Shown here: positions 1 to 64,000 of the stretch, one piece after another
Layout of the letters: each line of letters starts with the position of its first letter
Numbering within the stretch: the first letter of the stretch is position 1
NCBI GenBank assembly: GCA_041600415.1
Contig: JBFIKF010000004.1
Coordinates: 208,327-272,326 of the forward strand
Direction: 5' to 3'
From: Porticoccaceae bacterium
GTDB lineage: Bacteria; Pseudomonadota; Gammaproteobacteria; Pseudomonadales; Porticoccaceae
Length of the DNA stretch: 64,000 nucleotides
The notes under the pieces: generated by a model
Told to the model about the DNA's origin: nothing
Seen by the model: the letters and a program-made list of their open reading frames with translations, nothing else
Databases searched by the model: none
Position numbers and translations under genes: made by a program

Positions 1-797
1 CGGAAAGCAATCTGACCGTCACCCAGATCAAGGATATTAACCGGCGTATGTCCATCGGCGAAGCCAAAGCGCGCCGCGCCAAAAAAGAAATGGTGGAGGC
101 CAACCTGCGTCTGGTGATTTCCATCGCCAAAAAATACACTAACCGCGGGCTACAATTCCTCGATCTGATTCAGGAAGGCAATATCGGCCTGATGAAAGCC
201 GTGGACAAGTTTGAGTATCGGCGCGGCTACAAATTTTCGACCTACGCCACCTGGTGGATTCGTCAGGCCATCACCCGTTCCATCGCGGATCAAGCGCGCA
301 CCATTCGTATTCCGGTGCACATGATCGAGACCATCAACAAACTCAACCGCATTTCCCGACAGATGGTTCAGGAAATGGGACGCGAACCCACCCCTGAAGA
401 ATTGGGCGTGCGCATGGAATTGCCGGAGGACAAAATTCGCAAGGTCCTGAAAATCGCCAAGGAACCCATTTCCATGGAAACGCCCATCGGCGACGATGAA
501 GACTCCCATTTAGGAGACTTTATCGAGGACGTCAACGCCGATTCTCCGGTCAACTCCGCCACCCAGGAAAGCCTGACCGAAGCGACCCGCGAGGTGCTCA
601 ACGGCCTTACCGCACGGGAAGCCAAGGTGCTGCGCATGCGCTTTGGCATCGACATGAATACCGACCACACCCTGGAAGAAGTGGGCAAACAGTTTGACGT
701 GACCCGCGAGCGAATTCGCCAGATAGAGGCCAAGGCCCTGCGCAAACTGCGCCACCCCAGCCGCTCCGACCACATGCGCAGCTTTCTCGACGAATAA
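1..797 (+). CDS. rpoD: RNA polymerase sigma-70 factor RpoD, C-terminal part (5' end lies outside the window)
   Basis: The reading frame is open to the window edge. It carries region 2-4 signatures [39 protein letters not shown] and [30 protein letters not shown]. Confidence 0.97.
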
Positions 798-854
798 TCC
801 GTCAGCGGCCCGCGCAACACAACTGGTGAACTACTGCCGAGCCTTTTATACTGC

Positions 855-880
855 CGCCCCTGTAGCCGGGGCGCTGGGTT
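855..880 (+). terminator. Possible weak intrinsic terminator after rpoD
   Basis: Hairpin CGCCCC(855-860)/GGGGCG(868-873) with a 7-nt loop, followed by CTGGGTTTC. The U-tract is short. Confidence 0.35.
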
Positions 881-1030
881 TCGGACGCAATCCGCGGATC
901 GCCAAAGACCGACGCCGAATTTTTGCTGCCACATCAGGAACTGCACAGCAAGATGAGCAAGCGTACATAAATTATGTAAAAGAAGCGCGCGAGTATGCCA
1001 CACAGCCGCGCAGCGCAAAGAAAGTTTTAA

Positions 1031-1107
1031 GGGCCCATAGCTCAGTTGGTTAGAGCAGTCGACTCATAATCGATTGGTCCCAGGTTCAAGTCCTGGTGGG
1101 CCCACCA
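1031..1107 (+). tRNA. ileX: tRNA with CAU anticodon, most likely tRNA-Ile2 (lysidine-modified, ileX-like)
   Basis: Cloverleaf with acceptor GGGCCCA/TGGGCCC plus ACCA, D-arm AGCTCAGTTGGTTAGAGC, anticodon loop CTCATAA and T-arm GGTTCAAGTCC. The T-arm and variable region (TTGGTC) match my recollection of E. coli ileX rather than elongator tRNA-Met (GGTTCGAATCC). ileX also sits just downstream of rpoD in E. coli. Confidence 0.85.
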
Positions 1108-1194
1108 AATTAACTCCATACCTCAGTAGCAGTTACCGCAACGAGCACTCTACAATTTAATTTGCTCAAAGTATCTGGCAGTCACGCGAACACA

Positions 1195-1923
1195 TTAAGC
1201 CCCCAGTTCATCGGCAAGTGCTCTCAGTAGTTTGCCACCATCGCCGCGCCAGGCACTGCCGTGCATGCAGGCAAGGGTTTTCGGTTCGGCGGCGGCGAGA
1301 CGTTCGAGCATGGCTCGGGTGTTGGGAGCGTGGGAGTAGTAGTCCATTTGTTTACGAAACGCTTCGCTGGGACCCAGAATGTCGCCCTCGGTGACGGCGG
1401 GCAGATCGGTGCCACTCTGGGTGAACAGATCGCCGCACATCAAGGTTTTGGTGGTCTCTTCAAACAGATAACCACATTCCCAGCCGTGGGGAAGATGGGG
1501 TGTGTCGAACCAGCGCACGCTGTGGCTACCCAGCGATACTCGTTCGCCGTCTTCGAGAGTGCGCGGAGGGCGTTCGGCAATGTCGTTAATCGACGTCATG
1601 CCCGCCACCCGACTACACAGCGCTACCGACTCGGGCGCCGCTGCCAGCCATTCATTGAGGGAGCCGCACTCGTCCCCTTCCACGTGGGAAAAGGCAATAT
1701 AGCGCAGGCTCTCCACCGGCAGCACGGTCGCGACTGCCTCCCGGATCAACGGAAACATCTGCCGCGGCCCGGTGTGAAACAGTAGAGGTTCGTCACTGGC
1801 AATCAAATACTGGTTAAACGAAAATCCCACCCCATTGGGAAAGGACAGGGGCGTGTTGATGCGATAAATCCCCTCGGTGACTTCATGAACGTTGGTACCC
1901 GACTGCTGGTTGGTAATAGTCAT
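1195..1923 (-). CDS. MBL-fold protein, flavodiiron/ODP-like metal-binding domain
   Basis: 242 aa. It has a beta-lactamase-fold-like metal motif FSHVEGDECG and later HLPHGW and CMHGS. No closer assignment is possible. Confidence 0.5.
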   Translation of the reverse strand: MTITNQQSGTNVHEVTEGIYRINTPLSFPNGVGFSFNQYLIASDEPLLFHTGPRQMFPLIREAVATVLPVESLRYIAFSHVEGDECGSLNEWLAAAPESVALCSRVAGMTSINDIAERPPRTLEDGERVSLGSHSVRWFDTPHLPHGWECGYLFEETTKTLMCGDLFTQSGTDLPAVTEGDILGPSEAFRKQMDYYSHAPNTRAMLERLAAAEPKTLACMHGSAWRGDGGKLLRALADELGA

Positions 1924-2144
1924 TATTATTGCCTCTTGATCAGTGAATTGCCTAAGATAGTACCAAATGGTGCCGATTGCATACTCTTTTGTTTGTACGT
2001 TTCGTCCAATTCCAGCCTGTACGCGCCCAGGCGCTTGGCGTCCAACTGCCCCCTCCCAAACACCGCTTACATTTATTCACTTAGGTTGTGCACTCGATGT
2101 GTCCAGCCGGTAAAATGACTCCGAATGCAACCAATGAGTACCCT

Positions 2145-3167
2145 ATGACAGATACGGTTCTGGTGACCGGCGGGGCAGGTTATATCGGCACCCATACCTG
2201 CGTGGAGCTGCTAATCGCAGGCTATGAGGTTGTGGTGCTCGATAATCTCAGCAGTGGCTCGGGCCAGGCTCTGGAGCGGGTTGAGCAGATTGCCGGAAAA
2301 CCGGTGACGCTGGTAACCGGTGATGTGCGCGATCAGGCCCTGTTAACCCAGCTCTTCTGTGATTATCAATTTAGCGCGGTGGTGCATTTTGCCGGACTTA
2401 AAGCGGTGGGAGAATCCTGCGAAATGCCCCTGACCTATTACGAAAATAACGTGAGTGGCACCATTGCTCTGTGCCAGGCAATGGCGAACCACGGCGTCAG
2501 GCAACTGGTATTCAGTTCCTCAGCCACGGTATATGGCAAGCCCGTGTTGCTGCCCGCGACCGAGGATATGCCCCTGTCGGCGACCAATCCCTACGGCCGT
2601 TCCAAGCTAATTATTGAAGAGATACTACGGGACCTGTACCGCTCCGATTCCGCCTGGAGCATCGCTCTACTACGCTATTTTAATCCAGCCGGTGCCCACC
2701 CCAGCGGCCTGATTGGCGAAGACCCTAACGGTGTCCCCAGCAACCTGATGCCCTATATCGCCCAGGTGGCCGCTGGCGCCCTGCCGCAGTTACAGGTGTT
2801 CGGCGACGACTACGACACGGCGGATGGCACCGGCGTACGGGACTATATTCACGTGGTCGATCTTGCTCGAGGGCACGTCCAGGCCATCCGCAAACTAACT
2901 GCCGAGCCGGGCCGATGTGACGCCTGGAACCTGGGTGTGGGCAAAGGCTATAGCGTGCTGGAGGTGGTGGCAGCATTTGCGCGCGTCAGCGGGCAAAATA
3001 TCCCCTATGTGGTCAGCGAGCGACGCCCTGGTGATATTGCCGCCTGCTATGCGGACCCGGGCAAAGCCGAGCTGGAACTCAATTGGCGTGCCACGCAAAC
3101 TCTGGACGATATGGTGCGCGATGTATGGCGTTGGCAGACGGCTAATCCGAGTGGTTATGGCCAGTAG
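2145..3167 (+). CDS. galE: UDP-glucose 4-epimerase
   Basis: Rossmann motif VLVTGGAGYIGTH, catalytic YGRSK, and end-to-end GalE-like sequence. The ORF track starts at 2088. I prefer the ATG at 2145 (MTDTVLVTGG), which is typical GalE N-terminal spacing. Confidence 0.9.
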   Translation: MTDTVLVTGGAGYIGTHTCVELLIAGYEVVVLDNLSSGSGQALERVEQIAGKPVTLVTGDVRDQALLTQLFCDYQFSAVVHFAGLKAVGESCEMPLTYYENNVSGTIALCQAMANHGVRQLVFSSSATVYGKPVLLPATEDMPLSATNPYGRSKLIIEEILRDLYRSDSAWSIALLRYFNPAGAHPSGLIGEDPNGVPSNLMPYIAQVAAGALPQLQVFGDDYDTADGTGVRDYIHVVDLARGHVQAIRKLTAEPGRCDAWNLGVGKGYSVLEVVAAFARVSGQNIPYVVSERRPGDIAACYADPGKAELELNWRATQTLDDMVRDVWRWQTANPSGYGQ

Positions 3168-3230
3168 CGCGCTCTGCATCTGGTTGTTCTATCCCCTCCA
3201 CAACATACTGCCAACGGTAATAGACTAGCC

Positions 3231-4388
3231 ATGCGGATTGCTTTTATTTTGTACAAGTATTTTCCCTATGGCGGCCTGCAACGGGACTTTCTACGTATCG
3301 CCCGCGAGTGCGCCGCACAGGGTTGTGAGATCCGCGTGTACAGCATGGACTGGGAAGGCGAGCGCGAACCGGACTGGGATATCCGTCTATGGCGCCCGTT
3401 TGCGCTTACCGGGCACGGCCGCAACGAACGTTTTCAGCGCTGGGTGTATGCGGAACTTACACGGCAGCCGGTGGATGTGGTGGTCGGTTTTAACAAGATG
3501 GCCGGACTGGATTTATATTATGCGGCAGATGGCTGTTACGAGGCCAAAATCAGCAGTCAGCGGGGCAGCTGGTACAAACACCTGGGTCGTTACCGCCATT
3601 TCGCGCGCAACGAACAGGCGGTATTCGCCGCTCACGGTAATACGGAAATCATGATGATATCCCGGGTACAACAACCTTTTTTCGAACACCACTACGGTAC
3701 GCCGCCGGAGCGGTTTGTGCTACTGCCCCCGGGTATTGCGAGGGATCGTCGCGCACCCACCAATGCGTCGCAGCTTCGCGCGGACTTCCGCAAGGAGTTT
3801 GCGCTGGCGGATGACGAGCGATTGCTACTGATGATCGGCTCGGGATTCAAAACCAAAGGCCTGGATCGGGCCTTGCGGGCACTCGCCGCACTGCCGCCCG
3901 CCCAGGGCGCACGCACACGACTGTTTGTAATTGGCCAGGACGATTCGCGGTCTTTTAAGCTACAGGCCAAGCGCCTAGGAATTGGTAAACGGGTCGCATT
4001 TTTTGTCGGTCGGGACGACATTCCCCGCTTTCTGCTCGGCGCCGACTTACTGATACACCCCGCCTACAACGAAAATACTGGCACCGTCTTACTCGAGGCG
4101 CTGGCCGCCGGTTTACCGGTGCTATGCACGGACGTGTGCGGGTACGCCCACTACATCGCGGAAGCCGACGCGGGCGTAGTGCTGTCTGCGCCCTTTCAGC
4201 AAGCCGACCTGGACCGAACCCTGGCGGATGTGCTGATATCGAAAAAGCGTGCGCAGTGGCAACGCCATGCGCTGGCCTTCGCCGATCAGGCCGATATTTA
4301 CAGCCTGCCCCAACGGGCCGCAGAGCGCATTATGGCTCGCGCTCGCCAGCACACTCCAAGCAACGCAGGTTCCGAGGTCGGCGCATGA
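3231..4388 (+). CDS. waaG: LPS core glucosyltransferase I (GT4), WaaG/RfaG
   Basis: The N-terminus MRIAFILYKYFPYGGLQRDFLRIA and the stretch HPAYNENTGTVLLEALAAGLPVLCTDVCGYAHYI closely parallel E. coli WaaG as I recall it. Confidence 0.88.
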   Translation: MRIAFILYKYFPYGGLQRDFLRIARECAAQGCEIRVYSMDWEGEREPDWDIRLWRPFALTGHGRNERFQRWVYAELTRQPVDVVVGFNKMAGLDLYYAADGCYEAKISSQRGSWYKHLGRYRHFARNEQAVFAAHGNTEIMMISRVQQPFFEHHYGTPPERFVLLPPGIARDRRAPTNASQLRADFRKEFALADDERLLLMIGSGFKTKGLDRALRALAALPPAQGARTRLFVIGQDDSRSFKLQAKRLGIGKRVAFFVGRDDIPRFLLGADLLIHPAYNENTGTVLLEALAAGLPVLCTDVCGYAHYIAEADAGVVLSAPFQQADLDRTLADVLISKKRAQWQRHALAFADQADIYSLPQRAAERIMARARQHTPSNAGSEVGA

Positions 4389-5197
4389 TCTGGTTGCGCA
4401 ACGATTTCAAAAAAATCTGGGGAGATGGCGACCCTTTTGCGCGCGTAAAAAACATCAAAGGGAAAATTTATCGGGAGATGTCGGGACGACGTACGCTGCA
4501 GTTCCAGGAGGGAGACGAGTCGTATTTTTTGAAATTACACCTGGGTGTCGGCTGGCTGGAAATTATCAAAAACCTGGTTCTGTTGCGCTTGCCTGTGCTT
4601 AGTGCGCGCAATGAATACGACGCCATTCGCCGCTGTGAGCGCCTCGGCGTGCAAACCATGGCGCCCGTCGCTTTTGGGGTAACGGGCCGCAATCCCGCGC
4701 GGCGCCAGTCGTTTATCGTCACCGAGGATCTGGTGCACACCATCAGCCTTGAGGATTTATGCCGAGACTGGCCGCGCAACCCACCACCCTACTGGTTGAA
4801 AACGGCGTTAATCAATCAGATTGCGGATATTAGCCGACGCCTGCACGACAATGGCATCAACCATCGCGATTACTACATCTGTCATTTTTTATTAAAAGTT
4901 CCTAACGGTGTCGCTGCGCTCACCCCCCGCGATTTGCGACTGTATCTGATCGACCTGCATCGCGCCCAGCTACGGATCGAGACACCACGACGTTGGATTA
5001 TCAAGGATCTTGCTGCGCTCTATTTTTCCGTGCTGAACATTGGCTTATGCAAGCGGGATTTGCTGCGCTTCGTACGTCGTTACACGGGTCTGCCGCTAAA
5101 GCAGGCCATGGTCGAACAAGAATGGCTATGGCGCCCATTGATTAAAAAAGCTGCCAAACTAAGAAGGCGACAGGTACGTTACGGCGGAGAGTTATGA
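4385..5197 (+). CDS. waaP: LPS core heptose(I) kinase WaaP/RfaP
   Basis: MIWLRNDFKKIW... with YFLKLH and the kinase catalytic loop NHRDYYICHFLL. The ATG at 4385 overlaps the waaG stop (ATGA). The ORF-track start at 4124 is an out-of-context upstream extension overlapping waaG. Confidence 0.85.
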   Translation: MIWLRNDFKKIWGDGDPFARVKNIKGKIYREMSGRRTLQFQEGDESYFLKLHLGVGWLEIIKNLVLLRLPVLSARNEYDAIRRCERLGVQTMAPVAFGVTGRNPARRQSFIVTEDLVHTISLEDLCRDWPRNPPPYWLKTALINQIADISRRLHDNGINHRDYYICHFLLKVPNGVAALTPRDLRLYLIDLHRAQLRIETPRRWIIKDLAALYFSVLNIGLCKRDLLRFVRRYTGLPLKQAMVEQEWLWRPLIKKAAKLRRRQVRYGGEL

Positions 5198-5277
5198 ATA
5201 TATTTATTGTCGGCGCTGACTGAAATCTTGAAAAAATGTGGCCCACCCCCTATCCAGGCAATAATTTCATCAATAGA

Positions 5278-6180
5278 TTACCCAGGAAGATCTACTATAC
5301 GCTCGAAAGCCGCCTGAAAATTCTGGCTTATTTCCGCTTTCAAAGCTTCTAATTCAATTGACGCAGGCGACCAGTTTATTTTTTGTGCTAATTTAGCGTT
5401 GATTACTGGCGCCAATATACCTGACGTTTTCACATAATTAATCTCAATAAGATCAGAAATTATTTTAACTCGATAATCATCGCGCTTAGCCGAATCATAG
5501 AGGAAAATCACAGGGATGCCCATGGCGATGCAAGGCATTGCGCAATGTATTTTTGAGGTTATCACGAGCTTCGCTCGATCGCGATACTGCGCCAAAAGCT
5601 CTTCTGCGAGCGCAAGTTTGAGCTGGGTATTGGTAATTGGAAGCCGTATCCTCGCCTGATCAACCGTGATCGCCTGGCGGCGAATTGCCTTTGGAACTGC
5701 GTAGCGGGCTTTCTTTGAAATACCAACAATAAATACTTGCCCATCTTTCGGTACGTCTTTGCGTCTGGGAAGCGTGAGCGTGACACAACGACTATAATAT
5801 GCTTCGACACCATATCGAGCCAATATCTCCATTGTACCCTTGTCTCTACAGCCAATGGGCTGCCAGCGTTTAAGATAAGCAATTCCACTATCACTACAAA
5901 CAACTTTTTCCGTTTCGGGCGTCATATGAAAAGAGAAGAAAATTGGTTTTACCATCGGCGAAGGAGGCCAATTTTCGGTGTTCATAAAAAATCCGTTTAG
6001 TGGCACGGTGCATGGTTCTTTTATTTGATTTAATGCCTCGCGACATACATATCCATCAACTCGGGGCAAAAGCCTACTAACCGCCAACGTTTGAATATCA
6101 TCGCCGAGATTAAAAGATCTTTCAAAATGTTTCCCCGTATACTCCAAGACACATATTTTTTTAAACAGAACATCTACCAT
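5278..6180 (-). CDS. Polysaccharide pyruvyl transferase family protein
   Basis: 300 aa with NLGDDIQTLA near the N-terminus, CRDKGT, and KIHCAMPCIAMGIPVIFLY. This pattern is typical of the CsaB/WcaK-type pyruvyl transferase family. The gene is AT-rich. Confidence 0.6.
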   Translation of the reverse strand: MVDVLFKKICVLEYTGKHFERSFNLGDDIQTLAVSRLLPRVDGYVCREALNQIKEPCTVPLNGFFMNTENWPPSPMVKPIFFSFHMTPETEKVVCSDSGIAYLKRWQPIGCRDKGTMEILARYGVEAYYSRCVTLTLPRRKDVPKDGQVFIVGISKKARYAVPKAIRRQAITVDQARIRLPITNTQLKLALAEELLAQYRDRAKLVITSKIHCAMPCIAMGIPVIFLYDSAKRDDYRVKIISDLIEINYVKTSGILAPVINAKLAQKINWSPASIELEALKAEISQNFQAAFERIVDLPG

Positions 6181-7337
6181 GATATTTTTCGCTGTATTAT
6201 TCTTACAATACGCCTCATACTACTACCTACCCTTCGCCCTTTCATAATAATTTTGTTCATAGATTTTGGTCGATCAACAATATGCTGCCATGCCTGATAT
6301 ATATCGGTACCACTCAACCCAGCCGACCGCATGGCCAATATATTATCCTGCGCAAGTTTCGTTAGCAATTCGTCATAAATAACCAGCTTACGGATGTCCT
6401 CTGCTTGCAACATAGAAGTGAATGTCGTTGCATTATCAAGCGCACCGACTGCGAAGAGGCTTGTCTTGGTTCTAAGGCATTTTTCACAGCGCTCGCAGTT
6501 GTAGGTACCAGTGACATTATCCCAACATACTCTAAGATGATTTAATGCCAGGTTACTTTTTGCAATCATTTTAGTTTTTTGAAACCGACTTGTTTCACAG
6601 CCATCGTGAATAATTTCAAGTCTTTCGTCAGAAAACAGTGGATCGGTGTCGGGATGCGATCCCCAGGGAGTCAACATTTTATAATCTAGCGAAGATGGAA
6701 TATATAGCCGATCCAGATAATCGCTCAATTGCCGAGCAACGGCACCAAGACCATAGCCGTGTCCGTGGGCCCCCCAACGCCCGTAGTCTCTGTATACCCG
6801 TATACTGTTTGTTTCAATCTGGACGAAGCGAACACCCGTTTCAGCCTGTATAGCTCGCCCCATAGCAGCAATTGCCGCCCTCCTGGGGGTATCAGTAAGC
6901 TTCACATCATAACCGTGAACATAGATCAGGTCAGTGATATCGCTCTTATTCTTAATAAACGTATAGAATGAATCCACACCGCCGGTAAAGAAGCTACCAA
7001 CCCTCCCGGTTTTAGACGTATCTCGCTCAATGGCTGTGTCCGCAACCAGTTTGATTTTTTGGTAACTGGGAAACCAATCAGTGAATGTCTCAATTAATCG
7101 TTGTTGATTATGAATGAATGCAGAGGAGATCGGATCAATAATGTGAAGATCCAGGCCATTTTTCATGCCACCCAATGCACCCATCGCTACTGCAGATTCT
7201 GCGCTGGCATTGAGCTTTACATCGTCTGATGCAAAGTACAGATGGTAACTACGGCCATTAATGGACAGGTCGTAATCCACCCGATTGCCGCTAGCGACAC
7301 CACCCGTTATTGTTATTCCATCGTCCGCTGATGCCAT
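6174..7337 (-). CDS. Uncharacterised protein with a PP-loop-like motif and a QueC-like Cys cluster (putative ATP pyrophosphatase-type glycan-modifying enzyme)
   Basis: 387 aa. GSFFTGGVDSFYT (TGGVDS encoded at 6969-6986) resembles the SGGxDS PP-loop. VCWDNVTGTYNCERCEKCLRT (6477-6527) is C-x9-C-x2-C-x2-C, like the QueC zinc site. Its stop overlaps the downstream pyruvyl transferase start (ATGGTAG). Confidence 0.4.
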   Translation of the reverse strand: MASADDGITITGGVASGNRVDYDLSINGRSYHLYFASDDVKLNASAESAVAMGALGGMKNGLDLHIIDPISSAFIHNQQRLIETFTDWFPSYQKIKLVADTAIERDTSKTGRVGSFFTGGVDSFYTFIKNKSDITDLIYVHGYDVKLTDTPRRAAIAAMGRAIQAETGVRFVQIETNSIRVYRDYGRWGAHGHGYGLGAVARQLSDYLDRLYIPSSLDYKMLTPWGSHPDTDPLFSDERLEIIHDGCETSRFQKTKMIAKSNLALNHLRVCWDNVTGTYNCERCEKCLRTKTSLFAVGALDNATTFTSMLQAEDIRKLVIYDELLTKLAQDNILAMRSAGLSGTDIYQAWQHIVDRPKSMNKIIMKGRRVGSSMRRIVRIIQRKISW

Positions 7338-7902
7338 AAGGCCAGACTCGATTTCCCTGTAATATTACAATTATGCGGACGCATTTTACCCGGAGCCAGT
7401 TGCGCGGCACAACCACGAATTCACTAATCTTCGCAGTGGTTATACCAGGTATGCGACGCGCCATCTTTATTGAATCATGAGTCAAAAACCGATATCAAAG
7501 GCGTGGCCAACCCCAAACTTAATCATCAGCGTGACGTATACAGAATCAAACCGAACGATATTCTGGTTATTAGCTCTTATCGAATCCAACCAATGACTCG
7601 GCTTGCGGCTAATAGACCACGAATGCTGACTAAGTTATACGTGCGCAAGCATACTTGGGGAACTCTTCATTTTGGGTTAGGCATCCCTGTGTTACATAAA
7701 GAGACTACCCGACAGCCATCAACCATCTGGCAACAGCCAGCCACTTGTCAGCCTGCCTAACAAAATTGACCAGGATCCATGAAATACCTTCCGCAAGGAG
7801 TGCGAATAGAGCACACCCTCAAACTGAACGGACGCAGGACGCATTTCGCGCTTTCCAGCTTTACCCTGAAGGTTCAGAGATGTGGTTTGCAAGCTTTTTG
7901 TA

Positions 7903-7932
7903 TTCAAAATGAACCCCCTCCAGGCCTATAAT
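7903..7932 (+). promoter_or_regulatory. Candidate sigma-70 promoter for the GT2 gene
   Basis: TTCAAA (7903-7908), an 18-nt spacer, then TATAAT (7927-7932), about 50 nt upstream of the ATG at 7984. The -10 element is bracketed by two AGGCCT copies (7922-7927 and 7934-7939). Confidence 0.35.
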
Positions 7933-7983
7933 GAGGCCTATCAAATTTTATTGCCGCCGGTCATCAAAGTAGAAAGATATTGA

Positions 7984-8964
7984 ATGAAAGACCATCAACC
8001 GTTATTCAGCATAATTATCCCATCATACAACTACGCGCATTCGCTAGGTCGCGCGATTGAATCGACCTTGTGTCAGGTTGGCAATGATTACGAGCTAGTC
8101 ATTATCGATGATGGCTCCACCGATAATACCGCAGACGTCGTCAGCGGCCTCCAGTTAAAGTATCCCTCTCGCATCGCATATTACACCCAGGAAAATGGCG
8201 GCCCAGCCACTGCCCGCAATCGAGGTATAGATATGAGCACTGGTCGCTATCTGGTTTTTCTCGATGCCGATGACGCACTGACAGACTCAGCTCTGCAGTT
8301 GTTCCGCGATAGTATTAATCTACAACCTGCTACAGGAATGATAATCGGCGGTCACTGGAGTGTGAGTCAACACGGAACAGATGAGCAAAAACGCTACCGC
8401 TCACCTGGCATACTCCCCGCTGATTCGTTGTCCCGGCTGCAGGCGTACTTGCTAGATAAATCTTTGGTGATAGCACATGGAGCCTGCGCTATGCGCCGCG
8501 ATGTATTTGATCGATACAGATACCCGGCGCTCTTTAGGAGCAGCGAGGACATTCCAGTATTTGCTTACATTCTGGCTAATTTTTCAGTATGCACCATCAA
8601 TAAACCGATTGCCAAAATCTACTTACATACAGATAGCCTGCGACATAACGTCGACCACGCTAGAACCATTGGTGACAGTCTCGTGAACGAGGTGTTCTCG
8701 CCGGACAGGATGTCTGGGGCCTTACAAATATTGAAAAAACCGTTTCACATACAGCGCAATCTGTCCCTGTCACGCACATTCTTCATCGCGGGCGACCATA
8801 AGGCCGGTTACCTTTTATTTATCGCCGCACTGAAGTTAAATTGGCGGGTATTATTTAAATGGTCATACTCTGGCAAAGCCATCCGCGCTTTCCTAAAAAG
8901 TAGAAAGGATAACACCAAAAAGAAACGTGCTTTGGCCGCACGCAGTTGTCCTAGAAAGGAGTGA
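7984..8964 (+). CDS. Family 2 glycosyltransferase
   Basis: FSIIIPSYNYAHSLGRAIES, VIIDDGSTDNT, and the DxD motif FLDADD. Confidence 0.85.
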   Translation: MKDHQPLFSIIIPSYNYAHSLGRAIESTLCQVGNDYELVIIDDGSTDNTADVVSGLQLKYPSRIAYYTQENGGPATARNRGIDMSTGRYLVFLDADDALTDSALQLFRDSINLQPATGMIIGGHWSVSQHGTDEQKRYRSPGILPADSLSRLQAYLLDKSLVIAHGACAMRRDVFDRYRYPALFRSSEDIPVFAYILANFSVCTINKPIAKIYLHTDSLRHNVDHARTIGDSLVNEVFSPDRMSGALQILKKPFHIQRNLSLSRTFFIAGDHKAGYLLFIAALKLNWRVLFKWSYSGKAIRAFLKSRKDNTKKKRALAARSCPRKE

Positions 8965-9167
8965 AAATCTGTTACCTCGCTGATCACGCCTGCGAGCACG
9001 GCTCGGCGCTGTGCCCTGCTATCCAGAGCCCGCCAGTGGAAGAAATATGGAGCCAGAGCCTGAATCCCACACCGCGAATGGGCAAAACTATGCGGCCGGC
9101 CACGCACCGTGGCCCGATTGCTAAGCTATCCCTCAAGCAGCGCCCGCCAACTTCGGGCGAGGACTAA
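8961..9167 (+). pseudogene. Possible remnant of a GT4-type glycosyltransferase gene (only the N-terminus is recognisable)
   Basis: A GTG start overlaps the GT2 stop (GTGA) and is preceded by AAAGGA. The product begins MKICYLADHA, like many GT4 N-termini, then loses similarity and stops after 68 codons. No intact ORF occupies 8965-9431. Confidence 0.25.
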
Positions 9168-9431
9168 TTGTTGCGCAAAGCAGTACGGACCCACGAGCTA
9201 ATCTGGGTGCGCGCCCTGGCCGACTAGCTGGTTGAAGGGACCAAATCACGTACCAGTATGGCATAATGAGCGATCCTCAGGGAAATGATCATTCGCCCTC
9301 GCGGCGGAAAAACCAATGGCAACCAGGACACTGAAAATGGTACACAGGCGGCGGTATACGTTTGCTGAGTTGCGCTTAAAATCAAAAACAACATACCTCC
9401 GCCAGTCCCCATATCCTGTGGATAATGCCGC

Positions 9432-10166
9432 ATGTTAAATCCCGAAAAACGTGTAAAAATCTTTCTCAAAAAAAGAAAAATACGCCGAGAGACACCGCAG
9501 ATTTGGCTTTTACCTCAGGCCAAGTTTGGATATATACAAATCCCTAAAGTAGCGAGCCGCTCCATTCGCGCCGGTATTATAGAGATGGCGCGCAGGGAAA
9601 TGGAATACAGTATACCCCAACAAAGTAAATCGGACGCGCAAGTAGAAAAAATATTTAGCAGCCACATGCCACATAAAAAGCTCGCAGAATTAAGTAAAGA
9701 ATATTTTTTATTCGCATTTGTACGAAATCCGCTTACCCGCCTCTATTCAGCTTATATGAACAAGCTAATCGACCCTCAGCCCCGGGGTGGTCGAAACATT
9801 TTTTCTCACATGGATATGCCAATAGGCATGGCTTTCGAAAGCTTCGTCAAGCGCGTTGCGGAATTAAAAGATAATGAAATAGATCGTCATCTTAGACCTC
9901 AACGCTGGTTCCTGACCTGTGAAGGTCGACTTTTTACAAACTACGTCGGAAAGATGGAAACTTTTTCAGCCGACTGGACGGTGCTTCAGAACAAATTCAG
10001 CTTACCCTGCTTATCGCATAAAAATTCGAGTAGCGCGATGGGAATGCAAACTGGACACCGGTTCACACGTCGGCTCGCAGAAATCGCGATTGAGCGCTAC
10101 AAAGATGACATAGAGCTATTCGGATATGGGGATCAGGTGCGGCAATTTATGGATGGACTGAATTGA
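9432..10166 (+). CDS. Carbohydrate sulfotransferase (Sulfotransfer_2-like, PAPS-dependent)
   Basis: 5'-PSB-like IPKVASRSIRAG, 3'-PB-like FAFVRNPLTRLYSAY, and DRHLRPQ. The gene is AT-rich. Confidence 0.65.
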   Translation: MLNPEKRVKIFLKKRKIRRETPQIWLLPQAKFGYIQIPKVASRSIRAGIIEMARREMEYSIPQQSKSDAQVEKIFSSHMPHKKLAELSKEYFLFAFVRNPLTRLYSAYMNKLIDPQPRGGRNIFSHMDMPIGMAFESFVKRVAELKDNEIDRHLRPQRWFLTCEGRLFTNYVGKMETFSADWTVLQNKFSLPCLSHKNSSSAMGMQTGHRFTRRLAEIAIERYKDDIELFGYGDQVRQFMDGLN

Positions 10167-10524
10167 TTTATCGGGATTCTCTCGGGATACTTCCCGAATA
10201 CACACCGATGCGTCGCGCCAGTTTATTCCGTGCATCCTGCAAATGCTAGCCGTGGACCGCAAACTTACGGCAACCGGCGGGGAGCTTGATTCCTGCTCGC
10301 GGCATGTGGTGTAAGGGTCACCAATGCGGCAGGATAATATATCGTCCCGTCTTGAGCTAAATGTTGGACGTTTTAAACGCGTTTTCGGTTTCCAGGCAGA
10401 CGTATGATAAGATCCAATCGTCGCGCGAAGCCTGTTTTAGCTATTTGCACACGATCTGAGCAGGTCGGGATGCTCTTAAATTATTTTCTGCTTAGGTCAT
10501 TCTAAAAAAACTATATTCATACCG

Positions 10525-11127
10525 ATGACGCCCGTGAAGAAAATATTGTTTATCTCACTATTAATATTCGTCACCTGGAAACTAACCAACGGGCCAGGCG
10601 AGGTAACCCTTGGCCCTGGCGTCATGGCGAAGGATGCGCCCGTGCAACAGAATGCAGTTTTGTCACAAAAATTCCAGCTGGACGATTACGAAATTACCCC
10701 TACGGCGCGCTTTGACATCAGGGCCAAAGTGCTGGGCAGCAAGAGCTACACCTTTGGGCGCGAAGCGGATGTATCTCCGATCGATCTCACTTTGGGATGG
10801 GGGCCCATGTCCGACGAAAGAATTTTGCAGACAATACAAATCTCGCAAAGTAATCGTTTCTATCGATGGCGCGTGAAGGAGTTTCCAATACCCCGTCGCG
10901 AAATCGAAACGAACAGTGCCAATATGCACATGATTCCAGCTAATAAAACTATCGCAAAAAAAATTAAGGCGGCCCGCCAGGGAGATATTATTAAACTCTC
11001 TGGCCACCTGGTAAATGTCAGCGCTCCGGACGGATGGATGTGGAAAAGCTCCCTTACTCGTCAAGATACCGGTAGTGGCGCCTGTGAATTGATCTGGGTT
11101 GAACAATTTGATGTGCTCACTCTGTAA
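10525..11127 (+). CDS. Conserved hypothetical protein with an N-terminal membrane anchor
   Basis: 200 aa. It has a hydrophobic N-terminus KKILFISLLIFVTW, then a soluble domain with DLTLGWGPMSD and QDTGSGACELIWV. I recognise no family. Confidence 0.5.
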   Translation: MTPVKKILFISLLIFVTWKLTNGPGEVTLGPGVMAKDAPVQQNAVLSQKFQLDDYEITPTARFDIRAKVLGSKSYTFGREADVSPIDLTLGWGPMSDERILQTIQISQSNRFYRWRVKEFPIPRREIETNSANMHMIPANKTIAKKIKAARQGDIIKLSGHLVNVSAPDGWMWKSSLTRQDTGSGACELIWVEQFDVLTL

Positions 11128-11231
11128 ACGATGTGCCCCTAACGGCATGACTGAATATTCCACACCACTGCTCTGCGATCGTAGAACGATGCTACACTTC
11201 GTACACTTTCGGACAATACAAGGGGACTGCT

Positions 11232-11816
11232 ATGGCGCGTGTGGCAATAGTTAAAGGGGCAACTGGCGACGACCCGATGATCGCGGCGATATTCGATTGG
11301 GTCACCCAAATGGAGGGTGCTGTGCCAAACCACTTTTACGTCGAGATGAATTTTCCAGAACACTTCAAGGCGAAACTCAGCGCCACTCGCGTGCTATGGG
11401 AAATGGGCGAGTTATCCCTTGAGGAGATTCAACACGTTGGCATTCTGGTTTCCCGGGATAATGGCTGTGCCTACTGTACGGCGGCGTTTTGCACCATTCT
11501 CAATCACGGCCTGGGCGCCCCTGAAAGCGGCGTAAAAACATTGGTCAGCCAGGGTGTTGAAGCGGTAACCGATCCGCGGCTTAAAGCGATTCTAACGTTC
11601 GCTCTGAAGATCAACAAATATCCTGAAACGACAACCGACGCTGATATGGACGTGTTGCGCGCTCAGGGGCTAACTGACAAAGGTATTGTGCAGCTTGTGC
11701 ATCTGGTGAGTGATTTTGCGTCGTACAATCGCCTTAATCTGGTGCTGCAAACCGACTACGATTACCGCGACCTGTGGCGCGCGGCTGCGCAGTTAGAGCC
11801 ATCCGAATCGTCCTGA
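11232..11816 (+). CDS. AhpD-like / carboxymuconolactone decarboxylase family protein
   Basis: 194 aa with the CxxC motif in DNGCAYCTAAFC and a helical repeat typical of the CMD/AhpD fold. Confidence 0.6.
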   Translation: MARVAIVKGATGDDPMIAAIFDWVTQMEGAVPNHFYVEMNFPEHFKAKLSATRVLWEMGELSLEEIQHVGILVSRDNGCAYCTAAFCTILNHGLGAPESGVKTLVSQGVEAVTDPRLKAILTFALKINKYPETTTDADMDVLRAQGLTDKGIVQLVHLVSDFASYNRLNLVLQTDYDYRDLWRAAAQLEPSESS

Positions 11817-11961
11817 CTATTGCGGGATTACCTGCGACTGGAAGTCCCCAATCGCAGAGCCCGAAATCTTCGAATCAGGGAAGCGGCGGCGTCCACAGGT
11901 CTGTCATAATTACACCTGTCGTAGTCCAGAACGGCATGCACTTTGATGCTTGATACCTGTA

Positions 11962-12690
11962 ATGCGTAAAAACTATCGTCCAACAACTCGGAGGCGTCCT
12001 TGGCTCGTCAGGGGTTTTTTGTGTGCCCTTGTGGGGTTAGTTGGCCTTCCGGTACTTGTGATTCTGAGCCTGCGCTGGATACCACCACCCACCAGCGCAT
12101 TTATGCTGGGATGGCAAATCGACCATAGTTTCAGGAATCTGCCCGCACAAGCAAAACTTCACTATCGATGGACGCCGTGGGAGCAGATTTCACCGTTTGC
12201 GCCGCTGGCCGTGATCGCCGCCGAAGATCAAAAATTTCCCGATCACTGGGGTTTTGATTTTACCGCGATTAGTGCAGCGCTCGACCACAGTCAGCGCGGT
12301 GGCCGCCTGCGAGGCGCGAGTACCATTAGCCAGCAAGTGGCCAAGAATCTGTTTTTATGGTCGGGGCGCAGTTTTATCAGAAAGGGACTGGAAGCCTACC
12401 TGACCCTACTAATTGAAACCCTGTGGCCAAAACAGCGTATTCTTGAAGTCTACCTGAATGTGGTCGAATTTGGCGATGGCGTGTACGGCGTCAATGCTGC
12501 GGCTGAACAGTTTTTTGGAACCACGCCGTCGCGACTTACCCATACCGAGGCGGCGCGCCTGGCCGCTGTGTTACCAAACCCCAAAGGCTTTAGCGCGGCC
12601 CACCCATCGGCGTATGTTTGGCAACGGGTGCGCTGGATCAGGAGCCAGATGAATCAACTTGGCGGTACTGCATACCTGAAAAAGTTGTGA
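11962..12690 (+). CDS. mtgA: Monofunctional peptidoglycan glycosyltransferase
   Basis: GT51 motifs AAEDQKFPDHWGFD, GASTISQQVAKN and RILEVYLNVVEFG, plus a single N-terminal TM segment. I prefer the ATG at 11962 over the TTG at 11950. Confidence 0.9.
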   Translation: MRKNYRPTTRRRPWLVRGFLCALVGLVGLPVLVILSLRWIPPPTSAFMLGWQIDHSFRNLPAQAKLHYRWTPWEQISPFAPLAVIAAEDQKFPDHWGFDFTAISAALDHSQRGGRLRGASTISQQVAKNLFLWSGRSFIRKGLEAYLTLLIETLWPKQRILEVYLNVVEFGDGVYGVNAAAEQFFGTTPSRLTHTEAARLAAVLPNPKGFSAAHPSAYVWQRVRWIRSQMNQLGGTAYLKKL

Positions 12691-12765
12691 CGGAAACAAA
12701 TAAATTACCGCCCACTACGCAGAATGCCAGGGCCCAGAAGTAGACCCTGGCAACCCACAGGTCAA

Positions 12766-13248
12766 TCACAATTTGCTTAACACATGATCCGCGGCGCTAA
12801 CTTTAAATTTACCCGGCTCCTCGATCAGTGCATCGACCACCCTGCCGTTATCAACGATCAACGCAAACCGTTGGCCGCGCTTGCCCATGCCGAAACCGCT
12901 GGCATCCAGCTCCAACCCCAGCGCCTTGCTGTACTCGCCGTTGCCGTCGGCAAGCATGGTTACCTTGCCATCCGCGCCAGCCTGTTTGCCCCAGGCGTCC
13001 ATCACGAACACATCATTGACGGCCATGCAGGCGATGGTATCGACGCCTTTCGCCTTGAAGGCGCTCGCCTGCTCAATAAACCCCGGTAAATGTTCCCGGG
13101 AACAGGTGGGGGTAAACGCCCCCGGCACGGAAAACAGCACGACTTTTTTGCCACTGAACAACGCATCACTGGTCAGAGAACCGGGACCGTCTGCCTTCAT
13201 TATGGTGAAACGCCCTTCCGGGACCTGATCACCCGCTTTAATTGTCAT
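12766..13248 (-). CDS. Prx5-type peroxiredoxin
   Basis: 160 aa with the peroxidatic motif VPGAFTPTCS. Confidence 0.85.
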   Translation of the reverse strand: MTIKAGDQVPEGRFTIMKADGPGSLTSDALFSGKKVVLFSVPGAFTPTCSREHLPGFIEQASAFKAKGVDTIACMAVNDVFVMDAWGKQAGADGKVTMLADGNGEYSKALGLELDASGFGMGKRGQRFALIVDNGRVVDALIEEPGKFKVSAADHVLSKL

Positions 13249-13337
13249 ACATCTCTCCTTTCGCTGAATATCTGGAAGTGGACCTTGATTTTTGCCGACA
13301 AAAAATTATCGCACCGAAACGTTTAACTAACCAGAGG

Positions 13338-14498
13338 CTATTTGTACGCCACGCCAATACTGCCGATGGTTTCCCTAGCGATAATGGTTTTCATAATCTG
13401 CGCCGTACCATCGCCGATTTGTAGACCCATTACATCGCGCAGCCGTTGCTGGTGGGGCAGATCCATGGTGTAGCCGTAGTGGCCATGCAGCAACAGGCAA
13501 TTTTGAATAATATCCGTGGACCACTTGGGCCCCATCCACTTCACCATCGCCGCTTCCTTGGTATGCTCGATACCGCGATCGCGCATGGCCAGAGTCTGAT
13601 AGCACAGGGCGCGCACCGCCGCCAGCATACTTTCGTGTTCGGCAAGTGGAAAGGTCGTCCCCTGAAATTTAGCCAGCGGACGCCCAAATGCCTCGCGCTT
13701 CTGAATGTATTGCCAGGTCTCGTCAACCGACGCCTGCGCCGAACCAATGCACTGCAGCGCGATAAGCACCCGACTCAGGTCAAACCCCACCATGACCTTG
13801 GTGAAACCTTCACCCTCCTTTCCGAGTAAACAGGTTTCAGGAATTTCCACATCATCAAAAAACACCTGCCCGCGACCAACCGCTTTGGTGCCCACATCAT
13901 CGAAACTGGTACAGGTCACCCCCGGCACATCGAGGGGCGCCAAAAACGCCGAGACGCCGTGAGCGCCGGGTTTGTTTTGGTCGGTGCGCGCGAACAACAG
14001 CATCATCTCTGCCTGATCGCTGTAAGTGATGGAGGTTTTTTCTCCATTCAGTATGTAACGATCACCCTTTTTTTCGGCCTTGACCATCAGGCTAGCCGCA
14101 TCCGACCCACCGCGGGGCTCCGTCAAACCCAGTTGAATCAATATCTCCCCGGCGGCCACTTTCGGTAGAATATCTGCTTTCATGTCCTCGCTGCCGTGAT
14201 CCTGAATCACACCGCCGATAAGCGGCGACGTCATGCAGGGGTAGCTCAGACTGAGATCGGCATAGGCAATCGCTTCACACACCAGGCCGGCTACCACACT
14301 GGACCCACCAATCCCGCCATATTCCTCCCCCAGAGTCGGCGCCACCAGGCCAAGGGCGCCCATTTCCCGCAATAATTTGCGATCAATAATATTGACTTTA
14401 TCGCGGGCCAGGTAGCCGTCCTTAAGCCGTTCGCGAGCAAAGCGTTCGGCGGTGTCCTTAATAAATAAATCTTCTTCCGACAACCAGGGCATAGTCAT
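13338..14498 (-). CDS. Acyl-CoA dehydrogenase (last gene of the atu-like operon)
   Basis: 386 aa with ACAD layout (LGEEYGGIGG, LTEPRGGSD, C-terminal IGDGTAQIMK). Confidence 0.85.
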   Translation of the reverse strand: MTMPWLSEEDLFIKDTAERFARERLKDGYLARDKVNIIDRKLLREMGALGLVAPTLGEEYGGIGGSSVVAGLVCEAIAYADLSLSYPCMTSPLIGGVIQDHGSEDMKADILPKVAAGEILIQLGLTEPRGGSDAASLMVKAEKKGDRYILNGEKTSITYSDQAEMMLLFARTDQNKPGAHGVSAFLAPLDVPGVTCTSFDDVGTKAVGRGQVFFDDVEIPETCLLGKEGEGFTKVMVGFDLSRVLIALQCIGSAQASVDETWQYIQKREAFGRPLAKFQGTTFPLAEHESMLAAVRALCYQTLAMRDRGIEHTKEAAMVKWMGPKWSTDIIQNCLLLHGHYGYTMDLPHQQRLRDVMGLQIGDGTAQIMKTIIARETIGSIGVAYK

Positions 14499-14537
14499 GT
14501 ATTTTCCTCGTGCTTTCAGCGTGTAACGTTAGTGAAT

Positions 14538-16184
14538 TTATTGCGCAGGATTGCGTAAGGTTTTTGCAATTTCGCGTAGTTCAAATTTCTGTATTTTCCC
14601 ACTGGCAGTGCGCGGCATTGCGGAAATTATCTCGAGATGTTCCGGAAAATAATTTTTCGCAAGCTTGTGCTTAACAAGAAATTCTTTCATATCACTAAAC
14701 GTAAATGTTTTTCCTTCCTCAAGAGTTACGAAACAGCAACCGATTTCGCCGAGACGCTCATCAGGCATGGCAACCACCGCACAATCCAGGATATCAGGAT
14801 GGGTATACAGCAGGTTTTCAACTTCGACGATTGGGATATTCTCGCCACCACGAATAATAATATCTTTGGAGCGCCCGGTGATACGGATATAACCGTCCTT
14901 GTCCATGGTTGCCAAATCGCCGGTGTCAAAAAACCCTTCGGCATCCAGCTGATAGGCATCGGGGTTTTTCAAATATCCGATAAACGTCGAGGGACTGGCT
15001 TCTACCAGACGACCCTCCATGCCGGGCGGTAGCGGGTTGTTTTGATCGTCGACCACCTTGACTGCACTGCCGGGCACCGCTTTGCCATCGGTACCCACAA
15101 TTTTTTCGCGCGGATCATTCAGCTGAGTTGTGGTCACCACGCCACATTCTGTCATACCCCATACCGCAATTAAATGGATGTCGAGCTGTGCGATCGCTTT
15201 TTCTGCGAGAACTCTCGGAATAGGCGCACCGCCGCACACAAATATTCGAAAACGCTCGGAATTACATTCGTCCGCACTTTCCGAGTTAGTTAAATCCGAC
15301 AGAAAGGGCGTCGCGCCCATGGCAAACGATGCCTGCTCGTCAGCCATCAGGCGCCACGCCAAACCTACATTCCAGGTATCCAGTAAAATTGCCTTGGTTT
15401 TCAGCACAATCGGTAACCACATGCCCGCCAGAAAACCGGTTAAATGGGCCAGCGGAGAACCCATAAAAATATTGTCATCCTCATTCAACGCGCAGCGCTC
15501 AATCATCTGATGCACGCTAAACAAAAACGTATTAGCGCTATGCATAACACCTTTGGGCATACCCGTTGTCCCTGAGGTGTACATCAGCAAGATTACGTCG
15601 TTGGGATTTAATTCTCGCTCCTTGAAAAGGGCCACTGTGTCGCCTGAGGGTCGATGATTAAGTAACGCATTCTCAAAACTGTTTTCACCCTCGCCACCGA
15701 CTACGAACAAGTGCTGCAGGTGAGGTAATTCGCCGCGCATTTCCTCCAACATTTTTTCATGGTCAAAACCACGAAACAATTTGGGTATGATCAACACTTT
15801 CGATTCAGCGTAGTCCACCATAAACGATAATTCGCGATCGCGAAAAATCGGCATCAGCGGATTACTCACTGCGCCAATGCGCAGACAGGCAAGGTGAATA
15901 ACCACAAATTCCCACCAGTTGGGCAATTGAAACGACACCACGTCCTGCTTTTCGATGCCATAGTGCGCCAGTGCTGCGGCTACATGATTAGCGCGCTCAT
16001 TCAGCTGGCGATAGGTGACGGCAATTTTTTTTCCGCTCTCGGCACGATAATCGACAATCGCTATTTCATCGGGGTTTTTCGCCACCGCCGCTGCAAAGTA
16101 ATCCAGTAAATTTTTGTCGTGCCACCAACCTTCGCGCCGCATTTTTTCTGCTCGGGCTATCGGCAAAATAGGGTCAACTATCAT
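14538..16184 (-). CDS. AMP-dependent acyl-CoA synthetase/ligase
   Basis: AMP-binding motifs MYTSGTTGMPKGV, FDTGDLA and GRSKDIIIRGGENI. Confidence 0.88.
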   Translation of the reverse strand: MIVDPILPIARAEKMRREGWWHDKNLLDYFAAAVAKNPDEIAIVDYRAESGKKIAVTYRQLNERANHVAAALAHYGIEKQDVVSFQLPNWWEFVVIHLACLRIGAVSNPLMPIFRDRELSFMVDYAESKVLIIPKLFRGFDHEKMLEEMRGELPHLQHLFVVGGEGENSFENALLNHRPSGDTVALFKERELNPNDVILLMYTSGTTGMPKGVMHSANTFLFSVHQMIERCALNEDDNIFMGSPLAHLTGFLAGMWLPIVLKTKAILLDTWNVGLAWRLMADEQASFAMGATPFLSDLTNSESADECNSERFRIFVCGGAPIPRVLAEKAIAQLDIHLIAVWGMTECGVVTTTQLNDPREKIVGTDGKAVPGSAVKVVDDQNNPLPPGMEGRLVEASPSTFIGYLKNPDAYQLDAEGFFDTGDLATMDKDGYIRITGRSKDIIIRGGENIPIVEVENLLYTHPDILDCAVVAMPDERLGEIGCCFVTLEEGKTFTFSDMKEFLVKHKLAKNYFPEHLEIISAMPRTASGKIQKFELREIAKTLRNPAQ

Positions 16185-16236
16185 AACTTCTTCCTCGTAT
16201 AACGATATTATTAGGTTACAGTCGCGGCGCTCGTGT

Positions 16237-18051
16237 TTAGTACACCAAATCTACGGGCACGGCCACCGACATGGCCAGCATTTGTTGCGCATAGGTTTTA
16301 CCCTGCACATCGACATTTAACGACGCCACGCCCCCCTCGCCGAGGGCGTTTTCAAGTACAAAGTTCATAGCGCCAATACCGGGTAAATCAAAGCGCGTAA
16401 CGTCCCCCTGCAACACGTGGGAAAACCAATCGGCGACTCTTTCCGGGGTCAGTGCCGCGCGCAGGTAGGGCAGATATTCCGCTTTGCGGGCAATTACGCC
16501 GATATTGGCATTGTCGCCTTTATCACCACTGCGTGCGACTGCCAGTGATAGTAACGGTACCATTTTTGCGTACCCGGGCTCCGGAGTTGCCGCCGACCCT
16601 GCGCTGACAGGTATTTTCATCTCCGGTGTAAAGCTCGTACCGCCAGGGAACGGAGGCGCACAACTATGCCGGACGCCATCTACGTCGATCTCAACTGAAA
16701 CCAACTTTTTTTCCAGCAAAAAAGAATAGAGGCGTACTACCGGCGATACTTTTGGTCGTCCCGGCGCCCCGGCCGCACAGCGGCCCGTGGTAGAACTTAA
16801 CGCGGAACCCATTGCCTCGCGGGTAAACAGATCCACCCCCTGCGCCATATCGTGGTGTACCGACATTTTCAACACCACCTCACTACTCGGCGCCTGGCGT
16901 TCAAACTGCGCGGGATTCCACAACGCATTGGCGCCCAGCAGGTCTATGCGGGTTTTGCGAAAGTCAGGCCAGCCGCGCTCGCTAAACAGGCGACTGCTAC
17001 GACGCAATATAGCCCGCCCCATGGCGCGGGCCTTGGCCTCTGCGTCAAATCCGGTAATAGTTTGTGTAAAGGTGGCACGATAGCCATCAGGAAAAGTCGC
17101 GCATACTTTATAGGTCTCCGTGGGCGGATAACCCTTCGCGCCGCTTACCAGTACGCGATCATCGCCATGATCCATCAGGGTGACCTGGGAGAAATCACAC
17201 ACTACGTCGGGCACGATATAGGCCTGCGGATCGCCTATTTCATATAGCATCTGCTCCCCCACAGTATGCGCGGACACCAAACCACCTGTACCCCTGGGTT
17301 TGGTAATCACAAAAGTGCCATCCTCGGCGCATTCAGCGATGGGATACCCCATATTGTCCCAACCATCGCAGGACAATTGCCAATCGGTAAAATTCCCCCC
17401 CGTAACCTGACAGCCACATTCGATCAGGTGTCCCGCCAGAGTGCCTGCCGCGAGGCGATTGTAATCGTTCGCGGACCAGCCAAATTCGTGAATCAACGGC
17501 CCCAGCGTGACGGCACTATCGACAACCCGTCCGGTGATCACAATATCCGCCCCAGCAGCCAGCGCCTGCGCAATGGGAAAGGCGCCGAGGTAGGCGTTGA
17601 TACTCGCGATTTTTTTCGGAAACGGTTCGCCGGTAAACATTTCCCTGACGCCACTGGCACGCAACTGTTGCTCGCGGTCGAGTAAATCGTCACCTTCTAC
17701 AATCGCGATTTTAAGATCGACACCTGCCTCTTCGGTTACCTGCTGAATTGCTTTCTGACAGGCTTTTAGATTGACACCGCCGGCATTTGCCACTACGCGA
17801 ATACCCTGCGCGGCGATTTGCTTGATCAGTGGCTGAAGAATACCGGTAACAAAATCGGTAGCATAACCGGCATCCTCCGAACGGCTTTTGGCCTTGGCGA
17901 GAATGGACATGGTGACTTCGGCGAGATAATCGAATACCAGATAATCAACCCCACCGGATTTAACCAGTTGCGCGGCGCCCTCTGAGCTGTCGCCCCAGTA
18001 ACCCGCCGCGCCACCAATTTTTACAATTTTATCGCCCATATAAATTCTCAT
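16237..18051 (-). CDS. atuA: AtuA-family protein (DUF1446, acyclic terpene utilisation protein A-like)
   Basis: 604 aa. The N-terminus IGGAAGYWGDS...VDYLVFDYLAEVTMSILA is characteristic of AtuA/DUF1446. It sits between the carboxylase alpha subunit and the CoA ligase. Confidence 0.7.
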   Translation of the reverse strand: MRIYMGDKIVKIGGAAGYWGDSSEGAAQLVKSGGVDYLVFDYLAEVTMSILAKAKSRSEDAGYATDFVTGILQPLIKQIAAQGIRVVANAGGVNLKACQKAIQQVTEEAGVDLKIAIVEGDDLLDREQQLRASGVREMFTGEPFPKKIASINAYLGAFPIAQALAAGADIVITGRVVDSAVTLGPLIHEFGWSANDYNRLAAGTLAGHLIECGCQVTGGNFTDWQLSCDGWDNMGYPIAECAEDGTFVITKPRGTGGLVSAHTVGEQMLYEIGDPQAYIVPDVVCDFSQVTLMDHGDDRVLVSGAKGYPPTETYKVCATFPDGYRATFTQTITGFDAEAKARAMGRAILRRSSRLFSERGWPDFRKTRIDLLGANALWNPAQFERQAPSSEVVLKMSVHHDMAQGVDLFTREAMGSALSSTTGRCAAGAPGRPKVSPVVRLYSFLLEKKLVSVEIDVDGVRHSCAPPFPGGTSFTPEMKIPVSAGSAATPEPGYAKMVPLLSLAVARSGDKGDNANIGVIARKAEYLPYLRAALTPERVADWFSHVLQGDVTRFDLPGIGAMNFVLENALGEGGVASLNVDVQGKTYAQQMLAMSVAVPVDLVY

Positions 18052-18124
18052 GTTTGCGTACGGAATTATTGCACCGTGCTATTTATTCAACGCGTAACTT
18101 TTTCGTCAAAAAACTCCCAGTCGA

Positions 18125-20122
18125 TCAGCTTACTGGTGTAATTTCCGATTCAAGGGCCACCAATACCGACGCGATATCCACCTGCTGCTGCGCAACCACA
18201 TGTATGGTTGCCACGGTGCCCTCACTATCGGCAACCAGCTGATGGAACATTTTCATTGCTTCCAGTGTCACCAGCACCTGGCCCTTGCTGACCCTGTCGC
18301 CTGGCGCAACCGACACCTCAACAATTTTGCCGCTCATGGGTGCTCGCAATAAGCCATTCGCGCTACTCGCTTCCCGTCGCTCGGAAAAACTGACACAACG
18401 GTAATAACTGGTGATGCCGGACACATCCAACGCGAGTCGCCCATCGTCGAGAAACGCGTACCAGGCTCCGCGCAATTGTCCATATTCCAGAAACTGGACA
18501 GCACCCGCCAGACCCACTGGCGCCGCGATCAACTCCAGTTGACACACCTCCCCATCGCGCCGGGTAAGCGTATACTTTGAAGCGTCCTGTTCGAGCCGCA
18601 CCGTCTCGGGTTGATCCTCATCGCTCTGCACACGCAGTGGCCAGGATAATGTGCCGGTGCTACACCAGCCGTAATTGCGCGCGCTGGCAACCGCCGAGAC
18701 TTCAACGATAATTCCTCGCTGTGACAATAACACCGCCGCCAGCGCTGTTGCGGCCCCGTCACTTTGAGGTCTGGCGCACAGCTGTGGACGTTCCGCTAGA
18801 AACGCGGTAGTCGCGCCACCATCAGCAAAATCGGACTCGCGCAAAATATTCTGCAGAAATTCCCGATTGGTCACCACGCCCAGTAGCCGGGTATCCTCAA
18901 GCGCAGTGCGCAAACGTCGCAGCGCCTGATCGCGATTGACGCCATGGGCGATAATCTTTGCCAGCATCGGATCGTAGTGGGGAGTAACCTGCTGACCTTC
19001 AATAATGCCACTGTCAACGCGAACCCCGGTATTTTCGGCCGGGCGCCACGCGACAATGCGCCCTGTTTGCGGCAGGTAATTCGCACTCGGGTCTTCGGCA
19101 TACAGACGCACCTCGATAGCATGCCCGTTCAGTTCAATCTGCTCCTGGGCCAACGGCAGTGCCTCGCCGGCCGCTACCCGCAACTGCCATTCCACCAGAT
19201 CGAGTCCAGTGACCAGTTCGGTCACCGGGTGCTCCACCTGCAGGCGCGTATTCATTTCCATAAAATAAAAGTTACCGCTGGCGTCGAGCAAAAACTCCAC
19301 GGTGCCCGCCCCCACGTAGTTCACCGCTCGCGCCACAGCGACAGCGGCTAGGCCCATACGCTCGCGCAGCTCGGCGTTTACCGCTGGAGATGGCGCTTCC
19401 TCCAGCACTTTTTGGTGACGGCGCTGCACAGAACAATCCCGTTCGCCGAGATGTAAAATCGTTCCATGCCGATCGCCAAATACCTGCACTTCGACGTGGC
19501 GCACGTCCAGTAACGCTTTTTCCAGTAATACAGCGCCGCTCCCAAAGGCGCTGCGCGCTTCCGCCGTCGCCTTGAGTAGCGCGTCGTTAAATTCCCCTGC
19601 CGCCGCCACCAGGCGCATACCGCGACCACCGCCGCCCATCGCCGCCTTGATCATCACCGGGTAGCCAATGCGATCCGCTTCGGCACGCAGAAATTCAGGG
19701 TCCTGATGGTCTCCTTCGTACCCCGGTGCGCAGGGCACACCGGCGGCAATAACCCGCGCCCGCGCCCCGCTTTTATTTCCCATGATCTCGATAGCCTCGG
19801 GATCTGGACCAATAAACACCAGTCCAGCATCAATACAGGCGCGGGCAAATGCGGCATTTTCAGAAAAAAATCCATAACCGGGATGGATGGCCTCGGCACC
19901 GCTTTGTCGCGCTGCCGACAATATTGCCGCACTGTTCAGGTAGGAGTCGCCGACCGGTGCGGCACCAATGCGCAGCGCCTCGACCGCCGCTGCGACATGG
20001 GGGGCATCGCGATCCCCATCGCTGTACACCGCCACCGTGTGATAACCCAGCGCCCGCGCACCGCGTATGATTCTCACCGCAATTTCACCGCGGTTGGCAA
20101 TTAGTATGCGGTTAAAAGCCAC
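18125..20122 (-). CDS. Biotin carboxylase plus BCCP alpha subunit of an acyl-CoA carboxylase (AtuF/LiuD-like)
   Basis: FNRILIANRGEIAVR, the ATP-grasp core and a C-terminal biotinyl motif LEAMKM. The ORF-track TTG start at 20152 overlaps the upstream gene. The GTG at 20122 gives MAFNRILIANRGE, 3 nt after the upstream stop. Confidence 0.88.
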   Translation of the reverse strand: MAFNRILIANRGEIAVRIIRGARALGYHTVAVYSDGDRDAPHVAAAVEALRIGAAPVGDSYLNSAAILSAARQSGAEAIHPGYGFFSENAAFARACIDAGLVFIGPDPEAIEIMGNKSGARARVIAAGVPCAPGYEGDHQDPEFLRAEADRIGYPVMIKAAMGGGGRGMRLVAAAGEFNDALLKATAEARSAFGSGAVLLEKALLDVRHVEVQVFGDRHGTILHLGERDCSVQRRHQKVLEEAPSPAVNAELRERMGLAAVAVARAVNYVGAGTVEFLLDASGNFYFMEMNTRLQVEHPVTELVTGLDLVEWQLRVAAGEALPLAQEQIELNGHAIEVRLYAEDPSANYLPQTGRIVAWRPAENTGVRVDSGIIEGQQVTPHYDPMLAKIIAHGVNRDQALRRLRTALEDTRLLGVVTNREFLQNILRESDFADGGATTAFLAERPQLCARPQSDGAATALAAVLLSQRGIIVEVSAVASARNYGWCSTGTLSWPLRVQSDEDQPETVRLEQDASKYTLTRRDGEVCQLELIAAPVGLAGAVQFLEYGQLRGAWYAFLDDGRLALDVSGITSYYRCVSFSERREASSANGLLRAPMSGKIVEVSVAPGDRVSKGQVLVTLEAMKMFHQLVADSEGTVATIHVVAQQQVDIASVLVALESEITPVS

Positions 20123-20124
20123 GG

Positions 20125-20976
20125 CTATTCCTCTCCCGACAAAGAGAACCAACGCGCCCTGCGTTTTTCCACGAACGCAGCCTGTCCTTCTCGCCCTTCA
20201 CCACCGCGATTGAGTTCCGAGAAACGCGCGGCGGCAAATTCAATCAGGCTGTCATCCAGCCCTCCGGCAGCCGCGTTCATAATCTCCTTGGTCACCGCAC
20301 AGGCGCGCGGCCCGCAGGCTGCAATCTTTTCCAGCAGTTGCGTCAGCTGTTGCTCCCCTTCCTCCGGTGTATGAAACAAATAATGCGCCACACCCAACTG
20401 AAAGGCCTCTTCACCGCTAATACGACCACCGGTCAGGGCCATATGGCGCGCCCTGCTCAAACCGATACGGCGCACCACATAGGGCGCGATCTGGGCAGGG
20501 GCCACCCCCAACGTCGTCTCCGGCATGCCCATTTTGGCGTTGGCGGCCACCAAAGTGATATCCATCAGACAGGCAAAACCAAACCCGCCACCCATGGCCG
20601 CACCTTCCACAAAGGCGATGGTGGTTTGCGGTAATTCGGCAATTTTTCTAAACAGCTGCCCGGCGCGCACATTGCGCTCGTACACCGGATCCTGGTCCCC
20701 CGTTTGGCCCTCTACCTGCGCGCGCCGCTCCTTAATGTCACCACCCGCGCAAAAGTTGTGGTCCGCACCGCGCAATACCAGTGCGCGGATATGATGGTTA
20801 CCTGCGAGATACTCTGCCACCGCCTGCAATTCCTCGCTCATACGGTTATTCATTGCGTTGCGTAACGCCGGGCGATTCAGCACGATGTTCAGGCATCCCT
20901 GTTGCTGGCTTAACAACAAGGTTTCACAGCTGGGCAATGCGGTGTTCATGTGGCTCTCATTTATATCCCCACGCAC
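20125..20976 (-). CDS. Enoyl-CoA hydratase/isomerase (AtuE/LiuC-like)
   Basis: Crotonase motifs FCAGGDIKE and GAAMGGGFGFACLMDI. An alternative start ATG at 20949 is preceded by GAGAG. Confidence 0.85.
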   Translation of the reverse strand: MRGDINESHMNTALPSCETLLLSQQQGCLNIVLNRPALRNAMNNRMSEELQAVAEYLAGNHHIRALVLRGADHNFCAGGDIKERRAQVEGQTGDQDPVYERNVRAGQLFRKIAELPQTTIAFVEGAAMGGGFGFACLMDITLVAANAKMGMPETTLGVAPAQIAPYVVRRIGLSRARHMALTGGRISGEEAFQLGVAHYLFHTPEEGEQQLTQLLEKIAACGPRACAVTKEIMNAAAGGLDDSLIEFAAARFSELNRGGEGREGQAAFVEKRRARWFSLSGEE

Positions 20977-22596
20977 TTACATGCGCGCTACACCAAAGGT
21001 GTTGGGGCTTAAGCGCGTGCGCTCGCAGCGCACGCAAATATCCAGCAATTCAATCAATAACTGCCGGGTTTTGCGCGGATCAATAATACCCTCATCCCAG
21101 ACCTGGGACGTGCAATACAACGCCCGCGAGTACTGGTCGTAATACTCGATAATTTCTTTGTGCTGCTGATCGAGAAACGCCCTGTCCACCGGCTCGCCGC
21201 GACTGTTCTGTTTACCTTCGTAAACGATCGACATGACCGTGGCTGCCTGCTCACCGCCCATTACCGCCAACCGGCTGTTGGGCCAGGCAAACAAAAACCG
21301 CGGGTCGAAGGAGCGACCGCACATGGCGTAATTGCCCGCCCCAAAAGACGCCCCCACCAGAATAGTTATCTTCGGGACGGTGGCGTTAGCCACTGCCTGA
21401 ATCATCTTGGCGCCGTTAACGATCATGCCCTTTTGTTCCGAATCCACGCCGACAATAAAACCCGTGGTGTTCTGCAAAAATAAAATCGGGCGATTGGCCT
21501 GACAACACAACTGAATAAACTGTGTCGCTTTGTTTGCCCCCTCGTTGGTGATCGGGCCATTATTGCCGATAATACCGCAGGGCTGGCCACCGATCTCGGC
21601 GAAACCACAGATAGTGTAGGGGTCATAGCTCGGTTTGAACTCCATAAACTCCGAGCCGTCCACCACCCGCGCAATAATTTCCCGGCAGTCGCAGGGTTGT
21701 TTGTAATCCACCGGCACCAGCCCGCACAGTTCGTCGATGGGGTACAAGGGCTCCTGGTAATCATTAACCGTTCTGGGCGGCAGGCGATCATTCCAGCGCA
21801 ACTGGCGCACGATCTCGCGGCAAATTTCGATGCTGTGGGCATCGTCTTCCGCGACAAATTCAGCCAGCCCGGAGATACGGGCGTGCATGTCGGCGCCACC
21901 CAGTTCCTCTTCCCCGGTGATTTCTCCGGTCGCCGCCTTGAGTAACGGCGGACCGGCCAAAAACGCCCGCGCCTGGTTGCGTACAAAAATATTGTAATCT
22001 GACATACCCGGCACGTAGGCGCCGCCAGCGGTGGAATTGCCATGCACCACGGTAATTTGTGGAATTCCGGCCGCTGAAGCCTGAGCCTGCTTTTTAAAGC
22101 GGTTGCCGCCCTGATTAAACCCGATATGCTGGTTCAGCAGGTTACCGCCGCCGCTTTGCATCAGTGAAATAAACGGCAGACACGCGGTCCTGGCGATATC
22201 CTGTGCGCGATGCAGCTTGTCATAAGTCTTGGATTGATTGGTGCCGCCCTTGATCGCTGCGTCATTAATGTAAATCATGCAGCGGGTACCGCAGACAATA
22301 CCAATGCCGACGATAATGCTGGAACCAAATACATTTTCGACGCCGTCGTCGTCGTGCTCCCCAAGCCCGGCCAACGTGGCCAGTTCGATAAAGGGCGCGC
22401 CCGGATCCAGCAACAGGGCGAGGCGCTCACGGGGCAATATCTGGCCACGCTGCTCGAACAAATCTCGCTTGCTGGCGGACACTATGTGTACCTGCTGTTC
22501 AAGGCGGCGCACCTCGTCCACCAGCACCAGCATGTCCTCGCGATTTTGGCAATAGGTCGCGCTGTTTTTATCCACCCTGGATTGCAATACCGACAT
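20977..22596 (-). CDS. Acyl-CoA carboxylase carboxyltransferase beta subunit (AtuC/LiuB-like)
   Basis: 539 aa with two carboxyltransferase domains (GGAYVPGMSD, GASFGAGNYAMCGR). Confidence 0.88.
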   Translation of the reverse strand: MSVLQSRVDKNSATYCQNREDMLVLVDEVRRLEQQVHIVSASKRDLFEQRGQILPRERLALLLDPGAPFIELATLAGLGEHDDDGVENVFGSSIIVGIGIVCGTRCMIYINDAAIKGGTNQSKTYDKLHRAQDIARTACLPFISLMQSGGGNLLNQHIGFNQGGNRFKKQAQASAAGIPQITVVHGNSTAGGAYVPGMSDYNIFVRNQARAFLAGPPLLKAATGEITGEEELGGADMHARISGLAEFVAEDDAHSIEICREIVRQLRWNDRLPPRTVNDYQEPLYPIDELCGLVPVDYKQPCDCREIIARVVDGSEFMEFKPSYDPYTICGFAEIGGQPCGIIGNNGPITNEGANKATQFIQLCCQANRPILFLQNTTGFIVGVDSEQKGMIVNGAKMIQAVANATVPKITILVGASFGAGNYAMCGRSFDPRFLFAWPNSRLAVMGGEQAATVMSIVYEGKQNSRGEPVDRAFLDQQHKEIIEYYDQYSRALYCTSQVWDEGIIDPRKTRQLLIELLDICVRCERTRLSPNTFGVARM

Positions 22597-22645
22597 CTTC
22601 GCACCTTTACAAATTATTTCCGCGCATCGCTTTTATCGGACGGCA

Positions 22646-23809
22646 TTACCTGCCAGCAGGTGACGGATAGATTCCCATCTCCTTCGCGATCACCTGTAGC
22701 ATCACCTCATTAGCGCCCCCGCCGATGGAACACAGACGCGCATCGCGAAAAATGCGACTGATCAGGTTGTCCCACATAAAACCCTGACCACCCCAGAACT
22801 GCAAACAGGCGGACGGTACGGTCTGACCCAACTGACCCACCTTGAATTTTGCCATGGATACTTCTTTCAGGGCATTTTCACCGCGCACGTATTTTTCGGC
22901 GGCAAAATACAGCAACGCGCGCGCTGCCATAACCTCGGTTTGCAGTTCCGCCAACTTGAAGTACACCACCTGATTTTCCAGCAGCGACTTGTCGAACAGT
23001 TCCCGTTGTCTGGTGTAGTCGATGGTAATAGTGATGGCATCTTCAATTTGACTGAGGTACTTGGTGGCAGCAGCCAGTCGCTCCTCCTGGAACTGTTCCA
23101 TCTGGTAGATGAAACCTCTGTTTTCCTCTCCCACCCGATTGCCAACCGGCACCCGTACATCATCGAAATAAATCGGTGCAGTGTCCGAGCTGCGACAGCC
23201 CAGTTTATTAAGCAGCTTGCCGCGGGTCACCCCCGGCGTATCGAGGGGCACAATAATGATACTTTTGTTGCGGTGCGGTCCGTTGTCTTCGCTGGTGTTG
23301 CACAACAGGCAGACCCAGTCGGCCTGCGTCGAACTGGTAATCCACATCTTGCTGCCATTAATGACATATTCGTCCCCGTCGCGGCGCGCCGTGGTCTTAA
23401 TTGAGCCCACGTCTGAACCTGCGCCAACTTCGCTGACCCCAATACAGCCAACACTGGTGCCAGCAATCGCGGGCACCAGATATTTTAGTTTCAGTGCTTC
23501 ACTGCCGTGTACGGCGAGAGCCGGTGTACACATATCCGTCTGCACCGCCAACGCAGTGGACACCCCGGAACAACGAATTTTGCCAATCTCCTCCGAGTAC
23601 ACCATCTGGTAGGAGTAATCGAGACCCAACCCGCCATATTCCACTGGTTTGGTGATACCCAAAAAGCCGGCATCCCCCATTTTTTTAAAAATAGCGTGGG
23701 CCGGCCAGATACCTTCTGCCTCCCACTGATCCACATGGGGCGCGATTTCGCGGTCGATAAAGCGCCGTAATGACTGGCGCAAGGTCTCGTGTTCAGTTGA
23801 AAACAGCAT
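22646..23809 (-). CDS. Acyl-CoA dehydrogenase (first gene of the operon, AtuD/LiuA-like)
   Basis: 387 aa ACAD (FLGITKPVEYGGLGLD, VSEVGAGSD, GGANEVM). Confidence 0.85.
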   Translation of the reverse strand: MLFSTEHETLRQSLRRFIDREIAPHVDQWEAEGIWPAHAIFKKMGDAGFLGITKPVEYGGLGLDYSYQMVYSEEIGKIRCSGVSTALAVQTDMCTPALAVHGSEALKLKYLVPAIAGTSVGCIGVSEVGAGSDVGSIKTTARRDGDEYVINGSKMWITSSTQADWVCLLCNTSEDNGPHRNKSIIIVPLDTPGVTRGKLLNKLGCRSSDTAPIYFDDVRVPVGNRVGEENRGFIYQMEQFQEERLAAATKYLSQIEDAITITIDYTRQRELFDKSLLENQVVYFKLAELQTEVMAARALLYFAAEKYVRGENALKEVSMAKFKVGQLGQTVPSACLQFWGGQGFMWDNLISRIFRDARLCSIGGGANEVMLQVIAKEMGIYPSPAGR

Positions 23810-24018
23810 GTCACTCCCGGTGAAGGTTTATGGGGTACACAGCGAATGTAGTGGCTGGTGATAACCCTTCCAGGGTCGGGCACGGCAGCGGTTGAACGGA
23901 AATTTCGCGGTATTTTCCAGAACGAACCGGAGAGTAAACATAGCGAATTTTTACCGGGCGTTCAATCAGTTTCTAACGGCCGGTAACCTGCGCCGGCGCC
24001 ACAGACGGCCTGACAAAA

Positions 24019-24582
24019 TCAGTCGAGACGGAAAAAATGTTGCCGGTAGTAGCTCAGCTCCGCAATGGAATCGCGAATGTCATCCATGGCCAGATGACTG
24101 CTGTTTTTGCGTAGCCCGACCAATAGTTCCGGTCGCCAGCGAGCGGCGATCTCCTTGACGGTACTGACATCCAGATTGCGATAGTGAAAATAGCGCTCCA
24201 GCTCTGGCATTTCACGGGCGAGAAAGCGCCGATCCTGACAGATGGAATTACCGCACATCGGCGATTGACCTGACTCTACCCACTGCGACAAAAATGCGAT
24301 GGTAGCCAGTTCGGCCTGGCGTGCAGTCACAGTGCTACTACGCACCCGCTCGGTCAGGCCGGACTTACCATGTTGACGGGTATTCCACTCGTCCATTGCC
24401 CTCAGCACTTCGTCCGGCTGATGCACCGCAAATACCGGGCCCTCTGCCAGCACGTTAAGGTGCTTGTCGGTGACAATCGTAGCGATCTCAATAATGACAT
24501 CGTTAACGGTGTCCAGCCCGGTCATCTCCAGATCAATCCACACCAGATTGGACTGCTGTTGCGGGTCGCTCGCGTTCGGCAT
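24019..24582 (-). CDS. orn: Oligoribonuclease
   Basis: [13 protein letters not shown] exonuclease motif, 187 aa, full-length Orn-like. Confidence 0.93.
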
Positions 24583-24590
24583 GGCTATGT

Positions 24591-25667
24591 TTACTCCTGA
24601 TCCTGACTATCGGCATCTACCAGAGACGCGAGGTGCGCCAGGCGCTCGGCGCGGGCGGCAATCTGTCTGTCCAGCGCCAGTTTTTCCTCACCGTCACTAA
24701 GACGGACGCGGCTTTTTAATTCCTCAATTTCACGCGCCAGACTGAGTTGTTCATCCTTGATGGCAGCGCTTCTATCGGCAAGGTCGGCTTTGTCGAAAAT
24801 TCTTTTTTCCGGCACCTGCTCCGCTTCCTGGGCGTCATAGGCTGGCCTGGGCGCAAATGTAAATTTGATGCCTTCGCGTACGCGACGCTGATTCGTAAAA
24901 GCAGGGGACACTATTTCTATACCGTCGCCATTCAACTGATCGAGTACCGCCTGGCGCAACCGCGTGCGCTGACTAAGCAACTGTGCCACTTCGGTGCAGA
25001 ATCCCGCAATGCGATAGGTAATTGAGTAATCCCCCAACGTCAGAATTTGTGCGAAGGGGTCCTGTAGCCCGGCGTCCTCGGCCGCCGCCTTCAGCAGCGG
25101 CTCCACGCGATAATACGGCACGTCGTAACCGAGAGATAAGTCACAACTGATAATGGTGCCGGAAGAACGAATAACCGTAACCGGATTTACCGATAAAAAC
25201 AGATTGGGAATGGTGACCAGATCGCGATCCTCCGATTGTATCTCGGTATGAAACAGTCCGCGCTCGGTCACACGGCCAAAATAGCCACCTACCCGCACAA
25301 AATCTCCAGGGCTAAAACTTCTGACGGCGCGTAACATCAGGCCGGCCATGGCGTTACTGATAAACGACGTCGACGACAGCGCGATCACTCCAGTGAAGAG
25401 CAGACCCAGCAATCCCAGCAATCCCAGCAAAGAATTACGGGTGCTGTCGGAAATCGGTAGCGCCAGCACCACCGCAATAACGCCCGCCGCGGTCAGGGCG
25501 AGCATTATCACCTGCCGGGCGAGGCGCGGACGTCCCGCAGCAAGCACGCGACGAATAATCAACATATGCGCCAGCCACAAGCCACCGATCACCGCGATCC
25601 CGGTAAACAACAGGGTTTGCGAGCCTTGCCAGGCGGCAGATAGCGCTTCCATAGTGCAGATTCTCAC
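24591..25667 (-). CDS. MscS-family mechanosensitive channel with a C-terminal coiled-coil tail
   Basis: TM helices followed by [35 protein letters not shown] (MscS beta-domain signature). It ends 9 nt upstream of the orn start. Confidence 0.8.
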
Positions 25668-25757
25668 GGTGGTGGTGTCGGGTACTACCGGGCCCCATTA
25701 TGCTATATGCTTGGCCGCCAACACACCCCACTACAGCCAGGGCGAGACCAGGAGGGT

Positions 25758-26810
25758 ATGGCAAAACGCAAATTGACATTGCAACAAAAACGCAGAATTC
25801 AGGGTCAACAGGACCGTAGCCGAGCACAGGCCGACGACGAGAATGTACAGGAAGACACGGTGCAATCAGAATCGGGGCTGGGTTCAGAGCAAACTGGGAT
25901 TGTTGCGGTACGCTACGGTAACAGTGCCGATATTGTGATTGAGGTCGGTGGGGCGGTACGCCGCTGTCATTTTCGCGCCAATCTCGATTCGCTGATTGCC
26001 GGAGATCGCGTGGTCTGGCGCGATAGCGAGTCTGGAAGCGTAATCACCGCCGTTCAATCTCGTAAAAATTATCTTGATCGGCCGGATAACCGTGGAAAAC
26101 TGAGACCGGTCGCCGCCAATATCGATCGCATTGCCATCGTTCTGGCACCCCAGCCACAACCCCACGCCAATCTTATCGACCGTTATCTGGTGGCGTGCGA
26201 AGCGCGAGGCATCGAGCCGTTTCTGGTATTAAATAAATTCGATATGGAAGTAACCGAAGACCTCACACAGCTACTCAACAGCTATGCACAGCTGGGCTAC
26301 CGGCTGCTGTATGTCTCGGCTAAAACCGGTGCGGGCGTGGCACAACTGGCCACCACTTTGCAACACAAAACTGGCGTACTAGTGGGTCAGTCGGGGGTCG
26401 GCAAATCCTCGTTAATTAACGCACTCATTCCCAATGCGGATACCCAAACTGGCCCACTATCCACTAAATTGACAGCCACTGGATCCAGCCATGGCGCACA
26501 AGGAATTGTTCACCGCGATGCGAAAGGTACCCATACTACCAGCGCCAGTCAGTTATTTCGTCTGCCCGGCGGCGGGGGACTGATCGACTCCCCGGGCATT
26601 CGAGAATTCGGCCTCTGGCATCTCGATGCGGGACAGGTCGCCGCAGGATTTATTGAATTCAGGCCGCTCCTGGGGCGCTGCAAGTTTCGCGACTGCCGAC
26701 ACCGCAGTGAACCGGAATGTGCGCTAATCGCGGCGGTAAACAACGGCACAGTGCGTGCCCAGCGGCTCGCCAGCTATCACTCCATCGTTGCCGAATTGAG
26801 CGCCCGCTGA
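25758..26810 (+). CDS. rsgA: Ribosome small-subunit-dependent GTPase A
   Basis: Circularly permuted GTPase with NKFD, GQSGVGKSSLINAL, DSPGIREF and the zinc motif CKFRDCRH..EPEC. The ATG at 25758 is preceded by GGAGGG. Confidence 0.92.
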   Translation: MAKRKLTLQQKRRIQGQQDRSRAQADDENVQEDTVQSESGLGSEQTGIVAVRYGNSADIVIEVGGAVRRCHFRANLDSLIAGDRVVWRDSESGSVITAVQSRKNYLDRPDNRGKLRPVAANIDRIAIVLAPQPQPHANLIDRYLVACEARGIEPFLVLNKFDMEVTEDLTQLLNSYAQLGYRLLYVSAKTGAGVAQLATTLQHKTGVLVGQSGVGKSSLINALIPNADTQTGPLSTKLTATGSSHGAQGIVHRDAKGTHTTSASQLFRLPGGGGLIDSPGIREFGLWHLDAGQVAAGFIEFRPLLGRCKFRDCRHRSEPECALIAAVNNGTVRAQRLASYHSIVAELSAR

Positions 26811-26852
26811 ACCCACATCGGTTACAATGGCCACCCCTGGAGGACAACCCGT

Positions 26853-27665
26853 ATGCCTGACACCCTGGCGCGCATGCTCGAACCGACGGAGCTCGAGAAA
26901 CACCTCAAGGATGATAATTTGCTGATTGTCGATCTGTGCAAAGAGCAGCTGTACCAACGCGCTCATATCCCTGGGGCAATACATATATCGCCATCGCAAC
27001 TGATGCGAGGTGAGGCGCCCGCACCGGGAAAACTACCGGACGCTGCCCGCCTCAACACACTGTTTTCACGCCTCGGCTTGACCCCGAAAACCCATGTGGT
27101 CGCCTACGATGACGAAGGTGGGGGCTGGGCCGGCCGTCTTATATGGGTCCTGGATGTTATCGGCCACCCGCACTGGTCATACCTGAACGGCGGCATTGTG
27201 GCGTGGCAAAACGAGGGGCATCCCTTAACCAGCGCTGTTCCGCCATCGCCCATTCCGACCTCTGTGACGGTTACCCCAGACAGGTCGCAGCTGCCAGAAG
27301 TTGAAGACATTATCGCCCACCTCGGCGAGAAAAATTTTGTGATTTGGGATGCCCGCAGCCGCGAGGAGTACGACGGCATCCGGGTGCTGAGCCAGCGGGG
27401 TGGCCACATTCCCGGAGCGATTCATTGCGAGTGGACGTCGTTAATGGATCGGACTCTAAATATGCGCGTGCGCGGGGATGCCCCTGCCTACCTGCAACAA
27501 TTGGGACTGACTTCCGACAAGACTATTATTACCCATTGTCAGAGCCACCATCGCTCGGCGTATACCTACCTGGTAGGGAAATTACTCGGCTATGAGAATA
27601 TTCGTGGTTATCACGGTTCCTGGTCAGAATGGGGAAACCTCGCCAACACACCGATAGAGATGTAA
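26853..27665 (+). CDS. Tandem-rhodanese sulfurtransferase (thiosulfate/3-mercaptopyruvate type)
   Basis: Two rhodanese domains. The active-site loop is THCQSHHRSA. Confidence 0.8.
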   Translation: MPDTLARMLEPTELEKHLKDDNLLIVDLCKEQLYQRAHIPGAIHISPSQLMRGEAPAPGKLPDAARLNTLFSRLGLTPKTHVVAYDDEGGGWAGRLIWVLDVIGHPHWSYLNGGIVAWQNEGHPLTSAVPPSPIPTSVTVTPDRSQLPEVEDIIAHLGEKNFVIWDARSREEYDGIRVLSQRGGHIPGAIHCEWTSLMDRTLNMRVRGDAPAYLQQLGLTSDKTIITHCQSHHRSAYTYLVGKLLGYENIRGYHGSWSEWGNLANTPIEM

Positions 27666-27672
27666 CTGAACA

Positions 27673-28539
27673 ATGTCAAAAATTGATCATCGAGCAGATT
27701 TGTTTACCGCTGTGCAACGACTCCTGCCCCAACATACCCTGTCCCGACTACTGGCTCGATTAGCGAACACCCGTTCGCCGGCGATCAAAAATTTTCTGAT
27801 CAGGCAGTTTGTGCGCCATTATCAGGTTGATCTCGCCGAAGCGAATCCATCTGAGTCGGAGCGCTATGCCACCTTTAACGATTTTTTCACACGGGCACTG
27901 CAGCCTGATGCGCGAACCGTGAATAACGAACCCCAGTCCTTAGTCAGTCCTGCGGATGGCGTTGTCAGCCAGATCGGGAGCGTCCAACAAGGCCGATTAC
28001 TACAAGCCAAAAATCACACTTACTCGGTGCGGGAACTGCTTGGCGGGGACAGGCAACAGGCTCAAAGCTTTGCCAACGGCGCGTTTGCGACTATTTACCT
28101 GTCGCCGCGTGATTACCATCGCGTGCATATGCCCCTGGCAGGACGACTGGTCGCGACCCATTACGTGCCCGGCAGTTTATTTGCTGTCAACGCAGTGACT
28201 ACACGCGGCATCCCGGGCCTGTTTGCCCGCAATGAGCGGCTGGTGTGTACATTCGCCACCGAGATTGGCGAGATGGTTATGGTGCTGGTAGGGGCCATGT
28301 TCGTGGCCGGTATCGAGACCGTATGGAAAGCCCATTACCAGCCACAAATAGATCATCGGGAAACATTTTCGACCCACAACTCGGGCATCACGACTTTCGC
28401 CAAAGGCGCCGAAATGGGTCGCTTTAAATTCGGGTCGACGGTGATCATGTTGCTGCCGCCCGCGGTCGCGTGGCAGGAGCGTTTCGCCCCCGGTAACAGC
28501 GTGCGGGTGGGAGAAAAACTGGGGAGTTTCCAGGCCTGA
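27673..28539 (+). CDS. psd: Phosphatidylserine decarboxylase proenzyme
   Basis: YLSPRDYHRVHMP and the self-cleavage site FKFGSTVI. Confidence 0.93.
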   Translation: MSKIDHRADLFTAVQRLLPQHTLSRLLARLANTRSPAIKNFLIRQFVRHYQVDLAEANPSESERYATFNDFFTRALQPDARTVNNEPQSLVSPADGVVSQIGSVQQGRLLQAKNHTYSVRELLGGDRQQAQSFANGAFATIYLSPRDYHRVHMPLAGRLVATHYVPGSLFAVNAVTTRGIPGLFARNERLVCTFATEIGEMVMVLVGAMFVAGIETVWKAHYQPQIDHRETFSTHNSGITTFAKGAEMGRFKFGSTVIMLLPPAVAWQERFAPGNSVRVGEKLGSFQA

Positions 28540-28540
28540 C

Positions 28541-28569
28541 GGAACAAAAAACCCGGGGCAAAGCCCCGG
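28541..28569 (-). terminator. Intrinsic terminator for the minus-strand HD-GYP gene
   Basis: 7-bp GC stem CCGGGGC(28553-28559)/GCCCCGG(28563-28569) with a 3-nt loop. On the minus strand it is followed by GTTTTTTGTT. Confidence 0.6.
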
Positions 28570-28602
28570 TGGGGAGGGTTACTTAAGCGACTGATTCTGT
28601 TT

Positions 28603-29994
28603 TTATCTTTCCGTAACAAGACCTTTCAGGCCCGCCAGAAAGCTTTTCTTTTTGTTCACTTCGGCCTGAATAAACAGACTCGAAATCGCCGTGAGATCAA
28701 CATCGTAACCGGTGGGCTCCAGATCCCGGGCAATCGCCACCTTGGCAACATTCATCACGCTTTCCCGACCATTCTCCATCAGTAGCCTGCGGGATTCCTG
28801 TTCGTCTTTGAGATCTACCAGCACGCAGTTGCCGCCGAGAGTGGTCTCCTCCTGATCGAGCACCGCGATTTGCGGCATCAGACGGGACTGGGGGTGCTGC
28901 TCTATCACCACGCCAATATCACCCGTCGTCAACTCCACCAACGTGCCGGTAGGATAAAGACCGATGGATTGAATAAATTTAACCACCAGATCTTCCTGAA
29001 ACTGATTATTCCTCATGTTGTACAGCAAGCTAACCGCCCGCGACGGAGCCACTGGTTCAACGGCCTCGCGGGGATTTGAAATGGCATCGTAAGTGGTGGC
29101 AATACCGGCGATACGTGCCAACAACGGAATTTTGTTGCCTGCCACCCCCTCCGGATATCCGCTACCATTGTGGCGCTCACAGTGATAGCGCACCACCGAT
29201 ATCACCCGCGGCTCCACCTGGCGGCTCTGGCGCAACATTTCAACACCCTGTTCCACGAAGCTGCGGTATTCCAACTCTTCTTCCTGTGAGCGGTTAACGC
29301 TGCGCAGCACAGCGTTGGACACCTTCAGCTTACCGATATCCTTGAGCAGAGTGCCCATGCATAAAATGCTGATTTCTTCCTTGGCCATTCCGATAAAACG
29401 CGCGAACTGCACTGCCCACAGCGCCGAACGCAGGCTGTGATCGTGGGTGTGCTGGTCTTTCTGGCGCAGGCGGATCAACCAGGTAAACGCGTCGGGACAA
29501 CGGATCACGCTGTCGACCATGTCGTCGACATCGGCTTTAAGCTTGCCGTAATCAGCCGATTTGCCCTTGGCGATCTGTTTTGAAACCAGCGTCAGGTTAC
29601 CTTTTAGATGACTCACAATCGCTTTGGCACGAGGTACCTCAGCCTTGAGTGGAATAGTGGTCTCGTAGATACCCTTGCGCACCACGATCGCGCTCGGGGC
29701 GAACCCTGCAGAGTCATCTTTTTTTGAAATATTGCTCTTTGACAGGAATTTATATTGGGGACTCGATTTCTGGGATTTGGCATCCAGCGACCCCAGCTGC
29801 AGCGGCGCCTTGCCTTTGGTGATATCAATGTAAACGTTGCTGCAGTAGGCTTTCAGCGACGTGATATCCTGAGGCGTGCGCACATGAAAACCCTGCAACG
29901 GGAACGGCGTCTGCGCCCAGGGACGATCCAGCTTGGAAACAAACATTCCACTGGTTAAGTCTTCGACGCTGATTTGTACTTGTTTAATCGCCAT
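28603..29994 (-). CDS. HD-GYP domain protein (putative c-di-GMP phosphodiesterase) with an N-terminal DUF3391-like domain
   Basis: HDHSLRSAL, LLKDIGK and HCERHNGSGYPEG. I prefer the start at 29994 (MAIKQVQISVEDL). Confidence 0.8.
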   Translation of the reverse strand: MAIKQVQISVEDLTSGMFVSKLDRPWAQTPFPLQGFHVRTPQDITSLKAYCSNVYIDITKGKAPLQLGSLDAKSQKSSPQYKFLSKSNISKKDDSAGFAPSAIVVRKGIYETTIPLKAEVPRAKAIVSHLKGNLTLVSKQIAKGKSADYGKLKADVDDMVDSVIRCPDAFTWLIRLRQKDQHTHDHSLRSALWAVQFARFIGMAKEEISILCMGTLLKDIGKLKVSNAVLRSVNRSQEEELEYRSFVEQGVEMLRQSRQVEPRVISVVRYHCERHNGSGYPEGVAGNKIPLLARIAGIATTYDAISNPREAVEPVAPSRAVSLLYNMRNNQFQEDLVVKFIQSIGLYPTGTLVELTTGDIGVVIEQHPQSRLMPQIAVLDQEETTLGGNCVLVDLKDEQESRRLLMENGRESVMNVAKVAIARDLEPTGYDVDLTAISSLFIQAEVNKKKSFLAGLKGLVTER

Positions 29995-30145
29995 ACTTAA
30001 TCTTCCTTCTGATCCGCACCCGCTCACACTTGCGGGTACCGGTCGACTCATTTGTGAGTTAAGAATAAGCCTTCGGCAGGGGTTTGCAAGGCGCGATGCT
30101 CGACCGGTTCAATCTGGCGACAAACGTTATAACTTACTGTAACGG

Positions 30146-31207
30146 CTAGTGAAATTTCTCAGACAATCTGTGAACTGCGTCAACAAACAGTCCGGCTTTG
30201 TGCGGGTCGATATCCGGCGTAATTCCGTGCCCGAGATTGAACACATGGCCGTTTGCCGAACCAAAACTGGTCAGAATGGCCTCTACCTCTGCCTCAATGA
30301 CTGCAGCTGGCGCCCGTAAGATTGCCGGATCCATATTGCCCTGCAAGGCTACCCGGCCGCCTATCCGTCGACGCGCCTGGCCAATATCCACGGTCCAGTC
30401 GACGCCCACCGCATGACATCCGGTATCGGCTATAAGCTCCAGCCAGGGGCTGGCCCCTTTGGTAAACAGTATCACCGGTACCGGTCGACCCTCGGCCTCC
30501 CGGGTGAGCCCGCGAACGATACGGGCCATGTATTGTAACGAAAAATTCTGGTACGCACGGTGGCTGAGCGCACCACCCCAAGTGTCAAACACCTGTACCG
30601 CCTGGGCACCTGCGGCTATCTGCGCGTTGAGATAATTAACCACCGCGTCCGCCAGTCTGGCAAGCAGAAGGTGCAGTAGCTCGGGCTGGCTGTAAAGTAG
30701 CGCTTTTGTCCTGGCAAAATCCCGACTACTACCCCCTTCGATCATATAGGTGGCAAGGGTCCAGGGACTGCCGGAAAAACCGATTAACGGTACCCGCCCG
30801 TTCAATTCCCGACGAATCAAACGCACCGCATCCAGCACATAGGGCAGATCCACCGGGGTGTTCAACACCGGCAGATATTCAATATCTTTAGGGGTAGCTA
30901 ACGGTTTGCGAAAACGCGGTCCCTCGCCCTCCTCGAAATATAATCCGAGCCCCAGCGCGTCGGGGATTGTCAGAATATCGGAAAACAAAATAGCCGCATC
31001 AAGGGGATAGCGCTCAAGCGGTTGTAGCGTGACTTCACAGGCCCGTTCCGGGTTTTGGCACAGCGACATAAAATCCCCAGCCTGCTCCCGCGCGGCGCGA
31101 TATTCCGGCAAATAGCGACCGGCCTGACGCATCATCCACACCGGTGTCACATCGACCGGTTGGCGCATCAACGCACGTAACAAGCGATCGTTTCTTAACT
31201 CACTCAT
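30146..31207 (-). CDS. hemE: Uroporphyrinogen decarboxylase
   Basis: [16 protein letters not shown] signature, 353 aa. Confidence 0.95.
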
Positions 31208-31303
31208 AAGCAGATTCTTTGGTAAACGGAAAGGTTTTAGCGGCCAGAATCCGTTGTTCCTGGTTGCGCGCGCACACGAATGATCTGCCCCCTCAGAGCG
31301 CTA

Positions 31304-37215
<5,912 letters not shown>

Positions 37216-37431
37216 AAGAAACTCTAATTAATACAGGAAGTTAAATGACCAAAACGCACCCCAGGGACGGTGCGATGAGGCAAAAGGAGGGACATTTTAC
37301 ACGCCGGATGACAGTGGGACAAATCAATAAAGCATTTGGCCGCTGAAGGCACCAGAAAGCGCCAGCTACGCCGCAATAGCTCACAGCTATGGCTCTGTTG
37401 CTTAATTACTCGCTCGACGATCCGCAGCGCA

Positions 37432-38511
37432 CTAACCAATCCACTGCGCCAGTGTGGCTCGCAATAAATCGGGATCGTAATCAGCTGTCACTTGGCCGTC
37501 GCCGATGCCCCGCAACAGCACCAGACGCAGTACGCCATTTTGCGCCTTTTTGTCCACCGCCATCAACGACAGAAATTGCTCGACGGTGATTCCCGCTGGC
37601 GGCGCAGTTGGCAATCCAGCGCATTCGATAAGTGTGGTGATCGCGTCCGCTTCACTTGGCCTTAACCAGCCCAGGGCCTGGGAAAATTGCGCAGCCATAA
37701 CCATGCCTGCCGCCACCGCTTCGCCGTGTAGCCAGGCGCGATAATTCTGTGCAGTCTCGATGGCGTGTCCAAAGGTGTGCCCCAGATTAAGTAGTGCGCG
37801 CTGTCCCCCCTCTCGCTCGTCGGCACTGACGATGTCGGCCTTCGCCCGACAGGAGCGGATGATGGCCTCGACCAGCAGATCGCTATGTCTCTCCAGCAGG
37901 CCGTTCATATTGTCCTGCAACCAGGTAAAAAATGTTGCGTCCGCCATCAATCCATATTTGATCACTTCCGCCAGTCCTGAACGAAACTCCCTGTCCGGCA
38001 AGGTGGTCAGCGTATCTGTGTCTGCAATCACTGCCTGCGGTTGATGAAAGGCACCGATCATGTTTTTGCCGAGCTGGTGATTAACCGCTGTTTTACCGCC
38101 CACCGAGGAATCCACCTGCGCAAGCAGAGTCGTCGGCACCTGGATAAAATCGACGCCCCGTTGATAGCAGGCAGCGGCGAAACCAGTAACATCGCCAACC
38201 ACACCGCCGCCCAGTGCGACCAGGGTCGTGGAGCGTTGATGGCCACAGGAAAGCAGTTTGTCAAAAATAACGTTCAGCGTGTCTAACGTTTTGAATTGTT
38301 CGCCATCGGGCAAAATACATCGATCCACTTTTTTATCCGCCAGGCGATCGACAACCTGTTGCAGATACAGCGGTCCCACGGTGTCATTGGTAACCACCAG
38401 CACTTGGCTACCGCGAATATATTGGCTGAACAGATCCTTGCGGTTGAGCAGCCCCGGACCCACAAAAACGGGGTAACTGCGAACACCAAGGTCAACGGTT
38501 AACGTGCGCAT
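37432..38511 (-). CDS. aroB: 3-dehydroquinate synthase
   Basis: [41 protein letters not shown]. Confidence 0.95.
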
Positions 38512-38549
38512 GAAATTTCGATATTAAAAAAAGTACGTACTCTAGCATA

Positions 38550-39074
38550 TCAATCTGTGGCAAGGGTTATCTTGTCCGCCAATTCCTCAGCTACCTGAGC
38601 TGGGCTTTGTTTTTGACTGCAAAAAACCAGATCGGCCACCTCCCGGTACAACGGGTCCCGCTCCTGCAATATATGCTCGATGGCCTTGCGCCGGTCCGCA
38701 ACCTGCAACAGGGGGCGACGGGTGTCCTGACGCGTGCGCTCGTAAAGATCATCGACCCCTACGGCGAGATACACCACATATCCGCTTGCGCTTAAAAGAC
38801 GGCGGTTCTCCGGGCTAACCACCACCCCACCACCGGTAGCCAGGACAATGTTATTTTTTGTTAGTACCTCACCCAGTAGCGCGGTTTCCCGCTGCCGAAA
38901 ACCCTTTTCCCCTTCCACATCGAAAATCCACGGAATATCCGCCCCGCAACGGGCTTCAATTTCATGGTCGAGATCAAGGAATTGTTTATTGAACAGACGC
39001 GCGAGGTGTCTACCGATGGTGGTCTTGCCGGCCCCCATGGGACCGACAAGAATTACATTGCCCTGCGGGCTCAT
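38550..39074 (-). CDS. aroK: Shikimate kinase
   Basis: P-loop GPMGAGKTTIGR, 174 aa. The start overlaps the pilQ stop. Confidence 0.93.
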   Translation of the reverse strand: MSPQGNVILVGPMGAGKTTIGRHLARLFNKQFLDLDHEIEARCGADIPWIFDVEGEKGFRQRETALLGEVLTKNNIVLATGGGVVVSPENRRLLSASGYVVYLAVGVDDLYERTRQDTRRPLLQVADRRKAIEHILQERDPLYREVADLVFCSQKQSPAQVAEELADKITLATD

Positions 39075-41236
39075 CTATCGAGTAGCGCATCGTTTATAAT
39101 TCTGGGAGTAATGAAAATCAGGATTTCCCGCTTGTCGCGGCGATCGATTTTATTGCGGAACAAGTTTCCTACCAACGGAATATCCCCCAGCAGTGGCACC
39201 TTGTCCACGAAATTTTCTTCTTCCATTTCAAAAATGCCACCAAGCACCAATGTCTGACCATCACCAACCAGCGCCTGGGTAGTCACGTCGGTGATGTTAA
39301 TTCTCGGCTCACCACCGCCTTCGACCTCCTGCACAGAATCCTTCGAAACGAGGAGATCCATAATAACGCGGTTGTCCGGCGTTATTTGCGGTGTTACTTC
39401 CAATTTCAACACCGCCTCCTTAAATTCGACATCCGTTGCGCCGCTCGATGTCTGTGATCGATAGGCGATCTCCGTACCGGCCCTGATCACCGCTTTTTGC
39501 TTATCTCCGGTAAGTACTTTGGGTTGTGACACAACCTCCAGGACACCGTCGTTCTGTGCCGCGCTCAATTCGAGGTCGATAAAGGTGTTATTAGTCAGCA
39601 GCTCAAGAGCAAATCTTCCGCTCGGATTTGCCACACCCAGATCGACCGCAAGTGCATCGTCATTTACCAGGATAGTTCCCCCGGAACCTCCAAAATTTTC
39701 AATCGGGTTATTCGGGCTGGAAAAGTTTTCAAGCGACCCGCCAAAACCCAGTTGCCCATTGCCGGGATTACGCAACCCCTGAGCACCCCAGCGCACGCCG
39801 ATTTCCTTGCGAAACTCGGTGCTTGCGATAATGATACGGGCCTCGATTTCCACCTGGCGAATCGGAATATCGATTTCTCGCACTAACCGACGGAATTCGG
39901 CAATTTTTTCCTCCACATCCGTCAGAATAATCGTGTTGGTACGCTGATCCACAATAGCAGTACCGCGCTCGGATAAAATACTCGACGTTGCGCCCTTATT
40001 CGCGCCGCCGCTGCTACCCCCTCCTTTTTTAACATCAAACAACTCAAACAGTTTGCCAGCATCGGCGTAGCGTATACGCACAAACTCAGTGACCAATGGG
40101 GCCAGCTCAATGAGTTGCTTGTTAGCCTCCACCTGAAGTCGCTCCCGCTCGGCTATTTCCACCGCTGGCGCCACCATCAGCACATTGCCTTCCTGGCGTT
40201 TATCCAGCCCCTTGGCTTTCAACACGATGGCCAGCGCCTGATCCCAGGGGACATTTTCCAGCCGCAAGGTAATATTACCGGTGACCGTATCGCTGGCCAC
40301 CAGATTAAGGTCGGTGAAATCGGCGATTAGCTGCAATACCGAGCGCACCTCAATATCCTGAAAATTCAGCGACAGCTTTTTACCTACAAAAGCAAACTTA
40401 TTCTGCCGCTCTTCCTGCTCCGCTCGGGTCAGTGGTTTAACGCTGACCACATATTGACCGTCGGCCTGGTAGGCCTGGTAATCGTATTCGCCAGAGACTG
40501 TAAGCGTGATGGTTGTAGTGCCATCGTTAGCCACGCTATCGATCACGGATACGGGTGTCGCAAAATCAAGCACATCCAGTTTGCGGTCCAGATATTCCGG
40601 AAGGGATGTGCGGAAAAATTTAAGCACAATATTTTTACCCTGCTGGGCAATATCCACTTCTGTTTTTGGGTTAGCGAGGGTCACTGTCAACATACCCTCG
40701 CCTTTTTCACCCCGCTTAAAATCGATATCGGTGACACCACCAGTGGCAGAGCGCGACGCCCCCGGAGCTGACCGCTTTATTGACGCGTGGTCACCACCGG
40801 CCACCGCGCCAGCATTCCCACCGCCAACATTAAGGGAGGCAATATTGCCAGCCATTTGCACCGCGTAAGGTGCCGCCTGTTTGAGATTAACGATAACCCG
40901 CGTGCGATCCCCCGCGGTCAGCACTACTACACTTTGCGCATTTTCAAACGGCAATGCATATTTTTTTTCAGTTAATGTACTTTGCGCCCCTTCAAAATCG
41001 AGCACAACCCGAGCGGGGTTGTCGATACTGTACACTTTTGGCTCGGGAACGTTTTCCGAGAACACCATTTGTATTTCAAATTTGTCACCGGGGAGTGCAG
41101 CAAACTTGATGTCATCCAACGTGCCCGCCGTAGCCCCGCTGGATAGAATCAAAACCAGGTTAAGCATGGCCAGAGCCACCAGTTTTTGCGTCAGCGCCAT
41201 ATACCTTTTCATACCTGCTACCCTAAGATGCGTCAT
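39071..41236 (-). CDS. pilQ: Type IV pilus secretin PilQ
   Basis: Signal peptide, AMIN-like N-terminal repeats, secretin C-terminal domain (VPLLGDIPLVGNLFR), in pilMNOPQ context. Confidence 0.93.
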   Translation of the reverse strand: MTHLRVAGMKRYMALTQKLVALAMLNLVLILSSGATAGTLDDIKFAALPGDKFEIQMVFSENVPEPKVYSIDNPARVVLDFEGAQSTLTEKKYALPFENAQSVVVLTAGDRTRVIVNLKQAAPYAVQMAGNIASLNVGGGNAGAVAGGDHASIKRSAPGASRSATGGVTDIDFKRGEKGEGMLTVTLANPKTEVDIAQQGKNIVLKFFRTSLPEYLDRKLDVLDFATPVSVIDSVANDGTTTITLTVSGEYDYQAYQADGQYVVSVKPLTRAEQEERQNKFAFVGKKLSLNFQDIEVRSVLQLIADFTDLNLVASDTVTGNITLRLENVPWDQALAIVLKAKGLDKRQEGNVLMVAPAVEIAERERLQVEANKQLIELAPLVTEFVRIRYADAGKLFELFDVKKGGGSSGGANKGATSSILSERGTAIVDQRTNTIILTDVEEKIAEFRRLVREIDIPIRQVEIEARIIIASTEFRKEIGVRWGAQGLRNPGNGQLGFGGSLENFSSPNNPIENFGGSGGTILVNDDALAVDLGVANPSGRFALELLTNNTFIDLELSAAQNDGVLEVVSQPKVLTGDKQKAVIRAGTEIAYRSQTSSGATDVEFKEAVLKLEVTPQITPDNRVIMDLLVSKDSVQEVEGGGEPRINITDVTTQALVGDGQTLVLGGIFEMEEENFVDKVPLLGDIPLVGNLFRNKIDRRDKREILIFITPRIINDALLDR

Positions 41237-41778
41237 TATTTAGTCTCCTTGATAGCCAGGGTCCGGGGCCGCTCTACCCAGCCATCCTTGCCATCCGGCA
41301 CGATCTCTTTCACTTCTACTCGGGTGTCGCTTACGGACACGACAAAGCCATGATTTTTTCCCAGGTACTGGCCGGGTTTAACCCGATGTACCCGCCCCTG
41401 ACCGTCGTCAATCAGCGACCATTTAACACCATCCTGCTCCACCGAACCCACCATGGTAAACGCGGCGAAATTAAATCGCTCCAGATATTCTTTTTTGCGA
41501 TTCTCGTCGGGTTTAACCGTAGCCTTCCCAGCCGTCGGTCCCGCGTCTTTTAGCTGCAGCGGTTTTTCAAACGGACTGCGCAGTGCCACCACACCATACT
41601 TAAAGGACTGGTAGGGATGAAACGTCGGTAAAGGTTGAATTTCTCCCACTGGCTCACTGCGCGATTTTTCCACAAACCGCACCAGATCACCGTGCTCCCG
41701 ACTTCCGCTACAGCCAGCCAGGACAGCCAGCGCGCACAGGATTAATGCCACTTTTTCAATCGCCGTTACCATGCGCAT
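41236..41778 (-). CDS. pilP: Type IV pilus lipoprotein PilP
   Basis: Lipobox LAGCSG, 180 aa, position between pilO and pilQ. Confidence 0.85.
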   Translation of the reverse strand: MRMVTAIEKVALILCALAVLAGCSGSREHGDLVRFVEKSRSEPVGEIQPLPTFHPYQSFKYGVVALRSPFEKPLQLKDAGPTAGKATVKPDENRKKEYLERFNFAAFTMVGSVEQDGVKWSLIDDGQGRVHRVKPGQYLGKNHGFVVSVSDTRVEVKEIVPDGKDGWVERPRTLAIKETK

Positions 41779-41781
41779 GAC

Positions 41782-42396
41782 TTATTCTTCCTGCCCTTTA
41801 TAGCGGTAGGTTTTGGCGTCTATCTCGAACACCAGGCGATGATCGCCGTCGTTGGCTTTCATGGAATAGTTATGCAGTGTGACGATGCGCGGCAGCCCGG
41901 CAACACCGCTGACAAAGGTTCCCACGTCGTGATACCCGCCCTCGGCAACAATTTTTATCGGCAGTTCAACGTAAAATTCCGCGACTTTTTCCGGTTGCAG
42001 TGAGATCGTCTTGATCTCCAGACTACTGCCATAACCCAGTTCGGTAATGTCCTCCAGTAAGCCCGGGACTTCGGTGTCACTCGGTAACTGGGCCAGCAAA
42101 GCGCCAAAGGACTTTTCAACCTGTTCCATTTGTGCGCGGTAGGCGTCGAGGTTGGCGGCCTCAAACGCCTTGGTCTGATAAGTCGCCTTCAGCTCTTTTT
42201 CCATGCCCGCCACGCGATTAAATTCCATTTTCAAATCCTGGACGTGGAAAAAATATCCCCCAGCCAGCAACGCACAAAATACTGCAATTACCAATAGAAT
42301 TCGCACTCCCAGCGGCCACACGCCGATGGTGTCAAACTCCAGTTCGTCAAAATTTATATCCTTGAGGCCCAGCGTATCAAGCAACGCCATGATCAC
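41782..42396 (-). CDS. pilO: Type IV pilus assembly protein PilO
   Basis: Single TM segment plus coiled coil, operon position, 4-nt overlap with pilN. Confidence 0.85.
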   Translation of the reverse strand: MIMALLDTLGLKDINFDELEFDTIGVWPLGVRILLVIAVFCALLAGGYFFHVQDLKMEFNRVAGMEKELKATYQTKAFEAANLDAYRAQMEQVEKSFGALLAQLPSDTEVPGLLEDITELGYGSSLEIKTISLQPEKVAEFYVELPIKIVAEGGYHDVGTFVSGVAGLPRIVTLHNYSMKANDGDHRLVFEIDAKTYRYKGQEE

Positions 42397-42965
42397 ACCT
42401 CTCCATTGTCTTTCAGCACCGGATCGGGCGCACGCAACTTGACTTGCATTTCGAAGCGACTCCCCTGTTCCCCAAGGGTTTCGTCAGCTTCAACCTTGGT
42501 CAGGTTGGGGTCTTTAAACTTCGGGGAGTCATTCAGCTTTCTCATCAGTGCCGAGATGCGATTATTGGATTCTGCAAAACCGGTTAGCGAGATATTGTCC
42601 CCCGCCCGAATCATTCCGGAGAAAAAGACGCCATCCGGTACGGAACGTACAAATTCGTCGAACAACTTGACGGTTTCAGGACGATTGCTCTGCAAACCCT
42701 GGATGACCGTCATACGCTCCAGCATTTCCTGAAGCCGAGTTTTTAGCTCATTAATTTCCTTAACTTCTTTATCCAGCTTGGCGGTTTCTGTACGCAAAAA
42801 TTCGTTGCGACTCATCTGGTTATCGATATTGCCCGTAACCCAGCGATCCCAGACCAGGATTGCAAACAGTGCACCGAATACAACCCCGCCGAGCACGATC
42901 AGAAATTCGCGCTTTTTCTCTTCGCGATGGGCTTCTCGCCAGGGAAGTAAATTAATCCTTGCCAT
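42393..42965 (-). CDS. pilN: Type IV pilus assembly protein PilN
   Basis: MARINLLPWRE N-terminal motif and a TM segment. Confidence 0.88.
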   Translation of the reverse strand: MARINLLPWREAHREEKKREFLIVLGGVVFGALFAILVWDRWVTGNIDNQMSRNEFLRTETAKLDKEVKEINELKTRLQEMLERMTVIQGLQSNRPETVKLFDEFVRSVPDGVFFSGMIRAGDNISLTGFAESNNRISALMRKLNDSPKFKDPNLTKVEADETLGEQGSRFEMQVKLRAPDPVLKDNGEV

Positions 42966-42967
42966 GA

Positions 42968-44044
<1,077 letters not shown>

Positions 44045-44182
44045 CTAATTCCCGTAGTTATGCCAAGCAGATAATAAACCACTTTAACTAATTATCGCAA
44101 CTTTGCAAGTGTATTGTTGCACACTTACCGCTATATAATAGCCGGGCCTAATTACTTCGCCACTGATCATATCAAGGTCGTA

Positions 44183-46630
44183 ATGCATTTTCTCGTTCGG
44201 CTCACAAGATTTTTTTTCAAGTTACTGATCCCCGCCATGGGCGCCGGGCTGATCATGACCGCCAGCCTGTACATGTACCTTAGCCCCAAATTACCACCGG
44301 TGGAAACCCTCAAAACGGTAAAATTGCAAATACCTTTGAGAGTCTTCTCACAAGATTTACAACTAATTGGCGAATTTGGCGAAAATCGCCGCTCTCCCAT
44401 CAATTTCGAACAAATCCCTCCTTTATTTGTGCAGGCCATTCTTTCCGCCGAAGACGACGCCTTTTATACCCATATCGGCGTGGACTTCAAGGGCCTGCTG
44501 CGCGCCGCACTGGAGCTGGTTAGCACGGGTAGCATTCAATCGGGAGGCAGCACCATCACCATGCAGGTCGCGCGCAACTTCTTCTTAACCAGGGAACAAA
44601 GTTTTGTGCGCAAATTTAACGAAATTTTACTCGCGCTACGCATCGAAGACGAAATTTCCAAAAACGACATACTGACCTTGTACGCTAATAAAATTTACTT
44701 GGGTAACCGCGCCTATGGTGTACAGGCAGCCGCGCGCGTTTATTACGGTAAATCCATTGAGGAACTGAACTTACCCCAACTGGCCATGATCGCCGGATTG
44801 CCGAAGGCGCCCTCCACGTTCAACCCTCTGGCCAACCCCGAGCGGGCACTAGGGCGCCGCAACTGGATTCTCGCCCGCATGTATAAACTCGGGCACATCG
44901 ATAAAGCTACTTACACCGATGCGGTGATGGCGCCGGTTGATGCCAGTTATCATGGGCCGCTGGTGGACTTCGATGCGCCTTACATCGCAGAGATGGCACG
45001 CCAGGAGGCTATTGCGCAGCTCGGCCTGGAAGCCTACACCAACGGGTACTCCGTGATTACCACCATCGACAGCACGCTGCAGAAAAAAGCTGTGCAGGCT
45101 GTGCGTGCCGGACTACACGCCTACGATTGGCGGCACGGTTATCGCGGTCCGGAAAAAAACTTACCCGACCCCACCACCTGGCTTCCAACCCTGCGCCAGA
45201 CGCCAGCCTATGGAGAAACCCAACCCGCCATCGTCACCGCCCTGGACGACACGCAGATGTCGATACAACTGGCTGACGGCAGTAATGCCACCCTGGACTG
45301 GGATACCAGCCTGAAAGGTTTGCGCCGCTATGTGACCGAGAACAGTCGCAGCGCTCCCATCGCCACACCCAGCGATATATTCACCGTCGGCGATCTGGTG
45401 CGTGTGGTCGCCACGAATGGCCACTGGCAATTGACCCAGGTACCCGCGGCGGAAGCCGGGCTGGTGGCCCTGGCCCCGGAAAATGGCGCCATCAAGGCGC
45501 TGGTGGGCGGCTACGATTTTAACCGTAGCCATTTCAACCGCGTCACCCAGGGAGAACGCCAGCCAGGCTCCAACTTCAAACCATTTATTTACGCCACGGC
45601 GCTAACCAAGGGTATGACCGCGGCAACCGTAATCAACGATGCGCCCGTGGTATTCGACGATCCGGGGCTGGAGAGTGTGTGGCGCCCCGAAAACGACAGC
45701 GGCAAATTCTATGGCCCAACACGGTTGCGCACCGCGCTTTACCTGTCGCGCAATCTGGTCTCAATTCGCGTGCTGCGCAGCCTCGGCATCAAAAATGCCA
45801 TCCGCGGATTACAGAATTTCGGATTTAAAAGCGACGAGTTACCCAAGAATCTATCCCTCGCCCTTGGCACCCACGCCCTGACACCCATGAAAATTGCCAC
45901 GGGTTATACCGTATTTGCTAACGGCGGCTTTAAGGTTGAACCTTTTCTCATTGATCGCATCGACGACCAGGAAGGCAACACCGTGTATCGCGCCAACCCG
46001 ATCACGGTGTGCAACGACTGCGACGAGGTATTCGACACAAGTAATACCGATGGCAGTAACACGCCTACGGATAGCGAACCGCATCTGTCAGATCTTGCGG
46101 TCACAGACGCGACCGCCGCACCAACACCAGCATTAAGACCAGCGCCGCGGGTAATGGACGAGCGGGTCGTTTATATCGTCGACTCCATTCTCAAGGACGT
46201 TATTCGCCGGGGTACAGGCACCAAGGCCCAGGCACTCAAGCGCGGTGATCTGGCGGGTAAAACCGGAACCACCAATGGGCCTCGCGACGCGTGGTTTTCG
46301 GGATACAACCCCACCATCGTTACCACCGTCTGGGTTGGATTTGATGGCAACGAACCCCTCGGGAGAGGCGAATACGGTGGTTCTGCCGCACTGCCAATCT
46401 GGATGGATTTTATGGGCTCAGCCCTTGCGGGCAAACCCGAGACCTACCCACCACAGCCGGATGGTCTGGTGTCGGTACGCATCAATCCAGCCACCGGCCA
46501 GCGCGCGGCCCCCGGAGACACGGACGCCATATTTGAGTTATTTTTGAGAGAAAATGCGCCTCCGCCGCTCGCCAGCCACAGCACTCCTTCTGGACACCAG
46601 AGCGTACCGCTACCACAGGATATTTTCTAG
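44183..46630 (+). CDS. mrcA: Penicillin-binding protein 1A (bifunctional transglycosylase/transpeptidase)
   Basis: GT51 motifs SAEDDAFYTHIGVD and GSTITMQVARN. Transpeptidase motifs GSNFKP, SRN and KTGTT. The gene is divergent from pilM, as in Pseudomonas. I prefer the ATG at 44183. Confidence 0.93.
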   Translation: MHFLVRLTRFFFKLLIPAMGAGLIMTASLYMYLSPKLPPVETLKTVKLQIPLRVFSQDLQLIGEFGENRRSPINFEQIPPLFVQAILSAEDDAFYTHIGVDFKGLLRAALELVSTGSIQSGGSTITMQVARNFFLTREQSFVRKFNEILLALRIEDEISKNDILTLYANKIYLGNRAYGVQAAARVYYGKSIEELNLPQLAMIAGLPKAPSTFNPLANPERALGRRNWILARMYKLGHIDKATYTDAVMAPVDASYHGPLVDFDAPYIAEMARQEAIAQLGLEAYTNGYSVITTIDSTLQKKAVQAVRAGLHAYDWRHGYRGPEKNLPDPTTWLPTLRQTPAYGETQPAIVTALDDTQMSIQLADGSNATLDWDTSLKGLRRYVTENSRSAPIATPSDIFTVGDLVRVVATNGHWQLTQVPAAEAGLVALAPENGAIKALVGGYDFNRSHFNRVTQGERQPGSNFKPFIYATALTKGMTAATVINDAPVVFDDPGLESVWRPENDSGKFYGPTRLRTALYLSRNLVSIRVLRSLGIKNAIRGLQNFGFKSDELPKNLSLALGTHALTPMKIATGYTVFANGGFKVEPFLIDRIDDQEGNTVYRANPITVCNDCDEVFDTSNTDGSNTPTDSEPHLSDLAVTDATAAPTPALRPAPRVMDERVVYIVDSILKDVIRRGTGTKAQALKRGDLAGKTGTTNGPRDAWFSGYNPTIVTTVWVGFDGNEPLGRGEYGGSAALPIWMDFMGSALAGKPETYPPQPDGLVSVRINPATGQRAAPGDTDAIFELFLRENAPPPLASHSTPSGHQSVPLPQDIF

Positions 46631-47503
46631 CTAGCCTGCCGGGTCCAGGCCTTGCGGAGGCTTGTTCAACAGAGTTGACCAGGCAAACGTCTGGTCGCCG
46701 ACCACATAAAAGAATGGATTGAGTAATCCCTCTTTGGTGTTGTAGCGCATCGGCGCGAGATCAATATCCAGCACAGCACCACCTGCGGCCTCTACCACCG
46801 CCTGAGCAGCTGCGGTGTCCCACTCGCAGGTCAAGGCCAGGCGCGGATAAAAATCCGCCACGCCCTCCGCCACCAGACATAACTTTAATGAGCTACCCAT
46901 GGACACCGCACGCATGGAACCCAGTTGATCCGCAAGGCGCGCCAATAAGGCCTCTACTGTATCTGCTCCGTGCCGACGACTGGCCACCACCGTTACTTCC
47001 CCGGGTGGTGGTAACGGGCGCACCCGAATGGATCTACGCACCCCATCTACGTCCTTGAATGCGCCGGCTCCTGCCAGGCCAGCGTATACCACGCCGGTAA
47101 CCGGCACATAGACCACCCCCAGCACCGGAATGTGGTTTTCAATTAATGCAATATTGACGGTGAACTCGCCGTTGCGCTGAATAAACTCCTTGGTACCATC
47201 CAGCGGATCGACAATCCAATAACGCTGCCAACGGGCACGCTCGTGAAACGGCGGAATAACTCCCTCCTCCGACAGCACCGGGACATCGGGCAACAGATTG
47301 CGCAAGCCCGACACAAGCACCCCGTGAGCAGCCAGATCCGCCGCCGTTACCGGAGACTCATCGCTTTTGGTCTGCACATTAAATTGATCGCCATCATACA
47401 CGTCGAGAATTGCCTCTCCCGCCCGTTGCGCCAGCGTAATTATCTGCTCCAGCAACGCCCCGCGGCTCATTTCACCGCCCGTCTCGTTAGTGTTTTTTGT
47501 CAC
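46631..47503 (-). CDS. cysQ: 3'(2'),5'-bisphosphate nucleotidase
   Basis: Inositol monophosphatase-family motifs LSEE and WIVDPLDGTKEF. Confidence 0.85.
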   Translation of the reverse strand: MTKNTNETGGEMSRGALLEQIITLAQRAGEAILDVYDGDQFNVQTKSDESPVTAADLAAHGVLVSGLRNLLPDVPVLSEEGVIPPFHERARWQRYWIVDPLDGTKEFIQRNGEFTVNIALIENHIPVLGVVYVPVTGVVYAGLAGAGAFKDVDGVRRSIRVRPLPPPGEVTVVASRRHGADTVEALLARLADQLGSMRAVSMGSSLKLCLVAEGVADFYPRLALTCEWDTAAAQAVVEAAGGAVLDIDLAPMRYNTKEGLLNPFFYVVGDQTFAWSTLLNKPPQGLDPAG

Positions 47504-47534
47504 ACTTAAATCCTTCCCAGTTAATTGCGCTTAG

Positions 47535-48119
47535 TCACGAGTCGGCCTGTCGGCAGCCCTGTTCGTCCACAAGATCGCGCACCATATACAATGCGGCGAT
47601 GGACAGACTGTCCGACACATCCCCGCGCGCCACCAGTTCGCCCAGATCCGCCAACGGCCAGGTCATCACCTCCAGCGGTTCCGGTTCGTCGCCGGGCAGG
47701 GACGCAGGATACAAACCCTGCGCGAGCACGATATCAACAGTGCGCGACATGTACGACGGGGACAGGTGAATACTTTTGATAAAACTGAGCTGGCGCGCGC
47801 CATAGCCGGCCTCTTCTTGCAATTCGCGATTGGCCGCCGCCACATTTTGCTCTCCCGGGTCGATCGCCCCCTTGGGCAAGCCCCATTGATAGTCTTCGAT
47901 TCCCGCTGCGTATTCGCGCACCAGCACCACGGAGGCATCATCCAGTATCGGCACCACGACAACCGCCCCATATCCAGCGGAAGCCAGCCGCTCATAGATG
48001 CGTTCAACACCGTTACTAAAACGCAGTTCAAGCTGCTCCACCTTAAACAGGCGCGTACGCGCCACCGCCTGTCGCTGCAATATTTTCGGGACTTGCGTTG
48101 TGCTAGGATTGGACGACAT
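47535..48119 (-). CDS. nudE: Nudix hydrolase, ADP-compounds hydrolase NudE-like
   Basis: Nudix box GAIDPGEQNVAAANRELQEEAGY. The ATG at 48119 gives MSSNPSTTQ. The longer ORF-track form (to 48374) runs through the divergent neighbour's start region. Confidence 0.8.
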   Translation of the reverse strand: MSSNPSTTQVPKILQRQAVARTRLFKVEQLELRFSNGVERIYERLASAGYGAVVVVPILDDASVVLVREYAAGIEDYQWGLPKGAIDPGEQNVAAANRELQEEAGYGARQLSFIKSIHLSPSYMSRTVDIVLAQGLYPASLPGDEPEPLEVMTWPLADLGELVARGDVSDSLSIAALYMVRDLVDEQGCRQADS

Positions 48120-48160
48120 GTTACGCAACCTGCCACATTGACTTTCGAGTATTATCCGCA

Positions 48161-48850
48161 ATGATTGACTGGAGCGCCATCGACACCGTTTTCCTCGATA
48201 TGGACGGCACCCTGCTCGATCTGCATTTTGATAACTTTTTCTGGCGCCACCACCTGCCTCGCCGCTACGCCGAACACCACGATCTCGATCCTGCACAGGC
48301 CCTCGAGCAGCTGCTGAAGCAGTTTGCGAGCAAGCAGGGCACCCTCGACTGGTATTGCACCGATTACTGGTCACACACGCTGGCAGTGGATATACCAGCC
48401 CTTAAGCGCGAAGTGAGCCACCTGATTGCCGAGCGACCTCAGGTGCGGCGCTTTCTGCAACAGCTCGGTGAGGAACATCGCTCGCGCATTCTGATTACCA
48501 ATGCGCACCGCCAGAGCCTTAATCTGAAACTCGATATTACCGGCATCGACGTCCTGCTCGATCAGGTGATTTCTTCCCACGATTACGGTGCACCAAAAGA
48601 GTCTCAAATTTTCTGGCAGCAACTCACCACGCAGGTAACCTTTGATCCTGCACGCTCCCTGTTTATCGACGACAGCGAAGCCGTACTGCGTGCCGCTCGA
48701 GCGTATGGCATAAAACAGCTGGTTTGTATTCGCCAGCCAGACAGCAGGCAGGCCCCGCGGGGAAACCTTGAATTCCCGGCAATCGATCACTTTGATGAAC
48801 TGTTGGCCACACCCTGCAACGACGACCTGCGCGGCACCGGGACAGGCTAA
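48161..48850 (+). CDS. HAD-superfamily hydrolase (YrfG-like nucleotidase)
   Basis: Motif I VFLDMDGTLLD and motif IV-like LFIDDS. Its position before hslR-hslO matches E. coli yrfG. Confidence 0.75.
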   Translation: MIDWSAIDTVFLDMDGTLLDLHFDNFFWRHHLPRRYAEHHDLDPAQALEQLLKQFASKQGTLDWYCTDYWSHTLAVDIPALKREVSHLIAERPQVRRFLQQLGEEHRSRILITNAHRQSLNLKLDITGIDVLLDQVISSHDYGAPKESQIFWQQLTTQVTFDPARSLFIDDSEAVLRAARAYGIKQLVCIRQPDSRQAPRGNLEFPAIDHFDELLATPCNDDLRGTGTG

Positions 48851-48861
48851 TAAATACGCCA

Positions 48862-49257
48862 TTGATTATGGAAAAAATACGAGTCGATAAATGGTTGTGG
48901 GCGGCGCGTTTTTTTAAAACTCGGGCGCTGGTCAAAGGCGCGATTGAGGGCGGTAAAGTTACCATGGACGGGCAGCGCATCAAACCGAGTCGCGAAATTA
49001 AGGTCGGCGCGATATTGGAGATTCACCAGGGCCGGGACCAGAAAACCGTGGTTGTCGCGGCACTCTCGGAACAACGTAGAGGTGCCCCCGAAGCCCAGCT
49101 TCTGTATACCGAAACCCCGCATAGTATCACCAGGCGACAACAGCATATGGCACTGCGCAGCGCGGCGCGGGACGGTCACCAACCGCCCCAACGACGACCC
49201 ACAAAAAAACAGCGTCGCCAGTTACACCAATTTCAAAATAACGCCCACGACCAATAG
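48862..49257 (+). CDS. hslR: Ribosome-associated heat shock protein Hsp15 (S4 domain)
   Basis: RVDKWLWAARFFKTRALVKGAIEGGKV S4-like motif and a basic C-terminal tail. Confidence 0.88.
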   Translation: MIMEKIRVDKWLWAARFFKTRALVKGAIEGGKVTMDGQRIKPSREIKVGAILEIHQGRDQKTVVVAALSEQRRGAPEAQLLYTETPHSITRRQQHMALRSAARDGHQPPQRRPTKKQRRQLHQFQNNAHDQ

Positions 49258-49356
49258 TTGTAAATACAAAATGTAGTACCATAAGTCGCCAATGTACCCA
49301 GGCACAGCTGCCGGGCTTTAGCCCGGCACCCCGCCGCCGATACCCTACACCAGGCC

Positions 49357-50256
49357 ATGCCAATACCTGAATCCGATATTCTGCAACGTTTTATCTTTGT
49401 CGATAGCGACGTGCGTGGAGAAATCATCTCGCTGGAGGCGAGCTACCGGACAGCGCTCCAGCATCGCTCCCACACAGACGCGGTGCAATCCCTGATCGGT
49501 CAGTTTATGGCCGCGGTTGGGTTGCTCGGCGCCACATTAAAATTTGACGGCACTATTACCCTACAGGCCCGGGGCGGCGACGGCCCGCTCGCGTTGATTA
49601 TGGCGGATTGCTCTCACCATCAGGATCTGCGGGCCATTGCACAACTAAGAGACGGCATTCAGCCTGGCGCTAACGATTCCATAGACGACCACGATATTCG
49701 CCAGCTTATAGGCAACGGGCATCTGGCCGTCACCATCGATCCGCAGCAAGGGTCGCGCTACCAGGGCGTCGTCCCCCTGGAGCAAAGCCGCCTCGATCGC
49801 TGCCTCGAAGAGTATTTCGAGCGCTCCGAACAACTACCCACCCGCCTGTGGATTACTGCGGACGGCCAGCGTGCCGCAGGTCTGTTGCTGCAGGCATTGC
49901 CACTTAAGATGCAAAGCTTTGCGCAGCGCCAGGAAACCTGGGAGCGGCTCACCAGCCTCGCACACACCATCAGCGCAGTGGAACAGTTGACTCTGAGCCA
50001 TCAGCAACAGCTGCACCGCCTGTTCCATCAGGAGACCATGCGCCTGTTTACGCCACGCTCGTTGCGCTTTGTCTGTACCTGCTCGCGGGAGCGCACCGCT
50101 AACATGCTGGTCAACCTGGGCCGCGGCGAGATTCAAGCCATGCTGGCGGAAAATCCGACCATCGAAGTTACTTGCCAGTTCTGTCACTTCATCTACGTAT
50201 TTACCCCTGCAGATGCCGACACCATACTGGCTGCCGCCAGTCCGGTCCTGCACTGA
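49357..50256 (+). CDS. hslO: Redox-regulated chaperone Hsp33
   Basis: C-terminal zinc centre CTCSRER ... CQFCHFIY. Confidence 0.92.
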   Translation: MPIPESDILQRFIFVDSDVRGEIISLEASYRTALQHRSHTDAVQSLIGQFMAAVGLLGATLKFDGTITLQARGGDGPLALIMADCSHHQDLRAIAQLRDGIQPGANDSIDDHDIRQLIGNGHLAVTIDPQQGSRYQGVVPLEQSRLDRCLEEYFERSEQLPTRLWITADGQRAAGLLLQALPLKMQSFAQRQETWERLTSLAHTISAVEQLTLSHQQQLHRLFHQETMRLFTPRSLRFVCTCSRERTANMLVNLGRGEIQAMLAENPTIEVTCQFCHFIYVFTPADADTILAAASPVLH

Positions 50257-50537
50257 CAGGGTGATAGATGTCGGCCTGGTTGGACAGAAACTCGCGTTTC
50301 GCCCCCGCTACCTTTTCTGGCATAATTGGCAGCCGTTTTTCTGGACCGATTTCGCCTGGTGAATAGCCCTACACTTTTTCCCTTGTGCGCTGCGGCGAAC
50401 TTCCAGTTGGGGCGGCCCCTGGAACGTCTGCGGTGCGACCGTCCAAGCGACGGCTTGCATCGTGCTCCGAGCCCTGACTGGCTGAACAAAACTAATCTGG
50501 ACTATCCTTTTTTGAACTTTCCACAGGATTGATACTA

Positions 50538-52100
50538 ATGACGCAAATCGAAGATTCTGCGGTTAATGTCTACACTGACCTCAGCCACGCGGAGCTCATC
50601 GAACTGGCTTTGCAGCGCAAAGAAGGCATACTTACCAACACGGGCGCGCTGCTCACAACCACCGGCAAACATACCGGCCGCTCCCCGGCTGACCGTTATA
50701 TTGTCGACGAACCAAGCAGCACCGACGCCATCGCCTGGGGCCCGGTCAATCGCCCATTTCCCGCAGACGCCTTCAACGCCCTCTGGGCGCGGGTCGACGC
50801 TTACCTGATCGACCGGGATCGCTTTGTCACCCACCTGCACGTGGGCCAGGATCCGGAACACTATTTACCGGTTACGGTCACCACCGAAACCGCCTGGCAT
50901 TCTCTGTTTGCACGCAATATGTTTATCCGCGCTGAGAAATTTAATCCCGCTGGTAAAGAAAAATGGAAAATACTGCACGCCGCGAACTTCGCCTGCGACC
51001 CCGCGCGCGACGGAACTAACAGTACCGGTGCGGTGATACTGAATTTCGCGCAGCGCAAAGTGCTGATCGCCGGCATGAAGTACGCTGGTGAAATGAAAAA
51101 AGCCATGTTTTCAGTGCAGAACTTTCTGCTCCCGGAAAAAGATGTTATGCCGATGCACTGTGCGGCGAACGTCGGCTCGGAAGGCGATGTCGCGCTGTTT
51201 TTCGGGCTGTCTGGCACCGGCAAGACGACCCTGTCCGCCGACCCCGACCGCTATCTGATTGGCGACGACGAACACGGCTGGGCGAAAGGTGCGGTATTCA
51301 ATGTGGAGGGTGGTTGCTACGCCAAAACCATTAACCTGAGCCAGAAAAATGAACCCGTAATCTGGGACGCTATCCGTTTTGGCGCCATCGTTGAGAATGT
51401 TGTTGCCAACGGGCAGCGCGTTGCCGACTACGACGACACCACGCTGACTGAAAACGGACGTTGTAGCTATCCCCTCGAGCACGTGCAAATGCGCACTGCC
51501 GAGAATCGGGGCGGGGAACCCAAAAACATTCTTTTTCTGACCTGTGACGTTACTGGCGTACTGCCCCCGGTATCGATCCTGTCCAAGGAAGCGGCTGCGT
51601 ATCACTTCCTGAGCGGCTATACCGCACGGGTGGGCTCCACCGAACTGGGAGCGGAAGCGGGTATCAATCCAACCTTTTCCACCTGTTTTGGCGCACCATT
51701 CATGCCCAGACCTGCCGGCGTATACGCGGAATTGCTGATGAAACGCATCGCGGACTTTGACAGCCGGGTATATCTGGTAAACACCGGCTGGACGGGAGGT
51801 GCCGGAGGTGCGGGCGGCACAGGTTCGCGGTTTCCCATCCCGGTTACTCGCGCCATCGTGGCAGCTATTCAGAACAACGCGTTGCACAACGTGCCAACGC
51901 AAAAGCTCCCGCTACTAAATCTGGAAATTCCTACCGCCGTGCCGGGCGTCGACGCAAAATACCTGAACCCCCGCGACGCCTGGGGCGATACCGCCGCCTA
52001 CGACGCGCAAGCCACCAAGTTGGCCACCCTGTTTATCGAAAACTTCAAAAAATTTGCGGTCTCTGACGAAATCACCCAGAGCGGACCTCGTCTGGACTAG
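50538..52100 (+). CDS. pckA: Phosphoenolpyruvate carboxykinase (ATP)
   Basis: Kinase-1a motif [19 protein letters not shown] and CYAKTINL. Confidence 0.95.
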
Positions 52101-52271
52101 AATCCCCTGGGTAAACCGCGGCGCACTCGACCGTCGCGCCTGTCGGAGCGCCTGAACTAGAAGTAATGTAGTCACCAAGGGTAACGTCTGGCGGCGCTAT
52201 GGCGCAGGCCGACAGACTGTTTGACTGCCTGATCCCGTTGCGCTGCTGCCCTGCGGCCGATTTGCGCAATT

Positions 52272-53516
52272 TTATACGTCGATTGTTTTTCCGCCAGCAG
52301 TACCTTCCGCTGGGGTGTATATGGCCAGCCCCTGGCGATAACATTCCTGGCTTTTTTCCACTTCGCCAAGCTCGACGAGAATCGCGGCCAACTCGGCATA
52401 GGCTTCCGGGCGCTGCTGCAGGCGTAACGAAGCCTCCAGAAAATCCCGTCCCTTGCCCCACAATCCGGCACGCCGACTCAGCCGTCCGAGGGTCAGCAGC
52501 AAATCTGGATCGTCCGGATGGGATCGCAACCAGCCTTCGGCAACTGTCAGTTGCCTGATCCCATCAACCTTACGCAACTCGCCGTAGAGCCTGATAAAAC
52601 GCGGCTCCCAACCATCGCCTTTTAGATAACCCCGCAGCAGGGATTCCGCCTGTAAAGACTCGCCGACATGCTCCAACGCGCTGGCGCAAGCGAAAATCAG
52701 ATCGGGATGGCGCCGCAGCTGACGGGGCACTTCTGACCACAACCGCAGCACAGCTTCCCCGGCATGTGAGTCGCCGACCGCAGCCTGTTTGGCCCGCGTG
52801 GCATCCAGCAGGTTACGATAATATTTCACTTCCAGTTCCTGCAACGCGGGTTTGGATTTAACCTTGTAACGCCGCAAATCTGGTAACAGCTTGCCGAGAC
52901 TCTCCTGATCACCGCTGGCTTCATAGGCATGAGCCATGAATGCCAGCACCTGAGTATGGTGTGGCTTACGTGCATGCAGTTCGTGCAGCAGAGTCACCGC
53001 TTCCGACAGCCGAGCTTGCCTTATCAACATCTTGGCCTGGGTCAAACCAGCTATCCAGTCGGCTTCGCTCCCCAACAAACTGGCCTTTGCCAACCAGCGC
53101 TCGGCTGCATCTTTCTGTCCCAGTTCGACAGCAGCCTGTGCGGCCACCACAAAATTTACCAACTGCATATCCGAGGCGGGCGCTGCCTTGCCCAGATATT
53201 TTTGCGCGGCGGCCCATTGTCCTGACACAAACGCTTCCAGTCCGCGCCGGGTCAGAGTCCGACTTTTCTTGAGTGCGCGGCCCTTGCGCTGCCCCCACAG
53301 GACGGCGAACGGCCCAAATATTGCGCCCAGTAAACGGCGCACTAACCACACCACGAACCACAGCACGAATAACGACAACACCACCAGCCACAGGTTGGCC
53401 TGCAGGGCGAAATTATCGATGGAGATCAAAATAAAACCCTGCTTATTCTGCATCAGCCAGTACAACAGGCCGCCCAGGCACAGGGCAATCGCGATCACCA
53501 GCACACGCTTCATCAT
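52272..53516 (-). CDS. hemY: HemY-like TPR membrane protein
   Basis: Two N-terminal TM helices followed by TPR repeats. The position after hemX matches hemCDXY. Confidence 0.8.
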   Translation of the reverse strand: MMKRVLVIAIALCLGGLLYWLMQNKQGFILISIDNFALQANLWLVVLSLFVLWFVVWLVRRLLGAIFGPFAVLWGQRKGRALKKSRTLTRRGLEAFVSGQWAAAQKYLGKAAPASDMQLVNFVVAAQAAVELGQKDAAERWLAKASLLGSEADWIAGLTQAKMLIRQARLSEAVTLLHELHARKPHHTQVLAFMAHAYEASGDQESLGKLLPDLRRYKVKSKPALQELEVKYYRNLLDATRAKQAAVGDSHAGEAVLRLWSEVPRQLRRHPDLIFACASALEHVGESLQAESLLRGYLKGDGWEPRFIRLYGELRKVDGIRQLTVAEGWLRSHPDDPDLLLTLGRLSRRAGLWGKGRDFLEASLRLQQRPEAYAELAAILVELGEVEKSQECYRQGLAIYTPAEGTAGGKTIDV

Positions 53517-54760
53517 GGTGTTGCGCCCACCGCAGACTTACGTGTCTCCCGCTTGCGTAGATAGTGTCGTAGCGCCTCCAGTGATCCGGAAATATCCGGC
53601 AGCTGTTGCGCGACCTCCCGTGCTTGCAAGTCCTGCAACTGGGTAATTAGCACCTGCGCGCCCGGATTCAACTGATAGTAGGTTTGCAGCCATTGCTCGG
53701 CCTTTTGCAGACTCGCCACATAGACCACCTGCTCCTCGCGCAACAATGCCAGTTCAGCCTGCTCAAGGGCGAGGCGCAAGCTGTGATTGAGCAACAATTC
53801 CTGGTCCGCGGACAACATCGGCGTCATCGGCCTGTCGAGTGTACGGATCGTCAGATAACCCTCTGAAAACCGTCGCAGGGCCTGTCGGGCATTGGCGAGC
53901 AACCTGGTATACCAGCGCGGCTGTGGTTGCGGCGCAGCCTCTGCAGACGCGGACCCAGACCCGTCGCCCGAAGACTCTTCTGCTGGCGCTACAGGCGCTG
54001 GTGTTGCGGTATCTGTGAGCCTGGGCAACGACTGTAATTTAGCGACCGCTTCACCCAGGGCCACAAGTTGCAGATACAGCCCTTCCCGATCGACTGTCGC
54101 AGCAAGCCGCAACGCGCTGACATCCTGGGCAAGCGCCTTGCGCACGGCAAACAAACCGGCATCGCCAACTTCAGCAAAAATATTATCGCTGCGCTCAAGT
54201 AGCGCCAGTGCTGCGTCAGGCTGCCGTTCACTGAGCAGTCGCTGATTAGCGAGACGTAGCAGAAATTCCGCCTCCGCCAGTATCAAATCTTCGCGGCCGG
54301 AAGCGGACATATCCTGTAGCGCTTCTTCCTGACTGGCCAGACGTGCCTCCAGCGCGTCGCTGTGCGCCACCTGCGCGCTGAACTGCTGCGCCCAGTCCTG
54401 AAATTGGTGCTCTAATTGTCTCTGTAACCCGTCCAGTTGCCCCTGCTGCTGTTCGAGCAGGGTAGCAAGCCCCTGTTTCGAACTACCCGGACCAGTTTGT
54501 TGCCACCATTGCCAACCAAAATACCCGCCGCCGACCAGCCCAGCCAGTAACAGCAGCAGCGCTATTTTTCCCCAGACACCGACGCCACCGGACTTTTCCG
54601 CCCCCGGCTGTTGTACCGTCCCAGTTTGCACGGGCGCGCCACCTTGCTCAGATTCCTCTCCAACGGCCTGTTGAGCAAGATCGGGAGCAGTATTGTTGTC
54701 GCTGTTCTCACCGCCGGGTGGCGTAGTCGCGGTAGTATCTGTTTCGTTTGGGTTGTCCAC
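53513..54760 (-). CDS. hemX: HemX-like membrane protein
   Basis: Low-complexity acidic N-terminus, one TM segment (IALLLLLAGLVGGGYF) and a long coiled coil. It overlaps hemY by 4 nt. Confidence 0.75.
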   Translation of the reverse strand: MDNPNETDTTATTPPGGENSDNNTAPDLAQQAVGEESEQGGAPVQTGTVQQPGAEKSGGVGVWGKIALLLLLAGLVGGGYFGWQWWQQTGPGSSKQGLATLLEQQQGQLDGLQRQLEHQFQDWAQQFSAQVAHSDALEARLASQEEALQDMSASGREDLILAEAEFLLRLANQRLLSERQPDAALALLERSDNIFAEVGDAGLFAVRKALAQDVSALRLAATVDREGLYLQLVALGEAVAKLQSLPRLTDTATPAPVAPAEESSGDGSGSASAEAAPQPQPRWYTRLLANARQALRRFSEGYLTIRTLDRPMTPMLSADQELLLNHSLRLALEQAELALLREEQVVYVASLQKAEQWLQTYYQLNPGAQVLITQLQDLQAREVAQQLPDISGSLEALRHYLRKRETRKSAVGATP

Positions 54761-54864
54761 AAGGAATATCCTGAATTCACTTCATCAACAATCGTTTTTT
54801 GGTCCACAACCACTGGCCACACTGTGCCGCCGACCAACGCCCCTTTTGAACTGCTACGACGCGC

Positions 54865-54889
54865 TAAAAAATGCCGTTAACCCGACGGC
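54865..54889 (-). terminator. Possible weak intrinsic terminator between hemD and hemX
   Basis: On the minus strand, GCCGU-cggguua-ACGGC (5-bp stem) is followed by AUUUUUUAG. Confidence 0.35.
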
Positions 54890-54925
54890 GCATTACCTTC
54901 GTTCGCACTACAGAAGTGCCGTAGC

Positions 54926-55696
54926 CTACTGATACGCAGTGTACCAGCGTCTGATTTCCCCGACCATGTGCCTGGTCACCGCACTGCGAGCGACGATAAT
55001 CGTGGCTGCACTCAGTCCGCGAACCTGCTCCGCAACGCGCTCCCCGGGTACCAGCAAGCAATGGCGGGCCAGCAGGCTCTGCGCATCCGCGCCGAGCACC
55101 TGTTGGACAGCGTGCATTAATTCAACGCTGTGGATAACCACCAGCAACTCCGATTTTGACGTCAAAATATGCCGCAGTTGTGGCCCGTGCCGGGCATCCA
55201 CCACCCGGCGGTAAAGATCACAATAATCCACCTGTGCACCCCGTGCCACCAACGTATCCGCCAGCAGCGCCCGCCCGCCCTCGCCGCGTACAATCAATAT
55301 CCGTTGCCCACCAACCTGTTGCAGTTGCGGTAGCGCCAGGAGCGCCTCACTACTTGCGTCCCGCGCGGGAACGGTCACTTCCAGGCCCTGCGCACGCAGT
55401 GGTTGAGCGCTGCTGTCTCCCACGGCAAAACACTCTACCTTTAACGGCCACTGACGCCCGTACCATTCCCACCAGGACAGGGTCAGTTGCGCCGCCCGAC
55501 GACTGACAAAAATTGCCTTGTGGTAGTCGCCGAGGCACTGCATCCGCGTGAGCACTTGAGGAGCGTCGACGGCGAACGGGAAAATGCGCAGCACCGGATA
55601 CTCAAACACCTGGCAGCCCAGCGTTGCGAGCTCCGCGATCAGAGGATCGTCCGCGTGTTGCGGGCGGACGATCAACACGGCGGGAGCAGTATTCAT
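54926..55696 (-). CDS. hemD: Uroporphyrinogen-III synthase
   Basis: The ATG at 55696 lies 1 nt downstream of the hemC stop codon (55698-55700) and gives MNTAPAVLIVRPQ. The fold and length are HemD-like. The ORF-track extension to 55843 lies inside hemC. Confidence 0.85.
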   Translation of the reverse strand: MNTAPAVLIVRPQHADDPLIAELATLGCQVFEYPVLRIFPFAVDAPQVLTRMQCLGDYHKAIFVSRRAAQLTLSWWEWYGRQWPLKVECFAVGDSSAQPLRAQGLEVTVPARDASSEALLALPQLQQVGGQRILIVRGEGGRALLADTLVARGAQVDYCDLYRRVVDARHGPQLRHILTSKSELLVVIHSVELMHAVQQVLGADAQSLLARHCLLVPGERVAEQVRGLSAATIIVARSAVTRHMVGEIRRWYTAYQ

Positions 55697-55697
55697 A

Positions 55698-56636
55698 TCA
55701 ATTTCGCTGAATAGCAGCCAATATCTCGCGAGCACCGCTATGCAACAAACGTTCTGCCAGCTCCACCCCCAGTTGCTCCGCAATGGCGGCACTGCCGCGC
55801 AATTCATCACACAACAACTGCGTGCCATCGGGGGAGCCGACACGCGCCCGCAGATAAATTTGGTGATCGCCTTCCAGCTCAGCGTAAGCAGCGATGGGTA
55901 CCTCGCAACTACCGTCCAGATGTCGATTCACGGCCCGCTCCGCCGTGACACAAATCGTGGTCGCCGTGTCGCTCAGTGGGGCAAGTAGCTTAAAGATGCG
56001 CCGATCGTTGCTGCGACACTCAATTCCAATTGCCCCCTGCCCAGCAGCAGGCAGAGACAATTCGGTTGGCAAACGCTGGCGAATACGACCCGCTAAATGC
56101 AAACGCACCAGACCAGCGGTGGCAAGAATAATTGCGTCGTAATCCCCCGCCTCAAGTTTGGCGAGCCGAGTATTGACGTTGCCGCGCAAATCACTGATTT
56201 TCAGATGCCGGTGCGCTGCCCGCAGTTGACATTGGCGGCGCAAGCTGGACGTTCCCACGCGACTACCGACCGGCAGGTCATTGAGACTGGCGTACAAATC
56301 CGATACAAAGGCGTCGCTGGGATCCTCCCGTTCACAAATCGCACCCAGCGATAAACCTCCCGGCAATAACATCGGCATATCTTTCATGGAGTGCACGGCG
56401 ATATCTGCGCGCCCGTCTAACAGCGCCACCTCCAGCTCCTTGACAAATAACCCCTTGCCGCCGATTTTGGCGAGGGAAGTGTCCAGGATCTGATCACCAC
56501 GTGTCGTCATGCCGATGATGTTCACTGACAAGTCGGGGTGGTGGCTTTGCAACAACTGTTTTACGTGATGCGCCTGCCACAATGCCAGCGGACTTTCGCG
56601 GGTGGCAATTCGCAGGGGGGAGTTGGCGGCACTCAT
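55698..56636 (-). CDS. hemC: Hydroxymethylbilane synthase (porphobilinogen deaminase)
   Basis: [22 protein letters not shown] and the cofactor Cys region. Confidence 0.95.
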
Positions 56637-56706
56637 GGGAAGCTTTCAGCCGAAGGACAACGGGTCGTCATGATAACAGAAGGGAGATTGTCCGATGCAG
56701 ACCAGG

Positions 56707-57444
56707 TCAGATTTGCTCCAGTAGTTTACGCAACGGCCCGATATGACGACGACTCACCTGAGGCTTAATATCGAGCCCTTCAAGGCGTACAAAACACTGC
56801 CCCTCCTTGTCCCGCTCCAGCCCGTCGATATGATTTATTGCCACCAACGCATTGCGATGAATACGCATAAAGCGGCCTTCAAACTCCTGCTCAAGCTCTT
56901 TCAGGGTTTCATCCAGCAGCACTTCACCTTCGTTGTAGTAGGCCGTGACATACTTGTGATCCGCCTGAAACAGGCGTACTTCCGCCACCGCGACCAGATC
57001 GATTCCGCGGCGATTTTTGGCGGCAATATGGGTGCGTCCGCTGGCAGCGAACCCGGGCTTTTGTTGTAACTCGGTGAGCTGCGCTTTATTGACCCGGCGC
57101 GTGCGATTGAGCGCCATCTCCAGGTCTGCCTGTTTGACCGGTTTTAGCAAATAACCGACTGCCTGAGTTGAAAACGCCTGGATCGCATAGTCATCGTACG
57201 CCGTGCAAAAAATAACCGCCGGTGGTGGATCCAGCTCCGCGAGGTGCTGCGCCGCCGCAAGACCGTCCATACCCGGCATGCGCACGTCCATAAAGACCAC
57301 ATCGGGCGAGGTTTCCCGCGCTATTTTAATAGAGTCCTGACCGTTGCCCGCCTGACCGACGATACGGCATCCGCCGAGCGCCAGCACCATGCGCGCAAGG
57401 CGCTCCCGCGCCAGTGGCTCATCATCTACAATCAGTATATTCAT
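56707..57444 (-). CDS. algR: LytTR-family response regulator AlgR
   Basis: Receiver domain ILIVDDEPLARERL...DVVFMDVRMPGMDG and a C-terminal LytTR domain. Synteny algZ-algR-hemC. Confidence 0.85.
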   Translation of the reverse strand: MNILIVDDEPLARERLARMVLALGGCRIVGQAGNGQDSIKIARETSPDVVFMDVRMPGMDGLAAAQHLAELDPPPAVIFCTAYDDYAIQAFSTQAVGYLLKPVKQADLEMALNRTRRVNKAQLTELQQKPGFAASGRTHIAAKNRRGIDLVAVAEVRLFQADHKYVTAYYNEGEVLLDETLKELEQEFEGRFMRIHRNALVAINHIDGLERDKEGQCFVRLEGLDIKPQVSRRHIGPLRKLLEQI

Positions 57445-57446
57445 CG

Positions 57447-58514
57447 CTATTGTGATCCGCTCACGGGATAGCTGATAGATGTTACGTAACGCGTATCATC
57501 AGCCTCAAATCGCAGTTTTGCGCCTGGACCAAAATGGGCCTCCAGTCGATGGCGGACGTTGCTCATTGCCATTTTACTGCCCTTATTATGCTTCATGCGT
57601 GGGTTGCGTGGGTTGCTGACATTAATCTCGATGCGATCGGCAATTCTTTTCACCCGAATCTGAATTTCCCCACCGTCCGGCAACATCTGAATACCGTGGT
57701 AGACCGCATTTTCGAGTACCGGCTGTAACGTCAAGCAGGGTATCTGCACACCCGAGCCATAATCGCCGATTTCCCAGACTGTTTGCAACCGGTCTCCCAG
57801 CCGCAACTTCTCCAGTTGCAAATAACTGCGGGACAACGCCAGCTCTTCGCGCAGCGGCACCAGTGTCTGGGAATCGGTCAATGCACGGCGAAACAGATCG
57901 GACAAATCCTCTACTACCCGTTCCGCTTTTTCAGGATCGGAGCCAATCAGGCTGGCAATCATATTCATGCTGTTGAACAAAAAATGTGGGCGAATGCGCG
58001 ATTGCAGTGCCTGAATGCGCGACTCCAGCTCGGCCCGTTGTTGAATGCGTAACTGCTGCTGTAAAAACAGAAAGCGCAGTACCACGCCGGCCGGAATCGC
58101 CGCTATCAGCACATTTTCCAGCACTTGAGTGGCATCCAGTGGCCGCCCCCTGAAGCCATAGGACAGCAATAGCTCCGCGCCGATGCTGCTCAACAGCGTT
58201 ACGCCCAGAATCAATGCATAGCTAATCAACGCGCCGCTAACGAATGACAGCCCCACCAGTTTTGGATTCGCTTTGCATAACACCAGGGCGCTGAGCAGGG
58301 ATATCCACAGCGCCAAAACTGATATCTGACCCAGCATCATCCAGTTAAACGGATCCAGGCCACCTGCGGCCACGGTAATAAGCAACGCCAGTAGTTCGGC
58401 GATTACCACAACCCCGAGCAACCCTTCGCCGCGACACAGGTCGGGTAAAACATAGTCGACGTCACCAAGGGATACGGGTTTGTGTCTGAGGGAAAAATCA
58501 AACTTCAACTTCAC
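57447..58514 (-). CDS. algZ: LytS/YehU-type sensor histidine kinase AlgZ/FimS
   Basis: Multiple TM helices followed by the phospho-acceptor region RIRPHFLFNSMNMIASLI and an ATPase domain. Confidence 0.82.
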   Translation of the reverse strand: MKLKFDFSLRHKPVSLGDVDYVLPDLCRGEGLLGVVVIAELLALLITVAAGGLDPFNWMMLGQISVLALWISLLSALVLCKANPKLVGLSFVSGALISYALILGVTLLSSIGAELLLSYGFRGRPLDATQVLENVLIAAIPAGVVLRFLFLQQQLRIQQRAELESRIQALQSRIRPHFLFNSMNMIASLIGSDPEKAERVVEDLSDLFRRALTDSQTLVPLREELALSRSYLQLEKLRLGDRLQTVWEIGDYGSGVQIPCLTLQPVLENAVYHGIQMLPDGGEIQIRVKRIADRIEINVSNPRNPRMKHNKGSKMAMSNVRHRLEAHFGPGAKLRFEADDTRYVTSISYPVSGSQ

Positions 58515-58565
58515 ACCTGCTTTTCTCCGCCGCGTTTGCCCTTCAATTCGTTATAATAATATCCA

Positions 58566-58577
58566 TTCACTAGTGAA
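58566..58577. promoter_or_regulatory. Perfect 12-bp palindrome in the algZ/argH divergent intergenic region (candidate operator)
   Basis: TTCACTAGTGAA lies 45 nt upstream of the argH ATG. It overlaps a possible minus-strand promoter, TTCACT-N16-TATAAC. Confidence 0.3.
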
Positions 58578-58621
58578 GCACGTTTCGCACCCGCGCAACA
58601 ACCCTGCCAGAGGCCGCGCCA

Positions 58622-60031
58622 ATGACCGATAAAAAAGCCGCCAACCCCTCCTGGGGAGGGCGTTTCAGCGAAGCCACCGATGCGTTTGTCGCGCGCTTTA
58701 CCGCGTCGGTGAACTTTGATCAACGTCTGTTCCGCCACGACATACAGGGCTCCCTCGCCCATGCGGCCATGCTGCACAAAGTGGGTATTTTAAGCGCGGC
58801 GGAAAACCAGCAAATTGCGGCGGGGCTGCAGGAAATTCTCACTACTATAGAAGCTGGCGAGTTTTCCTGGTCCCAGGACCTGGAAGATGTGCACATGAAC
58901 ATTGAGGCAGCCTTGACCGCAAAGATTGGTAGCGCCGGAAAAAAATTGCACACCGGGCGCTCGCGCAACGATCAGGTGGCGACGGATATCCGTCTCTGGC
59001 TGCGGGACGAGATTGATGGCATCGCCGAATTACTCGGCGCCCTACAGCTGGCCCTGCTGGACCTGGCCGAGCGGGAAGCCCACACCATTTTGCCAGGCCT
59101 GACCCATTTACAGACCGCGCAGCCGGTCACCTTTGGCCACCATATGCTGGCGTGGTTTGAAATGCTGGACCGCGATTATGGACGCCTGCGGGATTGCCGC
59201 AAGCGACTCAACCAATCACCTCTCGGAGCGGCCGCACTGGCAGGCACCACCTACCCCATCGACCGCGCCCTTACGGCGCAACTACTGGGCTTTGACCAGC
59301 CCACGGAAAACTCCCTGGACTCCGTGGGCGATCGCGATTTCGCCATCGAGTTTTGCGCCTTTGCGAGCCTGTTGCTAACCCATTTATCGCGGGCCTCCGA
59401 GGAACTGATTCTGTGGACCTCGTCGACATTTGGCTTTATTCGCCTTCCCGACCGTTTCTGCACGGGCTCCTCGATCATGCCGCAAAAGAAAAACCCCGAC
59501 GTGCCGGAACTGGTGCGGGGTAAGACCGGACGGGTGTACGGCCACTTGCTGGGCTTGTTGACCCTGATGAAAGCCCAGCCTCTGGCGTACAACAAGGATA
59601 ACCAGGAAGACAAGGAACCCCTGTTTGATACCGTCGATACGGTGCGCGACTGTCTGCAGGCCTACGCAGCGATGATGCCCGCAGTGGAAGTCGTAGCGGA
59701 CAATATGCTGGCCGCCGCGCGCCAGGGTTTTGCCACTGCCACCGATCTGGCGGACTACCTGGTACGCAAAAACGTTCCATTTCGCGACGCCCACGACATT
59801 GTCGGTAAGGCCGTCGCGTTTGGTATCGACTGTGGGCGCGATTTATCGCAGATGACCCTGGAGGAGCTACAAAGATTCTCTCCGCACATTGGTGCCGACG
59901 TGTTTGGCGTATTGACCCTCGAAGGGTCTGTCGCCGCCCGCAACCACCTGGGCGGCACCGCCCCGAATCAGGTGCTGGCCGCAGTGGTACGTGGCCGGGA
60001 AAGACTCGCTGAGCGGAAAGTGGACGCGTAA
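58622..60031 (+). CDS. argH: Argininosuccinate lyase
   Basis: Fumarate-lyase signature [12 protein letters not shown] and TGRSRNDQV. Confidence 0.96.
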
Positions 60032-60038
60032 ATATTGT

Positions 60039-60359
60039 TTAAAACTGTACCCGCACGTCGACTTTGCATTGCTGCGACAAAGCCGCGCTGAGCATATCCT
60101 GCAAGGTCTCTCCGGTGGTCGAACACAACCACACGCCGGCGTCGTAATTAAAATGATAGCCACCGGATTTCGCCGCCATCCAGATTTGCGCCATGGCCGG
60201 TTGTCGAGAAATGATAATTTGCGTCCCGCTCGCTTCGCAGGTGATCGTCAGTAGACCGCTACTGGTCTCCACATCAAGGTCCGCACCACAGGCCTCCAAC
60301 GCCTGATCGAGAGACTCAACCAGGTTTTCGGCCAGAACATTAAATTCAGATTCGTTCAC
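60039..60359 (-). CDS. cyaY: Frataxin-like iron-sulfur assembly protein CyaY
   Basis: 106 aa with an acidic N-terminal helix, LLTITCEASGTQIIISRQ and IWMAAKSGGYHF. Confidence 0.9.
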   Translation of the reverse strand: MNESEFNVLAENLVESLDQALEACGADLDVETSSGLLTITCEASGTQIIISRQPAMAQIWMAAKSGGYHFNYDAGVWLCSTTGETLQDMLSAALSQQCKVDVRVQF

Positions 60360-60467
60360 ATTGCCCTCCGCACAATCGGGTGGCAGTATACGTGATTGAG
60401 CCCTGGCCGGAAGTACCGCTATACTCCGCCTATCATCCCCACTATTATTTTGAGACAGCGCTGGCCT

Positions 60468-60656
60468 ATGAAACCGTTACAACTATCCCTGCTGATTATC
60501 ACCTCGCTGCTCGGGCTCGCAGCCTGTGGCAACAAAGGCCCATTGTATTTGCCGGAACCGGCCGCGCAACCCCAGAGTACTGTTCCCGCCACAACTCTGC
60601 CAGCCACACAACCCGCATCCGAGGACAACTCAGACGCGACTGAAAACGGCACTTAA
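60468..60656 (+). CDS. lptM: Small lipoprotein LptM (YifL-like)
   Basis: MKPLQLSLLIITSLLGLAACGNKGPLYLP has a lipobox (LAAC) plus the conserved GPLYLP motif. The position between cyaY and lysA/dapF matches other gammaproteobacteria. The ORF-track start at 60396 is probably too far upstream. Confidence 0.8.
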   Translation: MKPLQLSLLIITSLLGLAACGNKGPLYLPEPAAQPQSTVPATTLPATQPASEDNSDATENGT

Positions 60657-60668
60657 ACTACCGCCGAC

Positions 60669-61937
60669 ATGAATCATTTCGATTATCGCAACGGCCAGCT
60701 CTATGCCGAGGACGTGTCGTTGGTGAGTATCGCCGAGCGGTACGGAACGCCGACCTATGTGTATAGCCGCGCGGCGCTCACCGAACATTTTCGGGCCTAT
60801 CAGAGCGCTCTCGCGGATTGTGACCATCTGATTTGTTACGCGGTCAAAGCGAACTCAAACATCGCGGTACTCAACCTGCTGGCGCAACTCGGATCGGGAT
60901 TTGATATCGTCTCCGCAGGTGAGCTGGAGCGCGTGCTGGCTGCGGGCGGGGATCCCGCCAAAACCGTATTCTCCGGCGTGGGCAAACAACCGCAGGAAAT
61001 CGCGCGGGCCCTGGAAGTGGGTATTTTCTGCTTTAACGTGGAATCCAGGGCCGAGCTGGACATCATCGACAGGGTGGCGGGCGAGCTCGGGAAAATCGCG
61101 CCGATATCGATACGGGTGAACCCGGATGTGGATGCGGGTACGCACCCCTATATCTCCACTGGATTACGGGAAAACAAGTTCGGTATCGATATTGCCGATG
61201 CGCGTGCTGTCTATCGCCACGGGAGCGCATTACCCCATCTACATATCGTCGGGGTCGATTGCCATATTGGCTCACAGCTCACCAATGTGGCACCGTTTCT
61301 GGCCGCTCTGGAGCGCATTTTATTGCTGGTTGAGCAACTGGCCGAGGATGGTATCGCCATCGAGCATCTGGATTTAGGCGGCGGCCTGGGGGTGCGGTAC
61401 CGGGACGAGACGCCGCCGGACCCGCGCACCTATGTCAACGCGATTCGCCAGCGCCTCGGGCGGCGCGACCTGACCCTGATTTTCGAACCAGGTCGCTCCA
61501 TCGCTGCCAATGCAGGCGTGTTGTTAACCCGCGTCAACCAGCTAAAATCGAACCCTCAAAAAAATTTCGCGATCGTGGATGCCGCCATGAACGACCTGCT
61601 GCGCCCGGCTCTGTATCAGGCTTGGATGGCTATCGAACCAGTGCAGATCACCGGTAACCAGTCAGCTCAATCAAAAATATACGATGTGGTCGGACCAGTG
61701 TGCGAAACGGGAGACTTTCTTGGTAAAAAACGTGAACTGGCGATAGCCCCCGGAGACTTGCTGTGTATCCTTTCGGCGGGAGCCTACGGGTTCGTGATGG
61801 CTTCCAACTACAATACTCGACCGCGGCCCGCTGAGATTATGGTTGATGGGGCAGCGATACACGAAGTGCGCACACGGGAGACTATTGCGGATTTAATGCG
61901 CGGCGAGGCTGTTTTGCCGAATAACCAGGCACCCTGA
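60669..61937 (+). CDS. lysA: Diaminopimelate decarboxylase
   Basis: PLP-lysine motif YAVKANSN, then GGGLGV and CETGD. Confidence 0.95.
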   Translation: MNHFDYRNGQLYAEDVSLVSIAERYGTPTYVYSRAALTEHFRAYQSALADCDHLICYAVKANSNIAVLNLLAQLGSGFDIVSAGELERVLAAGGDPAKTVFSGVGKQPQEIARALEVGIFCFNVESRAELDIIDRVAGELGKIAPISIRVNPDVDAGTHPYISTGLRENKFGIDIADARAVYRHGSALPHLHIVGVDCHIGSQLTNVAPFLAALERILLLVEQLAEDGIAIEHLDLGGGLGVRYRDETPPDPRTYVNAIRQRLGRRDLTLIFEPGRSIAANAGVLLTRVNQLKSNPQKNFAIVDAAMNDLLRPALYQAWMAIEPVQITGNQSAQSKIYDVVGPVCETGDFLGKKRELAIAPGDLLCILSAGAYGFVMASNYNTRPRPAEIMVDGAAIHEVRTRETIADLMRGEAVLPNNQAP

Positions 61938-62003
61938 CGGCGTGTCCGCCAATAAGGATTTTTAGTGCAACGCTTCGCGACACATTAACAACGGAATCAC
62001 TTT

Positions 62004-62834
62004 ATGTTACTGCGCTTCACCAAAATGCACGGCCTGGGCAATGATTTCGTGGTGATCGACGCCATTACCCAGGAAGTACATGTCACCGAAGCGCTGGCCC
62101 GGCGCCTGGCCGATCGGCGCTTCGGCATTGGCTGTGATCAGGTGCTGGTAGTGGAACCGCCCACCGATCCCAATGTGGACTTCGACTATCGAATCTTTAA
62201 TGCCAACGGGGGAGAAGTTGCGCAGTGCGGCAACGGCGCCCGCTGCTTTGCAAAATTTGTGCGTGATCGTAGACTCACTGGCAAACATCATATCCTTGCG
62301 CAAACCAAAGCTGGCGTACTGCAGCTCACCGTCAATCGGGACAACCAGATCACCGTGAATATGGGCATTCCCCACTTCGCACCGCAGGCGATTCCCTTGC
62401 ATGCCGAGCAGGCCGCCCTGCTCTACGATGTGCAGGTAGACGATCAGACAGTGCGCCTGGCGGCACTGTCCCTGGGCAATCCCCACGCCATCGTGCAGGT
62501 ACAGGACGTCACCACCGCTCCGGTTGCCACCCTCGGTGCCCTCATCGAAGCTCACCCGCGCTTTCCCCAGCGGGTCAACGTCGGATTTATGCAGATCCTC
62601 AATCGCGCCGAAATCAAATTGCGGGTGTACGAACGGGGTGTAGGCGAAACCCTCGCCTGCGGTAGCGGCGCCTGCGCTGCAGTGGTGGCAGGAATACAAC
62701 AAGACCTGCTAGACTCAGCAGTCACAGTGCAATTACCCGGTGGCAACTTGCACGTTACCTGGTCAGGAGATGACCAACCCGTCGCCATGACCGGCCCTGC
62801 CACCACGGTCTACCAGGGACGCATAAAAATATGA
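62004..62834 (+). CDS. dapF: Diaminopimelate epimerase
   Basis: KMHGLGNDFVV and the catalytic Cys motifs CGNGARC and ACGSGACA. Confidence 0.96.
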   Translation: MLLRFTKMHGLGNDFVVIDAITQEVHVTEALARRLADRRFGIGCDQVLVVEPPTDPNVDFDYRIFNANGGEVAQCGNGARCFAKFVRDRRLTGKHHILAQTKAGVLQLTVNRDNQITVNMGIPHFAPQAIPLHAEQAALLYDVQVDDQTVRLAALSLGNPHAIVQVQDVTTAPVATLGALIEAHPRFPQRVNVGFMQILNRAEIKLRVYERGVGETLACGSGACAAVVAGIQQDLLDSAVTVQLPGGNLHVTWSGDDQPVAMTGPATTVYQGRIKI

Positions 62835-63526
62835 GTAGCGAAACGCCCCCGACCAGAAAGTCCAACTCGTTGACCGAAGAGCGTGTGGCCGCCTTTCTTG
62901 CCGAACAGCCCGACTTTTTTACACGACACCCCAAGCTTCTCGAAAGTATTCAACTCCCCCATGAAAGTGGACAGGCGGTGTCGCTCATCGAACGCCAGGT
63001 ATCTGTGCTGCGCGACCGAAACATCGAGATGCGCCACCGGCTGAGCAACCTGCTGGAATCCGCACGCGCCAATGACAAGCTATTTGAAAAAACCAAACGT
63101 CTGGTGCTTGCCATACTTGAGGCCCGCGACCTGGCAAGTACGGTGGACACCCTGTACAACAGCCTGCGTACCGACTACCAGTTGGAGTACTACAATCTGA
63201 TTTTGCTCGAAAACAGTAAACAAATCCCGGTCAGCGAAGCCCGGGTGGTAGGTCTCGACGAGGCACACAGCCAGGTGGGCACGCTGCTGCGCAACAATCG
63301 CGCCATATGCGGCATTTTACGCCCTGATGAAACGGCATTTCTGTTTGGTGAGGATGGCACAAAAATTGGCTCCGTCGCGGCAGTACCCCTCAGCCACGGC
63401 CACACCTTCGGGATTCTTGCCATCGGCCACTCGGATCCCAAATATTATCGCAGCAGCATGGGCACCTTATTTTTGAGTTACATCGCCGAGATACTAAACC
63501 GGGTTATTCCACGGCTTATCACCTAG
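62831..63526 (+). CDS. DUF484-family protein (YigA-like)
   Basis: 231 aa with FLAEQPDFFTRHP and SLIERQVSVLR. Conserved position between dapF and xerC. Confidence 0.8.
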   Translation: MSSETPPTRKSNSLTEERVAAFLAEQPDFFTRHPKLLESIQLPHESGQAVSLIERQVSVLRDRNIEMRHRLSNLLESARANDKLFEKTKRLVLAILEARDLASTVDTLYNSLRTDYQLEYYNLILLENSKQIPVSEARVVGLDEAHSQVGTLLRNNRAICGILRPDETAFLFGEDGTKIGSVAAVPLSHGHTFGILAIGHSDPKYYRSSMGTLFLSYIAEILNRVIPRLIT

Positions 63527-63538
63527 TGGGGTAATGCC

Positions 63539-64000
63539 ATGTCCGACCCCAGGGCAACGCTTCCGTTCCAGCTCCAGGCACATGCATTTGCGGATTATCT
63601 GCGCGACCAGCGCCGAGTTTCCGCGCACACCTTAACAGGCTATCTACGCGATGTAAGGAAATTTCAAAATTGGGCGACGCACGCCGGTCTCGCTAACCTA
63701 CAGCAAGTAGACGACCAACATATTCGCCAGTGCCTTGCCACGCTGCATCGCAGCGGATTGGCGCCAGCCAGCCTGGGGCGCTGGCTCGCATCACTGAGAG
63801 CCTTTTTTAATTTCGCGGTACGCCGCAAGTGGATTGCGTCCAATCCTGCCACGGGCATCAGTGCACCCAGGGGCCAGCGCAAGTTGCCTAAAACCCTGGA
63901 TGTCGATCAAACCGGACAGTTTGTGGCAGTAGCTGGCGACGACTGGTTTACCTGTCGCGATCGGGCCATTGTGGAGCTGCTGTATTCTTCAGGGCTGCGG
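63539..64000 (+). CDS. xerC: Tyrosine recombinase XerC, N-terminal part (runs off the window)
   Basis: Not in the ORF track because it is open-ended. My hand translation from the ATG at 63539 gives MSDPRATLPFQLQAHAFADYLRDQRRVSAHTLTGYLRDV...RDRAIVELLYSSGLR with no stop through 64000. Synteny dapF-yigA-xerC. Confidence 0.88.
   Translation, partial: MSDPRATLPFQLQAHAFADYLRDQRRVSAHTLTGYLRDVRKFQNWATHAGLANLQQVDDQHIRQCLATLHRSGLAPASLGRWLASLRAFFNFAVRRKWIASNPATGISAPRGQRKLPKTLDVDQTGQFVAVAGDDWFTCRDRAIVELLYSSGLR

Follow-up and report, generated by a model that had tools for sequence, protein, structure and literature searches.

A QueC-like PP-loop protein family linked to polysaccharide pyruvyl transferases: candidates for ATP-dependent tailoring of pyruvylated glycans

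The 387-aa protein (hereafter T) encoded next to a polysaccharide pyruvyl transferase (PyrT) in the window, that is, the whole 64,000-nt stretch of Porticoccaceae DNA analysed here, represents a new, glycan-associated branch of the QueC-like PP-loop enzymes, an assignment that is well supported as regards both fold and gene linkage. As the best explanation of these data, to which we give a probability of about 40%, T and PyrT would function as a unit in which, by analogy with characterised relatives, T adenylates the carboxylate of the pyruvate ketal and an amide then forms. As part of this same explanation, the T family would be a large and uncharacterised sister group of the DUF6395 proteins. 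The features on which the analysis builds are listed in Table 1.

Table 1. Features of the T-PyrT locus and of the genes around it in the window.
Feature	Position (nt)	Strand	Basis or remark
Gene for T, 387-aa QueC-like PP-loop protein	6174..7337	-	ORF and translation
PP-loop of T, T118-G-G-V-D-S123	6969..6986	-	Direct sequence reading
Cys4 motif of T, C271-x9-C281-x2-C284-x2-C287, then L288 R289 T290	6477..6527	-	Putative QueC-type zinc site
N-terminal domain of T, ~residues 1-110	7008..7337	-	Beta-meander plus two helices (model)
C-terminal basic amphipathic helix of T, residues 356-387	6177..6272	-	Model helix 358-386
Polysaccharide pyruvyl transferase gene (PyrT), 300 aa	5278..6180	-	Pfam PF04230
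T stop/PyrT start overlap, ATGGTAG, 7 nt	6174..6180	-	ORF coordinates and sequence
galE	2088-3167	+	GalE 4.7e-138 (Pfam/NCBIfam)
GT4 waaG-like glycosyltransferase	3231-4388	+	Glycos_transf_1 2.6e-33
Heptose kinase waaP/rfaP	about 4385-5197	+	RfaP 1.2e-108
GT2 glycosyltransferase	7984-8964	+	Pfam 2.3e-32; divergent from T
Sulfotransfer_2 protein	9432-10166	+	Pfam 4.3e-22; divergent from T

Residues 114-126 of T read GSFFTGGVDSFYT, with TGGVDS at 118-123, following a strand that spans residues 113-116 in the AlphaFold model. The protein has five cysteines, at positions 247, 271, 281, 284 and 287. Across 38 aligned homologues, which share 34-86% identity with the window protein, [ST]GGVDS is invariant, and so are F117, G119, G120, V121, D122, S123 and F124 around the PP-loop and C271, N280, C281, C284, E285, K286, C287, R289 and T290 at the Cys4 motif. 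This invariance indicates that neither motif arose by chance, and the ORF and both motifs lie exactly where a preliminary description of this DNA had placed them. The fifth cysteine, C247 (HDGCE, residues 244-248), which had escaped that description, is nearly conserved as well. Conserved positions of the N-terminal domain in the same alignment are E47, L55, M58 and S71; modelled alone (pLDDT 89), this domain had no significant match in the PDB, its best matches being RNase H- and YeaZ-like (E 5e-3, TM ≤0.5). At the opposite end of the protein, residues 356-387 contain 11 K/R and no D/E in 32 residues, with a hydrophobic moment of 0.90, and a basic C-terminal tail is found in 38 out of 38 homologues; the helix formed by this segment is possibly a membrane-surface anchor.

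Foldseek comparison of the AlphaFold model of T (pLDDT 93.8) with the PDB retrieved QatC as the best match (9y02_B; E 7e-6 over 380 columns), the other top matches being QueC of B. subtilis and Pectobacterium (3bl5 and 2pg3) and Cap9 (9nto_B). Superposition yielded a TM score of 0.64 normalised to the target and an rmsd of 4.6 for 3bl5, and a TM score of 0.64 for Cap9. Match probabilities were 1.00 for QatC and QueC, 0.90 for Cap9, 0.82-0.89 for TrmU/MnmA and ~0.5 for TtuA and GMP synthetase, and beta-lactam synthetase and AsnB-type structures matched poorly (TM ~0.24). Phage QueC proteins likewise ranked first for T in a library of viral structures. Judged from the predicted model, assignment of T to the Rossmann-like PP-loop superfamily (adenine nucleotide alpha-hydrolase-like) is well supported. 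The QueC-like fold anticipated in the preliminary description is thereby upheld, since the structural check proposed there recovered a fold of the alpha-hydrolase type, not an unrelated one. Separately, we considered whether T might be a [4Fe-4S] sulfur transferase like TtuA or LarE and rejected this idea, because the cysteine spacing of T is that of the QueC zinc site and sulfur-transferase structures match it poorly.

Sequence searches gave no placement of T in a curated family, and its closest named relative was DUF6395, which is itself uncharacterised. T had no Pfam match to PF06508 at E≤0.1 and did not reach the gathering threshold; weak matches to this family occur in 6 of the 38 homologues (best E 0.011), and weak Asn_synthase matches in 2. 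NCBIfam returned zero matches at E≤0.1 for T, hence none to any N-acetyl sugar amidotransferase model in that library, and none for PyrT either. No glutaminase domain was found within the 387 residues, PADLOC gave no match at E≤0.1, and searches of PDB sequences with T alone or with the 38-sequence profile returned nothing meaningful. In hhalign, the family profile aligned with E. coli QueC alone at 3.8% probability, in the PP-loop region only, and with an alignment of three QueC sequences at 10.6%, colinearly through both motifs. The similarity is limited to these two motifs, and with such low probabilities homology of T and QueC beyond them cannot be established from sequence alone. Neither in the loci retrieved for T nor in the first 22 kb of the window did any ORF encode a homologue of E. 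coli QueC. The family itself is large: a word-seeded search recovered 749 homologues, and there are 8,928 representatives at 50% identity, the source names seen being 'hypothetical protein' without exception. Our literature search on QueC-like or PP-loop proteins together with pyruvyl transferases found nothing relevant.

The partner gene begins at the ATG within TCATGGTAG, and its product matches PF04230 (PS_pyruv_trans) with E 1.3e-12 and 48.6 bits, against a cut-off of 25.3, over profile positions 98-277 of 280. PyrT of the window thus passes the Pfam cut-off for membership and is predicted to be PEP-dependent. The 7-nt overlap between the T stop and the PyrT start is real, as previously described, yet the claim that it implies co-translation was too strong, the overlap being only compatible with coupling. 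PyrT orthologues also come after T in the closest relatives (L004-L009). The LPS-core genes galE, waaG-like and waaP (2088..5197) converge on T-PyrT, and an identical LPS-core gene set borders the pair in the Porticoccaceae MAG L004; a GT2 gene near T recurs in L001, L002, L004, L006 and L008. Scanning of the region 5100-8100 for promoters and terminators revealed no excess above the shuffled expectation.

This gene arrangement extends far beyond the window. PyrT was found within 10 kb of T in ~44 of 81 loci from many phyla (41 counted plus 3 lost to the ORF filter), and the 41 counted genes lie within 150 bp (29), within 3 kb (9) or at 3-10 kb (3) of T, so that the signal decays with distance. 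T and PyrT are direct neighbours in ~29 of the 81 loci. About half of the 81 loci have no PyrT inside 10 kb, and no alternative recurrent partner was detected in them. For these counts, PS_pyruv_trans ORFs falling into four distinct sequence clusters were scored with four cluster-specific profiles, the representatives of which were verified against Pfam. A single profile seeded from the window protein was discarded as too narrow, reaching 9 loci and missing the PF04230 protein in L002. Gene calling with a GC3 filter loses several true PyrT ORFs, and the linkage therefore rests on ORF-level counts and on independent Pfam counts of neighbours. In the latter, PyrT is the commonest immediate neighbour of T (26/128), GT2 accounting for 11/128.

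In at least 13 of the 81 loci, T and PyrT overlap or lie no more than 20 nt apart, and in 26 there are tandem T paralogues, in 2-5 copies. In P0127 (T-PyrT-T) and P0182 (T-T-PyrT) the two proteins are fused into single polypeptides with all motifs kept. Plasmid p4 of Azospirillum argentinense Az39 carries ABAZ39_RS31010 and ABAZ39_RS31005, an isolated PyrT+T pair with no surrounding glycan cluster, a Priestia plasmid encodes PyrT and two T paralogues, and PyrT-linked T is also present in actinobacterial and Chloroflexi-type MAGs. An AsnB-like gene stands beside T-PyrT in only ~5 loci, and no conserved partner supplying an amine or ammonia was found. Among the best 25 families listed for 128 + 138 neighbours, queD, queE, folE and tgt are absent, as are UDP-sugar dehydrogenase, HisH/HisF-like and uronic-acid genes; QatA/B/D and CD-NTase/Cap10 are missing both from these families and from the annotated neighbourhoods. 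The proposed association of T with pyruvyl transferases is borne out by neighbouring genes in many phyla, by fusion proteins and by a pair standing on its own, and PyrT is the sole recurrent partner of T, a linkage that we consider well supported.

On these grounds we envisage T as a cytoplasmic ATP pyrophosphatase that would act together with PyrT, both being produced from a shared mRNA. In this genome the pair sits in an LPS-core cluster (galE, waaG-like, waaP and GT2). Most likely, it would modify a sugar of the outer core before the glycolipid leaves the inner face of the cytoplasmic membrane. PyrT would first build a pyruvate ketal, the 1-carboxyethylidene group, from PEP. T, with ATP bound through TGGVDS, would then adenylate the new carboxylate with release of PPi, and a nitrogen nucleophile, either ammonia or an amine, would finally displace AMP to give an amide, by which the negative charge would be removed or replaced. 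The data show the fold, the conservation of the motifs and the genetic and physical coupling of T to PyrT; what T acts on, which nucleophile it uses, the sequence of the three steps, a zinc-binding role of the Cys4 motif and membrane association of the C-terminal helix are inferred. Since PP-loop enzymes also activate carbonyls other than carboxylates, namely those of ureido, lactam and acetamido groups, the reaction of T does not follow from its fold alone. Carboxylate adenylation and amidation are proposed by analogy with QueC, which adenylates a carboxylate and makes the amide with NH3, and with Cap9, which joins the adenylated carboxylate to a protein amine (PMC13279940; PMC13329287).

The preliminary description had also entertained Kdo as the source of the target carboxylate. 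This is unlikely family-wide, because Priestia and the actinobacterial and Chloroflexi-type MAGs in which T is linked to PyrT belong to groups not known to contain Kdo. Given this, and the absence of uronic-acid genes among the best 25 neighbour families, the pyruvyl carboxylate is the best candidate. Our search of the literature found no report of amidated pyruvate ketals. Such ketals do occur in the LPS outer core of P. stutzeri OX1, the single LPS core known to have them, which is described as highly negatively charged (PMC6801904); this description implies free carboxylates and counts against amidation.

That same core lends some weight to an unlikely alternative, according to which T is needed for pyruvylation itself and the end product is the free-carboxylate ketal. 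T could then be an obligatory subunit (T2-PyrT) recognising or presenting the acceptor, or it could prepare acceptor or donor at the expense of ATP. Fusion of both proteins, as T-PyrT-T or T-T-PyrT, suggests that they form a complex of fixed stoichiometry, the tandem paralogues would fit a homo- or hetero-oligomer, and the lack of a conserved nucleophile-supplying partner would be expected under this scheme. The strict conservation of the PP-loop, however, points to ATP chemistry and not to scaffolding. Moreover, the characterised PF04230 enzymes CsaB, WcfO, PssM and Pvg1 are active with PEP alone and are not known to require ATP or a partner, nor are we aware of any step in ketal formation that depends on ATP.

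Less probable still, T might modify another glycan carbonyl, PyrT being merely a frequent fellow traveller in tailoring loci. The product would then be an amidated carboxylate of a uronic acid, of Kdo or of a nonulosonic acid, or else an acetamidino group made from an N-acetyl group in the manner proposed for the WbuX/WbpG/PseA-type PP-loop enzymes. The PP-loop superfamily is known or proposed for such chemistry on glycans, as exemplified by the AsnB-like WbpS and the WbuX/PseA family; the core made by the window cluster contains Kdo and heptose, and roughly half of the T loci have no adjacent PyrT. Nevertheless, NCBIfam gave no match, Asn_synthase was reached only weakly and by 2 of the 38 homologues, and AsnB-type and beta-lactam synthetase structures are the poor matches noted above. 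UDP-sugar dehydrogenase and HisH/HisF-like genes do not figure among the best 25 neighbour families, the pair is also found in lineages not known to have Kdo, and T is linked to PyrT in particular by the isolated Azospirillum pair and by the fusions. It is very improbable that T works like its closest structural relatives and has no glycan substrate, either making or ligating a 7-deazaguanine-type base or attaching a carboxylated small molecule to a protein N-terminus, the latter being proposed for Cap9 and QatC. QatC is the top match over almost the full length and shares the long extension before the PP-loop, but T lacks PADLOC matches and does not reach PF06508, QatA/B/D, CD-NTase and queD/queE are absent from its annotated or listed neighbours, the YxQxHxxE region of QueC has no counterpart in the hhalign alignment (10.6% probability), and the window PyrT starts with MVDV instead of the N-terminal glycine used by Cap9.

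Pyruvylation places negative charge on surface glycans and creates ligands, for instance for SLH-domain proteins, and it therefore affects envelope charge, recognition by phages and antibodies, and polymer rheology. About 8,900 clusters of unnamed, predicted ATP-dependent enzymes linked or fused to PyrT imply a common, undescribed step in or after this process. Should that step be the proposed amidation of the ketal, it would serve to switch the charge of LPS cores, capsules and cell-wall polymers. It would also be the fourth use known for the QueC scaffold, the other three being nitrile synthesis, protein deazaguanylation and the putative reaction of QatC. A wider and rather doubtful reading is that, on the surface glycans of bacteria and archaea, pyruvate ketals are often processed further: a dedicated and very widespread QueC-like family would use ATP to turn the ketal carboxylate into a carboxamide, a substituent joined by an amide bond, or a nitrile, the last of which QueC makes with a second ATP. 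On this reading, the modification would not survive alkaline deacylation and acid hydrolysis, which would revert it or strip it off, and structural glycobiology would have missed it for this reason. In practical terms, thousands of 'hypothetical proteins' and DUF6395 could be better annotated, and standard glycan work-ups may erase the proposed modification.

Comparison with named systems sets T apart from each of them. T and QueC have in common a Rossmann-like PP-loop core in which the SGGxDS-type motif sits where the first strand passes into the helix, and TGGVDS of T aligns with SGGQDS of the E. coli enzyme. The Cys4 stretch of T (VCWDNVTGTYNCERCEKCLRT) is also colinear with that of E. coli QueC, including an aromatic residue after the first cysteine and an arginine after the last. 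In QueC the first spacer of this motif, C(x)8CxxCxxC (PMC13329287), is x8, as opposed to x9 in T. T further differs in the additional N-terminal domain of ~110 aa, in the additional basic C-terminal helix (~90 aa counting the preceding helices) and in a core that is ~25 residues shorter between the two motifs. In the hhalign alignment at 10.6% probability, the FDYGQRHRAE stretch of QueC is paired with no conserved counterpart in T. The context of QueC is queD/queE, whereas that of T is glycan genes.

QatC, a QueC-family protein of the QatABCD defence system, resembles T in the long N-terminal extension before the PP-loop, which lies at S156-S161 (PMC13279940), and in having a Cys4 site, that of QatC being a zinc site. 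Cap9, a QueC-family ligase of type IV CBASS, illustrates that amines besides ammonia can be joined to the adenylated carboxylate by this scaffold. On the other hand, QatC and Cap9 are only 12-14% identical to T, the zinc motif of QatC is Cx19CxxCxxC compared with Cx9CxxCxxC, T lacks PADLOC matches and defence-system partners, and QatC was not retrieved by the N-terminal domain of T modelled alone.

The AsnB-like WbpS and the WbuX/WbpG/PseA amidotransferases, which are encoded in polysaccharide loci and put nitrogen onto a glycan carbonyl, share the ATP-dependent PP-loop logic proposed for T. They differ from T, which has no NCBIfam or significant Pfam match, a poor structural match to the AsnB type, and neither a glutaminase domain nor a HisH/HisF-like partner, its conserved partner being a pyruvyl transferase.

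As for DUF6395 (PF19932), on which we found no paper, T stays below the gathering threshold, reaching 15.7 bits where 25 are required, and this over residues 255-318 only; weak matches occur in 8 of the 38 homologues, and hhalign probability against T is low. Yet a DUF6395 protein from the Priestia plasmid, encoded ~7 kb from PyrT and the two T paralogues, shares the architecture of T: its N-terminal domain aligns with that of T, SGGVDS follows at about residue 110, and the DUF6395 region contains C-x8-C-x2-C-x2-C-FRK.

ORF calling and translation returned T, the gene for the QueC-like PP-loop protein, as a frame of 387 residues, with the features that the preliminary description had read from it, namely TGGVDS, the Cys cluster, the stop/start overlap, and the adjoining pyruvyl transferase, all in place. 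TGGVDS spans residues 118-123, within GSFFTGGVDSFYT, and the cysteines lie at positions 247, 271, 281, 284, and 287, with the motif C271-x9-C281-x2-C284-x2-C287-LRT. The next same-strand ORF, which starts at the ATG of TCATGGTAG and overlaps the T frame by 7 nt, encodes a polysaccharide pyruvyl transferase (PyrT) scoring above the Pfam threshold for PF04230 (48.6 bits vs 25.3). The surrounding region is an LPS-core locus, where T and PyrT are convergent with galE, a waaG-like gene, and waaP, and divergent from a GT2 gene and a Sulfotransfer_2 gene. With the start codon at 4385 taken as that of waaP, this gene and the waaG-like gene apparently have 4 nt in common; the longest waaP ORF would begin at 4124, but the RfaP alignment to it does not begin before residue 88. 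The Sulfotransfer_2 gene (PF03567, E 4e-22), two genes away from the T/PyrT module, hints that the core is sulfated as well as pyruvylated, which would be unusual. The same arrangement recurs in the nearest genome, a Porticoccaceae MAG (86% identity). In Pseudomonas kuykendallii, the T homologue sits within a classical waaF-waaC-waaG-waaP core cluster in the order GT2, T, PyrT, T paralogue (37% identity), and carbamoyltransferase, and a Verrucomicrobia bin carries waaP and waaG on the opposite strand, followed by T, a T paralogue, PyrT, and GT2.

Coordinates of features in the window and in T loci of other genomes (L numbers)
Feature	Coordinates	Strand	Remark
rpoD 3' end	48-797		start of window
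tRNA, anticodon CAT	1031-1107	+	directly 3' of rpoD end; sole Rfam or ARAGORN match in the 64-kb window
metallo-beta-lactamase-fold gene			near rpoD 3' end and tRNA(CAT)
galE			followed by waaG-like gene
waaG-like, GT4	3231-4388	+	followed by waaP
waaP	4385-5197	+	RfaP equivalog, E 1e-108
PyrT	5278-6180	-	PF04230
T	6174-7337	-	PP-loop protein
T-GT2 intergenic region	7338-7983		646 bp, divergent
only ORF in 7338-7983	7470-7760		96 aa, no Pfam match
promoter-like site	7903-7932	+	before GT2; 10/12 matches, whole scan not above shuffled expectation
Sulfotransfer_2	9432-10166	+	PF03567
L001, multi-copy T	8001-11250
L002, multi-copy T	8001-10559
L066, multi-copy T			5 copies
L053, multi-copy T			4 copies
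L042, multi-copy T			4 copies; PF00733 gene also adjoins T
L050, PF00733 gene	11078-12961		between PyrT and T
L055, PF00733 gene	8059-9912		between PyrT and T
L074, PF00733 gene	8145-9929		between PyrT and T
L033, PF00733 gene			adjoins T
L084, PyrT+T pair	7704-10074		Azospirillum argentinense Az39 plasmid p4
L087, DUF6395 protein	490-1806		Priestia megaterium plasmid

T belongs to a large, conserved family without a name. A word-seeded search retrieved 749 homologues, whose source names as shown were all 'hypothetical protein' and none of which had a precomputed Pfam domain. When 1.84 billion cluster representatives were searched exhaustively with an HMM, 8,928 proteins scored at E<=1e-3, of which 3,828 reached E<=1e-30, and scanning one genome per GTDB species uncovered at least 578 relatives. 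Represented among the 79 loci fetched are Gamma-, Alpha-, and Campylobacterota-type proteobacteria, Desulfobacterota, Verrucomicrobiota, Planctomycetota, Acidobacteriota, Actinomycetota, Cyanobacteria, Chloroflexota, Omnitrophota, and CPR. Alignment of 38 homologues, 34-86% identical to the window protein, revealed invariant positions at the PP-loop (F117, G119, G120, V121, D122, S123, and F124) and the Cys cluster (C271, N280, C281, C284, E285, K286, C287, R289, and T290).

Neighbor ORFs were clustered, and in four separate clusters every member sampled matched PF04230 (E 1e-12 to 1e-35); profiles of these four were then run over 10 kb on each side of T in 81 non-redundant loci. The linkage to pyruvyl transferases anticipated in the preliminary description held, as a PyrT-like ORF was found within this range in 41 of the 81. 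The distance was <=150 bp in 29 loci, within 3 kb in 9, and 3-10 kb in just 3, a decay that serves as an internal control. Loci L001, L005, and L070 are missing from this count solely through over-long ORF calls overlapping T, and the L001 PyrT carries the PF04230 annotation. An independent Pfam count of immediate neighbors (n=128) gave the same picture, PS_pyruv_trans being commonest (26), followed by GT2 (11) and GT4 (4). Same-strand T/PyrT junctions with an overlap or a gap <=20 nt occur in at least 13 loci. No family recurs in the loci devoid of PyrT, whose contexts look unrelated to each other. Together, these data make functional coupling of T to PyrT very probable.

This association extends to single polypeptides. 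P0127 (1259 aa) reads T-PyrT-T and P0182 (1249 aa) T-T-PyrT, each with two T and one PS_pyruv_trans domain and with FSGG[VI]DS and the Cys4 motif retained in every T copy; other fusions join T to a GT4 (P0202) or a GT2 (P0148) domain. Tandem paralogues, 2-5 copies, occur in 26/81 loci, often flanking a single PyrT or standing before it, and the two copies share 37-46% identity with the window protein; they could form a hetero-oligomer or differ in specificity. The Priestia plasmid carries PyrT and then two T paralogues, and haloarchaeal plasmids also harbor homologues, the locus inspected (Haloterrigena turkmenica) being rich in glycan genes. On Az39 p4, a PyrT+T pair stands by itself, with a multicopper oxidase gene on one side, an ABC-transporter/modA operon on the other, and no glycosyltransferase genes close by, which makes it a handy minimal system for genetics. 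An asparagine-synthase-like PP-loop gene (PF00733) adjoins T in ~5 loci; where it lies between PyrT and T, the module thus holds two different PP-loop enzymes. An N-terminal Cys glutaminase start is not obvious in the L050 ORF.

Sequence methods leave T unplaced, whereas its predicted structure places it. PDB sequence searches gave no significant match and NCBIfam none, and the sole Pfam match was a sub-threshold DUF6395 over the cysteine region. Weak Pfam matches among the 38 homologues were to DUF6395 (8) and to three PP-loop families, QueC (6), Asn_synthase (2), and diphthamide synthase (1). However, AlphaFold2, run on the alignment, gave a model (mean pLDDT 93.8, pTM 0.90) whose best PDB matches were QatC, from the QatABCD defence system (380 columns aligned, E 7e-6), QueC from B. 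subtilis (rmsd 4.6 Å, TM 0.64 relative to QueC) and from Pectobacterium, and Cap9 (TM 0.64), with beta-lactam synthetase, TtuA, MnmA, and GMP synthetase far lower. Phage QueC proteins made up most of the top matches in a viral structure library. Profile alignment to QueC by hhalign was weak (probability 10.6%) yet colinear, pairing the PP-loops, and VCWDNVTGTYNCERCEKCLRT with the 20-letter Cys-motif stretch of E. coli QueC. The QueC-like PP-loop fold first suggested by the motifs is thus almost certain from the model, which presents T as such an enzyme with two added regions. The first, an N-terminal domain of ~110 residues, had no significant structural relative in the PDB when modelled alone (pLDDT 89). 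The other, at the C terminus, is helical, and its last helix is strongly basic and amphipathic (11 K/R and 0 D/E in 32 residues; hydrophobic moment 0.90); the basic tail is present in 38/38 homologues and may anchor the protein to the membrane surface.

PyrT makes a new carboxylate on the sugar. Strict conservation of the PP-loop leads us to expect catalysis by T, and since its nearest characterised relatives adenylate a carboxylate and hand it to a nitrogen nucleophile, i.e., ammonia in QueC and a protein N-terminal amine in Cap9 (PMC13279940), and PyrT is the sole conserved partner, the simplest reading is the one already put forward in the preliminary description: T would activate the 1-carboxyethylidene carboxylate with ATP and then form an amide, to which we assign a probability of about 0.4. 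A reaction that depends on ATP would be cytoplasmic, which agrees with the cytoplasmic neighbors (WaaP and glycosyltransferases) and the basic helix. Weighing against this chemistry, no amidated pyruvate ketal was found in the searchable literature, no nitrogen-donor partner is conserved, and the one LPS core known with pyruvate ketals, that of P. stutzeri OX1, is reported to be highly negatively charged (PMC6801904). The fusions and paralogue arrays would suit equally well a subunit that pyruvylation itself requires, a role we regard as rather improbable. Kdo, also named in the preliminary description, is unlikely as a family-wide substrate because the module is present in Gram-positive lineages. 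Roles akin to QueC, QatC, or Cap9 are disfavoured, as annotated neighbourhoods and listed neighbor families contain no que or defence genes, PADLOC gives no match, and T falls below PF06508.

The enzyme kind, a QueC-like PP-loop ATP pyrophosphatase, is already known. For the T branch, with its architecture, size, and near-exclusive pyruvyl transferase partnership, we found no description in the literature, and a 2026 survey of PF06508 does not mention polysaccharide or pyruvyl contexts (PMC13329287). The finding is a solid lead to a putative function of T. Its closest named relative, the Priestia DUF6395 protein, shares the layout of T, with an alignable N-terminal domain, SGGVDS near residue 110, and a QueC-type Cys4 (C-x8-C-x2-C-x2-C-FRK) within the DUF6395 region. 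The PF19932 model spans only residues 231-403 of 438, and evidently covers just the C-terminal half of a PP-loop family sister to T; the PP-loop outside and the Cys4 inside this region indicate that DUF6395 proteins are PP-loop enzymes whose sole annotation is that of a domain of unknown function. Our literature search found no papers mentioning DUF6395. The QueC signature combines SGGxDS with the zinc site C(x)8CxxCxxC (PMC13329287), and QatC retains a Cx19CxxCxxC variant, with its PP-loop at S156-S161 (PMC13279940; PMC13376578) and hence also a long N-terminal extension. The first Cys spacer of T is x9, against x8 in QueC and x19 in QatC.
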